A stretch of 64,000 nt of DNA. Source: Laetmonice hystrix. Its lineage: Eukaryota. This document shows positions 1 through 64,000 of the stretch, piece by piece. How positions within the stretch are numbered: the stretch's first letter is position 1; each line of letters begins with the position of its first letter. The stretch is from NCBI GenBank assembly GCA_965235115.1, contig OZ249436.1, positions 13,518,001-13,582,000 on the forward strand, in the 5' to 3' direction. A program made the position numbers and the translations under genes. The notes under the pieces are model-generated. The model did no database searches. It was not told the origin of the DNA and saw only the letters and a list, made by a program, of their open reading frames with translations.

Positions 1-449
1 ATCCGGTTTGAAAACCACCCAAACATTAAGACAAAGAAATTCAGAAACGGAAAGATAGATTTCCGCTCAGAGGTAATACATTGCATAACTAAATATAGTA
101 CCTCAACCAAACTAAATTAGAGTGTACTGCCATATAGGCCATGCAAGGTGTTTTCCTTATACCTAAACTCCTGGTATAGAAAGAACTGCCGCACGAATTG
201 CTCTTGCCTATATACCATAATGAAATGGGAGTAACCGGACATCGTTTATAGAAGCTGCGGTAATAAGGAAGCAAGGCCAATGTATCTGCCACCATAAGAT
301 TTTCCAAACAAATGTTGCCCAATCACTTCTATAATCCAATTTGCAGGCAGAATTTATAAAAGCGATTCGATTAGCCTAAGATATAGCCCTATAGGCCTAC
401 TATATACCACGAAACAGGACAGGTGTCCTACAGGAACATATACAATCCT

Positions 450-607
450 CATAGGCGTCCCCCCCCTTTGGCCAACGGTGCCCTTAAAACTTTCAAGATT
501 CATTGGCGTACTTTCTTCTGGTAGCTATAATCATAATGTGCTGACCAAGTCCCCCCCCCCCCAAGTCGAATTCGACCCACCCTTTGGAACTTCTGGGGGC
601 GCCTATG
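450..607. mobile_element. Short MITE-like element (CATAGGCG...CGCCTATG termini, internal C runs)
   Basis: Inverted termini cataggcgtccc / ggggcgcctatg. Same size and layout as other short CA..TG MITEs in the window. No clear TSD. Confidence 0.45.
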
Positions 608-1706
608 AATGCTTGTCATTGAGATGTAAATCTTGTTCAGGATGGCGTATACATCTTACCCTTTGATCAGTTGCAGTTAGCTAGTTGTACAGTGCCTGAA
701 GGCTGCCGGAAACCAACGTCTCCCGAGTCCTGATGTGTTCTGTCTGATAGAATCCGTTAAACTCTATCGTACTTTCCGTATTGCACGTCCTCTGGTCTAT
801 TTCCAACACTTTACTGCGCACTTTAACCTGAAGTACCATAGCTGATGGCTTGCACACTTAGACTAGGCCTATACTATGTAGGCGTACAGCTTGATTGATT
901 AGGTCTAATCATGATGGCAGACGTCTTTCTCCGACCACTGACTTGTGACAATTTCAGGTCGTAGGATTTTCCGCTGAATTGTATCGTGTATCCTGTATGA
1001 TGGCGCTACACGCGTATTACATATACCTACGCCACAGAACAGTCAAAGATCGAGTCGACTCTTCAGAACTGGCAGAGAGCGTTGCCGTTGTAGTCCTAAC
1101 TCCCGTTACCGCCAACTCACTCTTCAGAGAAGTTCAACGCGCCGTTTGCGGACCTCGTGGTGACCATGCAGTGTCGGAACTGTTTCCACGTCACCAGGCG
1201 TCGCTTCTGTCGCCTGCTCCCGGCCCTAATCACACACAGCCGAAAGCTGTGCACACACAGCAATCCTTCAAAGTGGCCCCTCTCTTCCCCTCGCTTCACC
1301 TCTTGCACCTGACAGGTTCTACGATGCTGGTTTTACTCTTCTACAGTACTGTGACATAATTGTCAATATGAAACGGACAAGTAAGTAATCCTATTAGCAA
1401 ACGCCCTTTTATCGACAACACTGTCGACCTCAGCGACGCTTATCGCCGCGGTAGCGTTCACCTCGGCGGTTAGGGCACAGGGCTACGCCTATAGTTAGAT
1501 AGGCTTACTAATGGGGGAAAGGAGAAACCCGCCCTAGTTAATAGAAAATTGAGAAAAGTCGCTGTTATGGCAATGCCGCTCCCCTATAGAACTAGATGCC
1601 GGGCCACACTTTAATGTTTGATCAAGTGACGGGGCCGTCTTTGGACAGGTCTACAGGTGTAAAAAGTCTCGGTATGTTGAGTGTGCCTGCCGCGTGGGGG
1701 TTGGCG

Positions 1707-1823
1707 CCTGGGCGGATCCGGGATTTTTGAAAGGGGGGGGGGGGTGTGAGTGGTGAACTGTGCGTTGGGCAAAGTGTGGGTGCAAGCCATTTTTTTTAAA
1801 TGAAACCCCCGGATCCGCCCCTG
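1707..1823. mobile_element. Short CAGGGGCGGATCC-type MITE (hAT-like)
   Basis: cctgggcggatcc...ggatccgcccctg inverted ends, internal G run, gttgg present on both flanks. Confidence 0.55.
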
Positions 1824-2077
1824 GTTGGGTGGGGATTGATCTACACTTAGGCCTAGAAGCAGATGGATTTCGGATAGGCCTACTTTGCGCCCCCGAGAGT
1901 CCGACAAACCAGACAAACACTCCTCGAGATAATTCAACTTTCAAGCCACAGCAATACACAGTCACAGGTCACGCATGTCTGAGACGAGGACGGTTACTGG
2001 GTAATAGGTCTACAGCCTGACATTATCTTTGATGTCACATGATTTACAACAGGGCTTCGGGCAGACCTGTAGCATCC

Positions 2078-3090
2078 ACCTCGATGTCATCATGCAGACC
2101 TGTAGCTGTATTAAAGGTTATCAACCTCTATGTCATCATGCAGACCTGTAGCTGTCTTAAAGGTTATCAACCTCGATGTCATCATGCAGACCTGTAGCTG
2201 TCTTAAAGGTTATCAACCTCTATGTCATCATGCAGACCTGTAGCTGTCTTAAAGGTTATCAACCTCGATGTCATCATGCAGACCTGTAGCTGTCTTAAAG
2301 GTTATCAACCTCTATGTCATCATGCAGACCTGTAGCTGTCTTAAAGGTTATCAACCTCTATGTCATCATGCAGACCTGTAGCTGTCTTAAAGGTTATCAA
2401 CCTCGATGTCATCATGCAGACCTGTAACTGTCTTAAAGGTTATCGACCTCGATGTCAGCATGCAGACCTGTAACTGTCTTAAAGGTTATCAACCTCGATG
2501 TCATCATGCAGACCAGTAGCTGTCTTAAAGGTTATCAACCCCGATGTCATCATGCAGACCTGTAGCTGTCTTAAAGGTTATCAACCTCGATGTCATCATG
2601 CAGACCTGTAGCTGTATTAAAGGTTATCAACCTCGATGTCATCATGCAGACCTGTAGCTGTCTTAAAGGTTATCAACCTCTATGTCATCATGCAGACCTG
2701 TAACTGTCTTAAAGGTTATCAACCTCTATGTCATCATGCAGACCTGTAGCTGTCTTAAAGGTTATCAACCTCGATGTCATCATGCAGACCTGTAGCTGTA
2801 TTAAAGGTTATCAACCTCGATGTCATCATGCAGACCTGTAGCTGTCTTAAAGGTCATCAACCTCGATGTCATCATGGACCTGTAGCTGTCTTAAAGGTTA
2901 TCAACCTCGATGTCATCATGGACCTGTAGCTGTCTTAAAGGTTATCAACCTCGATGTCATCATGGACCTGTAGCTGTCTTAAAGGTTATCAACCTCGATG
3001 TCATCATGCAGACCTGTAGCTATCAACCTCGATGTCATCATGCAGACCTGTAACTGTCTAAAAGGTTATCAACCTCGATGTCATCATGCA
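2078..3090. repeat. Minisatellite, 46-bp unit, ~22 copies
   Basis: Unit cctcgatgtcatcatgcagacctgtagctgtcttaaaggttatcaa repeated with few substitutions. Some 3' copies carry a 3-bp deletion. Confidence 0.97.
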
Positions 3091-3328
3091 GTGAAAACGA
3101 GTTCCAATGTTCTCGACAATGATTAGATGTTAGTGACAATATTAATTGTTAATTGATGGTGATATGACTTATGTGTGAACCTGCTGAAATAAATTATTTG
3201 ACATAGTGCGGAGAAGATGTATGCACATGTAGTTCCACAAGGTCACTCTTCCCATTGAACACCGCGACATCCTTTACTTTTTATTTTTAATAGGTCATAT
3301 TCACCAATCTTGTATAAAAACGCGTTAG

Positions 3329-4644
3329 TATGGTGGCCCAAAAGTATCATCTCGACTTACAAAATCTCGCATGGGGCAAATAAAATCAAAATCTCGCATG
3401 GTAGAAACACAAAATCAAAATCTCGCATGGTAGAAACACAAAATCAAAATCTCGCATGCTAGAAACAAAAATCAAAATCTCGCATGGTAGAAACAAAAAT
3501 CAAAATCTCGCATGCTAGAAAAACAAAATCAAAATCTCGCATGCTAGAAACACAAAATCAAAATCTCGCATGCTGGAACAAAATCAAAATCTCGCATGGG
3601 GCTTTTTACGGGCGCTGCCATGTTGAAACTAGGCAAGCGACGCGCAAGCGCAGTATCGCCGGAAGTAGTCAGAGTGGCCTGGATCATCACGCCCTCTGTC
3701 GGCATACGCCCCAGTCTGATCCTAGCCTGGTCCCCGGTGCCTACCATACGCATCCGCTTGATGTTAGGCCCGGTGATGGCTAACAGAAAGCTGTAAAACG
3801 GAAGTGGTGATCTCCAAGCACTTCCGCCTCGGAGCTAATCACTTCCGCCTCCGGTCCGTTGGTCAGCGTTAACAGAGTGATTGACTTCTGCTTGGAGCGT
3901 GGCCGGGAGTGGCCAACAATAGCAACATGCCCCTGCGTATGCAGACCGTAGCAGGTGTGGGGACTGGTAACGTTATGTTTACATCCAGAAAAGCGAGGAC
4001 ATTTAACACTTGTATTTTAAAGGGATTGGCGAAAATATTTGTGTCTTGTTGGAGAAATACGGGGGGTACGGAACTATACCTCGTTTGCGTCCATGTTTTC
4101 GATGGGCCAATCACAACGCTTGCTTCGATTGGCCTTCACCAGGCTTTATATTGGCCTGGTCCCCATTCGGCCCACCTCGGGACTGTCCGGGCCAGGTCCG
4201 GAAGTTGGGCCGAGGTTTTCCGAATGGCCTGGTCCCTAGCCTCGCCAAGAGTACCTGGTCCCCTGTCTTGCATGGATCCAGCCGCGCTCCTACTGTGCAT
4301 TTTCTCCATGCGAGATTTTGATTTTGTGTTTCTAGCATGCGAGATTTTGATTTTGTGTTTCTAGCATGCGAGATTTTGATTTTGTGTTTCTAGCATGCGA
4401 GATTTTGATTTTGTGTTTCTAGCATGCGAGATTTTGATTTTTTGTTTCTAGCATGCGAGATTTTTATTTTGCGAGTACGAGATTTTATTTTGCGAGTACG
4501 AGATTTTATTTTGCGAGTACGAGATTTTATTTTGCGAGTACGAGATTTTATTTTGCGAGTACGAGATTTTATTTTGCGAGTACGAGATTTTATTTTGCGA
4601 GTGCGAGATTTTTAAGTACGAGATGATACTTTTGGGCCACCATA
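3329..4644. mobile_element. Non-autonomous TIR DNA transposon, IS3EU-like (TAT...ATA, 6-bp TSD)
   Basis: 26-bp TIR tatggtggcccaaaagtatcatctcg / cgagatgatacttttgggccaccata. CGTTAG directly repeated at 3323-3328 and 4645-4650. Subterminal arrays of ~29-bp (aaaatctcgcatgctagaaacacaaaatc) and 21-bp units. Superfamily inferred from TAY..RTA ends plus 6-bp TSD. Confidence 0.8.
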
Positions 4645-5690
4645 CGTTAGCGTTCGTTAGGGTCGCCGTCAGGTGTTTTCAGCCGTCTTCCAGTTAAGGC
4701 ACCCTGACCGCCAAGTTGCGCCAACAGAGCACATGTACCAATCACGAGTCGCGCATCTGTACGCCTACAGGTTGTGTTAGCGACCGTGTGAGAACGCACA
4801 CGACGTATACGACTACACAATGTGAGTATTACATTTTTTATTTCCTTAACAATATACATAATATCCAGCGGTCGGGAGTACCTTTTTAAAATTAAAACTG
4901 TACATACAATTAAAAAACAGAACTCGGTCATTATGATATATGCAGTTCGATAGGTAAATACCTTACGCGTCTACGGTATAGTGCACTTCACCGAGCAGAT
5001 TGCGAAAAAAAGGATTCGAATCTGTACGAAGCACTTATTATCTTTGTTGATATCGACCCACTGTACTAAGAGTAGACCTACGGAATGTTAGCTTTACGGT
5101 GTGGGTGTAAGTATAACCGAGTGGAACAAAAGCTCTTGTCATTTATTTTCACAAAACATTGTCAATCCTTTAAAAAACCTTGATATTGGTTCCTGAATAC
5201 GCCTAAAATCTAAAATTCGACAGTCAGGACAAATGTGAATGATGGTGGTGTGGATGCGAGTTTGATGGTCGGTACTGTCGCAGTAAAGTTCAAAATGAGT
5301 AAAGAAGCGACGTGAACTGGTACTAGATGTAAAAATATTTTCACAACGAAAACTGTCTGAGGATTTTCTCAGATGCGTCTTTGTTTCCACTTCTACATGC
5401 ATGTAAAAGTATACATCACAGCGATAATGGCTGCAACACCGGTTTGAAAGTACAAAACATACTTTGAACGTGATAACCCTCATCTAATTCTCCCGTTTCC
5501 GGGCGAGGTACGATTCTTATAAGCATAAAATATTAAGTCACCTTGATATTTTGACGGGAACCAATCTTAAAAAGGATTGGCGGAATTAATAAACAACTGT
5601 ACGTTGGAGGTCAACCACTTCTAACAGAGGCGAATAAGTAACACTCTTTTTCTTAATGTTTAATGTAAAATACATGTTTTTACTTTAAAA

Positions 5691-6060
5691 ATATCAACTG
5701 CTTTTCATGATGCACTGTTGTTCGTATCATTATCCTGGCCCTTTCATATCGACTGCTTTTCATGATGCACTGTTCGTATATATCATTATCCTGACCCTTT
5801 CATATCGACTGCTTTTCATGACGCACTGTTCGTATCATTATCCTGGCCCTTTCATATCGACTGCTTTTCACGATGCACTGTTCGTATCTTTATCCTGGCC
5901 CTTTCATATCGACTGCTTTTCATGATGCACTGTTCGTATCATTATCCTGGCCCTTTCATATCGACTGCTTTTCATGATGCACTGTTCGTATCATTATCCT
6001 GGCCCTTTCATATCGCCTGTTTTTCATGATGCACTGTTCGTATCATTATCCTGGCCCTTT
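5691..6060. repeat. Minisatellite, 52-bp unit, ~7 copies, overlapping the CCDC154-like stop codon
   Basis: Unit tatcgactgcttttcatgatgcactgttcgtatcattatcctggccctttca. Its reverse complement encodes KGQDNDTNSAS*. Confidence 0.95.
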
Positions 6061-9000
6061 CCGTGGCCCTTGTCTTTGTTCGGACTGTCCTTGTCCTTGT
6101 TGGTGTTTGCCTCAATGACAGTGTCTGGGCGTCCCGTTTGAGGAGATGACCCAACCTGACCTTGACGTACCCGTAACGGGGGTGGCGGTTTAGGGAGTGC
6201 CGATCCTTCTTTATACTCCTTCAGCCACTTGGGATAGAACAGTCGCTGCTTCACTGTCAGCCACCTTCAAGGCGCAATAAACGGCATTTACCAATATATT
6301 CATGTGAGGTACACATAAATGTATTTATTTATTATAGCAAGTGCAAGTACTTTAATGGGACGCTGTGATTATGACATAATAGTATGTACTTTGTTTGATT
6401 AGATCTGTTCCTTCCGAAAATACGTTACACATGAGTCGGTCTTTGGGGCCATTTTCCTTTCAGATCTGCATGGTGTTAGAAATGTCAATTCATGTTCTAT
6501 TCATGAGTCCAAGTCGATGATAACAACTGTTTCAAAGGCCACATCTAATTTGGTCTAGGAACATTTTAACCTTGCTACATCTTAAATAACTTTTGAACTT
6601 GCTCAACTGCGTGTATTAGACATTATTTCTGAACACCAATACAAGACCCAGTTAGTATAATATTAACCTAAACTATACAAAAACGACAACAAAACAATAG
6701 TGCAAGAACACATAGATCTATCCACTTAAATAGCTCGTGATGTTAAAATGTTTGCCACTGTAAGTAAATTGTAGGCAGTGGCGTATCGGGGTGGGGGGTG
6801 GATTCCAAGTCTCCCGGACCCCCCCCCCCCCCCCCCCCGTTGAAAGAAGTATAGTAAGGACATTTTTGTAAACCAGGAGTGTAAAAATGCATTACTTTAA
6901 CCAAAGGAAATCTTCATATTTCCACACAAGATGTCTGGAGAATTTTCCAGAGGAGCATGGCCTAAGTACATGAAGTACATGAACTCCGGAAACCCCCGTT
7001 AACAAATTTCTGGATACGCCACTGATATGTGTGCACTCGTGGTACATACGGTATAAGATTTTATAGCGTAGAGAACGAAGTTCTGTTTTCTTCCAATAAA
7101 CTGTATTCTGGAAGCAGCTCTGACCAGGCCCTGTTATACCGCTCACTGTCACAGATTGGGGGGGGGGGGGGGGGGGGGGGGGCCAAATCCTACCTGTAGG
7201 CAGCATATACACTCCATCGGTTGAGGGGCACTGCTTTTTTCTCACCCTCCTCTCTAGTTTCTTGTCTGCTATCCTTAATGAATATTCGGGGCCCTGCGTG
7301 AGTCTTGAGTAATGGCTCGAGTAGCGCCCTCAATCGAATGACCTCGTCCTGAAGGTTTTTAACCTCTTCGATACGCTACATGTGAACAATTAAAGACATC
7401 AAGTGAAACAGCATGATGACTTAAACTTTCTCCGTAAGCGTTCATACACAGCCCTCAACCGCAAAGGTCAATCTGTGCTCTTCCTTTCCACTACTGTGAC
7501 TTAGTAAAATATACTAGCACTGTGTAACAAAGCAGAGTTTCCAAATTCCAAGTTTGGTGTTTCGTGGGGTCAAAGGCCAGCATGAAGACGAGAATAAAAC
7601 ACCATTATAGTGAGGAGTGCCTGTAATGAAATGTGAGAAAATACCCGCCTGTAATGCACGTTTCTAAGGCCAAAAAAAAAATAGATTCGTTTCTTGTCCC
7701 CGCGCGCGTCACCTAAAAACCCCCGCGTCAAGTCTTTTTTTTTCAAATCCAACTGCTTCATATGGTGGGCAGTGTAGCGCTGTGACAGAACGTTGCAACG
7801 GTTCTTTGGCGTTGGCGTTTTTCTGTTAGTCTTGTTGATTTTATGCGAGTTTTACACATTCTAAAACATTGAACATCATTGCATTAGTCTTTTCTTCAAG
7901 ATTTATGTACCCAACAGCAATTGCATTCGAAGAATCGGCCGTTGTCTAGTTTCATCCAAAAAAAAAAAGAAAGATGAAAAAAAAAAAAAACGCGTCACCG
8001 CACCAATTTTTTTATATGAAAGGACAAGAAACGAAACTTTTTTTTTTTGGCCTAATATGAAGTGGGAAAAGAAAGCCTGAAGAATGTGAAATAGAAAACT
8101 TATTAAAACACATATTAAGGTGCAGTGTGATAAGAGTAACAGCGAGAGTGCGGTAAGTATGCAGCCATCCTGAGTGGATATTGGTTAATAATATACACGC
8201 TGAAAACAAAACAAATTGTGTGAATCAGTCGAGGTATTATAGGTCCGGCACTGCAGGTATAACACCTGCCTTCAGTCTCAACATTCATCTTGAGGTGGTG
8301 GGATCTTCACTATTCCCTCGACGTCGTCGTGTCCTCACGGGCAGGACCACCATCCTCCTGATCTTTGTCCTTCTTAGAACTTGGAGCTTCGTCTTTGCTA
8401 TCTGTATCCTTCTCCACGTCTGCATCGGCATCCTTGTCTTCATCTTCCTTCTTAGTGTCTTCTGTTTTCTCTTCATCCTGTTTTGTCTTACTTCCAGCTT
8501 GGCCAGCATCATCAGCGTCATCATCGTCATCATCTGAACCGTCTTGCTCGTGTGAAGCGTTGCCATTGTTGTTGTTTGTGTTAGCGTCATCCGTTGTTTG
8601 TTCATCGTTTACGCCATGCTCACTGTGAGCACGTAAACCATCCACCTGTTCCTGAATCTCACGCTGGAACGTTTCTCTCTGATATAATAACACAAGGATA
8701 GCATTATTCGTTCATTCTGTGGTGACATGATGTGTCAGCAATGTAAATGTTCTATCGAGGGAAACCTTGGAAGAACACTTTTGATGAGATGAGTGTTCTG
8801 GACTGCAAAGTTTGGCGGACAATATGTCAAAACATATTTGGTCGAAGACCATAGTTGTAAACGAATTACACTAAGACTGCCTTTAAAAGATCTACATACT
8901 AAATGTGCTGATTAGGAACAATATAGGATTGGGCACTACCACCTGGGTCGAAAAGTGGATCAATATATCTATCTGAAGACAGTATATCCTGCTTGAAATT

Positions 9001-12000
9001 AGGAAGTCCACAATACACCCGTACACCTAGTTAGGTATGAACTCACCAGTTTCTGTTCCGACTGTATCTTCATACCAAGTACCGTTTTAACGGTCTGTAT
9101 CGACTCAGCCAGCTTCCGGATACTGCTCTGGATCTGCAAACAGACAATCTTCTGCAAAACGGTACGCAGTCTGAGATAATTACGACAATCTCGCAATTGA
9201 TCTAATATTAACCTTTTTACAGTTTCGACGCTCACTGATGGGTACGTCCATATCGGTTATAATAATACAACAGTAAAATCTTACGTTCTCTAGTTCTTCA
9301 TCATCGACACCCTTCTGATCATTTCTATCTCCAATCTTCATTGAGAGATCCTCCATTTCTCTCTTCAGGCCCTCAAGGTCCCGACCCCGGACCTCAGACT
9401 CTGCCGACACTCTCTGCTTGATCTCAGCCTTCATCAGTTTCTGCCGCTCCTCTGCCTGATAGGACTGCACCACATAAACACCTTATATAATGATACTCCG
9501 TGTCACTCGTTACAACTAAAAATAGTGAAATAACATTGGTTTTAGGCTCTAAATCATTTGGGCAATCATTCGTTCTGTAACTGAACGTTTGCATCGTGGA
9601 CTTCTATTCCACTTAGCAAGAGACAAACTACACTTAGCAAGCTCGACATTAACAATACTACTAAGCGCCACCTGGTGTCGATGGTGGAAGTACAGCCAGA
9701 TTAGGCCCCGACATATCTATCTACCAGGTAGGTCACCATCAGTGTTATAACCTGTCACCTTCTCCACACACACACCTGTCTTGAAAACGTAAAATGATCT
9801 CTTGAAACTCTAGACTTTAAACATTGTCTAAATGCTACAAACGATCGTATGAGAATTCAGTGAAATAATTTCCATTCTTGATTTTTCACCTGTGCTTTAG
9901 CATAAGGAATACCGCTGCTTTACGGCAAAGCAGTATACAGCACCTTTTTCATGAAACCTTTAATTTATTCTGAAGTGATGGATGATTTTTGTACGGAGGG
10001 AATGACTGCTCAGATTTCAGCACTTAGTTTAGTCTGAATTTCTTAAATTAACTCACATCTTCAGTTGCGAGCTGCACCTGGGTCTGGATCTCCTTGAGTG
10101 CCTGCTGAGTGACCTCTTGCCACAAGGAGATGGATTCAACTTTCTCTCTTAGGTTCTGGGATTGGACGACCGCAGCCTTGAACAGGATGGGGACAACCTC
10201 TTAATACTTATAAAACAGTTATGTACAGCTCTCAACACACTGTTTTTGTAGTTTTAATTAGTTTCACAATATACAGAGTTACTGTACACCTTGAAAAGTT
10301 CGTATGCAGGAAATGTTCACATAATTGGTCAGGGACGTAAATCTCAGGAGAAATAGGAAAATGATTAAAATGGAAATTTCACAAAAATTACACGCCACCA
10401 AAATTTCATGGTTTACAGTAATGCAAATCCCACTCATGCACGCACAAAGAAGATTAACAACGATGACACCATGCAAACAATATGGTATACATATGTCACG
10501 GACGAGATCGGAATTCCAATCTGGGCCGGCCCAAAATGGGATTCCGATCTCGGCCGGCCCAGTTCGGAATCGGGCCGGCCGAGATTGGAATTCCATTCTA
10601 GGCCGGCCTGGAATGGAATCGACATAGGATTCCATTCTGGGCCGGCCCAGATCAGAATTCTGATTCTGGCCGGCCAAGATGGGAATCCTCTAAAGACCTG
10701 GCCCAGATTGGAATTCTGATCTGGGCCGGCCCATGAACAACACCACAGTTTTCAGACTCACACTGCGCTTTGAAGGGGGGCTTCAAAGGGAACCCTACGC
10801 TGTTTAGAGCCTGGGAACTTAGGTATAGTAAACATACATTCTGGTAGGTATGAAGGAATATAATTCCGAATATTAGGCCTATCACAGTCCTAAACTGGTT
10901 TCACTAGTCTATATAGGTACCTTTAATTTCTAAAAGTGTATTTTTAAACTAAAACTCTGCCGAGATCAGAAAAACATCCATTCTGTCATTCGAGGATTCC
11001 TATATATGTGATTAAAGTGGATATACTGACTTTATAATTCCAGATGGATTCTGATCTGGGCCGGCCCAGATCAGAATTCCAATCTGGGCCAGGTCTTTAG
11101 AGGATTCCCATCTTGGCCGGCCAGAAATCAGAATTCTGATCTGGGCCGGCCCCGAATGGAATAGTGGAATCCTATGTCAATTCCATTCCAGGCCGGCCTA
11201 GAATGGAATTCCAATCTCGGCCGGCCCGATTCCGAACTTGGCCGGCCCAGTTCGGAATCCCATTCTAGGCCGGCCTGAAATAGAATTCCAATCTCGGCCG
11301 GCCCGATTCCGAACTGGGCCGGCCGAGATCGGAATCCCATTCTGGGCCGGCCCAGATTGGAATTCCGATCTGGGCTGGCCCAGTTCGGAATCGGGCCGGA
11401 TTCCAATCTCGTCCGTGACACATACATGTACATGTCTGACGGTTACATACACAACCTGATATCACGCCAAGGAGAACAATCTCTTCGCCAACAGGCGATG
11501 TTGTACGTCAGCGACACATAATGTTGTATTCATGCAAATTATGTTGAATGGAGTAAATCCAAGATTAAGCATTTCTTTAAGGACATCTGTGAATTCTAGC
11601 ACGTAAATAAAAACAAGTTTAGCCCCCGAAGAGGGTGCTATAGAGACGTGTTCATCATGCACTGACAGAAAGCTTGGGGACATAGAGCGGACATAAAGAT
11701 GGGAGCAAGGTGTACCTCCGGGTCGGTAAAGGTCTCCTGCCGCCCCTGCAACGCCTGCTCCCAACAGACAAGGAGCGATCTTACGACATTGGGTTTTTAT
11801 GCAGGAAAAGGACCCGTATGTCACACCCTTTTGTAGCCACATAGTGTACTAGTTCCCCCTTGCTTAGAATTTGTCTCTACACAAGAAAGATGTACCATAA
11901 TTCATAAATAAAGCAAAGGTTAATTACTGGTGTACATCATGCAAAGATTGGATTATTCAAAAGAACGGATTTCTAAAGACTACGGTTGGAATATTCTACA

Positions 12001-12783
12001 CTCTTTTGACTTAATAGTAATACTTTTTATAGTGCAGACTCCACTGCATCATTACATTGTGACTGATAGCAGATCGACAAACTATGTTTACTGACTAGCT
12101 CTACTGAAATAAAATTCTGGATAAATTTATATTTTGCCAACAATACCCTGTATTTATGATTTAAATGCGAGCTTCATATCTGAAACGGATCACAAGCACA
12201 ATTATATGATCCAGACACTAACCGCCTGTAGTTTTGTATCAAAGAGATCTTCAACTTGGTTCATCTTATTTCCCATTGCCATGACCCGAGCATCTAGGTC
12301 GGTAATAGAACGTGCTCCCATGCTCGCACTCTCATCGGCCATTAACTTCATCTCCCGACGTAACTGGAGTAGGCGAAATAGAAGGAAGGGCTGTTATGGT
12401 TACTTTTAAAGTTAAAAATAAGGACTTTAAAGTAGGAGAATATTATAATTAGAAAGCGGTATTGTACATGAATTGATTAAAAACCGATTTTTCGTTATTT
12501 TTGGCTACTTAAAACTGTACTGACCTTTTCCGCCAGACTATTGATCTGCATGGAGACGCCACCTAACGCTTGTTGTAACGTTGCTGTGGCGACACCCAGC
12601 TTTTCTTGTAGAGAATCAATTTTTTCACTGCTAACTCTTTCATGTCGCTTTCTATATATAATGAAAAGTATTGTATTTTATGTCATTCTTACATTGATAC
12701 TCAGAAATCATAACTTGAACAAATAAACCATAAGCCTGTTTTTACCTGTTCATATTATCTTATGTTATTGCAACCCCCCCCCC

Positions 12784-12819
<36 letters not shown>

Positions 12820-15800
12820 GGGATATTTTGAAAGCATTTTCCAAGCATTTTAATTTCTTTAATTCGTTTACCGGTATATATTCTGCGACATTTTCTATGG
12901 CGGTAGTTTTTTCAAAATGTACAGCAGAGTCGAATTAGAACTTACAGCTTGGAAAGCATGTGATGGTGATAACTAAAGCACAGGTGTTACAAATATACAT
13001 GTAAATGATTTCGTTGCTGTGAAGATACTCACCGTGTGTGTATTTCAGCTGCCAATATCTTTTCTTGTTGTTTTTTGAGTTCGTCTTGCCGTCTTTCCAA
13101 AATGTTCTGGGTTTCGATCATTTTTTGTAATGTTTCATTTTGTTTCTTCTTTTCAGCCTACAAAAGTATCAATGGCATTCGCACCTGATCATTAGATTTA
13201 TTTTTATTCTGAAGTCTTTATTTAAATAAGTCTATGGCGTTAATAACAAGATATGCATTAAAATAACCTCAGTTAAATTGCCTATTTTATAAACGGCTAC
13301 TGGTAGGGTACCTTGGCTGATTCCTTGGTCTGTGTAATTTCTAAATCGGACATTTTTTTGAAGGCCTCAAGTTGTACAGATATTTCCTTTCGGATGTCTC
13401 TCTCAAATTGTTGTACAGCATCTCCCTCAACTCTCAACATCTGCAATAAAAAGGTAAAAAAGGTGTACGTGATAAACAAACACCAAAAAAAGGAATAAAA
13501 CCCCTCGAAGAAGTTGATGTTGAAAGTTGAAGAAGACGACAGGAGCCGGAACTTACTGCTTCTAGCTGAGCAGAACGCTGCTGTAATTCTTCTCGCAGCT
13601 TAATCTCCTTCACGAGCATATTTTTTGACACCTCTTCGGCAATTTCTGCTATCTTGCTCTGAAGTTTGGTCTTCTCTATCTCCGAACTGTGTTCTCGGTC
13701 GCGCTGGGAGGTCTCCAGAGAATGAAGTCCTTCCTCCCGTTTTCTGTTCTGTTCTTGAATGGCGGCTGTGAAGTCACTCATCCTTTATCACCCAAACAGA
13801 AATATTTCATAATGCAGACCTTGTTTCCTCTACACATGATTGTGTAAGCAACATGCTCATAATTATCGAGGCAAAAGGCGCCTGTGAGGCACGAAATTAT
13901 CCCTGGTCTATAAGTATTTTAATTGATTTAAGGACCGTCATCCGATGACACCTGCCGTATTTGATTTACAATTAGACAAAAAACAATTGAAGCAACGAAC
14001 GAACGACGTTGGACCTCTAACTGTAGAGAATGGGTGTTATTACTATTACTGAGAGAGATCATAGTATACGATGTACATTGTACTCACCTCATCTGCATCT
14101 GCTGCTCGAGCTTGCGGACCTCCTGGGTGTGGCCCTCCTGCCGACCTCTCAGTTCTACTATCACATCTCTCAGCTCCCCTAACCTTCAGCCCAAACCAAA
14201 ATTATTCATTAAGCCTGGTGGGATGTCTCAGAACTCTGCCGTTCGTAACGTGAAGTTTCGATAACGGGACATTAATTATACAAAAAAAATAAAGGTCACT
14301 GACTTTTTCCCATTACATTTAACGGTATTTTCGTTAAAAGGTCATAAGATACCCATAATGTACAAAACAATAACAAAGGATCAACAATATGAGCAAACTT
14401 CTTCAAACATATAATTATTGACCTGCTTTCAACTTGAGTTCGTAGCTGTGTTGTGGTCAGGTCGGTTGTATTCTGGGTCTCTGTCTGTCTCCGTAACGAC
14501 TCCAGCTGCACGGACATAGATTATAGATTATAATGTCACTTACATTCTGATCGTCATTCGGTCCATCTTTTACATTTAAACAGACTTTTATCCGTCAATG
14601 CGCCACAATAAGGCTTTGTTTCTCATTCACCTGTACTAGTTGCATATATTATCAGACATAAAGGTTCTTTACAAGGCTGTATTCCCTGAACGTCAACTAT
14701 CCCGTTATGCTCTCTTCAGTCTCTGAATGTGACCAACATTGTGTAGGCTACTGTCGTGTGTGCTCGCTGTGTTTACTCATAAAGAAACTCTATGTACCCC
14801 CAGTATTGTACATACAACTATAGGAAACTACCAACAGGTCCAAATATGTACATAATCATTCATGCATTCCAAACCAATAATTATGAGAATTCCTAAAATA
14901 TAACAGGTCTGGGAAACATGTGAATCATGAGTGACGTTGTGACATTTCAACCGCAAAAAAGTTACTTATCAGAATGTAAGTAATTTCTAGTGCTCAGATA
15001 GGTACCGGTAACCAAAGAATCATTTTGAGGTTGAAAACTACCGGAGGTGTTTGCGAGCAGGTCTGACAAAATTATTCCAAACTGATGTTTCCTAGAAACC
15101 TTTAGGTGAACAGCCTCTAGCTGACTGCTGTAGTTCATGATCACACCTAAGTCTTCAACTTTGTTTCAGTGACAAAAACCTGAATATACCTACAGGTCCA
15201 AACATACAAGTAGTGAGACCATTATATACAGGAACAAGCAATTACTAGGAAATAATGTCAATACTACTCGTATTGCCAAGACCTAACGTATTGGGCAACA
15301 TCACTGAACCAACTGTGAAACGTTACAAATTATTAACCCTAACTTGTGGAACACTAAGTGTGGGGTCGTTTTCACTTACCCACTGCAGAACGTCACATAC
15401 ACGTACTGAGATGAATGGGTCTCACCAATTACCATTATGTGAAAACAAGGAAAGAAATATTATTAGGAAGATTATATTATCCCCAGTCTTCTAGAGTAGA
15501 TTTTGTTCTTCTCCATATCATCAAACACGGGTCCGTTAATAGAAAGAAAGGCCAAAAAGGTCGCATGGTTTGACCTATAAACAACATTGTGAGAAAATAT
15601 TAGGATTTCTATAAGTCTGCAGGGCGTGGACGACTACATTTCCTTATTATAACAGTTTAGATTACCACATTCAGCTATAATGGGGTAGCTGGGCAACATT
15701 TTACATATAACTAGTTAACTCGGGCTGTAAACCAAATGTAATCTCTATCCTTTCCTACTCCAGGTAGTGGTACCAGGGTACTTGAGTTTGATAAACTTTA

Positions 15801-18800
15801 TGCTAATCGTCAACGCTACACTTCCACACTATTAACCACAATTTTTACACTTATCACGTCATCTACTCCAGGAACATGTAGTTCTTACAAAGTCGTTAAA
15901 ACGCCCTTTAAAACTTCCCGCTGTTCCATGTGAGGTAATACTGCGCAAAGACATTGTCATGTTAACAACAATGCAAAAATTTCACCGGGATAAAACCTTG
16001 GTGGTAAAAGGGTCAGATAATACAGTTTTGGTTCAACAACTTTGGTACATGCACATGCCATTCTGGACCCAGTGACGCCAATCATCAGTACAAACATTTC
16101 TTTTCACTCTGGTGACTCAGGATAATTTGCAAAACTCAGATATGTCAAACACACCAACATTTTCTCACCATCTTCTGATGTCTAATCTTGTATTGTAAAC
16201 TGGAAATGGATAGCCAAGACAAAAGCAGTGAAATGCAATTTCTATATAACATTTCTTGGGAAATTAACGTAAAGTAGCCTACACATAGACAATAAATACC
16301 AGTACCGTACATAAATTACGATAAATAACCTGTACTTGAACGAGCCTAAAAGTAAAACTTGTATCAGAAGGCCTGTTACTTACACCTGTCCTGCTCTCCT
16401 CTTCAAGCCGACGTGTCCTATTCTTCAGGTCCCCAATGACAGTATTATTGTCAGCTCCATGAGTATCTAACTTCACCTTCAGTTGTCGAACCTCGTCAAC
16501 CAGTGTAAAGCAGACACGCTCCACATTATCTTTTGCCCTTGTCTGTTCTTCTAACTCCTGCCGAAGTTCTTGTAACCTAACCCGAAACAAGACACAGCAT
16601 TGACTCAGAATAGTGGTGCTTTCTTCGGCTCCACCACGTCTGCATTTTTAGACTTCAACTCAGCGGGTTCCGCCCATGAGAGAGAATGTAGAAGACATGT
16701 AGGCCTATTATCTTCTGTATGTCGCATGCCTGCTACACTACATGTAGTTAGAAAACTTAGGGAACTGTCAAGTGAAAGTTAGATTGTCACATTGCCTTCA
16801 ATGTGAATTGCCCATCGAAGTTACGAAATAGGTAGGCCTGCCTACTTCCACACCAATCCATGGACTACGAATTACTAAACTATTATCTGGGTGAATATGA
16901 CTGTCACATGATCAAGTAAGTGTAATGCCGGTGTAATAAAATTGATCTATAGTAAGGAACGAAAGGCTTGGTGCTACTTAGCCAAGTGAGAACCTGCTGA
17001 TTTCTCAATGTTGAACTGACCTTGCTGAGGTACCGTCACGGCGTGAGATCGTGTCCTGCTGGTGAGACATCATGGCCGATTCCATTGTCTTAGTGTGTGA
17101 AACAAGAGCTGCTATAGTGGAATGTTCCTCCTGCATCCGTTCCTCGGAACGTTTTAACCGGGAAGCTAATTGTGCAATGAGATCATTGCTTGCTCGTAAC
17201 GAGTTCTCAATCTGCATTCTTGACTTGCGTTCATTGTGAACTAATTCCTCATTTCTCCGTAATGAGTTCTTGTATTCATTTTGTAAGTGAACAAGTTCTT
17301 CCAATAGAGTTCTGTTTGATTTTTCAGTAGCTTGAACACGTTTTTCCAGGTCTCGGAGTCTTTCACTTCCCTGACTATCCGTGGCACTCCCATCTCTGGG
17401 GTTTCGTCCTGTGGGGGTTCCAACCTCGTACCCTCCATAACCACCCGTGTCGCCACGGTAGGGAACCACAACTCCATGGTGACCGGGTTCTGGAGATTCC
17501 TGCCCAATACCTGGCAGTGCTGTCCATTTCGTCGGGAACTGATTCCTGCAAGAAGTATGCTCATAGAGTGAATGGAGCTTGTACCAATATCTTCACACTT
17601 TTCGTTTTCTCATGACAAAATATTGATATCCCTGGCCTGGAATTAAGTCAATATCAAGTCCCCTAGTAGGAATCTATTTATAATGTGAACTACCGTAAAA
17701 TGGGGTTACTTTGGCCCACTTTTTCTACTTTTTAATAAATTGATCGTATTCTAAGGATGTGTTCAGGGATATTTATAGATGTAACCTGAAGCTGCTCAAC
17801 ATGTCTATCTAATATATGTTTGCCCATATAGAATCAACAACAGGAAGACTATGTTTTTAACTGAAATCGGCTGGGCCAATGTTACCCTGGCTTCGGGGTA
17901 ACTTTGGCCCACATTTATTTTCTCTCTGGTTTTTTCTTTTTTTCTTTAATTTTTTTCTGTATTTTTTTTATCATGTCTTTTCTCTTTATTGACTTTCTCA
18001 CATGTTTTAATATGTGGGATAAAATTAACATTTTCAACATTAAATAATTCATTTATAATTCAACAGGAACATTTATTTTTCCCCATTTTTGTCACAGGAG
18101 CTTTCTGGCATTTCATTATCAAAAATTTATCAATTCATTATAATTAGAAAAAAATTATTTTTCGACATTAAAATTAATTTCATTTATTTATCATTAACAT
18201 TCAAACCTCATTTTCAAAATTTCCTCCGTTTTTGTTTAGGAGGCCTAACATGAACATCAAATTTTCCAGTTCTTTCATCTGCCTCGAGGGCCATTAAGAA
18301 TTCATTTTATATATGCATAAGTTCTGGGACCCTGAAAGCTCCCCTTTTCGACACTAGTACAGGCGTTTTTATCACTCCCGTGATTTCGTTAGTATGATAG
18401 AATATCTCGTCAGGTGTTGCTGGCCACTTCCAGTTGACGCCGCTAGGGTGCATCACGTTCACTATGGCACCATCCAACTCAGCCCTCACTACTTTCCCGG
18501 GATAACTGTCACCGTCATATTCATTCATATTTATTTGATATTAACCAATATATTCAACAAAGTAACACAATTAGAGACTGGGCCAAAGTTACCCCTTGGG
18601 CCAAAGTAACCCCATTTTTTTCCAGATACCCTACTTTTATAAGCAAATGTAGAAAAATCAAAACTTAAAATAGACTGACTGAAACTAAATCATGATATAT
18701 GGGGCGCCCATGGAACATTCCTTTTATGGCTGACATTTAATGAATTTAAGCTCTATATAAATTAGTGCTCCGGAAAAGAGTTTGGAACGTTCAAAAAATA

Positions 18801-19290
18801 GGAGAAAAAAGGTGACTTCATATTATGACCCCTGCTGTCTAACAGCAAAGAGAAATTGTGTTTTCTCTTAGTTCATAAAATACCATAACACATTAGTACC
18901 TTAATTAAGTCAATAAAGAAATTGAAGTATTCATGACTTTTTGTGGAGATAAGGAAAAAACATTTTTCTGGCCGTGGGCCAAAGTTACCCTGGTTGGGCC
19001 AAAGTAACCCCATTTTACGGTACTTAAATAGTTCTCCTGAAGATAGTAGAAGAAATGACGATGAAACTACATTTTCGAGGCACCTCAACGAATAAGACTG
19101 AGAAAATATCGGCTTTCCCTTGAATATATAGGCCTACATAACACTGGGATTGGGATGCGGGGATACATTCATCTGCGCTTATACCGGGTCGGTAACAGCC
19201 ATACATGCACTTTTACACAAACACCCACCTTGGACTTTCAATGTTACCAGTATTCCGTTCATATCGTAAAAAAGGGTTTTTGTTTGCCAT
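6024..19290 (-). CDS. CCDC154: Coiled-coil domain-containing protein 154-like (~835 aa, 15 coding exons)
   Basis: Phase-consistent GT-AG exons: 19229-19290 (MANKNPFLRYERN), 17021-17545, 16384-16576, 14423-14505, 14088-14183, 13557-13782, 13312-13440, 13033-13157, 12525-12651, 12223-12363, 10057-10176, 9285-9455 (or -9464), 9047-9133, 7194-7375, 6024-6264. Heptad-rich. Motifs EKSNRTLLEEL, IAEEVSKNMLVKEIKL, RVSAESEVR, IRKLAESIQTVK and RIFIKD...VPLNRWSVYAAYRWL match my recollection of vertebrate CCDC154 (RFFIKD...VPMNCWGVYQAVRWL). Confidence 0.85.
6776..7024. mobile_element. Short CAGTGGCGTATC-type MITE (hAT-like), intronic
   Basis: cagtggcgtatc...gatacgccactg 12-bp TIR, internal C run. TSD not evident. 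Confidence 0.6.
7668..8052. mobile_element. MITE with GGCC termini and TAA TSD (Zator/Harbinger-like)
   Basis: taa|ggccaaaaaaaaaa...ttcgtttcttgtcc and ggacaagaaacgaa...tttttggcc|taa. Confidence 0.75.
8310..8678 (-). CDS. Putative alternative terminal coding exon of the CCDC154-like gene (acidic D/E/K-rich tail, 122 aa)
   Basis: Acceptor tatcag|AGAGAAACG is in phase 0 with the 9047 donor. Open frame RETFQREIQEQVDGLR...DDDDDDADD...TTTSRE* continues the coiled coil. Confidence 0.65.
   Translation of the reverse strand, partial: RETFQREIQEQVDGLRAHSEHGVNDEQTTDDANTNNNNGNASHEQDGSDDDDDDADDAGQAGSKTKQDEEKTEDTKKEDEDKDADADVEKDTDSKDEAPSSKKDKDQEDGGPAREDTTTSRE
10282..10418. mobile_element. Small Tc1/mariner-type MITE (TA TSD)
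   Basis: ta|ctgtacaccttgaaaagtt ... aaatttcatggtttacag|ta, imperfect TIR. Confidence 0.55.
10494..11420. mobile_element. Non-autonomous Ginger-like TIR element (TGT...ACA, 4-bp TSD CATA), intronic
   Basis: tgtcacggacgagat / atctcgtccgtgaca ends. cata on both sides (10490-10493, 11421-11424). Long inverted arms built of GGCCGGCC/GGAATTCC-containing units. Confidence 0.8.
17693..19020 (-). mobile_element. Internally deleted pogo-like (Tc1/mariner) element in intron 1 of the CCDC154-like gene
   Basis: TA|ccgtaaaatggggttactttggccca ... tgggccaaagtaaccccattttacgg|TA. Internal copies of gggccaaagttaccc. Carries a transposase C-terminal remnant. Confidence 0.85.
18307..18528 (-). pseudogene. Transposase C-terminal fragment (Tudor-like domain seen at the end of invertebrate pogo-like transposases)
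   Basis: EYDGDSYPGKV...VNVMHPSGVNWKWPATPDEIFY...I..P....RGAF pattern, located inside the TA-flanked TIR element. No upstream DDE domain remains. Confidence 0.65.
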
Positions 19291-22068
19291 CCTTACAGTC
19301 ATTCCACTGCAAATCCAGGTACTAGAACTAATTGATACGTTAATAGACCAAAGAGCTATATTTTTGGTCTGTTAGTCCTTGCTTATTCCATCCCAGAGGC
19401 AGCAAATGAGCAATGGTAAACCACTGCCATGCTGCTGATCCAGGTAGTGGTAATTAAATCCTTGGGCTAACTAAGTCGACATCAATCATTCGGTGTATAC
19501 TGTTATATCCACGTATAGAATAGCTGCTAATGGAAAACGACTCTGTCATGAGCTCGCCTTGTCTGAGTGTATAGTACTTGCCATGGTTATGTCGACTACT
19601 GCAAGTTTATCCATGGCAGATCTGTTTGGCTTCCATTGAAAGGCAACAGCCTGTTCGATCACGTCCCCAGGACAACAGTAAATAGCACACGTATACATAC
19701 AGATACTGCTCAGTGGGGTCTGGTGACTTCGCGGTGACCGATACAATGGTGACCGATACAACAGTCACAATGTTATATCTCTGGTCGCAGGGCGGGACGA
19801 TCATGCCCAAGGACTGCATATAGAAGTTATAGGTAAAGCCTGAGGGAACAATGACTACCCACACGTTCACTCAATGTCGGCCTCTTGGAAATAATTGAAA
19901 TCCAACAGAATTTGTGAAGGTTAAAATTATCTGTGGTTTCGAGAAAATTTTGCACCCTTTTTTAGTATATCGAAATACATAAATTTGTCGTTTTCAAAAA
20001 TTCAGTGGATTTCCTTGCAGTGGAAGGTGCTGCAACTGCAATTCTTTCCTTAGAATCTGCAAAGCGTTCAAATTCACCAAGTGGAGAGTCTAGCTACACA
20101 ATGCACCGCAAGCCGTATCTGTCATGTAGCGAGTGCCCTGATTCCAATAACACATTGATCTCCCCTGCCTTCACCCCACTGTGCATGGTTCCACTTATTT
20201 GTACTATTAGAGGCAATTTTTCTTCCTTATGGATTTTCTACTAATTTCAATACGACAATCAATAGAGCTGCATGGTACGTTCTGTAGAAATAGGAAATTG
20301 GTGTCCAATGAGATCTGAACGGTCTGGTAGTAGCGGTACAGTGGAAGTGTATAGGCCTACTTCAGTAGTTCCACAGTTTAATACTATAGCCTAGTGATAT
20401 AATACAAATATGTTGTACGCCGGGTGAGTTAACTTAGCCACGTAATTTACGGTAGACTGCATGCACAAGCCTATGATAATCAATCAGTGGCACGAATGTT
20501 GCATTCTATCTACGTACCATCAAATATTTGGACAGGGTAAATTTGAAGGGAATTTGGCCGAGGCGAACGCCGGAGGCATGAGCCGTTCATGCGGCGGGGG
20601 GTCTGGGAGACCTATACCCAAGAGAATATTTGCAACGCAATTCCCAAAGTCCCGATTTGGTCTAATGCTATGTAGTATTGTAGAATACATCGTCAAAGCC
20701 GACACTTGTAATTCGCCACTTGGCCTAAGCCGAAGCACCGAGTCTGGCCCCAAGTAATGTTATACATGAATCTCTACCTCTAGTAGTCGACACGGGAATC
20801 CCGAGCTATAACGTAAGCCTGGCCGCCCAGTGAGTAGTAATAGAAAATGAACCTTTGACGCGGGCATCTGTTTCTCACCGTGTTCTAATCATGGCGAGAA
20901 GGTGATGGTAGATTATGAGCCTCAGAACGTCACAAAACGTCCCGCTACCTACCGTAGATTTGTTTTCGTTTCTCTTGATTTGATTGAATTTCTTTGAGTA
21001 GCATGATATACACTGCAGCTACGTACACACATGTATATTTAACTGGAGATGCCCTATAAGTTAGTATAACTGACGGTGTATAGGCTACAGTGTATCGACA
21101 TACACACAAGCCGATATCTTATGCATAAATCGACATAATGGCTACTTATGTTTATCTCGTCATTTCTCTAAGCCGACACAAAAACGCTGGTCCCAAAAGT
21201 GTCAACTTAGATGGAGTTTACTGTACACAATTTTTTGTTGTTGTTGGAAATTTTGCCGAGGCAGCTGCCTCGGCTGTCTAATGTACTTTACGACCCTAGG
21301 AGGAGGAGAAAATATATTCCAAAGCTGATTCAAGTTTTACTGACTGTGTCAGAAACCTAATGTTACGGTGACCCCGGTCGTAATTAGTGCAAGGGACCTG
21401 AATAAACTGAAGAAGGCAAGAATTATTATTTCCTGGTCATCAAATAATCCATGCAGTGCTGCCGGTTCCAGGCCTCAATGTCTGTCATCTTCTTCTCCAC
21501 TGGTTGACCCCAGTTAGATCAATACTTCCTTCAGGATGACTGCAATCTAACGTCTTCCAAATTCATGGATCCCCAATTGGAGGCTGGTCTTTTCTACTGT
21601 GACAGTTTTACTTGGCGCATTACGTTTTTGGAAACGATCCAGAGTGACAGTCAAACTATGCAGTGCCATTACTAAGGGAGCAAGAACCACTTCAAGAGAA
21701 GCCACAGATTTGAAGACGATACTTGACAACCAGGTGGGGTGCGGTGTGGGGGAAAATTGAAATACATGTACAATTATTACACGTAGTAGATTTTTACCAC
21801 CATGAGACCAGCACTTCCCTTTGCTTTGATATTTCGTGTGAAATAATTATTTTTAAAGAGATATTAATATTGTAAATAACATGATTATGCGAGAGGATAG
21901 CTTTAAATATTACATGCGACGACCTGTTTACGACAGCCATGCTTGAACGCGCTTATTTCCACGGGCTTCATGCATCAAATATTGAAACTGTTCCTCATAA
22001 ATTAGCAAGGTTGACTGTCGTTCACACCAGTGACCACATGCTGTGCATTTGGACAGGACTTTCATAGG

Positions 22069-25000
22069 TGGGCAATTCCATGGTTATGGACGTACATTTC
22101 AGACACTTTGATTGCATACATAGGGGTCCCTAATATAATAAGGCAGAATGTTTTATAGCCATCACCTAGCTTATATCTAGTTCTACTGATTCTACTTTGT
22201 TTAGCTTTTTATTATCAGTTTTTTTTCGAAATTATGTAAAAAATGGTGTGGTTATGGACGTTCGCGCACGATTTGACTTTTTCAACTGATTTGGAATACC
22301 ATGCAAACTCTGTGAAGTGTGGTACAAAATAAAAATGAAACTAATTTATACTAACAGGCCTAGGGTTTCCCTTTGGGAATATGAATGAAATTCATTGCTA
22401 TCCTCAAAACGGGAAATGTGACATATAGAAAACGTAAGGTTATGGACGTACAATTTTTGGTTATGGACGTACACGTGCGAAAGTTATGGACGTACATTCT
22501 ATGAAAATTATTTGAAAACCATAAAAAAATTAAAAACACATATACTTTCAGAAACCTACAACTTCATTTATCCAATTTATTTCTAAATTTAAAAAATAAT
22601 AAATTGAAATACATAAATCAGGGCCCAGTGAACAAACATATGAGAACCCTCTTTTTTTAACATGTAAGATTTCTATCAGAATTAAAGCATTAGCATTATT
22701 AATCTTTACTGTGATGTTTCTTTACGTCTTCAAATTTCTTTTGTATCTCATCAAGATTTGCCACAGTAAATGGACCTGGTTCTCAGGGTTGGGAGATCCA
22801 TTTATGATGGTTTCAGAGTGATAAAGACTGCAATTCAAGATGGCGTCCAAGATGGCCGCCATACCTTAAAGTCTCCATAATGTCGTCAATTTTTATTGAA
22901 TTTTCATGTGCAATACCTCGTTTCTATGGTTTTCAGGGTCGGGGAATCCATTTATGATGGTTTCAGAGTGATAAAGACTGCAATTCAAGATGGCATCCAA
23001 GATGGCCACCATATATTATGAAGTCTCCATAATGTCGTAAATTTCCATTTCATTTTTATGTGTAATGGCCTTGTTTTTGTGGTTTTCAGGGTTGTGGAAT
23101 CTATTTATGATGGTTTCAAAGTGATATGATGTGCTTTATACCATGTAAAACAAACATACATAGCCTAAGTACAAATTACTACGTTCGACTTTGACTTGAA
23201 TCAGTTATAGTCCTGTGACAAAAGCGGCCCACCTAAAATCTTTGAGGGAATCCCGGAACAAGTGTACTCTTGCTTGTCTGTGGTATAGATGGCTTGCTCT
23301 CTCGCTCAATCACTCATTCACTCACCCTGCCTCAGTCACTCAATCACCTACTCATGCATGATGTAGTATACTAGTAGTGGAATATTGTTTGTCTGTGGTG
23401 TTGGCTTCTATGAACTGGTGATGGTATTGGCATTGCAAGTGTGTGAACCAAGATGACTAGCCAGACAGGAAAGAGAGTTGTTGAAGGAGTTGTGTCATTG
23501 GAGTGACTAAAGAAAAGGCGAGAGGATCCACTGACTACATTGACTACAAGAAGTGTGTCATTTGCCAGGCAGAATCACCCAAGGGACTTGTACATGTTAC
23601 ATCAGTAACAAAGCTTATGCGGCCATGACTGCTCGGCAGGATAAACAGAAAACTGCAGAAGCACATAGCAAACGACACGTGGATCACAGACAAATCCCCC
23701 AAATGGCATGCCAAATGCAGGAACCTCTACCTCAATGAAAAGAGCTATATATATACTGACAGAAAGAAAGCGTCTTGGAACACCAGATAAGGCTGATCAA
23801 CCCTCAAACAGTACACTTCCCAGGTCACCTATTGCCACCACAAGATTCGAAGCTTTGTTACTGATGTAACATGTACAAGTCCCTTTTGTGATTCTGCCTG
23901 GCAAATGACAACTTCTTGTAGTCAACAGTCAGTGGATCCTCTTGCGTTGTCTTTGGTCGCTCCAATAACACAACTCCTTCAACAACTCTCTTCCCTGTCT
24001 GGCTAGTCATCTTGGTTCACACACCTGCAATATGTCAATACCATCACCAGTTCTTAGAAGCCAACACCACAGACAAGCAATATTCCACTATACTACATGC
24101 GTGAGTAAGTGATTGAGTGACTGAGGCAGGGTGAGTGATTGAGTGAGAGAGCAAGCCATCTATACCACAGACAAGCAAGAGTACACTTAATCCAGGATTC
24201 CCCCAAAGATTTTAGGTGGGCCGTTTTTGTCACGGGACTATAACTGATTCAAGTCAAAGTCGAACGTAGTAATTGGTATCGCTCTGAAACCATCATAAAT
24301 GGATTCCCTGACTCTGAGAACCATAGAAACGAGGTATTACACATGAAAATGAAATGAAAATTGACGACGTTATGGAGATTTCATGATATATGGCAGCCAT
24401 CTTGGACACCATCTTGAATTGCATTCTTTATCACTCTGAAACCATCATAAATGGATTCCCCGACCCTGAAAACCATAGAAACGAGGTATTGCACATGAAA
24501 ATTCAATAAAAATTGACGACATTATGGAGAGTTTAAGATATGGTGGCCATCTTGGACGCCATCTTGAATTGCGGAGTTACAGTAGCTTGTTGCAAAGGTT
24601 GTCCACCTAGAAATTATTACTGAGGGTCTAAGGAATCCAACCATATACAACAACCTTCTACAGCAGACTGTGTCTGTTTTCACAAAAAAAGCGTGGCTGG
24701 CCCCCTGGGTAGTTATGGACGTACAGGGTTATGGACGTACATTAAATTTGTACGTCCAAAACCAGCAAAAGAGCTACTAAAATAAGACCAAATAAGAAAC
24801 GATTTCTTATGTATGCTAAGAAGTAATAGTTTACTTTGTATGGCAAATACGATTTTATTTGGAAAACATCATGCTTAAAAAAAAAAAAAAAAATTAATTT
24901 TGGTTATGGACGTACATGGGCGATAAGGGTCTAAAAATAGATTTCTATTTACCTAAAACAAGAAGAACCATAAGAAAACTAAATTCACCTGAAGGTAGGC

Positions 25001-25280
25001 TTATAACAAACCTTTCTGTATTACATTAGAAAATGTGAAAGATTAACTACACTGTGTAGGAAAGGGCCACATTGTTTTGCACTGCCATAAATGGCAAAAG
25101 TCAGCATATTTGATCCGACAAACATCGAACCCCCCGAAATTTTTCATGGGTCCACAATTTTTTTAAAAATATTATTTTTAGAAACCTCTAATGATAAGGT
25201 TATCAAACAAATATAAATTGCTCATCTGAATGGATTTTGGAAAAATGAGTATGAGGTTGACCATTTGATGGAATTGCCCA
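22069..25280. mobile_element. Non-autonomous Academ-like DNA transposon with internal foldback
   Basis: 13-bp TIR tgggcaattccat / atggaattgccca. Flanks tagg/gagg (imperfect 4-bp TSD). Repeated TTATGGACGTAC motif near both ends. Frameshifted CxxCQ...WHxxCR-type transposase N-terminus at ~23454-23747. Confidence 0.7.
22830..24572. repeat. Long imperfect inverted repeat (arms ~22830-23616 and ~23850-24572, ~230-bp spacer)
   Basis: For example tacgttcgactttgacttgaatcagttatagtcc (~23179) vs ggactataactgattcaagtcaaagtcgaacgta (~24235). Arms include ~150-bp tandem units containing caagatggcg. Confidence 0.9.
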
Positions 25281-27641
25281 GAGGTCAAAAACTAGACTCA
25301 AACTTAGTTCTCAGTTTTCTTTGCCCCAAATCCCTCAAAATGTCTATGAAACACGGAAAACGTCTAAATTTCCATGAATCCATGACAACTCACCTCATAA
25401 TAAAACATCTCTGGCTCCCTAGCAATAAGGGGGATCTGTAATCGTTTGGCCAGCTTGACCTTTTAAATATATTCCACCCCTGACATGGGTCACGAGCGAA
25501 ACCGTTTTTACTTCAATGATGTAATGCAACCTGTACCAATTCACTGCGAGACCAATTGTGAAATCTAGTGCAAATACTTGGCTTGCATAGAGATAGGTCT
25601 TCAGAATTTAAGATCTGGCGAGTTAACATTTGAAGTTTTTATCATAGACGGAGTCTATGGCATTGGGAACTTTTTGAGTCAGAACACATGTATCCCACCC
25701 AGTTCTGATGCCCCAGTGTCTACAATCTTACAGCTCTGTCTCATTTCTTAGAAACTTGTTGATAATACGTCTTTCTAATTGTTGACATGATGCTGAACCA
25801 TCATTCCTCAAAAGAGAATGGCAAAGGAAGGAAAAAGAAATACTGAATTATTATTTTTGAAGAAGAGGGCCATAACGGCACATTCCCTGCTGGGCATGTT
25901 TACCTTTCGGAGGTAATCATAATGGAAAGCAAGTGCTAATGACAGCGTGGGGTGGGTGTGTAGGTGTGGGGTGGCATTGGCAGTGAAGGTAGGGATCTGT
26001 GTTGTATTTTATTAACTTGAATGAAAGAGTGCCTGGTCCTAATATGGGGCCCATCAACTACGTAAGTTTGTCATGGACATAGGTTAGATGCAGACTCTTT
26101 AGTCATAGATTTCTAATCAACGTCACATTCTAATCTTAGTCTTATGCACTTTTTTTAGCTGTTCACACAGAACCCAAATATTGGGTAGAACTTAACTGAT
26201 AATGATATTTGGGTTGCAAATATCTGTGTGAATGAGCCATTCCATATGAGTTAGTTCAGCTAGCTAATACTTTTGTTTGAACGCCTAGGCGGTATATCAG
26301 TGCTGCTTCTGGGAATTTTGAAAAAGGGGCCTTCCCAGGGTTGGCATTTGGAGTTCGAGCTCGGGCGACTAGTCATTCACAGAACACATGCCCGGTTGGC
26401 GAGTAGCATATTCTGGGGATAGGCCTACGTTTCCATCATGTGGGAGCCCTAGTAATTTTTCATCTGGGCTAGTTGATTTTTTACTTTACTAGACTGGCTG
26501 GCTAGTTCCTACAAACTTTAATTTCCACCCCTGGATCCCCCACTCACTTTAAAAAAATGCGCCCATCAGAAGGTTCTGTGGGCCAAGTTTGATGCATCAA
26601 TTTCAGGGGAAAACACCCTTTCAATGCCTACTTTTGCATTACTATTTTAAGTGAAGCTGTTTTATCAATTACCACTATATTATAGCAATTACAGGAACAA
26701 TCTTTTATTTAAAAATTGATTACATGTAATATTCTCTTATTCCCCTTCCTAGTCAAGGTAACAAAAGACGAACCACTAGTGGAAGTCAGTGCTTTTCTGT
26801 ACATTTTTGGATAGCTGGCCCAAAGTCAAAGTCTTCAAGTTAAAAAAACCCACAAAAACCTGTAGTTAGGTTGAATAGTTCTATTTCTGTCCTTAACTTT
26901 AAAATTTATTTTGCATAGCTGGCCCAAAATCAAAGTCTTCAAGGCAAAAACCCACAAGAACTGTAAGATTGAACAATTCAATATATTTATAAATTATTTT
27001 GTCCTTTTTTCGTTTCCATTTTTTTATGGCTGGCCCAGAGTCAAACTCACAAAGTGATCCCCTTCAATTTTAATGGTCATAAGCCTGATAAGGACATTCA
27101 TTTTCATATGATGCTCTTTCAAGCACTTTCTTCTGGCTGTCTTTATTCCACTGGTCAACTGAAAGTGAAACTAGTGAAAGGCACACCTCAGCCAGGCTCT
27201 TCATAAAATCTGCACCAGCATCAACTGGATTGTGCAACATGTGGCCCCATGTCGACTTTTAAGTTTTATTGCTCCAAAAATTGTTGGCAATCCCACACTC
27301 TAGAAGCAGCACTGGTATATTATTGTCCAGAGATCACAAAATTGGCCAGCTAGAACAGTAGCTAACTGGGCTTATTCTGCCTGAACACAGTCAGTAGTTG
27401 GGACTAATTTAAAATCCTTTTTTTTTTTTTACTAACTTACTATTCTAGATCTAGTAATAATTTATAGCGAGCGCAAGCGAGCCGCGCAGCGAGCTCTATG
27501 ATTAACACGTGTGAAAGGGTTGCCAAGGTGACACATACCGTCTCACCAAAAAATTTCGTCACGTGGAACCGGAAAAACCATGGAGCAAATCCATGGAGAA
27601 ATCCATGGAGGGTCATGTGACCCTTTCAGAGCGTGTGTGAT

Positions 27642-27699
27642 TTGTGACGTCACAGTGAACAAACAGTCGCGTGAGTGTTTGTTCACTGTGACGCCACAA
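27642..27699. other. Near-perfect 58-bp palindrome / hairpin
   Basis: ttgtgacgtcacagtgaacaaacagtc-gcgt-gagtgtttgttcactgtgacgccacaa. Contains a TGACGTCA (CRE-type) site. Confidence 0.8.
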
Positions 27700-28859
27700 T
27701 ATCCCGACGTCCGTGCTGCTAAGTGACCAGTCCTGACATTGTATATTGTTATAGTAGGCCTGCTAGGCCTATATATTGTAGGCCTCCCGTCGCTGCGCTC
27801 GCCCTCTAGGTAGCACCTACATCATATTAGGCTTCAGCAATACCGGTATGCATCAAGGTATGCTATCGACGATGTCACAACTTCACAAGTAAAGTGGCTA
27901 AAGTGGCTTAGAGTCTAGTTTAAGTTAGTGAACATTAGGCCTACTGAATACTGTCATGACTGTGTTACTGCTGACGTGTGTTAGTGTCACTGTTAGGTCT
28001 ACTGTTAAGTGTTATGCTCTAGATCTATTGCGTCAAGACACAGAGGAGATAGTCATAGAGAAATTAACGTTGTCCCTCTCGATATTGCTCTAAATTAAAA
28101 AGTACGCAGTTTAAGTTATATAAGTTCAATGCAAAAGTTAAAATGTAACATTTACCGCCTCTCGAAGTACTGCTCCGACATTATTATTGTTTACATGGTA
28201 TCGAAGGAATAACTAGGATTTTCGCGCGAGTACCAAGTTATTTGAGTCCCAATATTTTGGTCACACTCCCGATAAAAAATTGGAAAGTTTCAATGATTGA
28301 GTACCAGTAAAATTAAATGGTGAATCCTTTAAAATATTAACAGCCGAGATAGAGAAAATGTGATATATGCTAAAATGACAAGATTAGATAGATCTATAAC
28401 GCGTCCGAGAACTGCAGTCTCGTCGAAACATCAACGGGGCAAGATGTAGGTCCCGGGATAATAATTCAACCAAAATATAGGCAAGTCGTTGGTAGTTCGA
28501 AAGTTGATGGTGCGAATAATTTATTATAATGTTAAAAAAATTTAATAATTATAGTACATAAATTATAGCCCGAAATCTTCGAGCATTCTCGTTAATATTT
28601 TCAATTAATGTGGCCTATTTAGCTAAATATTGACGTGACACCTTAATCAGTGTAACATTGACGTCTTTCACTTTCAGGGGATTTTCATTTCTTTGCTGTT
28701 CTGAGGACCAAAAACTACAGAAAGCGGCATGTAAGCAGTATATGGATAGAATCAACTCTTTCTTTTCCTTTTATTGTAAATCAGTTGATAATCAAAGTAA
28801 GCCTATCGTATTATAGGGGCCGTACCAAGCCCAAACCAAGGTCCAAGCTGTCCAACTCC

Positions 28860-29596
28860 TACTCCAACAAGTCAGAGTCCTAGTCCTTACGTCCATACGG
28901 ACTCTGACCGTCGAGTACAAATGCGCCAGCGACTGCTATGCTGCCGGGGTTCTATCTCGGTCCTATCGCGCATGATCGCCTCAAAGTCATGTTTCAGACC
29001 ACTTTTGGCACTGAAACTTGCTGAGAGTACACAAAAGAGGTTACTTCAACAGATACGTAGATGTATTTTGTTGGATGTTATCTTAGTAGGTGAAATTCTC
29101 AGCTTGTTTGGTCAAATTCAGCGCAGCGCGGGTGACGAGCGGTGACCCAGTTTATCGGGTGTGCGTATTTTCGACTCCTACAGTTGATCCGAAACGGACC
29201 GCATAAGTAGGTCGCGCTCTGTTCAAGCAGACGCTGACGGCACAGAGTGAAGCTACGCGTTTCGGGTACCAGTAGCGATCTAACTTTTATCAGTTCCCGG
29301 TCACTCGGTGCACCGCAGATGGCTGACGGAGCTACGGACCCGACATGCTCCTAAACAACCGGACCGTGTGGACGTTATATTTGTCCAATAATTATAATCA
29401 AGGTCGGAATAGAAATTTCAATACCGTGGCTCTCTATAAAAATCGATTTCATACTCCGTGGATGAAGTTTAGTACCAAAACGAAGGCCGCAAAGTTGCGA
29501 TAACGGACCTCTTCGCAGAGCGTCCGAGAGTCGCTAGGCCAGCGTCACTCAACAACTAAACGGTGTTCTGGAAGACACCGTTTAGAAACTGAACTA
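28860..29596. mobile_element. Non-autonomous element 'B', copy 1: TA termini, subterminal hairpins, 9-bp TSD
   Basis: TCCAACTCC at 28851-28859 and 29597-29605. 5' hairpin gtcagagtcc/ggactctgac, 3' hairpin ctaaacggtgt/acaccgtttag. Homologous copy at 30515-32327. Confidence 0.85.
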
Positions 29597-29672
29597 TCCA
29601 ACTCCAAGCGGCGGTCTCGCTCGAAATCGGCCGCCGCTCGAAATCCTACGGACGAGCGGGCGTAGCACGCAG

Positions 29673-30427
29673 GGGTAACACGACATGTCCGCCCGTAGCC
29701 ATGTCCGCCCGGTCATATCCGCCCCCGGGATGTAGGCCCGAGCCCCGGTCATGTCCCCCTGGCTTCATCATGTCCGGTGTCGCGGTCTGTTTTCTCCGCG
29801 GTCTGAAATCTCCGGGAGATTAGCTGCAGAGTCGTGTGTATTTGTATCGTTCTCGGTAAACTATCCGAAATATCAGGTCAGGATGGAGTCTCACGTAATA
29901 ACCCTTTTCTTCTCCGTCAGTTTTGGTCCACAATTTGCCTATCCAGGCTGTCGTTTATTATTTTTTGGAAGAAAAATCCATTGCCCATCAGCTAGCAGAC
30001 GACCGGAGGTGTGAGCCCAAACTGTGACACGCGCGTGCTCACTTGGTCAGGTTCGGCCTCTAAACAATAGGAAACCAGTCACTCGGAGATTGCAGACCTG
30101 CGGAGAAAACAGACTGCGACACCGGCCCTCGCTGCTCCGCTCAAGAGGCGCCCAGCAAGGGACACGTTACCTACGAGGTGGCTGTCATTTGTTGGGCACT
30201 TAGCGATTACAATAGTTGATTTAGAGTTGTTGATACACTCCTCTAACTCAGTAGACTGTCCTAGTAGTCACGTTGACGGCTTTTCCCGGGACCTCCACGG
30301 GCGGCAGGGTGGGCAGAGTCGAGTGTCTATCACAGAGTGACAGAGGCACGGCGGGCGGGAGGGCATAGTACCGAGGGGCGGACATGACCGGGCGGACATG
30401 GCGACGGGCGGACATGTCGTGTATTCC
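29673..30427. mobile_element. Nested TIR element 'E' (CATGTCCGCCC subterminal repeats)
   Basis: acacgacatgtccgcccg...catgtccgcccggtcat / atgaccgggcggacatg...cgggcggacatgtcgtgt. (C)ACGCAG(G) direct repeat on both flanks. Confidence 0.8.
29774..30125. mobile_element. Nested MITE 'F' inside E
   Basis: ccggtgtcgcggtctgttttctccgc / gcggagaaaacagactgcgacaccgg TIR. A related solo end lies at 32678-32712. Confidence 0.7.
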
Positions 30428-30557
30428 ACGCAGGCAGCTCCGCCGGCGTAGCTGCCCGCGGAACTAAACCACCACTAACCCTAGGCCTAACCTAAACCTT
30501 AACCCTACTAACACTACTCCAACAAGTCAGAGTCCTAGGCCATACAGACTCTGAGTT

Positions 30558-31306
30558 GAGTTACAGTCAGAACGTCCACGAGTCAGAACGTCTACGGTGC
30601 CACCGAGTCAGAACGTCCATGCAACATGGTCAGAACGTCCATACTACTTTGCAACTCACACATCGACATTTCCTTTCTGCCAATGTCATTGAATGTGCCT
30701 TTTGGGGGGCCCTGGCCTAGATGATAGTCGTAACTATTACCGTACTAGATTTGCTGGTAGCTAAGCGGTGGGTCTTTTTCACGAAACCGAGCGTTGAAGT
30801 TTAACACATCTCTGAGTAGGGTACTGGCGTAGCCTAATGCGTTTCGGGTCGCCACAGGCCTCGACCAACTGTTATGTCCAGTAAAGATGATCAAACTCAA
30901 CAACTCCCCCAAAACCAACCAACCTATTCACCCTCATGTGCCTCTGTATCATTAAAGTTTACCCCGTTGCCGACTGATGGGTCTGACATGGCCGCTAGCT
31001 GTCTGGGGTGCTGAAGGGAAGAGAGAAAAGTAACGCTCGGTTTCGTGAAAAAGACCTAGATCTACCTCCTTTTGACTGCTACAAAGTACAACTACAAGTC
31101 TAGATGGACTATACCCTATACTATATATATGGGCCCCATAATATAGTTCCTAAACTTCTTTTGAAACCAACTCCAATGTACGTGCTTGGACTGTGGTTGT
31201 GAGCCAAAAGCATGTACGTTGTGACCCGAAAGCGTGTACGTTGTGACCATTTTTAGACGTTGTGGCTCATGGATGTTGTGACTGGTGGACGTTCTGACTG
31301 GGACCC
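30558..31306. mobile_element. Nested MULE/MuDR-like MITE 'C' (9-bp TSD)
   Basis: TIR core cagtcagaacgtccac / gtggacgttctgactg. CTCTGAGTT duplicated at 30549-30557 and 31307-31315. G..C termini. Confidence 0.85.
30771..31056. mobile_element. Nested MITE 'D' inside C
   Basis: Perfect 25-bp TIR ggtctttttcacgaaaccgagcgtt / aacgctcggtttcgtgaaaaagacc. TSD unclear. Confidence 0.7.
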
Positions 31307-31314
31307 CTCTGAGT

Positions 31315-31636
31315 TAGCCTACGTAGTAAGCCTTGCCACGCTAGCAAGGCTTACAGGCAGTCAATGTAAATTCCTTGCGGGTCATGATTACACACCTGCC
31401 ACACCACCACCGCTTGCACTGATCAACTCACCGCATCCATTTATCTCGACAGTAGGTGCGACAAGTCCTGAAGCAGTGTTTCTAAAAGTACAATGTCAAA
31501 TTTAAAATTCATGTCTAGATTATCGTCTACCAGCTGCCATTTTGCCTTTGATATCCCAGCATGCATCTCTCTGCTCGGAAATCCTGAACAGCGACCTTCG
31601 GCTCTGTACAGAGCACAGAGCCGAATTCTTTGGCTA
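31315..31636. mobile_element. Element 'G': TAGCC...GGCTA, subterminal hairpins, 9-bp TSD
   Basis: Absent from B copy 1. TSD actctgagt (30548-30556, displaced by C) / actttgagt (31637-31645). Hairpins gtaagccttgc/gcaaggcttac and ttcggctctgt/acagagccgaa. Confidence 0.75.
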
Positions 31637-32489
31637 ACTTTGAGTCTGACCGTCGAGTACAAATACACCAGCGACTGCTATCCTGCCGGGGTTCTATCTT
31701 GGTCCTATCGCGCATCATCGCCTCAAAGTCATGTTTCAAACCACTTTTGGTACTAAAACTTGCTGTGAGTACACAAAAGAGGTTACTTCAACAGATACGT
31801 AAATGTATTTTGTTGGATGTTATCTTAGTAGGTGAAATTCTCAGTTTGTTTGGTCAAATTCAGTGCAGCGCAGGCAACGAGCGGTGACCCAGTTTATCGG
31901 GTGTGCATATTTCCAACCTCTATAGTGGATCCGGAACGGACCACATAAGTAGGTCGCGCTACCTGGCACTGACAGCACAGAGTGAAGCAACCCGTTTCGG
32001 GTACTAATCCTGAGCGATCTAACTTTTGTCAGTTCCCGGTCACTCGGTGCACTGCAGATGGCTTACGGAGCCTACGGACCCGATTTGCTCGTAATCAACC
32101 AGACCGTGTGGACATTATATTTGCCCAATAATTACGATCAAGGTCAGAATAGCCAATCTATCACCTCTGCTCTCTGAAAATATCGATTTCATGCTCTGTG
32201 GAAGAAGTTTAGTGCCAAAACGAAGGCCGCAAAGTTGTGATAACGGACCTCTTCGCAAGAATCGCTGGGCAACCGTCACTTGACAACTAAACGGTGTTCT
32301 GGAAGACACCGTTTAGAAACTGAACTATACTAACACTAACCCTAGGCCTAACCTAAACCTTAACCCTACTAACACTAACCCTAGGCCTAACCTTAACCTT
32401 AACCAGTACGGCCGCCCCTAACATACGCGCGACCGATTTCGAGCGGCGGCCGATTTCGATAGACACCGTCCAAGGCAACCCCTGAGCCA

Positions 32490-32606
32490 GGGTGCGTTTC
32501 TCATCTATCGTTATCGGTTATCCTCTCGTTGTGCGTTAAAATCCCCATTGAAAATGCATTGGAGTTAATGATATGACAAGGTAACAACGTGATGAGAAAC
32601 GCACCC
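32490..32606. mobile_element. Harbinger-like MITE, copy 1
   Basis: gggtgcgtttctca / tgagaaacgcaccc TIR. Shares gtgcgttaaaatccccattgaaaat core with 46689-46795. Confidence 0.7.
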
Positions 32607-32822
32607 CTGCTGGCTGCCACCGGCAGTGCCACTGTGCCAGGGCCCAGGCCCAGGGCAGGGCCAAGGCCATAGTGTAGCCGGTGTCACGGTCTGTGTTCTC
32701 TGCGGTCTGAAAAAAAACAGCACGCCTAACGTTAGCCTATAAAAAGTTGATCTAGGTGAGCTGTTTTTGTTTAGCTGTGAGCTGTTTTAATGTTTAAGCA
32801 CAATTTCCTGTATTTTAACAGC

Positions 32823-35400
32823 ATGCCGAAGAAATTCAAAGGGGAGAATTCTAAAGCTGCTGAAGCTAGGGCCCGGAAACAGTCTGCTAAGCAAGCCGAG
32901 GATGCCAAAAAACAAAAGGAAGCCGAAGATGCATACTGGGCAGATACTGATAAACATGTTAATGCTAAGCTTCAGAGAAAGGTACGGTACCAGTAAACAT
33001 GACAAAAATAAAGCTGTACTTACCACAGAAAAAATATATCTAAGAATGTGTAGAAAAGTAGCGTCTCTCACAGCCCAGGGATCAGGCTGAGTGTGCCATG
33101 AGTGTCATATTGTGGCCTAACCTGGTCCCTGCGTACCACTGAATTGTGATATTACACGATGATGTTGTGCTCCAAGTTTGGCATGGGGAAGAAAATATAG
33201 GTAAAGACGGCACACATTTTGTTTTGAGCTAGATAAGCTACAATCGCTAATCATTACAATTCGGAAGTTGATTAGCAAAGTTTTGCTAATAGTGTAAATA
33301 CAATATAGTAACATGATTCAAGTTCAAAACTTTTATTTGAGATCCTGAATGAGTGATTGGTGGCTTGAAGTTGTGTCCTTATCTGAGGTCATCTTCACAG
33401 GGAGAGCACCCAAAGGATAGCCACAGGGGAGATTTGGAACATGTGGTCAGGAAGAAAGTTTCCTGGAATTGCTGAGCTCCTCCTAGATCTGCCCCCCTTT
33501 GCCAAGCTTACCACATGTAACTTCCTACTGGACAAAACATGCATAGCCACAAAATAGCCAGAACATTTTCTTTGCTTTCAAAACATCTTTTGAAGAAACT
33601 TTAGAGAGGACTCTTCACTCAGTGTTTCATATGCATGATAGGATTGCCCACAAAACCCCCGCCCTCACTTTTAAAGCCATCACATTCACAGATACAAGAA
33701 CCACGAGGTTTTTCACCGACTGAGCAGACTGGTACCCTTGCAGTTATTTCCCAATGGTAACTTCCAGACAAAATTTTTGGGTAGGTGTTCAGGTTATAGT
33801 CAGGGATAGGGATATGTTTTTGGGGGTGTAGGGACCAGGGTTAGGAGTTAGGGATAAGGTCAGGGATATGGATCTTTACTTAGAACTGACCATATTTCGT
33901 GATTTTTTAGTTACCATGGGAATTGTGAGTGTAGTGACCCCTGGTGGCATGTGGGGGGAACTATCCTGTAGTCTGGCTCTGTGGGTTGGGAGGGTAGCGT
34001 TTGGATAGATGGCGGCATCCCTAACTTTGAGGTGAAACTCCATGGGGAAAAAATGCGGCAATTAGTAATCAAAATTTTTAAAACAAAGTGTGTGCTGACA
34101 AATGTAAAATTATTTTTTAACCATTGCAAAACTAACCCAAATTAGCTTTATTAAATCGATCTTTAGACAAGAATTAATGATAAACAAGTGTTTTTTTGCA
34201 TCAGGAAGAGAGAGAGCGCAAACAGCGTGAGGCCCAGCAGCGTAAACAGGAGCTTGCCCAGCTGTATGAAGAAGAAATGGCTTCAACCAAGGTTAAAGTC
34301 AAGGCTCCGCCACCACCTAAACTGACCGTAGCGCAGATTCAGATGGATCGCGAGAAGAAGACAGTAGCAGGTCTGTTTATAGATCCACATTGGATGTCTT
34401 GAATTACTTCACAAAGTTTTTAGTTTTAATCAAAGTTCAAACTACACCCTAAAGTTCAACTTTTTATGCAAAATGTTTGTACAGTGATGTAAAATTTATT
34501 GAAGGAAAAGTTATGTATATTTTCTCTGGGATGAAGTGTAACTGTTTAACTGTCGTCTCATGGACTGCTGCTGGATGACTGATAATTGCAGGAATGCGAT
34601 TTTTAAAAGTTGGATAAAGTATTCTGATGTTGCACCTTCAATTTATACTTTTCTTAAATGTGTCTTCATCGTTTTATTAGCTGCAGCTGCAAAGAAGGAG
34701 GAAAATATCCCAGTAAACGAACTTCCATTGGAGGAGAATATCAATAGAGAGGAGGTGGCTAACGAGGCCCGCAGTGTGGAGGAGGCAATCTCTGTGCTGA
34801 GGTATGCAGAACACCTGATGGGGAGGGGGGGGGGGGGGGGGGTCTTCCTGCACAATATAATCACAAATGGGTAGCCTGAACCATATGGGTAGCCATCAGT
34901 CTTTATGTGGTAAAAGTGTCATCCCATTTAGAAGTTCAGTTCTGCCATTCAGAAAAGTGGTGAGAGTGATGTGGAACATAAACCCCACGAAATTTCGTGG
35001 AAAGTAAAGATCCATGGCCCTGACCTTATCCCTAACCCCTAACCCCAGTCCCTACACCTCCCAAAAACATATCCCTATCCTATCCCTTTCCCTATCCCTG
35101 ACCTTAACCCTAACCCCTGCCCAAACATTTTGTGGAAAGTTATCATGGGGGAAGAACCCATCTGTCTAATCTCCACTGTATTTTATTTACAGCACTCATG
35201 ACCCTGCTGTTGACAAACATCCAGAAAAGAGGATGAAAGCTGCATATGCAGCATTTTCAGAAGTCCACCTTCCACGGCTAAAGGCTGAAAACCCGAACAT
35301 GAGACTGTCACAACTTAAGCAGATGCTGCACAAGGATTGGATGAAGTCTCCAGAGAATCCACTCAACCAGGCCCGTTTGCAAGCCCAGACGAAATCTTAA
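32823..35400 (+). CDS. CCDC124: Coiled-coil domain-containing protein 124 (Lso2/Oxs1 family ribosome-binding factor), 217 aa
   Basis: Exons 32823-32981, 34205-34370, 34681-34801, 35193-35400, all GT-AG and in phase. MPKKFKGENSKAAEARARK...EDAYWAD, LEENINR, EARSVEEAISVL and DKHPEKRMKAAY...LKAENPNMRLSQLKQML.KDWMKSPENPLNQ are hallmark CCDC124 motifs. Confidence 0.96.
33742..33925 (+). mobile_element. Interspersed repeat with telomere-like TTAGGG variants (CCDC124 intron, copy 1)
   Basis: gggatagggatatgtttttgggggtgtagggaccagggttaggagttagggataaggtcaggg...ggatctttact. Reverse-complement copy at 34985-35158. Confidence 0.7.
34985..35158 (-). mobile_element. Same repeat, inverted copy 2 (last CCDC124 intron)
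   Basis: agtaaagatcc...ccctgaccttatccctaacccctaaccccagtccctacacc...caaaaacatatccctatcc is the reverse complement of copy 1. Confidence 0.7.
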
Positions 35401-36640
35401 CAGAATAATTTGGTATTGGGAAAATTGAATTTCAGAAGTCAGGTGACCTTTAGATATAATTTACTGAGACTGTCTGATGAAGACCCTAAAAAGCATTCAC
35501 TACCTGGCTAAATATTGGGGAAAGTCGCTTCAAGGTGTTGTATCAACATGTTGAATCAGATCTAGATGCTGTGTCATTATACCCTGGGTTTGGCGTAAGG
35601 TGAGTAATGAATAAATGGATTGTTGTATTATTTACTAATATATTTATACTGATCAAGAATGAAAACCTGATTATTCTGAAGGACATTGCCATGATGATGT
35701 AAAGAAAAACCTGATTATGATCAGGATTTTGAATAGATCGGCTAGTACATTCTGTGTTGGAGATTATGAGAATAATGTTTTGAGGATGCTATCATGGAGA
35801 ACGAACAGTATGATAGAATACTGGCAAGATTGAAAACTTGGGTATTGGAGCATTTTACAAGTTCAATACTTTACATCAAAAGAAAGTTTAGTGTTTGAGA
35901 AAGGCGAGGATTGTCGTTGAGAGTCAGCCCTTCATCCCCGCCATTCACCTCGAGAAGGTACCTGTAGAGTTATATACTGCCATATAGTTATGTGCTTGTA
36001 TATATACATTGTACCATTTGCTAGGTTCGTTCGTGTTACAAATATTTCACTGTTGTGCTTATAGAAAGAATGTGAAAATGAAAAAAATACAAAATGCAAA
36101 TAAAAATGGACAGCCTGTCCAGAGCACATTTGAACTGTGACCTGAGCTTTCGTGTCTTGGCGTTTAAATGTACAAAGTATGTACGGATTATTCATTCTAC
36201 AAACGAGGTGAATTAAATAGGTTTTTATCAGTGCAGTGGCTCACGCATGACACAGTCTTTCTATGAATAAAATATTGTGCCAAAATCACACATACATTTT
36301 TATTACGAGTTCTTATTTTACCATTTAAAACGTAGGGGCTATAGTTCGGAGATAATGGAAGTAGGCTGAAAGTGACAACTAAACTACAAAACTAAACTAC
36401 AAAAACAAATGTACACTTGTATTTTGTGTCGCAGTCTTTTATTTCCTGCACATTACAAGGTATACAAGTTCCCCTTGTATTAAGATGACCAGACAAAATA
36501 CCCTCGTACTGTACATAATCATGGATTTGCTGTAAATATTTCTTGTGACTTAAAAATACTACTGATATGTTTCACGTAGGACGCAGGTCAGAGAGCCTAT
36601 TGTTCCTTACAAAATTAAGGAATATAACATTACCATATAG

Positions 36641-36857
36641 GACGCGTTAACACTGGTATATGAAAGTAACGATGGCAACTTGAGATCATCTGACTTCCAA
36701 CATGACACTTGGGCGGCTCAACAGCCTGTATGGGAAGCCATGGCATGGGGTCATGTGTACTACCACAATGGTTTACCGGAAGACTTGTTTGATGCAGTAC
36801 TGCTAGTGAAAGCACTACATTATGGCACTGAAGATGAACACATCACCTCTGGGAAAG
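36641..36857 (+). other. Possible orphan coding exon (DALTLVYESNDGNLRSSDFQHDTWAAQQPVWEAMAWGHVYYHNGLPEDLFDAVLLVKALHYG...)
   Basis: tatag| acceptor followed by ~72 open, protein-like codons. No partner exons identified. Confidence 0.25.
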
Positions 36858-36987
36858 TTTGGCAAAGTTACATTACACAACACAGCTCGACCAATTAGTT
36901 GGAATGTCCACAGGTACAGTATACACCATGGGGCCGTGGGATATTCTGGCCCCCATGGCGATACGCATATCGCCTTTGGACGGTGTT

Positions 36988-37060
36988 TGCCGTCGGCAGG
37001 ATTCGAACCCACCACGGCGGCATCACCGTCCAGCGCTGTTACCTTTTCGGCCACAGCGAC
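36988..37060 (-). pseudogene. tRNA-derived sequence (SINE head or tRNA pseudogene) within a repeat
   Basis: GTCGCTGTGGCCGAAAAGGTAACAGCG...GTGGGTTCGAATCCTGCCGACGGCA: A box, B box, 73 nt, partial acceptor stem. Anticodon arm poorly paired. Confidence 0.6.
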
Positions 37061-37691
37061 GCCTACCTATCCTCGCGGTGCTATCGATATAGACCCTCGC
37101 TTCGCTCGGGCCTATATCGATAGCACCTCTCGGTTTTGTTTTTTCTCTCTCGAGAAAACACCTCGATTTTCTCGTTGTTTTCTCTCGAAGTGAGCTGTCA
37201 TACAACATATTAGCAATGAATAATGATTTTATGTACTTGGGCAGAATAATGATTTCATGTACTTAAAAAAAATATCCCTTAAAAATAAACAGAAGGGCAC
37301 CATTAAGGACAACGGAAAGGGTCTCCCATGCGACCTTCAGCAAGAATAGTAGAATGGATTCTACTCTTTTTTGCTTTAAGCAAGAATAACATGTATAGGC
37401 CACTTTTTGTGACCTCAGCGCCCCCTATGAACGACTGAGCTGGAGATGTACAAACAAAGCGACGCGGTTCAGTGCCGAGAGAACGTAATTGTCCAAATAA
37501 TTCCGAATTTACTATTAAAGAAAGAAGAAAATAGAGAGAAAAACTCATGCCGGACAGCTTCGGCCGCAACTCCCACAATTAATACTGCCGCACAGATACC
37601 GCCGAGCCCCCTGCAGTTGTCAACGGGGCCACCTCAGTGGATCATAGAGAACGCTGCGGTATTCTGCTTCAGCGTCCCTCATTCCACCTAA

Positions 37692-37933
37692 GGGGCAGAC
37701 CATTTAATAGCGGGGGAGGGTATGGTTTTTCTTTCTGACCAAACTTTTTATACTTGCAACAAAACAATAAACATAAATAAACAATCTCTTTTTTTCACAC
37801 ACATTGCTGAACAAACTATTTTATTTCACACATGTATATTTGGTAACAAACTATTTTTTGGGGGTCAACTCGGCAACCAACTTTTTTTAACGAAAAAACC
37901 ATACCCCTCCCCCGCTATTGAATGCTCTGCCAG
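37692..37933. mobile_element. MITE with TAA TSD (Harbinger/Zator-like)
   Basis: ggcagaccatttaatagcgggggagggtatggttttt vs aaaaaccatacccctcccccgctattgaatgctctgcc. taa on both flanks. Confidence 0.7.
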
Positions 37934-38217
37934 TAATGTTATGTTGACACGTTGACCGGGTGTTTAAAAATGGATACTAATCGAGCAGGACTCGTGTCCA
38001 CCACGTCCAAGTGGAACGAGGGGCCGATCGCTTGTGCCCAGCGAAGTGTGACGAGAGTGTGATATCTTCGGCAATGTTACACTGCTCGGGATCGGAAGCG
38101 TCTGCAGTGTGTTATGTGGCCAGAGAGCCGTGACGAGAGTGTGATATGTGACCAGGGAGCCGTGACGAGAGTGTGATATTTTCGGAAATATCCCACTGCT
38201 CGGTACGCCTTGGTGTA

Positions 38218-38324
38218 TACGTATGGTATCACACTGTTGCTCGCGGGATATCTGAATAACCTCTCGGCTTCGCCTCGCGGTTATCCAGATATCCCCTCTC
38301 GCAACAGTGTGATACCCTTACGTA
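38218..38324. repeat. Long bulged hairpin with GGCTTCGCC apex (end of a Crypton-like non-autonomous repeat)
   Basis: tacgta.ggtatcacactgttgc / gcaacagtgtgatacc.ttacgta and gggatatctg.ataacc / ggttat.cagatatccc stems. Preceded by three gtgacgagagtgtgatat units. Confidence 0.6.
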
Positions 38325-39360
38325 ACTAACTGATGGACACTTAGACATGAGCTAGGTGGCTTCTGGGCAATGTATGAATTTCACCTCGGATCCTGAAATT
38401 ATATACACATGTATTATGGTGGAAACACCAGTGCACGTTTTACCACTTGCCACTTCCCTAGACAGGATAATGCCAGGAAACAATTGAGGCTGTACCTGCC
38501 GGGCGTGGGGGGGGGGGGGGGGCGTGGTGGTGGTGAAATATGAGCTATTACTTAACCCATCCTACCACCATGGCCAGAACGACCTCTCCACCAGACTGCA
38601 CAATGGGAAACCGTTAACATCTTTAAACCATTTTCGCAACCACCATTTTCCAGGTACCCATTTAGGAACCTTCCCCTAATTTTTAAAACCACAAATAATT
38701 GGCCCCATCACCGTTTCCCTGTAGATCGTTTTTGACCTTACTGGCCAATATCTTTGTCGTGTAGAGCCCTCACCTTATGTTTTCTTTGTCCATTAAAGCA
38801 AATTGCTGCCTCTGATACCTAGTTATAAGTTTACCACAACATATAGTTACTATTGGAATGTTCTAAATCACATTAAATGGTACTGGAATGAATTATTTCT
38901 GTCTAACAGTTTATAGTGCAGGATTATGAAATACGATCATCACATGCACTTACAAAGCGTGTAATACAAATGAAATATCCCATAGTACTGCATCCCAACA
39001 GTATGTACATTACCAACCATTACCCATTTTGGTGTACAGTAAATAAATATTTTATTTTGGTGTACAGTAAATAAATATTTTAAAAACTTAACATACACAT
39101 GTACAACCATGTGTACGGGCATAAGTATTCATTCCAATTATGTATAAGATAAAACCATCAACATAAAATGTAACATGTACAGGTATAAAACCCGACCCTA
39201 CTAAAGTCCCCAGAGCTCTGTTTCTTTTTAGCTGATCTGATTTTTTGGTACAGTTTGTGACTATGATTGTTGAATCATGAAAATTTCAGGTGTCACAAGA
39301 TAATACAGGCAACACATACAGTAATATCATTATTGCCTTTTTCTAAATTTATTGTCCTTG

Positions 39361-42224
39361 TCAAAGTTCCTCCTTAATACCAAGTATGTTATCACGGACC
39401 ATATCCAAAGCCTTCAATATTAGCTGTTTGAATTCTTCAACATCGACTATTGTATCTGCTCTGTTATTATGTGGGTCAGAATTCATCTGTCTGTGCAAGT
39501 GTTCATGAGTGTTGTGCCAGACGAAGTATGATCCTACTGACTGTAAGACGTTTCCAAATTCTATGTGATTAACAGAGGCCTTGTATGGCACCAGTTGCAC
39601 TGCCACGGCATGAAGGGGACGAAAGATAGCATTCATGAGACCAGCACCATTGACTCCTACGATGACTGCATAACGCTGCACTAGAGACACCTGGAGAAAC
39701 ACAATGAAAACATCACAATCGTTTGAAAACAAGATTTGTCACTATCCTTCAAAACTTCCAATAAGCCCTTTATGTTATCTCATGCTAGAATAACTGATGT
39801 AATTGATTTAATAAATGATTTACCTGTTCCCTGATGGTAAGTCCTTCAAATCGGATAAGGTCAATCTCCACATCTGGTCGCACTGCTTCTAATAATGCAG
39901 GTTCATTCAGTATACGCCTCCGATTTGATCTGTAAACAACGTATATTTAGTACAACAGCTGTGAACAGACAGTGAACAGTATCAGTTTAAAGGTACAATT
40001 GTCTTTTTCTCAAGGCCCTTATTCCCTTTTGGAAAGAAAATCAACTTCCTTCAAAAAAATATTTCTCAAACAGATATTATTAACTGTTAGTTTATCTTGA
40101 TGTATCAAAACCAAGACATATGTGTCGCTCTGAAACATTTCAGCAGAAATACCAAGTTATCACTAGAGATTTTGAAGTGTGCAAATGGGCAGTATTTAGT
40201 AGTAATGCAAACCTGGAAATTAGTCCCACTCTTAAATTATCAACGGTCAAGGGACGTTCAAGAACATGCAATCGAGACTTCATGAACCCAGCAAACCCTC
40301 TGATAACATCAGAGTTTCCATAGTCCACACTTGGCGTCTGTCAAGTGAAAAAAAACAATATAAATTGGACGCATGTATTTCCAAACTAACACAGTTCACT
40401 ACAACTGTGGTATCCTTAAATTCTAAACTGAAAGACTGGAAAATCTCTGTTGGCTCTCAGTGGCCAATTGTCAGGTTGTATTATGCAAAATCCATTTATA
40501 ATGTATTAAAATATTTCGGTGGTACATTTTTGTATCTGGAAGATAACCACTGGGGTTATCACATTTTTAGGCCAGTGTCATGACAAGGAATTAAAATTAA
40601 TGTTTTCAAAACTCGGTTGTGAAGTTCATTGAACAATTTCTATCATGTGCTGTAACATAGCTAGAATTTGACCTCAGTACCTGAGAAATATTTACACTTG
40701 CTATACTTGGTCTCTACAGTAACAGAAACTTGCATAAGCTTGATTCACTTACACCAAAGTAAACAGTCTTGAAGCAAACATTTGAAGAAGATTTCAGGAA
40801 GTCTTCATCAAGGGGAAGGAATGCCATCTCGTCCGTGGCCAGCAACTTAACAAATAAAAGAAACACCGTTATTGATAGAAACTTTACAAGGGGGCAGAAT
40901 GTTGCTTTACAAGGGAATCTTATTTTATCATAGCATATGATCTTTGTGGGTCAAAGGTTTTCAAAAATATGCCCTCATTGATATTAATGTCACAAGACAA
41001 AAATATGCTTTGTCTACTTCACACTCGTGGGACAACTGTACTTCATCTTATTTGCACTGGTCCTCATTATGAAACATTCTTCCATTTGATATTACTCTTA
41101 AAATAACATGAAGCAATCTAGTAAGTGAATCTACCTTAATAAGTTGCATCCAATATTTTGAGGGCTGCTGAAAGCCACTTGTTTTCCAGTCCAGCATCTG
41201 GAATTAAAAAAGGAAGCAAACTTTCAAATAACTTTGTTCAAGATCAGCAATTAAACAGGCTATTTTCATTTGAAACAAATACTGACTATCTCTTTCAATG
41301 ACTCCAAATTTATGCAGATATAGGCTGTTTAGGTTAGATAAGGCTATAGACTACATTTATCAATACATGACTGTATAGCCACATAAATGGAGAAATCTAA
41401 TGAAATTCAATATTCCAGTTGCCTGTTCATCGGTTCGTTGCCCCATGAATTTCACTGGCTGTTCAAGTCAATGCCAGATCAACCAGCCATAAGTTGATTG
41501 TTTCATAGCAACAACAGGCGACTGAAATGTCAAATTACATTTTTCCATTTCTGTCGTTGATTTATGTAGCCTAAGGCCTTAACTATCCTAACAGCCCATG
41601 TCTTCATTCTGAGGTAATTGAACTAAGCAATAATCAGTGTAAAATAAAATTTGGAGTGCTGGCATACATATCTGATAACTTTTCAGTGCTTAGAAATAAT
41701 TAATGTGTCCTCCCTGGTGATATGTTACTAAATTATGCCCATTTATCCATATATTTAGGTTAACATGTACATGCCTGCATTCTGGAGGATTCCACTGTGG
41801 GCATGAGGACTCGTGTTGGCTGTAAATCATCCGTCTTTTGGTTATAATATAGTGCATAATACATTGGAATTGTCACATCATAGTGCAGATGAAAATAGTT
41901 ACTACCTCTGGAATGATAGTAAACTGTGAATGCAAAGCCTTCATCATACTCCTTACTGCACTGCTGTTCATGCAGTGTCAGGTTGGCTTTGATTGGCCAT
42001 ACCTGTGTAGAATACAAACATGTAATATTTGGGTTCTGGTTGCCTGGTTGGTAGAGGAATGCTTCACTAGAAGAACTAAGCATGACGTTCGTTATCTTAC
42101 ACCATGCCCCTGGGTAGTGGCCTTGCAGACTGGATATATGGGCAGGGGTCCAGGCTCCTTGTACTTCTTGCCAATATGTCAGTGCTAACATGCACAACAA
42201 TGCCGCAGTCAAGAAAATCATCAT
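39361..42224 (-). CDS. Glycosyltransferase family 61 (DUF563; EOGT/POMGNT2-like), ~388 aa, signal peptide and C-terminal KEEL
   Basis: Exons 41775-42224 (GC donor), 41135-41197, 40753-40845, 40213-40337, 39824-39929, 39361-39690, all in phase. GT61 motifs: NYFHLHYD..IP, VCFK.V.FG, LISR..RRRILNE..L, FE.L...EQV, IVGVNGAGLMNAIF, VQLVPY, DT.VD.EEF. Confidence 0.85.
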
Positions 42225-44315
42225 AGCCCAAAGTCCTGGAAAAAAATGGAACTCAATTAAAACACTACAGAGAATCTGAGACAATACCTGGCCTAAAACT
42301 GACATTTGTGGAGATATGCAACTACAATGTATACATGCACCTGAAAAAAATCTGCGACAATGTATGTTTGTAATCCACAGTATATTGGGACCTTATCCGA
42401 CTTACATTTAAATATGGTTGTGTTGCACAATAAAGAAGATGAAGCCTTATTTTAAAACCTTTTACTTACATATGTTATTAGACATTTTAATTTACTGTGT
42501 ATATCATAGGCCATCAGCCACATACATTAGTAAAATTATATGCAATTGCATGCATTGATGTATAACTTTGCGGTATAACATGCGTATGCCCAAAGGCATA
42601 CACACAGTACATGGTGGTTGGCCATGCATTATTATCTACACAATCACATACAGTCCCAATTTTATGGGCATCTCAGAACTTGACAAGAGACCGCTTGGAC
42701 TGGAGAAGGGCATCCTAGAGTTGTTGGCTAACCAGTATAGGGCAGAATCATAAACCTACATGGGTCAGTATAATATACAGTGCATCAGCTGTGGCCTTAA
42801 TTTAACAATGAATCTGACACTGGAGTATGAATTATATATTATGAATTATTTAAAGGGACCTCAGGCATCCATTTAAAGCCTGTCCGAAAACCAGTGAAAA
42901 AACAACCACCACATAGTTGCCAACATGTGAGGTAAAAAAGTGGTAGATCCTTTTCTGGCCTGTGTAGCAGGCCATACCGATGCACTAAAGGCATGTGGGC
43001 CTAATAGGGGGGTCCAGCAGCATGCTCCCCTGGAAAATATCTGGCGATCAATAGAAATTGAGTTAGCAAAATTCAGTCAAAAAAAAATCAAATTTTTAAT
43101 ATTTCTTTAACAGCTGCAAGACTTCCAGCTCTAAAAGCTGAACTTCGAAGGCCCATGGCCATACATAGCCATAGGTTGTCTGAGTCACTTGATTAGCCAG
43201 AAATCTTCTACTTTTTAAAAGTGGACCTTACACTATATATCTTTGCCCTCCCATTAAATATCATTAAGCCTTTCAGTAGGCCGTAATTGCAGATTATTCA
43301 ATGCCTATATTGTTTAGAAAAGTCCAATTGTATTATTAAATTAAATCTAAACCATTCATTGTTATAAATAAATGTTATCTAGTTGACTAGGCTAGTTAAC
43401 TATGGCTATGCAGGCCTATGGCTATGCCTATGGACAGTCAGTACGGTAGGCTACTATTACTAATTAAATGTCATAATTAAACTTTCACAGAGAGTAATAG
43501 TCTGTTGATCGATCTAGGCCTTAGGCCTATATCAATCAACAGTGTGATCAGAGTCCCGCCTACAGTAAAGTGTATTTGTCTGTAGCATTGATATCGAAGC
43601 CGTCCGTCCACATCGTCCACACAGAGAGTGGCTGCACAGTGACTGAGTGAGTCAGTCAGTGGGAGTAGGAGGCAGCGCCAGCGGTACCACTGCCAGCCTG
43701 CTCTAGGCTACTGCGGAACAACCGTTTACGTCGGTGATCTACTATTAGGTTCTGCCCTCAACCCATTCTTCATCCCACAACTTACCCAGTAGGATTAGAA
43801 ATATCTATATAGGGCCTACTATAATAGGCCTAGTAATCAATGCATACTTTTACCAGCTCGATGTCTGCGACCCGCCTTCTTCTGCACAGTGTCCGCCGCG
43901 CCGCCTGTCGGCGAGAGTAGGGCGACAAATATGTGCAGCGGGAAAACCGAAAACTAATATTTAGTACCGCTAATACACACTAGATGGCAATATACAGAGC
44001 AGAGGCGTTGATAAGCCGGAGATGCTTTCTTGCGATATTTTAGCCGCTTGTAGCCTGCTTGGTGGGGGCGAAAGGTGACAGGGATGAATGGGTGGCACTT
44101 GACGCTTGATAAATTCATTGATAATTTGCCTAAAGTGGTAAGTATTTGGGGGACAGAGCTATGCATGCATGGCAGGGCTCCCAGTACGGCGACCCAGTCA
44201 GTGAGTCACTGGAGTCGAGACAGATGGAGACAGTACAGTAGGCCTACTCAGTAACAGACTCTACTGACTGGTAGTGGTAGTGGTACTGGTAGTGCCACTA
44301 CTACTGGCACCACTA

Positions 44316-44832
44316 CAGACCTGCCAAGTCCCCCGGTTTCACCGGGGGACTCCCGGTTTTTAACCTAATCCCCCGTCCCCCCGGTATGTCACAATTTTCT
44401 CACGGTAAATTGAAAACTCATGTATGCACACAAATGTACAAAAAACACAAGAAAAAAAGATAGATTGGACAATTGAGTATGTTTTTAAGTACATGTAGCA
44501 ACTATAGATCTATATGCAACGCAGAACACTAAAAAAGGATACATAAAGAGAAAAGAAACAACATAAAGGAGCAGATGTCTTAGGACAATTTTTTATTTTA
44601 AATTTATTAAACTGATGGTATGTAAGTTGTGTACTTTATGTGTAGAATGTAGTGGCTCCATACTAACGTTTCTCCCCCACTCATAGGTCTATATCAGCTT
44701 CATAATGTAGTCTCCAGGTTTTTCACCAAAATCTCCAGGTTTTCCCCCCCAAATCCCCCGGTTTTCCTCCCAATTTCCAGGTTTTTGGACACCAATCTCC
44801 CGGTTTCTTCTCTCTGTAGGTTGGCAGGTCTG
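44316..44832. mobile_element. hAT-like MITE (CAG...CTG, 6-bp TSD CCACTA)
   Basis: cagacctgccaa / ttggcaggtctg TIR. ccacta at 44310-44315 and 44833-44838. Repeated tcccggttt subterminal motif. Confidence 0.8.
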
Positions 44833-44943
44833 CCACTAGTCTAGTGGTACTAGTACTAAGTACTACTACTACTGCTACAGTACCTACTACCAGTGCCAGT
44901 AGTGGTACTGACCAAGTACATATAACATAGGGCCATCATTCAT

Positions 44944-45948
44944 AGACCGGGGAGAAATGGGACACTAGGATCAGCTCTAAACATGTGTGTTCACTATTTC
45001 TAGATTATCAAGAATAATCAAATGTTTCTGTTTTCTGAAGGAAGAATAATGATAGCCCCTTGCTTTGTACTACAATGTATTCATTAATACCACAATTTGA
45101 TTCAGTTTTGCGCATTGCCGTATTTTTCTTTTTACATGACATGGCCATGGGGAGAAATGGGACACCCCCAGGGAGAAATGGGACACCACCTTGGGAGAAA
45201 TGGGACAAGGCAGATAAAGTTGCTATGAAGCTATTATCTGCTACTATAATTATGTTAATTTTACTTTGCTTTAATCAATATTAATATATTTGTTCTGATA
45301 CAAGATCAACACTGCATATTTTCCAGTCTTTTGAGAAGCAGTTTGAAAGTGCCAGGGAGAAATGGGACACCGCTGTGGAAGAACATGGAGAAATGGGACA
45401 CCTGCAGGGCCGTAGCCTGACCAAAATACGCGGGGGCGGGGCAGTAGGCATGCTGAATGATAGCACCTCAATGCTCCAGTCGAGCTGGTCCGGGGTGTGG
45501 GTAAAAAAACACAAAAATCTGGAAATCCCAGGGGGGCAGCTGCCCCCTGCCCCCCGCAGGCTATGGCCCTGACCTGTGTCCCATTTCTCCCCAGGGTCAC
45601 TTCGAGAAAAAAAATGGCGGTCATTGCATTTGTAATCAAGAGACATAATTAAAACATACCCCCTTAAATGTCATCTTCTTGCACTGTAATCACACTACCT
45701 TTATCAAGGGAGAAGTTAGGGCACAATAAGAAATAAATTTCAAGTGTAAAAAAAAAGTTTTAGAGGCAAAAATGTGTCAATTCATTCTAGTACTTGCCCA
45801 CTCTATGTTATGATGCCCCCAAGACCACATGGACATGACCGGATGTAGGGCAGAAGACACGTGCTATTTTGAACCTGATTTGATAATGAATTTTGACAAA
45901 ATGAGAGGGTGTCCCATTTCTCCCCTGTCCCATTTCGCCCCGGTCTCC
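44944..45948. mobile_element. pogo-like (Tc1/mariner) non-autonomous element with GGAGAAATGGGACA repeats
   Basis: agaccggggagaaatgggaca / tgtcccatttcgccccggtct ends, TA-flanked. Several internal copies of the same motif. Confidence 0.75.
45405..45571. mobile_element. Short CAGGGCCGTAGCC MITE nested in the pogo-like element (5-bp TSD ACCTG)
   Basis: cagggccgtagcctg / caggctatggccctg. acctg at 45400-45404 and 45572-45576. Confidence 0.8.
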
Positions 45949-46112
45949 TACTCATACTCATAGACTCATAGAGTCAGACTCATAGGCCTACTCACTAAGT
46001 ACTCTAACACGTTACTGATACTAGATCCATCTCCACTGATCGGCAGTGCTCTAACGTTAGTACTTAGTAATAGTAGCCTACTATTCTACCTAGCCTAGGC
46101 CTAGATAAGAAT

Positions 46113-46301
46113 CAGGGGCGGATCTAGGGTCTATATTCAGGGGGGTCCTATGGGGGTCCAGCATAAAAAGGGCAAATCGAGGGGGGGGGGGGGTCCGTTG
46201 TAAAAACAATAAGGCATTTTGGTTATAAAAAATTAAATTTGGCAAATTTGAGGGGGGTCAGGACGTCGCCGACCCCCCCCCCCCCCCCGGATTCGCCACT
46301 G
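46113..46301. mobile_element. CAGGGGCGGATC MITE (6-bp TSD AAGAAT)
   Basis: caggggcggatct / ggattcgccactg. aagaat on both flanks. Confidence 0.8.
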
Positions 46302-46688
46302 AAGAATAGGTGGTAGCCCTGGCCTAGTAGGCCTACTTACTGTACAACTTCACAAGTCGGATCGGAGACACGCACGGTCAAAGAGTCTCTTGTATTACAC
46401 ACGAATGTAATTTTGAGAATAAAGTTTATATGTATTTATTTATTTAGCCCTGAAACATAATGAATTCTTTTGTCCTTTGAAACTGAAAGTGGTGGTTATT
46501 CTGCCAGCAGACAGCAGAATAAATAAATTAGTATGACTTATTACTGACACGAAACTATAGGTTAGGGTTAAGGTTAGGGCTGAGTTAGTGTTAGCAATGT
46601 TAGTTTAGTCCCAAATTTTTGTTAATTAGGCACTAGGCCTAATTAGATAATTTGCTATTCTACCGCCAGACATCATCCAAGAACCCAG

Positions 46689-46795
46689 GGGTGCGTTTCA
46701 CAACCATCATTATCCTGTCGTGCGTTAAAATCCCCATTGAAAATACATCAGTGTTAACAATACGACAAGCCAACGACAGGCTGAGAAACACACCC
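46689..46795. mobile_element. Harbinger-like MITE, copy 2 (CAG TSD)
   Basis: cag|gggtgcgtttc...gaaacacaccc|cag. Homologous to 32490-32606. Confidence 0.75.
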
Positions 46796-47866
46796 CAGTA
46801 TAGCAGTCACATGATATCCATATGCCGGCAAAATAACTACCCTATGCACTGCCTTGAAACAAATCCAGGGGCATGGATTCTGGAACAGGGGGTACAATTT
46901 TGCAGCTGGTCAGTGGTGGTTTTACCATAGACTCTGAGACCAAATTTCACATCTTGTAACAGTAGAAAATTTTCCACTTTCAAAACTGACTTTGGACAAC
47001 ATACAACGACCTGAAAATATTTAGATAACAAAATATTTTTTATGTCGAGCCATAGACTCCCGTGATAGGTTGTGTTTTGAATAACAAGATGGCCAACTTG
47101 GTCTCAATATATCACAACTGAGTCTATTGATGAAATTTGCAGGAGCTGCATGCCCACATCAATGGATCCATCAGTGAGGCAACTATACATAAACTGCTTG
47201 TGGAAAGAGACAGTTATGAAGACAAAGCAGTAATGGATCGTTTGAAAGAACAGTCAAAGGCCCTAAAAAATAGAGAAAACCAAACCCTGAACGAGTAAGT
47301 GATTTTTTCATATTGGAAATAAATACTTTTAAACCTGTTAAAACTTAAAGGGCATTTCTCAGTAGTTGTATATAAAAAATTTAAATCTTAAAAAATAGGA
47401 AAGCTTGGGGAGCTAGATGCTTACCATATATCAGGGTGGGCCCCAAAAAAACTGGAAAACTCTTTTCTTGACTATAACTTCCAGAATTTTTATCTCAATG
47501 TCACAATATTTTGCATGTGATATCATCTGGTCGAAACGTCTAAAAATAGTGCTATTTTTTAAAGTGTATGTCAAAAATTGCAATGCTGGACCAGGGCAGG
47601 TAATTACTGCCATCAAAGTTGGTACTCCTGCATCTGAATGACATGACATGTCAATCAAATACCACCTGCCAAGTCACAGGTGAGCCGTCAGACTCTTTTG
47701 ACAAATTTTATTTTTATCAGAATGAAAGTTTGATAAAATGCGTCATTACCTAGTCAGGGTAGAACCCACCAAGAAGTGGGCTTAGCTTCATCAACATTGA
47801 TCACACCACAGGGTGGGCTTTTTTCACAAAAAAGGGACAAATAATGGTAAAGATGTGGCACGTTCT

Positions 47867-48520
47867 TAGGCCCATCTGTTTTTCCGTTTTTTTTTCAAGG
47901 CAAATTCCATTTTTCCAAATGGCCATTTCCGTTTTTTTCAGAAAATTTTGTATTTTAATATTTCAGTTTTTACTTGTATATTTCCTTTTTTCGATTTTAA
48001 ATAAGTTTTTTACTGTTGTTTTACTGTATTTTCCAGATAGTTTTTCTTTTTTTTTTGAATATATATACCGTATATGTCCTATTTGCCGCGCACCTCCTAT
48101 TTGCCGCGCACCCCAGCATTTTTTTAAACCCAATGTGTTTGTCAGGGGTGGAAATTTGGGAAAACTCATATTGGGGACCTATTTGGAAAGAAAATGCCCC
48201 CTTAACGTTAAAATAATTCATTTGCCGCGCACCCCCCTTCTGCACACGCGCATGCGCGGCAAATAGGACATATACGGTATACTTCTAGCAGAATTTTTAG
48301 TAAAACACCTGTATAAGCAACAAATAAACACTTTTTCCCCAACAAATAATGTTTTTATGTGCAGCATTTAGGCACACAGGCATGATCACGTGCTTGAAAT
48401 TCGACCTACTGCCTAAAAAATCGCCGATTCCACAAATTTTTGAAAAAACAGGATTCCGTTTTCATGAGGCAATTCCGCGAATTCCATCTGTTTTCCGCGA
48501 TCGCGGAAAACAGATGGCCC
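47867..48520. mobile_element. hAT-like MITE (8-bp TSD CACGTTCT)
   Basis: taggcccatctgttttt.cg / cggaaaacagatggccc ends. cacgttct at 47859-47866 and 48521-48528. Confidence 0.75.
48068..48277. mobile_element. Tc1/mariner MITE nested in the hAT-like element (TA TSD)
   Basis: TA|ccgtatatgtcctatttgccgcgca ... tgcgcggcaaataggacatatacgg|TA, perfect 25-bp TIR. Confidence 0.85.
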
Positions 48521-49166
48521 CACGTTCTATATTCTGTTTACAGCAAGTTTTTGCATAAAAAATACCATTTAGATTATAGTATTCTTTTTGAAGTTATGCC
48601 TGGCATCTTGTCTCTGGTATTACAGCATAGATACTTTGGGTTGCATGCAAAATTTCATACTTAAAAAATGTCCAGTCCGTTATCCTGGATCCCCCACTAA
48701 GCTGTTTATAGGACATGAAGGTTAAAGCTGTGGCAGCCTTGTGTCAAAACTATGTCACATGCCAAATTTTTGTAGATCCATTTCTTACATTCATATTTTG
48801 CATTTCCTCTGTGTCACACTTATTTATCGTCTTTACCGTTAGCATACAAAATTAGCTTAATCTCCATGGTTCAAAGCTATTACCCCATAATCACCCCTTG
48901 TGATATAGTCCTATACGTGTAGTTTGGAATAATTTATTCCACCTTGAGTCACCTTCCAGTATATAGAGACAATCATCATATGTTCAAGACGGATTAGATC
49001 TTATTAATGTTGGCGTCTGTAAGCTTCTCAAGCTTGTTTTTATCCCATTTCCCTGACGGGGAAATGGGATTTTGATTTTGTATGGTTTCGTCTACACTAT
49101 TATTATTATTATCCCATTTCCCTGACGGGGAAATGGGATTTTGATTTTGTATGGTTTCGTCTACAC

Positions 49167-49198
<32 letters not shown>

Positions 49199-49846
49199 CT
49201 GTTGTAAGACAAAGTGTATATCTCGGTCACTTTTTAAGATAGCAGGTTGAAACTTGCAGGGAGGGTTCATCATGGGATGAAGATCTGTGCATATGAAGCA
49301 GGACTTCATGCGACGTCATGTCTTGGTTTTATGACGTCTCAAACACGTCACATGGAGCATCAATTTATCAACTCCCAACACAAAACTACTGTTACTTGGG
49401 GAAATATTGGTTATAGATCCTCTTCGTGGATGGTTCTCTAAGATACTTGTTCCATAACTTGACCTTGGATCATTACCCTTTCTGAGATTCGGGTCAAAGG
49501 TCACAATATGGTTAAATCCTTACTACTCTCTCATTTTTTTGAAAATCTTGACCAAACCACTTCTGGGTGTTCCTAGTGGATAGCTTAAAATTGTGGGGCC
49601 GTTGTTTAGCGATCGGACCTTTTTTCACTGAATCACGTGACATCAAAGTTTGATTCTTTGGTCAGTTTACCAGAAATCGGTCATATCTCTGGCAGTTTTT
49701 AACAGATCTTAATGAAACTTGGTAGGCTTAAAGAGGATGGGATGCTGAGCTAGATTTATGCAAACTTTTTTCTGTGACGTCACTCTTTTGTGTCATAAAG
49801 TCATCCACCTATTTCAAATAGGACCCAGGTACCTCTATACCCGTGA

Positions 49847-49919
49847 GTCTCAATAGCTGAGTGGGTAGCATGCCCGACCTAAAGGCTGGAGATCATCGGT
49901 TCGAATCCCACCAAGTACA
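49847..49919 (+). pseudogene. tRNA-like Pol III cassette, copy 1, inside the Helentron-like element
   Basis: A box TAGCTGAGTGG, B box GGTTCGAATCC at tRNA spacing, followed by a T6 run. Stems degenerate. Confidence 0.6.
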
Positions 49920-50218
49920 AAAACTTTTTTCTCATTTTTCACACTCTGAAAACCAAAACACCACCAGGCAGGATATGAGGCCTTGTCACAGTCATAGTTA
50001 TGAAATGTTTTGACATACATGGTTCTCAAAGATAAAGTTTACCAGAAATCGGTCATATCTCTGGCAGTTTTTAACAGATCTTAACGAAACTTAATAGGCT
50101 TAAAGAGGATGGGATGCTGAGCTAGATTTATGCAAACTTTTTTCTGTGACGTCACTCTTTTGTGTCATGACGTCATCCACCTATTTCAAATAGGACCTAG
50201 GTACCTCTACAAGCGTGA

Positions 50219-50291
50219 GTCTCAATAGCTGAGTTGGTAGCATGCTCGACCTAAAGGCCGGAGATCATGGGTTCGAATCCCACCAAATACG
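50219..50291 (+). pseudogene. tRNA-like Pol III cassette, copy 2
   Basis: TAGCTGAGTTGG...GGGTTCGAATCC followed by a T10 run. Part of the 372-bp duplication. Confidence 0.6.
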
Positions 50292-53200
50292 GAATTTTTT
50301 TTTTCTCATTTTTCAGACTCTGAATACCAAAACACCACCGGCACCAGGCAGGATATGAGGCCTTGTCAAAATCATAGTTATGAAATATTTTGACATACAT
50401 GGTTTTCAGAGATAATTTTCCCATAACTTGACCTCAGTCAATTACCCTTTCTGAGATTTGGGACAAAGGTTCCAGGACTGACAGTAAAACCAAGATGGCA
50501 GAGTGGTAAGGCTATGGGCCACTTTAGTTACTTGATAGCATACGAATGGCACCTGGCGTTTTCCTCATGACGTCCGGAGGAAATGGGATTAGTGTATTGC
50601 TTGCAATCATGATGTCTAGTTTCTTTTTCAACTTGCTTTTTTTGTTCAACATTGTGTGGAAATGTACCAAAGGAAAACTGTCTGTTCAGAGCAACTGCAA
50701 GATTGGACATAAATTCATTGGGAGGATTGCCACCAAAGAATTTAGAATCCCATACATGTATATTTTCTTTCACAATCAGAAATGAGGAATACGCGACAGT
50801 CGTATGACGGTACCGAGTAAATACCAGTAGTTCAGACTAGGACCATTGTGAGGTTGCAAAGGTAATCGACTTATGAGATTGTTGGAGTTGGAAGGCCCCA
50901 CAGTCGGTAGTATGAGCTAGAGCCAAGTTCTTCATGTTATGCCGACTCGTGCTGGGTCAATATTCATGCCATCACCTTCATTATTAACCTGTCAAGCCCT
51001 CGTATCAGCATTTGGCCAGACTGATGAGTATCTGACCTCGGGCAGGCGTTCTACGGTGGTGGAGATCAAATACTAGTAGTTACCACCTTGACACTAAGAT
51101 GTCTTCAGAATCTGATGGCAGATGCTCACTCACATGTATACGTACATGTGTGAGTATACATGGTACATCCCAATATATTGGGATGTACAATGTATACTCA
51201 CACTCATACTCCCCGGACATAACATTTCTAAATAGTGGACATATACGCACATTCCAACAAAGTCAGGGGTCCTATGTGTGCTGAAGATCCAATAAAACGT
51301 ACATAAATTTCCATGAAGTTTCTAACCTGTCAAGGAACTCGGGGTTTTTACGGTTCACACTGATTGCAAGGTGCCATTTTATGTATTTCGTATTTTCGTA
51401 TTTATGTATTGCCATTTTATGTATTTAAAAGTGGCCAAATCTAAAAGAAGACGTTTAGCCTATAAACAGATTGTCACCAGGCATATATATTTTACCATTT
51501 TGATTTAAACTTTAAATTAAAGTGTACTGTAAGAAAGTTAATCAGCACTCATGAACTAAACCTAACGTTCACAGATGTGGTTGAGTACAGGTGGGGGAGA
51601 GGGCACCTTTAAGACTGACGGTATCTGTGCTGTTGGTCGCTAAACTTTCCTAATTAAATACGCTTCTATTATTAACATCATTCACCCTTTGTAATTGATT
51701 TAAACCTATTATCTTGCAGATTCCCTTTTTAACAGAAAAAAGTCAGAAAATTTAAAATCAGCCCTAATTGAATGATGTGAAATAAATATGGAAGGAAATT
51801 GAATAAGTAAATTTACTGCTGTCTAAAGTCATTAGCAACATAATTTGGTAAAACATTTAATGAAAACAGGCCTGGAACTAAAGCTCAATTAGGTTCAGAT
51901 GGTCAAATGCTCAGATATACGGAGTTGAGAAAATTTAGCCACCCTTAACTTTGCCTGATCAGAGCTAGCTTTGAACAGTCAGAGTGTATGGGAAGTTTTT
52001 CCTGTAATGCAACCTGCCATTCACCTTTTGCAAAAGCCGTTCTGTGGAAACATTACAAGGGCGCCATTTAAAGTGGCTGAACGTGGCCAATCTTTATTAA
52101 AATGCACAGTTTGCAACTTCGGCCGTAGTTACTGCGGACGTTTTGAATTTTTTGTATGTCATACTATGTCATACATGATACACATGTCATACACATACTA
52201 TGTACAGTCATATGTTATAGGAAATCCTGTTCGAGATCCGTGAACTTTTTCTACATCTTTCGTTCAACTTTCTTCAGGCCGGGGTCTCTCAGAGTCCTGT
52301 TCTCTGAACGATTCTCAACCGGAAGCTAATTGCTACTTCTGTCTGCTGATCGTCCGCCCCCACAATCATTGACACTACATGCCATAAAGATAAAGCACCA
52401 GAGCTTGGCTGACATTCTCATTATGGCTGGAAATCTATATTGATGGGACAGTGTCTTTTATTTTGATGATGAGCTTCTCACTTTGCCGGCTGGGTGCGGA
52501 GGGCGCCAGGGCACTTTTTTAATAATGTATCACGACCATCAATGTTATATGAATGAGGCTATATTTTCGTTTATAGTGGTGATTGCTGACGTGTAACGAA
52601 CCGAATTCCTTTTGACTCATTACTATTCATGTGTGATCATTGTCAATAAATACTGATAATCCAAGCGGTAGTGTCTGGACAACGGATGATTCCACGCCCT
52701 CCTCAACAAAAGCTCCCCCCTAAACTGGCTGCAGAAACCGTCAAGATAAAGGAGTTGTTTTATCAGCGTCCTGTCCCAGAGAGCTCTCTGACTCATACAG
52801 AAGGCTATACCAGCTCGTGCCTATGTTTTTATTGGACGGTTACTGATCATGGTGGAGTCGACGTGTACATGGATTGCTGTTCGTAAATACAGCTGTAATG
52901 ACAGTGTCAGTTGTTCAATTAATCATAGGGTGAAGCTTACAGTTGGTGATGGATTGGAGGAAGAGAAACTTTTATGTGGCTGGATTTGTGAGTTGAATTG
53001 GACAGCTCTTCCACCAGCTATAGCTTCCTACGACATGATAATCTTCCTATTAAAGTAACATGACAGCTTTGTGAAACCCTTCCACTGCTCCTTTTTTTCA
53101 GATATGTTTTCAGATTGGATAATTTAAAAATGATTTCTTGGATAGTGATACCTTCTGCTAGATGTTGTAACGGTCGATTCTTTTTTACTTTTCTTCGTTT

Positions 53201-55295
53201 TCTGTGTATTTGCAATTATTCATGAAAATATTGGAAAGAGTTTTTACTAGGATGGTGTTACGTGGTAAGTGGCCAGTCATAAATTACCATGCAGGACGTC
53301 CCCGTTTTTTCGATGCTCTGTGGAGTAAACTACATAATGTGAGCGTCAGGATGTCGCATCCTGGCCAACTGATCCACATAGTATGCTATCCCATATAAAT
53401 GTATGCTTACTCACTTAATGGTAGATTGGGTTCTATTAGGGCGTGCGCGCAGTGGATGTCGACATGAGGGATATAAATGGGAAGATAACGACTAATCTAA
53501 CATACATTTTTCATGAGTGGAAGCTGATAATGTGAACCAGCACTCGGACAAGACAATGGAGGAACATCAGGTTCTAACAAGAACAGATTACATTCTTTTG
53601 TTCTTTTTATCTTCACTAGATACCTTACCGGTTATCCATTCAAAAATGCCTTGAGAGTGAAGAGCTTACTACCAAACATGTCACATCATTTAAGTTTTAA
53701 ATTGCTAATTTTCAGGGCTGATAATATGTAAATATTCAAAGTGTACAGTGGAGAACCTTAATTAGTTCTGGAGGATATTAGAGGGCAATAAATGTATACC
53801 AGCACTATGACCCACCGAGAGGCTGCATTGTTGCCAGGGGTATGATATTCAAACGGACGTGAAGCCTCAGCAGTCAGGAGGTTGCAAAAATAAGGAATGA
53901 TTCTAAAAACTATCGCAAAACTGAAAGGATTGTCGCCTCTTAATCGTAGTATTACCATGTTCAATCTTGAGACAAAATACAGATGCAATAGATTTGCATG
54001 TGTAGGAAACAGCAGAACGTGGAAGGGTTTCACGGCCAACAGTCCATGGACATTGACGTTTAAAAAAATCAAGTTTCCTTTGAATAAGTCATCAATCATG
54101 TAGTGGTTCATTTAGTCGTCAAGTTTCCTTCAAATGTTCACGCTACAGAATCATGCATATTGCTACTTTCTTGAAATTGCCTCGTTGATAGTGCTTGGAC
54201 AGGAAAAAAAGGACACAAAACACTGCATTAATATTCAGGTTCTATTCAGATATCTTCATGAGATGATCTTTTCTTAGTTATGGTCATGGATGCCCATGGT
54301 GGGGTCGTAGTGATTATTTCAAAACTCGGAAATGGTAGAAAGAATTATGATGGATGATATTACAATAATGCGAAATTTTTGAAAATAGAAAATGTTTGGA
54401 GAATTGAATACTGAAAGAGATCTTTAAAATAACATGCTCGTCCGATTGAGGACTGGATTCAATCAAAAAGTTGATAATAAAGAAAAGAACTAAAAAAGAT
54501 TTAAAACTGCTCTCTACATGTGACATTTCAATTAAAGACCGACAAAAAAGATGTATTTAATTATATGTCTCTCTATACATGGTAGGAAATCTAATCGATA
54601 GACTCAGCTTAGAGTATGTGATGTATAAGGTGTCTGAGTGTGTCCAAGCCTACAGTAAGCAGCGTCGATTGATGGCTAGATGCATCGACTACCACAGCGA
54701 GCCATTGAGGGCAACGTTCTCTGTGTACTCGATGTCAAGTCCTAATGGAATATAAGAAGTGCAAGTATACATCTCTCGGAAAAACAACAGGAAGAACTTA
54801 TGTGTATTGGAATGTCAATCCTACTGAAGTATTCCGATGTGAATCTTTGTCTGTGTTCTCAGGCTTTTCACGTTGTCTTATACGGGCGGAATGTAGGCGA
54901 AAGCTCACCCCCAAAAAAACCAAGCGTATAGACGTATATGGCATTTCTAGAAAAAGGGAGCTAAACTGTAGAAATATATTTCTCCCAGGTTAAGAGGTTT
55001 CAATCACATTTTGATTATTGAGAATGTGTTTTTCCTTTTTCTAAATCAAAAATGATTTATTCTTTACATAAGAGTTCAAAGGATATGTGTATAAGTTATA
55101 GATTGTACGACCCCAGGCGCTGTATTGAAATAAAAAAAATAGAAAAGAAAGTTGTGTAATGGATGCGGCATTAGGAAAACCATGGCCGCTAGTGTCCGCA
55201 GCAGAAACAGGAGTGGGAACTGGAGGGTTGGGAACAGTATGAAAATCAAGTCCAGCAATTAAACATCTGCAAAGAAAGCGCCAGGGCAGCCTTGA

Positions 55296-55322
55296 GCAAC
55301 AGCCTCAGCAACAGCAGCAGTC

Positions 55323-55397
<75 letters not shown>

Positions 55398-55435
55398 CTG
55401 CAGCAGCAGCAGCAGCAGCATCAGCAGCAGCCTCT

Positions 55436-55490
<55 letters not shown>
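55296..55490. repeat. (CAG)n microsatellite, interrupted
   Basis: About 60 CAG/CAA triplets with cctctg interruptions. Confidence 0.95.
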
Positions 55491-55493
<3 letters not shown>

Positions 55494-58400
55494 GGAAGTT
55501 GAATGCAGGGGCTGCAACAGGCGGGGCAGCAGGAGCCTCTGCATGGGCAGCAGTAGTAGGGGCAGTTGGAGCGAGAGCAGCCAGAGTCGATCAGCGTCTT
55601 CATCCATCATCTGTCAGTGGCCTCCAGGCTAACTAATCACCCCAGCAAATATTTAATAAATCTCTCTGTTGAAAAAAAAACAACAACCACCACACAGCTG
55701 GAATGAGTCCATATTTGTTTGCTTGATTATGTCTGAGACCCAAGACTGGGCCCTAGATTTTTACCGCGATGCATATATGAAAAATAATTTTAACTTTGTA
55801 GGTTACCAGTCACATAGATCTATATGCCAACTCTACCGCTTTGGGCGGTAGGATACTGTTTTTCAATCTCTGATATCGAATACCGCATCAAGGGTTCTAA
55901 TTACTAAAAATCTACCGCTTTTATCGTTGTATATTTGACTTTTTGACAGAATTTTGAGAACTTGATTTTAATCCTAGTTTGCAGGAGAATGCATGATTTG
56001 CACTTCAGTTTTCAAAATTTTCAGCCCCGCCTCCACTTGGTTGGAGGCGGGCCTACGTCAAATTGACATAAGCAGTTGCATTCTATTTCTTACATCAACG
56101 CGACGTCAGTTTTTAGGCAAATAATTATGGACCCCCATACTGGTATGAAATGGGAAGGTTGCTATGAAATGGGTGCTCTGTTGATTGGTAGCTCTGCACT
56201 GAAATGGTGTCCGTGTATACATGTTATGGTTACCTATATGATAATGAATCTTCCAGGATGGGAGAGTAGGGTTATAGTTTCGAAACTCCAGTATGACAGT
56301 ATGATAAGAATGTGATTATTGACAGATTATGAATCTGTGGTTACCCTCGAGGGTGAAGTGGACTGTCGATGCTAACTTTTCATGTATGATTATATTCGTG
56401 TTCGCTATGCTAATTGATTAGATATGGATTCAACAATATTATTATTATAGCAATAATACTGATACATTCATTACTTCTGTGTAGATTGGACATAAAACCA
56501 TTTAGTTAGTTTCCAAAGCAGTGTTTACCTTCAGGAGTTCCAATAAATCATTCTAATAGTAAATTGTTTTTACAGAGCACTGTTGTATGCCTTTTTGGCT
56601 ACGTCCTATTCTCATAATATCCTTTTAATCAGAACTTTGATAGTTGTTAATATGTTTTATGTACGTCCCCATTGTTTGGAATTATTGAACACCGCCAGGA
56701 GCTACAATATCAGCAGCAACAAACAATGCCAAACCTGCCAGAGATTAAAACTTGCTGGTTTAGACTTGGCCTGCCTTATTTCTGCTAGTTGAGATAGCTT
56801 TCTGGTTCACTCGTCATTCCTGTCCAGCCACATTAATGAATGATATCGCTGGAAACATCTGTCGGCATTCATGATTATAATGATAATCACATGGTACCTC
56901 CTAGGCATTCTGTGAACTTGGATTTGTTGGCTTAACAAGCATCAAAGTCGCTCTAACCGAAATGTTGTTCGTCATGAGATATTTAATAAAAATGAAGAGT
57001 TCTCTCACAAAGAAAGGGATCCTGCTGTGTGTGGGGCTTTCTCCTGTTAATTTTAACTGCCGTGTGGGGAACGTTTTGAAGTCAGCCATTTTGTTGTGTG
57101 TGTACATGTTTCTTTGCTGTATTTATCTTTAGATTAGATGTAGGGATCGGATCAGCATATTCAGTATTACATGTGCATTGATTTTTAAATATGGTTATGT
57201 CATTCTCCTTGCAGCTGCTTTGCCACGTTCGACTTGATGCACCAGCTGTGTGACAGTACGAATGCGGCTTACATGGTCAGTAAGAGTGGTTACATTTTTT
57301 TTCTTTTTGTTCAGATGTAATTAAGAAGTCATCCGTCCTTTCTATGTGGCATTTCAGCAGTTTTGTTCACGTTTGAACACCTTGCTTTTGACAGTTTTGT
57401 GCTTTGTTGCAAGTTCTGATGAACATGCATTAAAGACAGCTGAGAATTGCAGATTTTGTGTGAAGCAAAAGACGTTGGGCAGCTGTTTAAAATGGAAATT
57501 AGGGCACTCCTGCTGGTTTTCCACCACACTGTAGAAAATTACAGAGTAAATTGTTCATTTGATACTCGTCTTTACTTAATGTTATATCGGACCACTGTGT
57601 TTGTTAAACGTTGTGAACCATGGTTACGTATTTCGGCTGTCTCAGTCTCTGGCTGGCAATCATACACAAAATGTGAATATAGGTTGTAAAATGTGTGAAC
57701 CATCGTAACGTAGTTCGGCTATCTCAGTACGGTCATGTATTTCGATACAGAAGCCGTCTATCGTGCATCTCGATCTGACTGTCCCGATATTTATCGTCTG
57801 TTGAGCCCAAACTTCGTCTTCTCACAAGTGATTCTGATCGTATTTCGTTTTTTTTAAACGTGCACGGACCAGTTAACGTATAATCACTGGCTATGTATGG
57901 GGCCAATTCATTTTATACACTATTAGAAACTTGAAATTTGTATTGGATGATTTGTGTGCATGTACGGTATACTTTAAACTTAAAACTTGTTGAAAGAGAC
58001 CGTTTCAATCCGTGGGCATTGTGAATTTAAGACCTTCCTTACATTTCTAATATAAATTAGTTGCTCTGAGATAGATGACATTTCCTTAATTCGAACCCCA
58101 GGAAATATTGGTTAATGAAACCTAGACTTGCAGGAAGGCGGTAGGAATTCTGTGAAAATCATTTATTCCAGCAGGTTTGTCAACACTTTGTACATAAAAT
58201 TCATTGGTTAATGTCTCTAACACTACGTTTCCCGGTAATTTGACATGGAGATAAATACAGTTATTACTTTCTGGTTCGGGACAGTAAGACTTTTACTGAT
58301 TTCTAAATCATTTTTGAGATCTAATTTGTCGTATGCTAAAGTGTCTCGTTGAGATGTAGAGGATTTCTCACAATTACAAATCATGAGGCAATGATGTTGG

Positions 58401-59173
58401 TGACGTCTATTCCACAGGCGACACACACTGGCACCAATGGCTCTGCCCCTTATTAACCAGTTCTACAAAATGACAAATAGTCTTGTGCAGCCACTAGTCA
58501 GGAGCTAATGTGACAAGTATGGTGTAATGTAAATATCATTCACGTGTAATTGTGCAGCAGTAATCCCCTTCCATTTTGCTGTTCTACATGCCTGCATAAT
58601 GTTGTTAGTGACATTGATATGCAATTTAATTTCATGCACGATGAAAGACAAAGAGTGGAAGATAAGATTTGCTTCATTGGGTGTAAAACTGTATTAAAAC
58701 TGGAGAAGGCTGTAATGTTGTGTGTTATAGTTGTAAGTTTGGTCCAAGATACTGTCTTTCGACACACCCACTACTAACATGAAAGTTTCTGTAATCTGTA
58801 TTCACAGAAATAAGTGCCTGAGGTGCAAAAAGGAGGATTTAAAGATGACAAAGATGCAATTAAGTCGGTCAACTGTGGCGAAATACAAAACCACACTTTC
58901 AGATTAACTAACTAATTATGTTGATTATATGGAGGAACGAAACCTATAATTGTGGCTCTCTACACTTTCAAATAGTGGTGTGATTGCTGACGGTCAAGCA
59001 CGAGCTCATAATCATCGTTCAATTGTTTTTTAAGATCGCAGATTACCCAGCCTCTCACAGTTCATATCCTAATATTGTTTTTGTGGCCAATGGTGAGTGT
59101 TCAGAGCCCTCAGACTCTTCCTGATATCAAGGAGACGTTCATAGATCAGACAGGGAGGTGGAGTGGAAGGATG

Positions 59174-59777
59174 CCTGACCATACTGTAGGATACAGAGGT
59201 CACTGATAACCCTAACCATACTGTAGGATACAGAGGTCACTGATAACCCTGACCATACTGTAGGATACAGAGGTCACTGATAACCCTAACCATACTGTAG
59301 GATACAGAGGTCACTGATAACCCTGACCATACTGTAGAATACAGAGGTCACTGATAACCCTGACCATAACTGTGGGATACAGAGGTCACTGATAACCCTG
59401 ACCATACTGCAGGATACAGAGGTCACTGATAACCCTGACCATACTGCAGGATACAGAGGTCACTGATAACCCTGACCATACTGCAGGATACAGAGGTCAC
59501 TAATAACCCTGACCATACTGCAGGATACAGAGGTCACTAATAACCCTGACCATACTGCAGGATACAGAGGTCACTGATAACCCTGACCATACTGTAGGAT
59601 ACAGAGGTCACTGATAACCCTGACTATAACTGTGGGATACAGAGGTCACTGATAACCCTGACCATACTGTGAGTGTGGGATACAGAGGTCACTGATAACC
59701 CTGACCATACTGTAGGATACAGAGGTCACTGATAACCCTGACCATACTGTAAAATACAGAGGTCACTGATAACCCTA
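59174..59777. repeat. Minisatellite, 37-bp unit, ~16 copies
   Basis: Unit tgaccatactgtaggatacagaggtcactgataaccc. Confidence 0.97.
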
Positions 59778-60969
59778 CCCACTATTTGATCCTATCATTC
59801 GACCAGCGAGGACCATTAATCTACACCTCTAGGTGGCGCTGCAGGCAGTTTGCTCGATCGTGCAGAGACAATGTTTATTGTCGAGTTACCTCAGGGGACG
59901 GCCGAGCCACCTTGCTGCCTCCTTCACGCTCCTGTATCATAACCCCCCCCCCCCCCCAGCATCCCTGTACACGTATTTCATGAGTGAAGATTAAAGTTTG
60001 AATGATCTCTTAGTGCTGGGACGTATGTGAGGTAGGCTAAACAGCAGCAATGATAGGGCACATCTCTAAGGCGTGTTTTTATAACGGTTAGGCCGCCTGA
60101 TCCCATCTCCATTTAATTGTAAAATATCTCAGAGATCTGATCGTATTGTACAGAAAAAGGTCACAGTAGTACATGTATTTAGTGTAGGAATGGTCGGTGC
60201 GCCGTATCACTTAGGCCCTTTAAAAAGAAGCAGTTTTTTCCCTGATGTTCCAGTGACTGACCGATTTGAAACTTAGCCAGGTTAAGAGAAGAAATGCAGA
60301 CATCGTTTTTAAGTAGGACGTTGTTGAGGCGAAGTGGCAACTTTTCATAGCGACATTTTCCCCATAAGACGTGTATAAGTCTGAAATGTACAAATCGAGT
60401 CATCGAAAATGTAATGTAATGTAATCTGTGATGAGAAATCTGAATATAGAATGAGAGCCGGATGCAAATACAGATGAAAGAATTTATTGGTCTTCACGTC
60501 CTATGGGTACTCCTAGCATTAGAAATCTCAGCGACATCGTCAATACTTTTACACGACTAGTCCATTATGCAAAGCCGTATGAACAGTTGGCGAAGGTAGA
60601 AAATGCTGCATCATTTACAACGACTGGAGACAGTCTGGGTAGAAGTAGAGATTATAATTTTGTAAAGAATGGCAATCACGAATGTGAAGAGGTTTAGTAA
60701 ATGTGACTGACTAAATATGCACTTTGGAGGTAAATTTGGTAACATAATGTAAGGGGTTTGCTGTGTAGTGATACAGCTGATTGCCTCTGTGGCCTGGGGG
60801 ACGTTTAGAGGTTAGTTGGCTGCCAGCACTTAAATTCAAGGTAAATTAGCTACTGTTAAACTTTGATAGGTCTGATATTGTTCCCGGTCCATAGCCTTTC
60901 ATTTAAAGATTTTGGGTTAGGTTAGGATAGTGTTGTCGATGCGGCGCCAGCGGGTAGAGATGGGATGGC

Positions 60970-61083
60970 CGGGGGGGGGGGGGGGTAGGATGAGGTGGGG
61001 GCGGGGGCGGGGCTGGAGGGTAGGATGAGGCGGGGGGGGGGGGGCTGGAGGGTAGAATGAAGTGGGGGGGGGGGGGGGCTGGT
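60970..61083 (+). repeat. G-rich imperfect tandem repeat (G-quadruplex-prone)
   Basis: Three units of gggtag(g/a)atga...G-run...gctgg. Confidence 0.7.
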
Positions 61084-62889
61084 GTAGCATACCGTGAACG
61101 GTGGATATCAGTTTGGCTCCACAGCTGCCGAGTTAAATTATCTTCTTGGACATTCTCTCGTGTATTTGATAGATGTGATGACTATTCCGTGTGCAAACAG
61201 TGAGATTGTTATGATAAGTGATAACTGTTCATTCAATCATTCTATATGTGCATAACCTGTAAAAACTGTATTTTTCATATGAGATATGTAAGCCATTTAT
61301 AACGTGAGGAACCTTTGTTTCTCTAGTAATGAGGCTAATGGAAGAATGTATAAATGTTTTCAAGAATTATATTTACTGAAATTAGGGAGAGTATATGAAA
61401 CGTGGAGCTTTTCATGAATTATGTAGGCATTGTATAAAAGAATAGAAAATTAAGATTGATTTTACTGGGTGGAGTAGAGTGATTGCCTGAACGATTTAAT
61501 GGTTGTGTTAGGAGTATAATCACATTAGGACCAGCACTGGAGCCACATGTCTGAAAGATTTAATACTCTATCTGATCCATAATGGAATCTTCAGTTCACA
61601 TCTATTTATCATATATAGCACTTGGATAATGAAGAAAAAGATTCAGTAGTGGAGAAGGGATTTCAGGGTGCTAGGACAGTGTTGCTGTTACACGGGCGGC
61701 ATAGAAAAGGATGGGGATGGACTGTAAAAGTAAGGCCTTCCATATTAGGTATCGAAATACTGCGCTGATCAGCTTCCTAGCAATATTAACAGCGAATAGT
61801 AACGCTTTGTAAAAGTAATCACTCCATTTAACTCTATGTCATGAAGGTTTAACATATATTATAACGTACATGTATAAAATCATAGGTGATTTTTGGCTTC
61901 ATACCATTCAGATTCCTTGTTTGGTAGCGAGAGGTCGAAGATTCGTTTGGGTTTGGTTTCCGTCAGGTTTTATGTTTGTGGTACGAAACATCTATAGATG
62001 GGCATGAACTTGACCTAAGTATGATTGGAATTAATATGGAATGTTTCATGATTTCATATGAAAGGATCTGGCCAGAACTTGAAACCATTGTTAAAACTCA
62101 TGGGTATCAGGTGGAACAGGACTTGTGTAAATTTTAATAAAAGGTTAACACATCATGTCACTTTCATTAAATCTTTTATGGAACATGTCAAAAATTGAAA
62201 TAAAACATGATCGGTTCCTCTTTGATTGTGTTCGATAAGGATCTATGAAAAGCCTAATTATATGCCTGAATAGGCTTCCTTGTTGTCTGTCGGTGTATTT
62301 GATTATTTCCGCTTCATGTCCCAAAAGCGCGAGGACAGTTATTTATTGTTAGGACCATTTCCTTCGTCCTGAAAAATGTCGCCATAGAATGAAATGGCAG
62401 AGGGAGATATGATTTATTTTTTCTAAAAGCGCCGTTCAAGTGCTTTTATGAGTTTATTTTGTTTTGAGTATTTTACACTGTTTCGTTGTGATCAGTATGA
62501 ATGTAAATAGAACTTTTTTTGAACCTCCCTTTGTAAAATATAATTCTACAGGACTAGTAACCTCGAAACCTGATTCAAGGCTCACTCTTTCTTCCCGACA
62601 ACTCTGCAGGTGCTGCTTTGATCTTTGAGACAATCCTGCCTCTCATTTCACATAGCATTACACATTGTGTTGCCAAGGCCATCGAGCAATCCGTTGTTAC
62701 ATTGAAATGTGACAAGACCATAGAAAGTGTCTTTGAGATGAGAGACGGGAGACTTGTCTGGGTGTAATGTTCCACAGTAAATGTCACGGAGAGACAGAAT
62801 GGAGCAGTATCACAGTAAACGACAGAGGGGTAAAAATGCCAACAGTTGGTCGCATGAGGACTGGGGGCTGCAGACCTGTCGATTACCAG

Positions 62890-63102
62890 GGCCCGGTTTT
62901 TTGGTTTACTTTTCCACCCTGAGCAAGGGTGAGTTGAGCTGAGTAAGGGTGGGCATGAACTCATGCCGTGAGGCGTGCTCACGGCGAGCAAGCTTACGGA
63001 GAAAAAAAACCAAAACGAAACTGTGAGCATGAGCTCTGCTCACCCTTGATCAGCTCAGCTCACCCTTGCTCACGGTGGAAAAGTAAACAAAAAAACCGGG
63101 CC
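62890..63102. mobile_element. Nearly fully palindromic Harbinger-like MITE (CAG TSD)
   Basis: cag|ggcccggttttttggtttacttttccacc.tgagcaagggtgag ... ctcacccttgctcacggtggaaaagtaaacaaaaaaaccgggcc|cag. Confidence 0.8.
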
Positions 63103-63212
63103 CAGGACTTAGTGTCTGAGCAACAATTACTTCGTGTATAGTTGAATGAGGAGGGGTAGCAGGATGGAGGGAGCGTAGGAGGGAGGGAGGAAAGATGGGG
63201 AGGAGGGGGGGG

Positions 63213-63214
<2 letters not shown>

Positions 63215-63297
<83 letters not shown>

Positions 63298-63303
63298 GCA
63301 GCA
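63215..63303. repeat. (CAG)n microsatellite
   Basis: About 29 CAG triplets with two AAG interruptions. Confidence 0.95.
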
Positions 63304-64000
63304 TGCAAAAACCTCAAACGAAGATGACTAAAATCTGTAATTTGAATTATATATAATATGCGACAAAAATGTTCGTCATATGAAACATATTAAATGACAT
63401 TGAAAGTCAGGCCATAGTCTGGCTGGGTATACTGGTATTTAGTGGATTAGAGATTAATTTGTCTTTACATGAAGGTTTTCTTGCTGGGTTCACACCTCAC
63501 CTTCTGCATTAACGTAAAGGTAATCAGGGAAAGTGACAGCAAGACTGCTTTCATTTGTCCACGCATTCAACCTGCCGCTTTAAAAGTTCCCCATTGCCCT
63601 AATCCTCTAATCTTTGTCATGCTTGTAGCTGTCATTGATTTTGAAGCCTTGCTTTAGCGTATTAGTGTATTATTACCTGCCAGTGACAGTCGGCATAAAA
63701 GTGTTATGATTGAGTGAAGAAGCATATCATGAAAAGTTGATGGTATTTTCCTGTGCTCATTCTAATATCGCGTGAAATGTTCTCGACATTTTCCCAATCA
63801 AGGACAGGACCTTCTTTTATAGTGGCATGATTGCGTCATTGAAAATTTAATGAAGCTAATTGCAGTGTCATGTTATGTCTCCATAGCAGATACCTATAAA
63901 TTTCTCCTTTTTTGTCAGCATTCAATGAGAAAAGATTAATATTCTTTGAAAGGACACGTAGAAATGCAGTGGTTGTTTGTTTTGGTGTTACAGATTACCA

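Follow-up and report, generated by a model that had tools for sequence, protein, structure and literature searches.

AcademH, a lineage of the Academ superfamily reportedly described by Kojima in 2020, comprises DNA transposons with YR..YR termini and very short TIRs. Its sister lineage, AcademX, encodes an XPG-type nuclease. MuDR termini typically start with G, non-TIR MULEs exist as well, and Ds and P elements with internal deletions are established products of aborted gap repair. For AcademH, TSDs of 9-10-bp are given in PMC10045372, which says of AcademX only that it encodes a 'nuclease'; AcademH is also treated in PMC10799480. IS3EU/GingerRoot has TA..TA termini and a 6-bp TSD (PMC10045372). 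The P element, a cut-and-paste transposon with 31-bp TIRs and an 8-bp TSD, cuts its non-transferred strand well inside the element, at 17 bp, which makes a fixed 17-nt stagger (PMC7776569); by inference, the donor then keeps end sequence. Helitron2 has hairpins at both ends with compensatory changes, asymmetric TIRs of 8-15-bp, a 5' hairpin into which the terminus itself is drawn, and a TSD that is absent or variable (7-19-bp). IS200/IS605, moved by a hairpin-recognising HUH transposase, carries subterminal hairpins in place of TIRs, makes no TSD and uses single-strand chemistry (PMC3627910 for both). A 9-bp TSD is typical of MuDR (PMC3627910). The name DNA9TA1 is given without a structure in PMC9341505.

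Here we describe two transposons, B and G, from a 64,000-nt stretch of the Laetmonice hystrix genome (contig OZ249436.1, positions 13,518,001 to 13,582,000; hereafter the window). How do they compare with these systems? Like AcademH, B and G have 9-bp TSDs, YR..YR termini (here TA..TA) and a short perfect TIR, of 2-5 bp, and their host genome holds pairs of transposase and RecQ-like helicase genes; unlike B and G, the one genomic element of AcademH type with a mapped boundary lacks the hairpin 11 nt inside, and no autonomous partner could be tied to either family. The 31-bp TIR and 8-bp TSD of P are absent from B and G, and the stagger that we infer for them, 27-46 nt, is not fixed but depends on the end and follows the hairpin. 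Neither the asymmetric TIRs nor the terminal 5' hairpin of Helitron2 occurs here, and the TSD of B and G is constant at 9 bp. This TSD indicates staggered DDE strand transfer, unlike the chemistry of IS200/IS605, and sets the TA..TA termini apart from those of IS3EU/GingerRoot with their 6-bp TSD. The TSD length of MuDR/MULE elements is found in B and G; a long TIR, which non-TIR MULEs lack too, is not. In the literature searched, the original AcademH description, supplements and Repbase aside, we found no account of end hairpins, footprints or hairpin-capped minis for Academ. The literature searched likewise held no account of the excision route of Academ or of the role of its helicase. The class of capped minis is what is new here; the plan of B and G may already appear in the AcademH paper or in Repbase.

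Results

Two unrelated transposons with one terminal plan

As the initial annotation had claimed, B occurs twice in the window with exact 9-bp TSDs (Table 1), of which that of the second copy is weaker evidence taken alone because it sits in a tandem repeat. The ends of B are indeed barely inverted, the perfect TIR being 2 bp long and 5 of the first 11 positions matching, and the four stems proposed for B and G are all present, each starting 11 nt from its terminus. G shows no similarity to B at E<0.01 and has the same plan, namely TA..TA ends, a stem-loop 11 nt inside both of them and a 9-bp TSD; 8 of its 11 terminal positions match. The 8/9 TSD ascribed to G needs a correction: the partner exists, but the immediate flanks of G agree at 7/9, the partner having been displaced by F, which inserted across the left junction of G and is devoid of end hairpins of the B/G type.

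Table 1. Transposon features located in the window (coordinates count from its first letter).
Feature	Position	Strand	Remarks
Left TSD of B copy 1, 9-bp	28851..28859	+	same letters as 29597-29605
B copy 1, non-autonomous DNA transposon of 737 bp with TA..TA ends	28860..29596	+	40 scored matches, 97-100% identity
Left stem-loop of B (stem 10-bp, loop 18-nt, offset 11 nt)	28871..28908	+	fold z -3.09
Right stem-loop of B (stem 11-bp, loop 8-nt, 11 nt from terminus)	29556..29585	+	fold z -3.42
Right TSD of B copy 1, 9-bp	29597..29605	+	
Left TSD of B copy 2, 9-bp, within tandem repeat	30506..30514	+	same letters as 32328-32336
B copy 2, left hairpin interrupted by G and F	30515..32327	+	703 bp align with copy 1 at 87% identity
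Displaced left TSD of G	30548..30556	+	8/9 with 31637-31645
F, unrelated TIR MITE	30558..31306	.	TIRs ~20-bp, starting with G; TSD 9-bp, 30549-30557 / 31307-31315
G, 322-bp non-autonomous DNA transposon, 5-bp TIR	31315..31636	+	19/25 exact 9-bp TSDs
Left stem-loop of G (stem 11-bp, loop 7-nt, offset 11 nt)	31326..31354	+	fold z -5.19; subfamily alignment
Right stem-loop of G (stem 11-bp, loop 7-nt, 11 nt from terminus)	31597..31625	+	fold z -3.08
Right TSD of G	31637..31645	+	
Right stem-loop of B copy 2, intact	32287..32316	+	
Right TSD of B copy 2, 9-bp	32328..32336	+	

The 9-bp duplication read in the window held when copies were compared across the 627-Mb assembly (35 contigs): it was exact in 29/29 full-end copies of B (30 loci, best of 798 candidates) and in 19 of the 25 of G (30 loci, best of 358 candidates), a length shared with AcademH. 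Of the 29 B copies, 29 and 28 kept perfect stems of at least 9 bp at their two ends; of the 25 G copies, 21 and 17 did so. The GC content of the TSDs (0.57 and 0.56) exceeded that of the flanks (0.44-0.45), with no fixed consensus. End patterns matched the genome 435 times for B-left (B2, see below, included), 333 times for B-right and 473 times for G-type left ends, and the reversed control gave 0 matches in each case. B and G are confirmed as genuine families of non-autonomous DNA transposons.

Further families and conservation of the stems

The plan is general in this genome, where we found two additional families, B2 and G2, and longer forms with G ends (G3, 519-607 bp). B2 is 751 bp long, has only ~20 terminal nt in common with B, gave 80 left-hairpin matches and carried an exact TSD in the single full copy read (1/1). 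G2, of ~580-590 bp, has the left terminus of G and a different right stem. Scanning 355 kb of DNA de novo for the plan returned only B-/G-type families, apart from a single locus in a tandem repeat and a further pair that is unverified.

Eight ends were folded, and in 8/8 the stem begins 11 nt from the terminus. Stems span 10-14 bp and loops 5-18 nt, with z from -3.1 to -7.3 against dinucleotide shuffles; inside the G group the loop varies from 5 to 10 nt with the arms unchanged. The compensatory changes for which the initial annotation had proposed to look are present: between subfamilies we counted, by eye and without a phylogenetic test, 7 compensated stem changes (B/B2 left 2, G/G2 left 2, G/G2 right 2, G/G3a left 1) against 1 uncompensated, an unpaired position in the left stem of G3b, an amplified G3 subfamily. 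Among 27 equal-length B copies, 0/42 stem columns were variable versus 71/620 in the interior (p=0.017), a weak contrast because these copies are young top hits. At the left end, the terminal 11 nt are identical in B and B2, and again in G, G2 and G3.

Hairpin-capped mini derivatives

Gapped patterns linking both termini, for which reversed controls gave 0 matches throughout, uncovered very short derivatives (minis) in several families. We count 62 independent mini junctions of 33-90 bp. The minis retain both termini and usually the TSD, the outer arm and the loop; the whole inner arm was kept in 0/62 junctions. B contributes 39 matches (27 of 32-62 bp, the other 12 of 63-122 bp), which represent 33 junctions, all of them 75 bp or shorter with the single exception of a 90-bp copy enlarged by tandem filler. 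For B2, 16 matches correspond to 13 junctions of 36-90 bp, with 0 matches at 94-153 bp. G-type minis number 13, all of them of 39-61 bp, with none at 63-122 bp. G2 gave 5 matches, 4 of them clear and one of these counted already; one, of 88 bp, was dropped from the counts, its inner sequence being unrelated. Above the minis, ~60 bp of length are nearly empty, and at 131-191 bp B is represented by one copy (181 bp) with both hairpins intact.

The upper limit of what each end retains follows the hairpin. For the eight ends, the longest retained end and the start of the inner arm are 42/40, 34/31, 35/32, 32/30, 45/42, 46/42, 27/27 and 23/32, most lengths, those of the minis that were not fetched, being read by eye from search listings. 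The two quantities correlate (r=0.88, p=0.004), and in 7/8 ends the maximum lies 0-4 nt beyond the inner-arm start; at the G2 right end (n=4) it lies 9 nt below the line. A right end longer than 34 nt was retained in 5/13 B2 minis versus 0/33 B minis (p=0.0009), and the corresponding left-end test was not significant (p=0.10). Under the maximum, retained lengths are scattered broadly, without a pile-up there. One-sided loop deletions and longer deletions also occur (L075, L078).

TSDs were exact in 14 of 23 B minis fetched; by independent site, 10/18 were exact and 15 matched at 8/9 or better. They were also exact in 6/6 G minis, in one G2 mini and in 1/5 independent B2 minis. Junctions are unique, with microhomology or filler. 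The three repeated minis checked (x5, x2 and x4) have common flanks among their copies, which indicates that the copies were carried along by another repeat. A 41-bp hairpin-less mini was for this reason rejected as mobile, its five copies having common flanks, and so were those of 51 bp and 77 bp. We saw no hairpin-less junction at two target sites, and hairpin-bearing forms occur in hundreds; hairpin-less forms look immobile. A pair of 75-bp minis lies 30 kb apart.

A candidate mobilizer

PF20231 (DUF6589), which we take to be an Academ-linked transposase domain, has 39 matches in the genome, and RecQ-like helicase ORFs adjoin over a dozen of these loci in convergent orientation. Relatives occur in molluscs and hemichordates. 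The predicted structure of one DUF6589 transposase (pLDDT 82.8) has a DDE fold, and two transposases tie as the closest to this model, that of Hermes (Z 10.9, rmsd 5.8, 291 aligned) and that of P (Z 10.6, rmsd 4.9, 293 aligned).

Long copies with B or G ends and a transposase or helicase gene, for which the initial annotation had suggested a search, did not emerge, and we found no autonomous element bounded by the ends of B, B2 or G. Two long B copies, L061 (7.9 kb) and L062 (5.6 kb), were rejected as autonomous partners, since they are B with a LINE and a Ty3/Gypsy element nested inside. Comparing positions by eye with the 39 DUF6589 and 30 helicase matches, we found none of 195 exact B-left and none of 80 B2-left positions within about 30 kb; for G-type left ends the comparison covered the first 100 of 473 positions. 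Between the B/G families and the autonomous loci examined there was no DNA or protein similarity. The sole genomic element with DUF6589 and helicase whose boundary was mapped (L066:1787) has no hairpin at offset 11, scans combining TSD and hairpin did not find the ends of three others (L063, L064 and L065), and a loose-end motif derived from reads had 0 matches. A stem at L064:9572 was dropped as an element end because it resembles another repeat. In two twin DUF6589+helicase families, the 2-kb stretches examined contained nested MITEs.

Among metagenomic loci (16, of which 8 were examined), a helicase ORF accompanied DUF6589 only in contig L130. This contig has a TAG end at L130:8547 whose stem, paired at 11/13 bp, lies at offset 11; the helicase ORF begins ~940 bp further downstream. 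Such hits arise by chance 0.43 times in 8.6 kb of shuffled sequence, and neither a second end nor a TSD was found on the contig.

Discussion

What do the hairpins do? The initial annotation had suggested that the transposase reads the structure and position of the end hairpin rather than TIR sequence. Structure and position do matter, as seen in the 11-nt offset of all eight ends, the compensated changes, the variable loops and the deletion end-points stopping at hairpins. The part of the proposal in which the hairpin replaces sequence is not supported: the terminal 11 nt are conserved between related families, so that terminal sequence probably counts too. The evidence points to a hairpin that sets the opening of the second strand or a stop of repair, and not necessarily to one that is bound by the transposase.

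A constant 9-bp TSD is the established mark of staggered DDE strand transfer, here at the terminal TA, and the minis need both ends to be processed together, stopping at the edge between loop and inner arm. In the model that we tentatively favour, and to which we give slightly less than an even chance, B and G move by cut and paste, the hairpin sets the inner cut and the minis are scars of the donor site. The transposase would first nick the transferred strand, at the terminal TA. Unwinding of the end, with the RecQ-like helicase of AcademH as candidate unwinder, would let the non-transferred strand fold into the stem-loop, and this strand would be cut 27-46 nt inside, where the loop ends on its 3' side or slightly beyond. 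The element would depart with long 3' single-stranded ends and insert with a 9-bp stagger. The donor would retain two 3' tails, each made of terminus, outer arm and loop, which would be trimmed and then joined by microhomology-mediated end joining, leaving a TSD-flanked mini; this could not move again because its inner arms are gone. Such a cut would be a longer, structure-defined counterpart of the 17-nt stagger of the P element.

The minis could instead come from aborted gap repair, which we consider somewhat unlikely. Excision would then be flush or with a short stagger, synthesis from both donor ends on a sister element would quit in the hairpins, and the tails would be joined; the hairpins would serve end recognition or unwinding, and the size limit would be a by-product of repair. 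Intact TSDs and unique junctions with microhomology and filler are what this reading predicts and what we observe, and the broad scatter of retained lengths as well as the one-sided and longer deletions fit it. However, synthesis that meets a hairpin in its template should halt where the stem begins on its outer side (around nt 12) and not at the loop/inner-arm edge, and both ends stop short in 62/62 junctions, the hairpin having been passed in one copy (the 181-bp one) over the ranges scanned. If the minis did arise in this way, the hairpins would still act in vivo and the finding would be less remarkable.

The cut-and-paste model leads to a wider proposal, which is conceivable but in our judgement falls well short of probable: a eukaryotic DDE pathway in which a helicase melts the ends, a hairpin and not a TIR sets a cut 27-46 nt inside, and minis record that cut. 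If true, this pathway would explain the RecQ-like helicase of AcademH and would fit the XPG-type nuclease of AcademX. XPG incises an opened bubble on its 3' side (PMC3488251), which is the polarity that the proposed cut requires.

As to the mobilizer, B, B2, G, G2 and G3 are probably non-autonomous cut-and-paste elements moved in trans by a DDE transposase, for which AcademH is the likely candidate; they behave like AcademH derivatives, and their membership is putative. It is unlikely that they are moved instead by a MuDR/MULE of the non-TIR kind or by some DDE family, as yet undescribed, that makes 9-bp TSDs. The TSD length is typical of MuDR and no AcademH partner was found, but the termini are TA and not the G-start of MuDR, AcademH-type pairs are abundant in the genome and, weakly, the L130 end has the same plan.

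Two other readings concern the minis and the arms. Minis might arise at the target, through aborted or copy-in integration: both ends would be joined to a new site and the hairpins would be where the intermediate is resolved, so that just the outer ends are delivered. This would also yield unique TSD-flanked minis with hairpin-set limits; no positive evidence speaks for it, the joints listed from sequencing-run contigs included no circle junction of the end-to-end kind, and we regard it as improbable. That the inverted arms never fold and are double-stranded dyad sites for a dimeric transposase domain is more improbable still, since, although a fixed offset, conserved arms and paired changes are likewise expected of palindromic sites, spacers range from 5 to 18 nt (5 to 10 nt in the G group, whose arms are the same), the arms at the left end of an element are unrelated to those at its right end, so that a single protein would have to bind two kinds of dyad, and the deletion limit tracks loop length.

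The feature is real, the superfamily probably a known one, and the clue to a cleavage mechanism is new and testable: under the cut-and-paste model, the hairpin-capped minis predict, family by family and end by end, the exact nucleotide at which the second strand is nicked. Among the joints listed from sequencing-run contigs is one G mini joint, which links 31336 to 31612. The plan itself (TA, 11 nt, stem-loop, 9-bp TSD) provides a rule for classifying TIR-less non-autonomous repeats and lets annotators recognise 33-90-bp scars that would otherwise be missed.

Termini of B- and G-type elements

The stem-loops of these non-autonomous transposons lie 11 nt inside each end, but this offset is not absolute, because in a few copies (L034:1501, L058:1840, L089 and L081) the TSD sits at a displaced terminus. 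The left end can be 5 nt shorter, at a second TA, and the right end can carry 1–2 extra nt or a truncation. In B, the 11-mer immediately inside the right hairpin (29545–29555) resembles, in direct orientation, the left terminal 11-mer. No such likeness is found in G or B2, and that of B may be due to chance.

Elements of the B/G type frequently have other elements of this type inserted within or alongside them, above all at the end hairpins or close by (window 30548–31645; L015; L075; L076; L046). The left stem of B is interrupted by G, a left loop of B holds an insertion with a 9-bp TSD, another B end contains a mini B (a short derivative retaining both termini), and both B and G copies occur in tandem.

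Transposase and helicase loci

At two genomic loci (C13:9003310–9008026 and C10:20309951–20315065), transposase and helicase matches are interleaved on opposite strands, as if the exons of each gene were located in the introns of the other. The DUF6589+helicase element spanning L066:1787 to L068 has imperfect subterminal inverted repeats, a C2H2-like insert within its transposase and a partial, 100% identical twin on C8. A further DUF6589 ORF, at L065, is AcademHP-like, and no helicase ORF was seen within the 10 kb examined around it. The middle of B2 (L114) carries promoter-like motifs on both strands and a similar motif occurs in G2, which suggests that they are remnants of parent gene promoters.

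Other repeats

No long coding ORF is present within the 64,000-nt window. B copy 2 is inserted in a larger MITE that also harbours a second one. Element F, which is MuDR-like, inserted across the left junction of G; it also has subterminal repeats and a 25-bp inner inverted repeat (arms 30771–30795 and 31032–31056).

Location of additional features (window positions unless a locus is named)
Feature	Position	Description
Larger MITE	29612–32468	34-nt inverted arms; telomere-like tandem repeat
Second MITE	29678–30422	62-nt arms
F, TIR MITE	30558–31306	~20-bp TIRs beginning with G; 9-bp TSD
Tandem arrays and foldback repeats	2074–3091, 5691–6061, 59174–59781, 10499–11415, 22777–24572	Array units of 92, 52 and 74 bp
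DUF6589 ORF	L065:3624–5711	Cysteine-rich PHD-like insert
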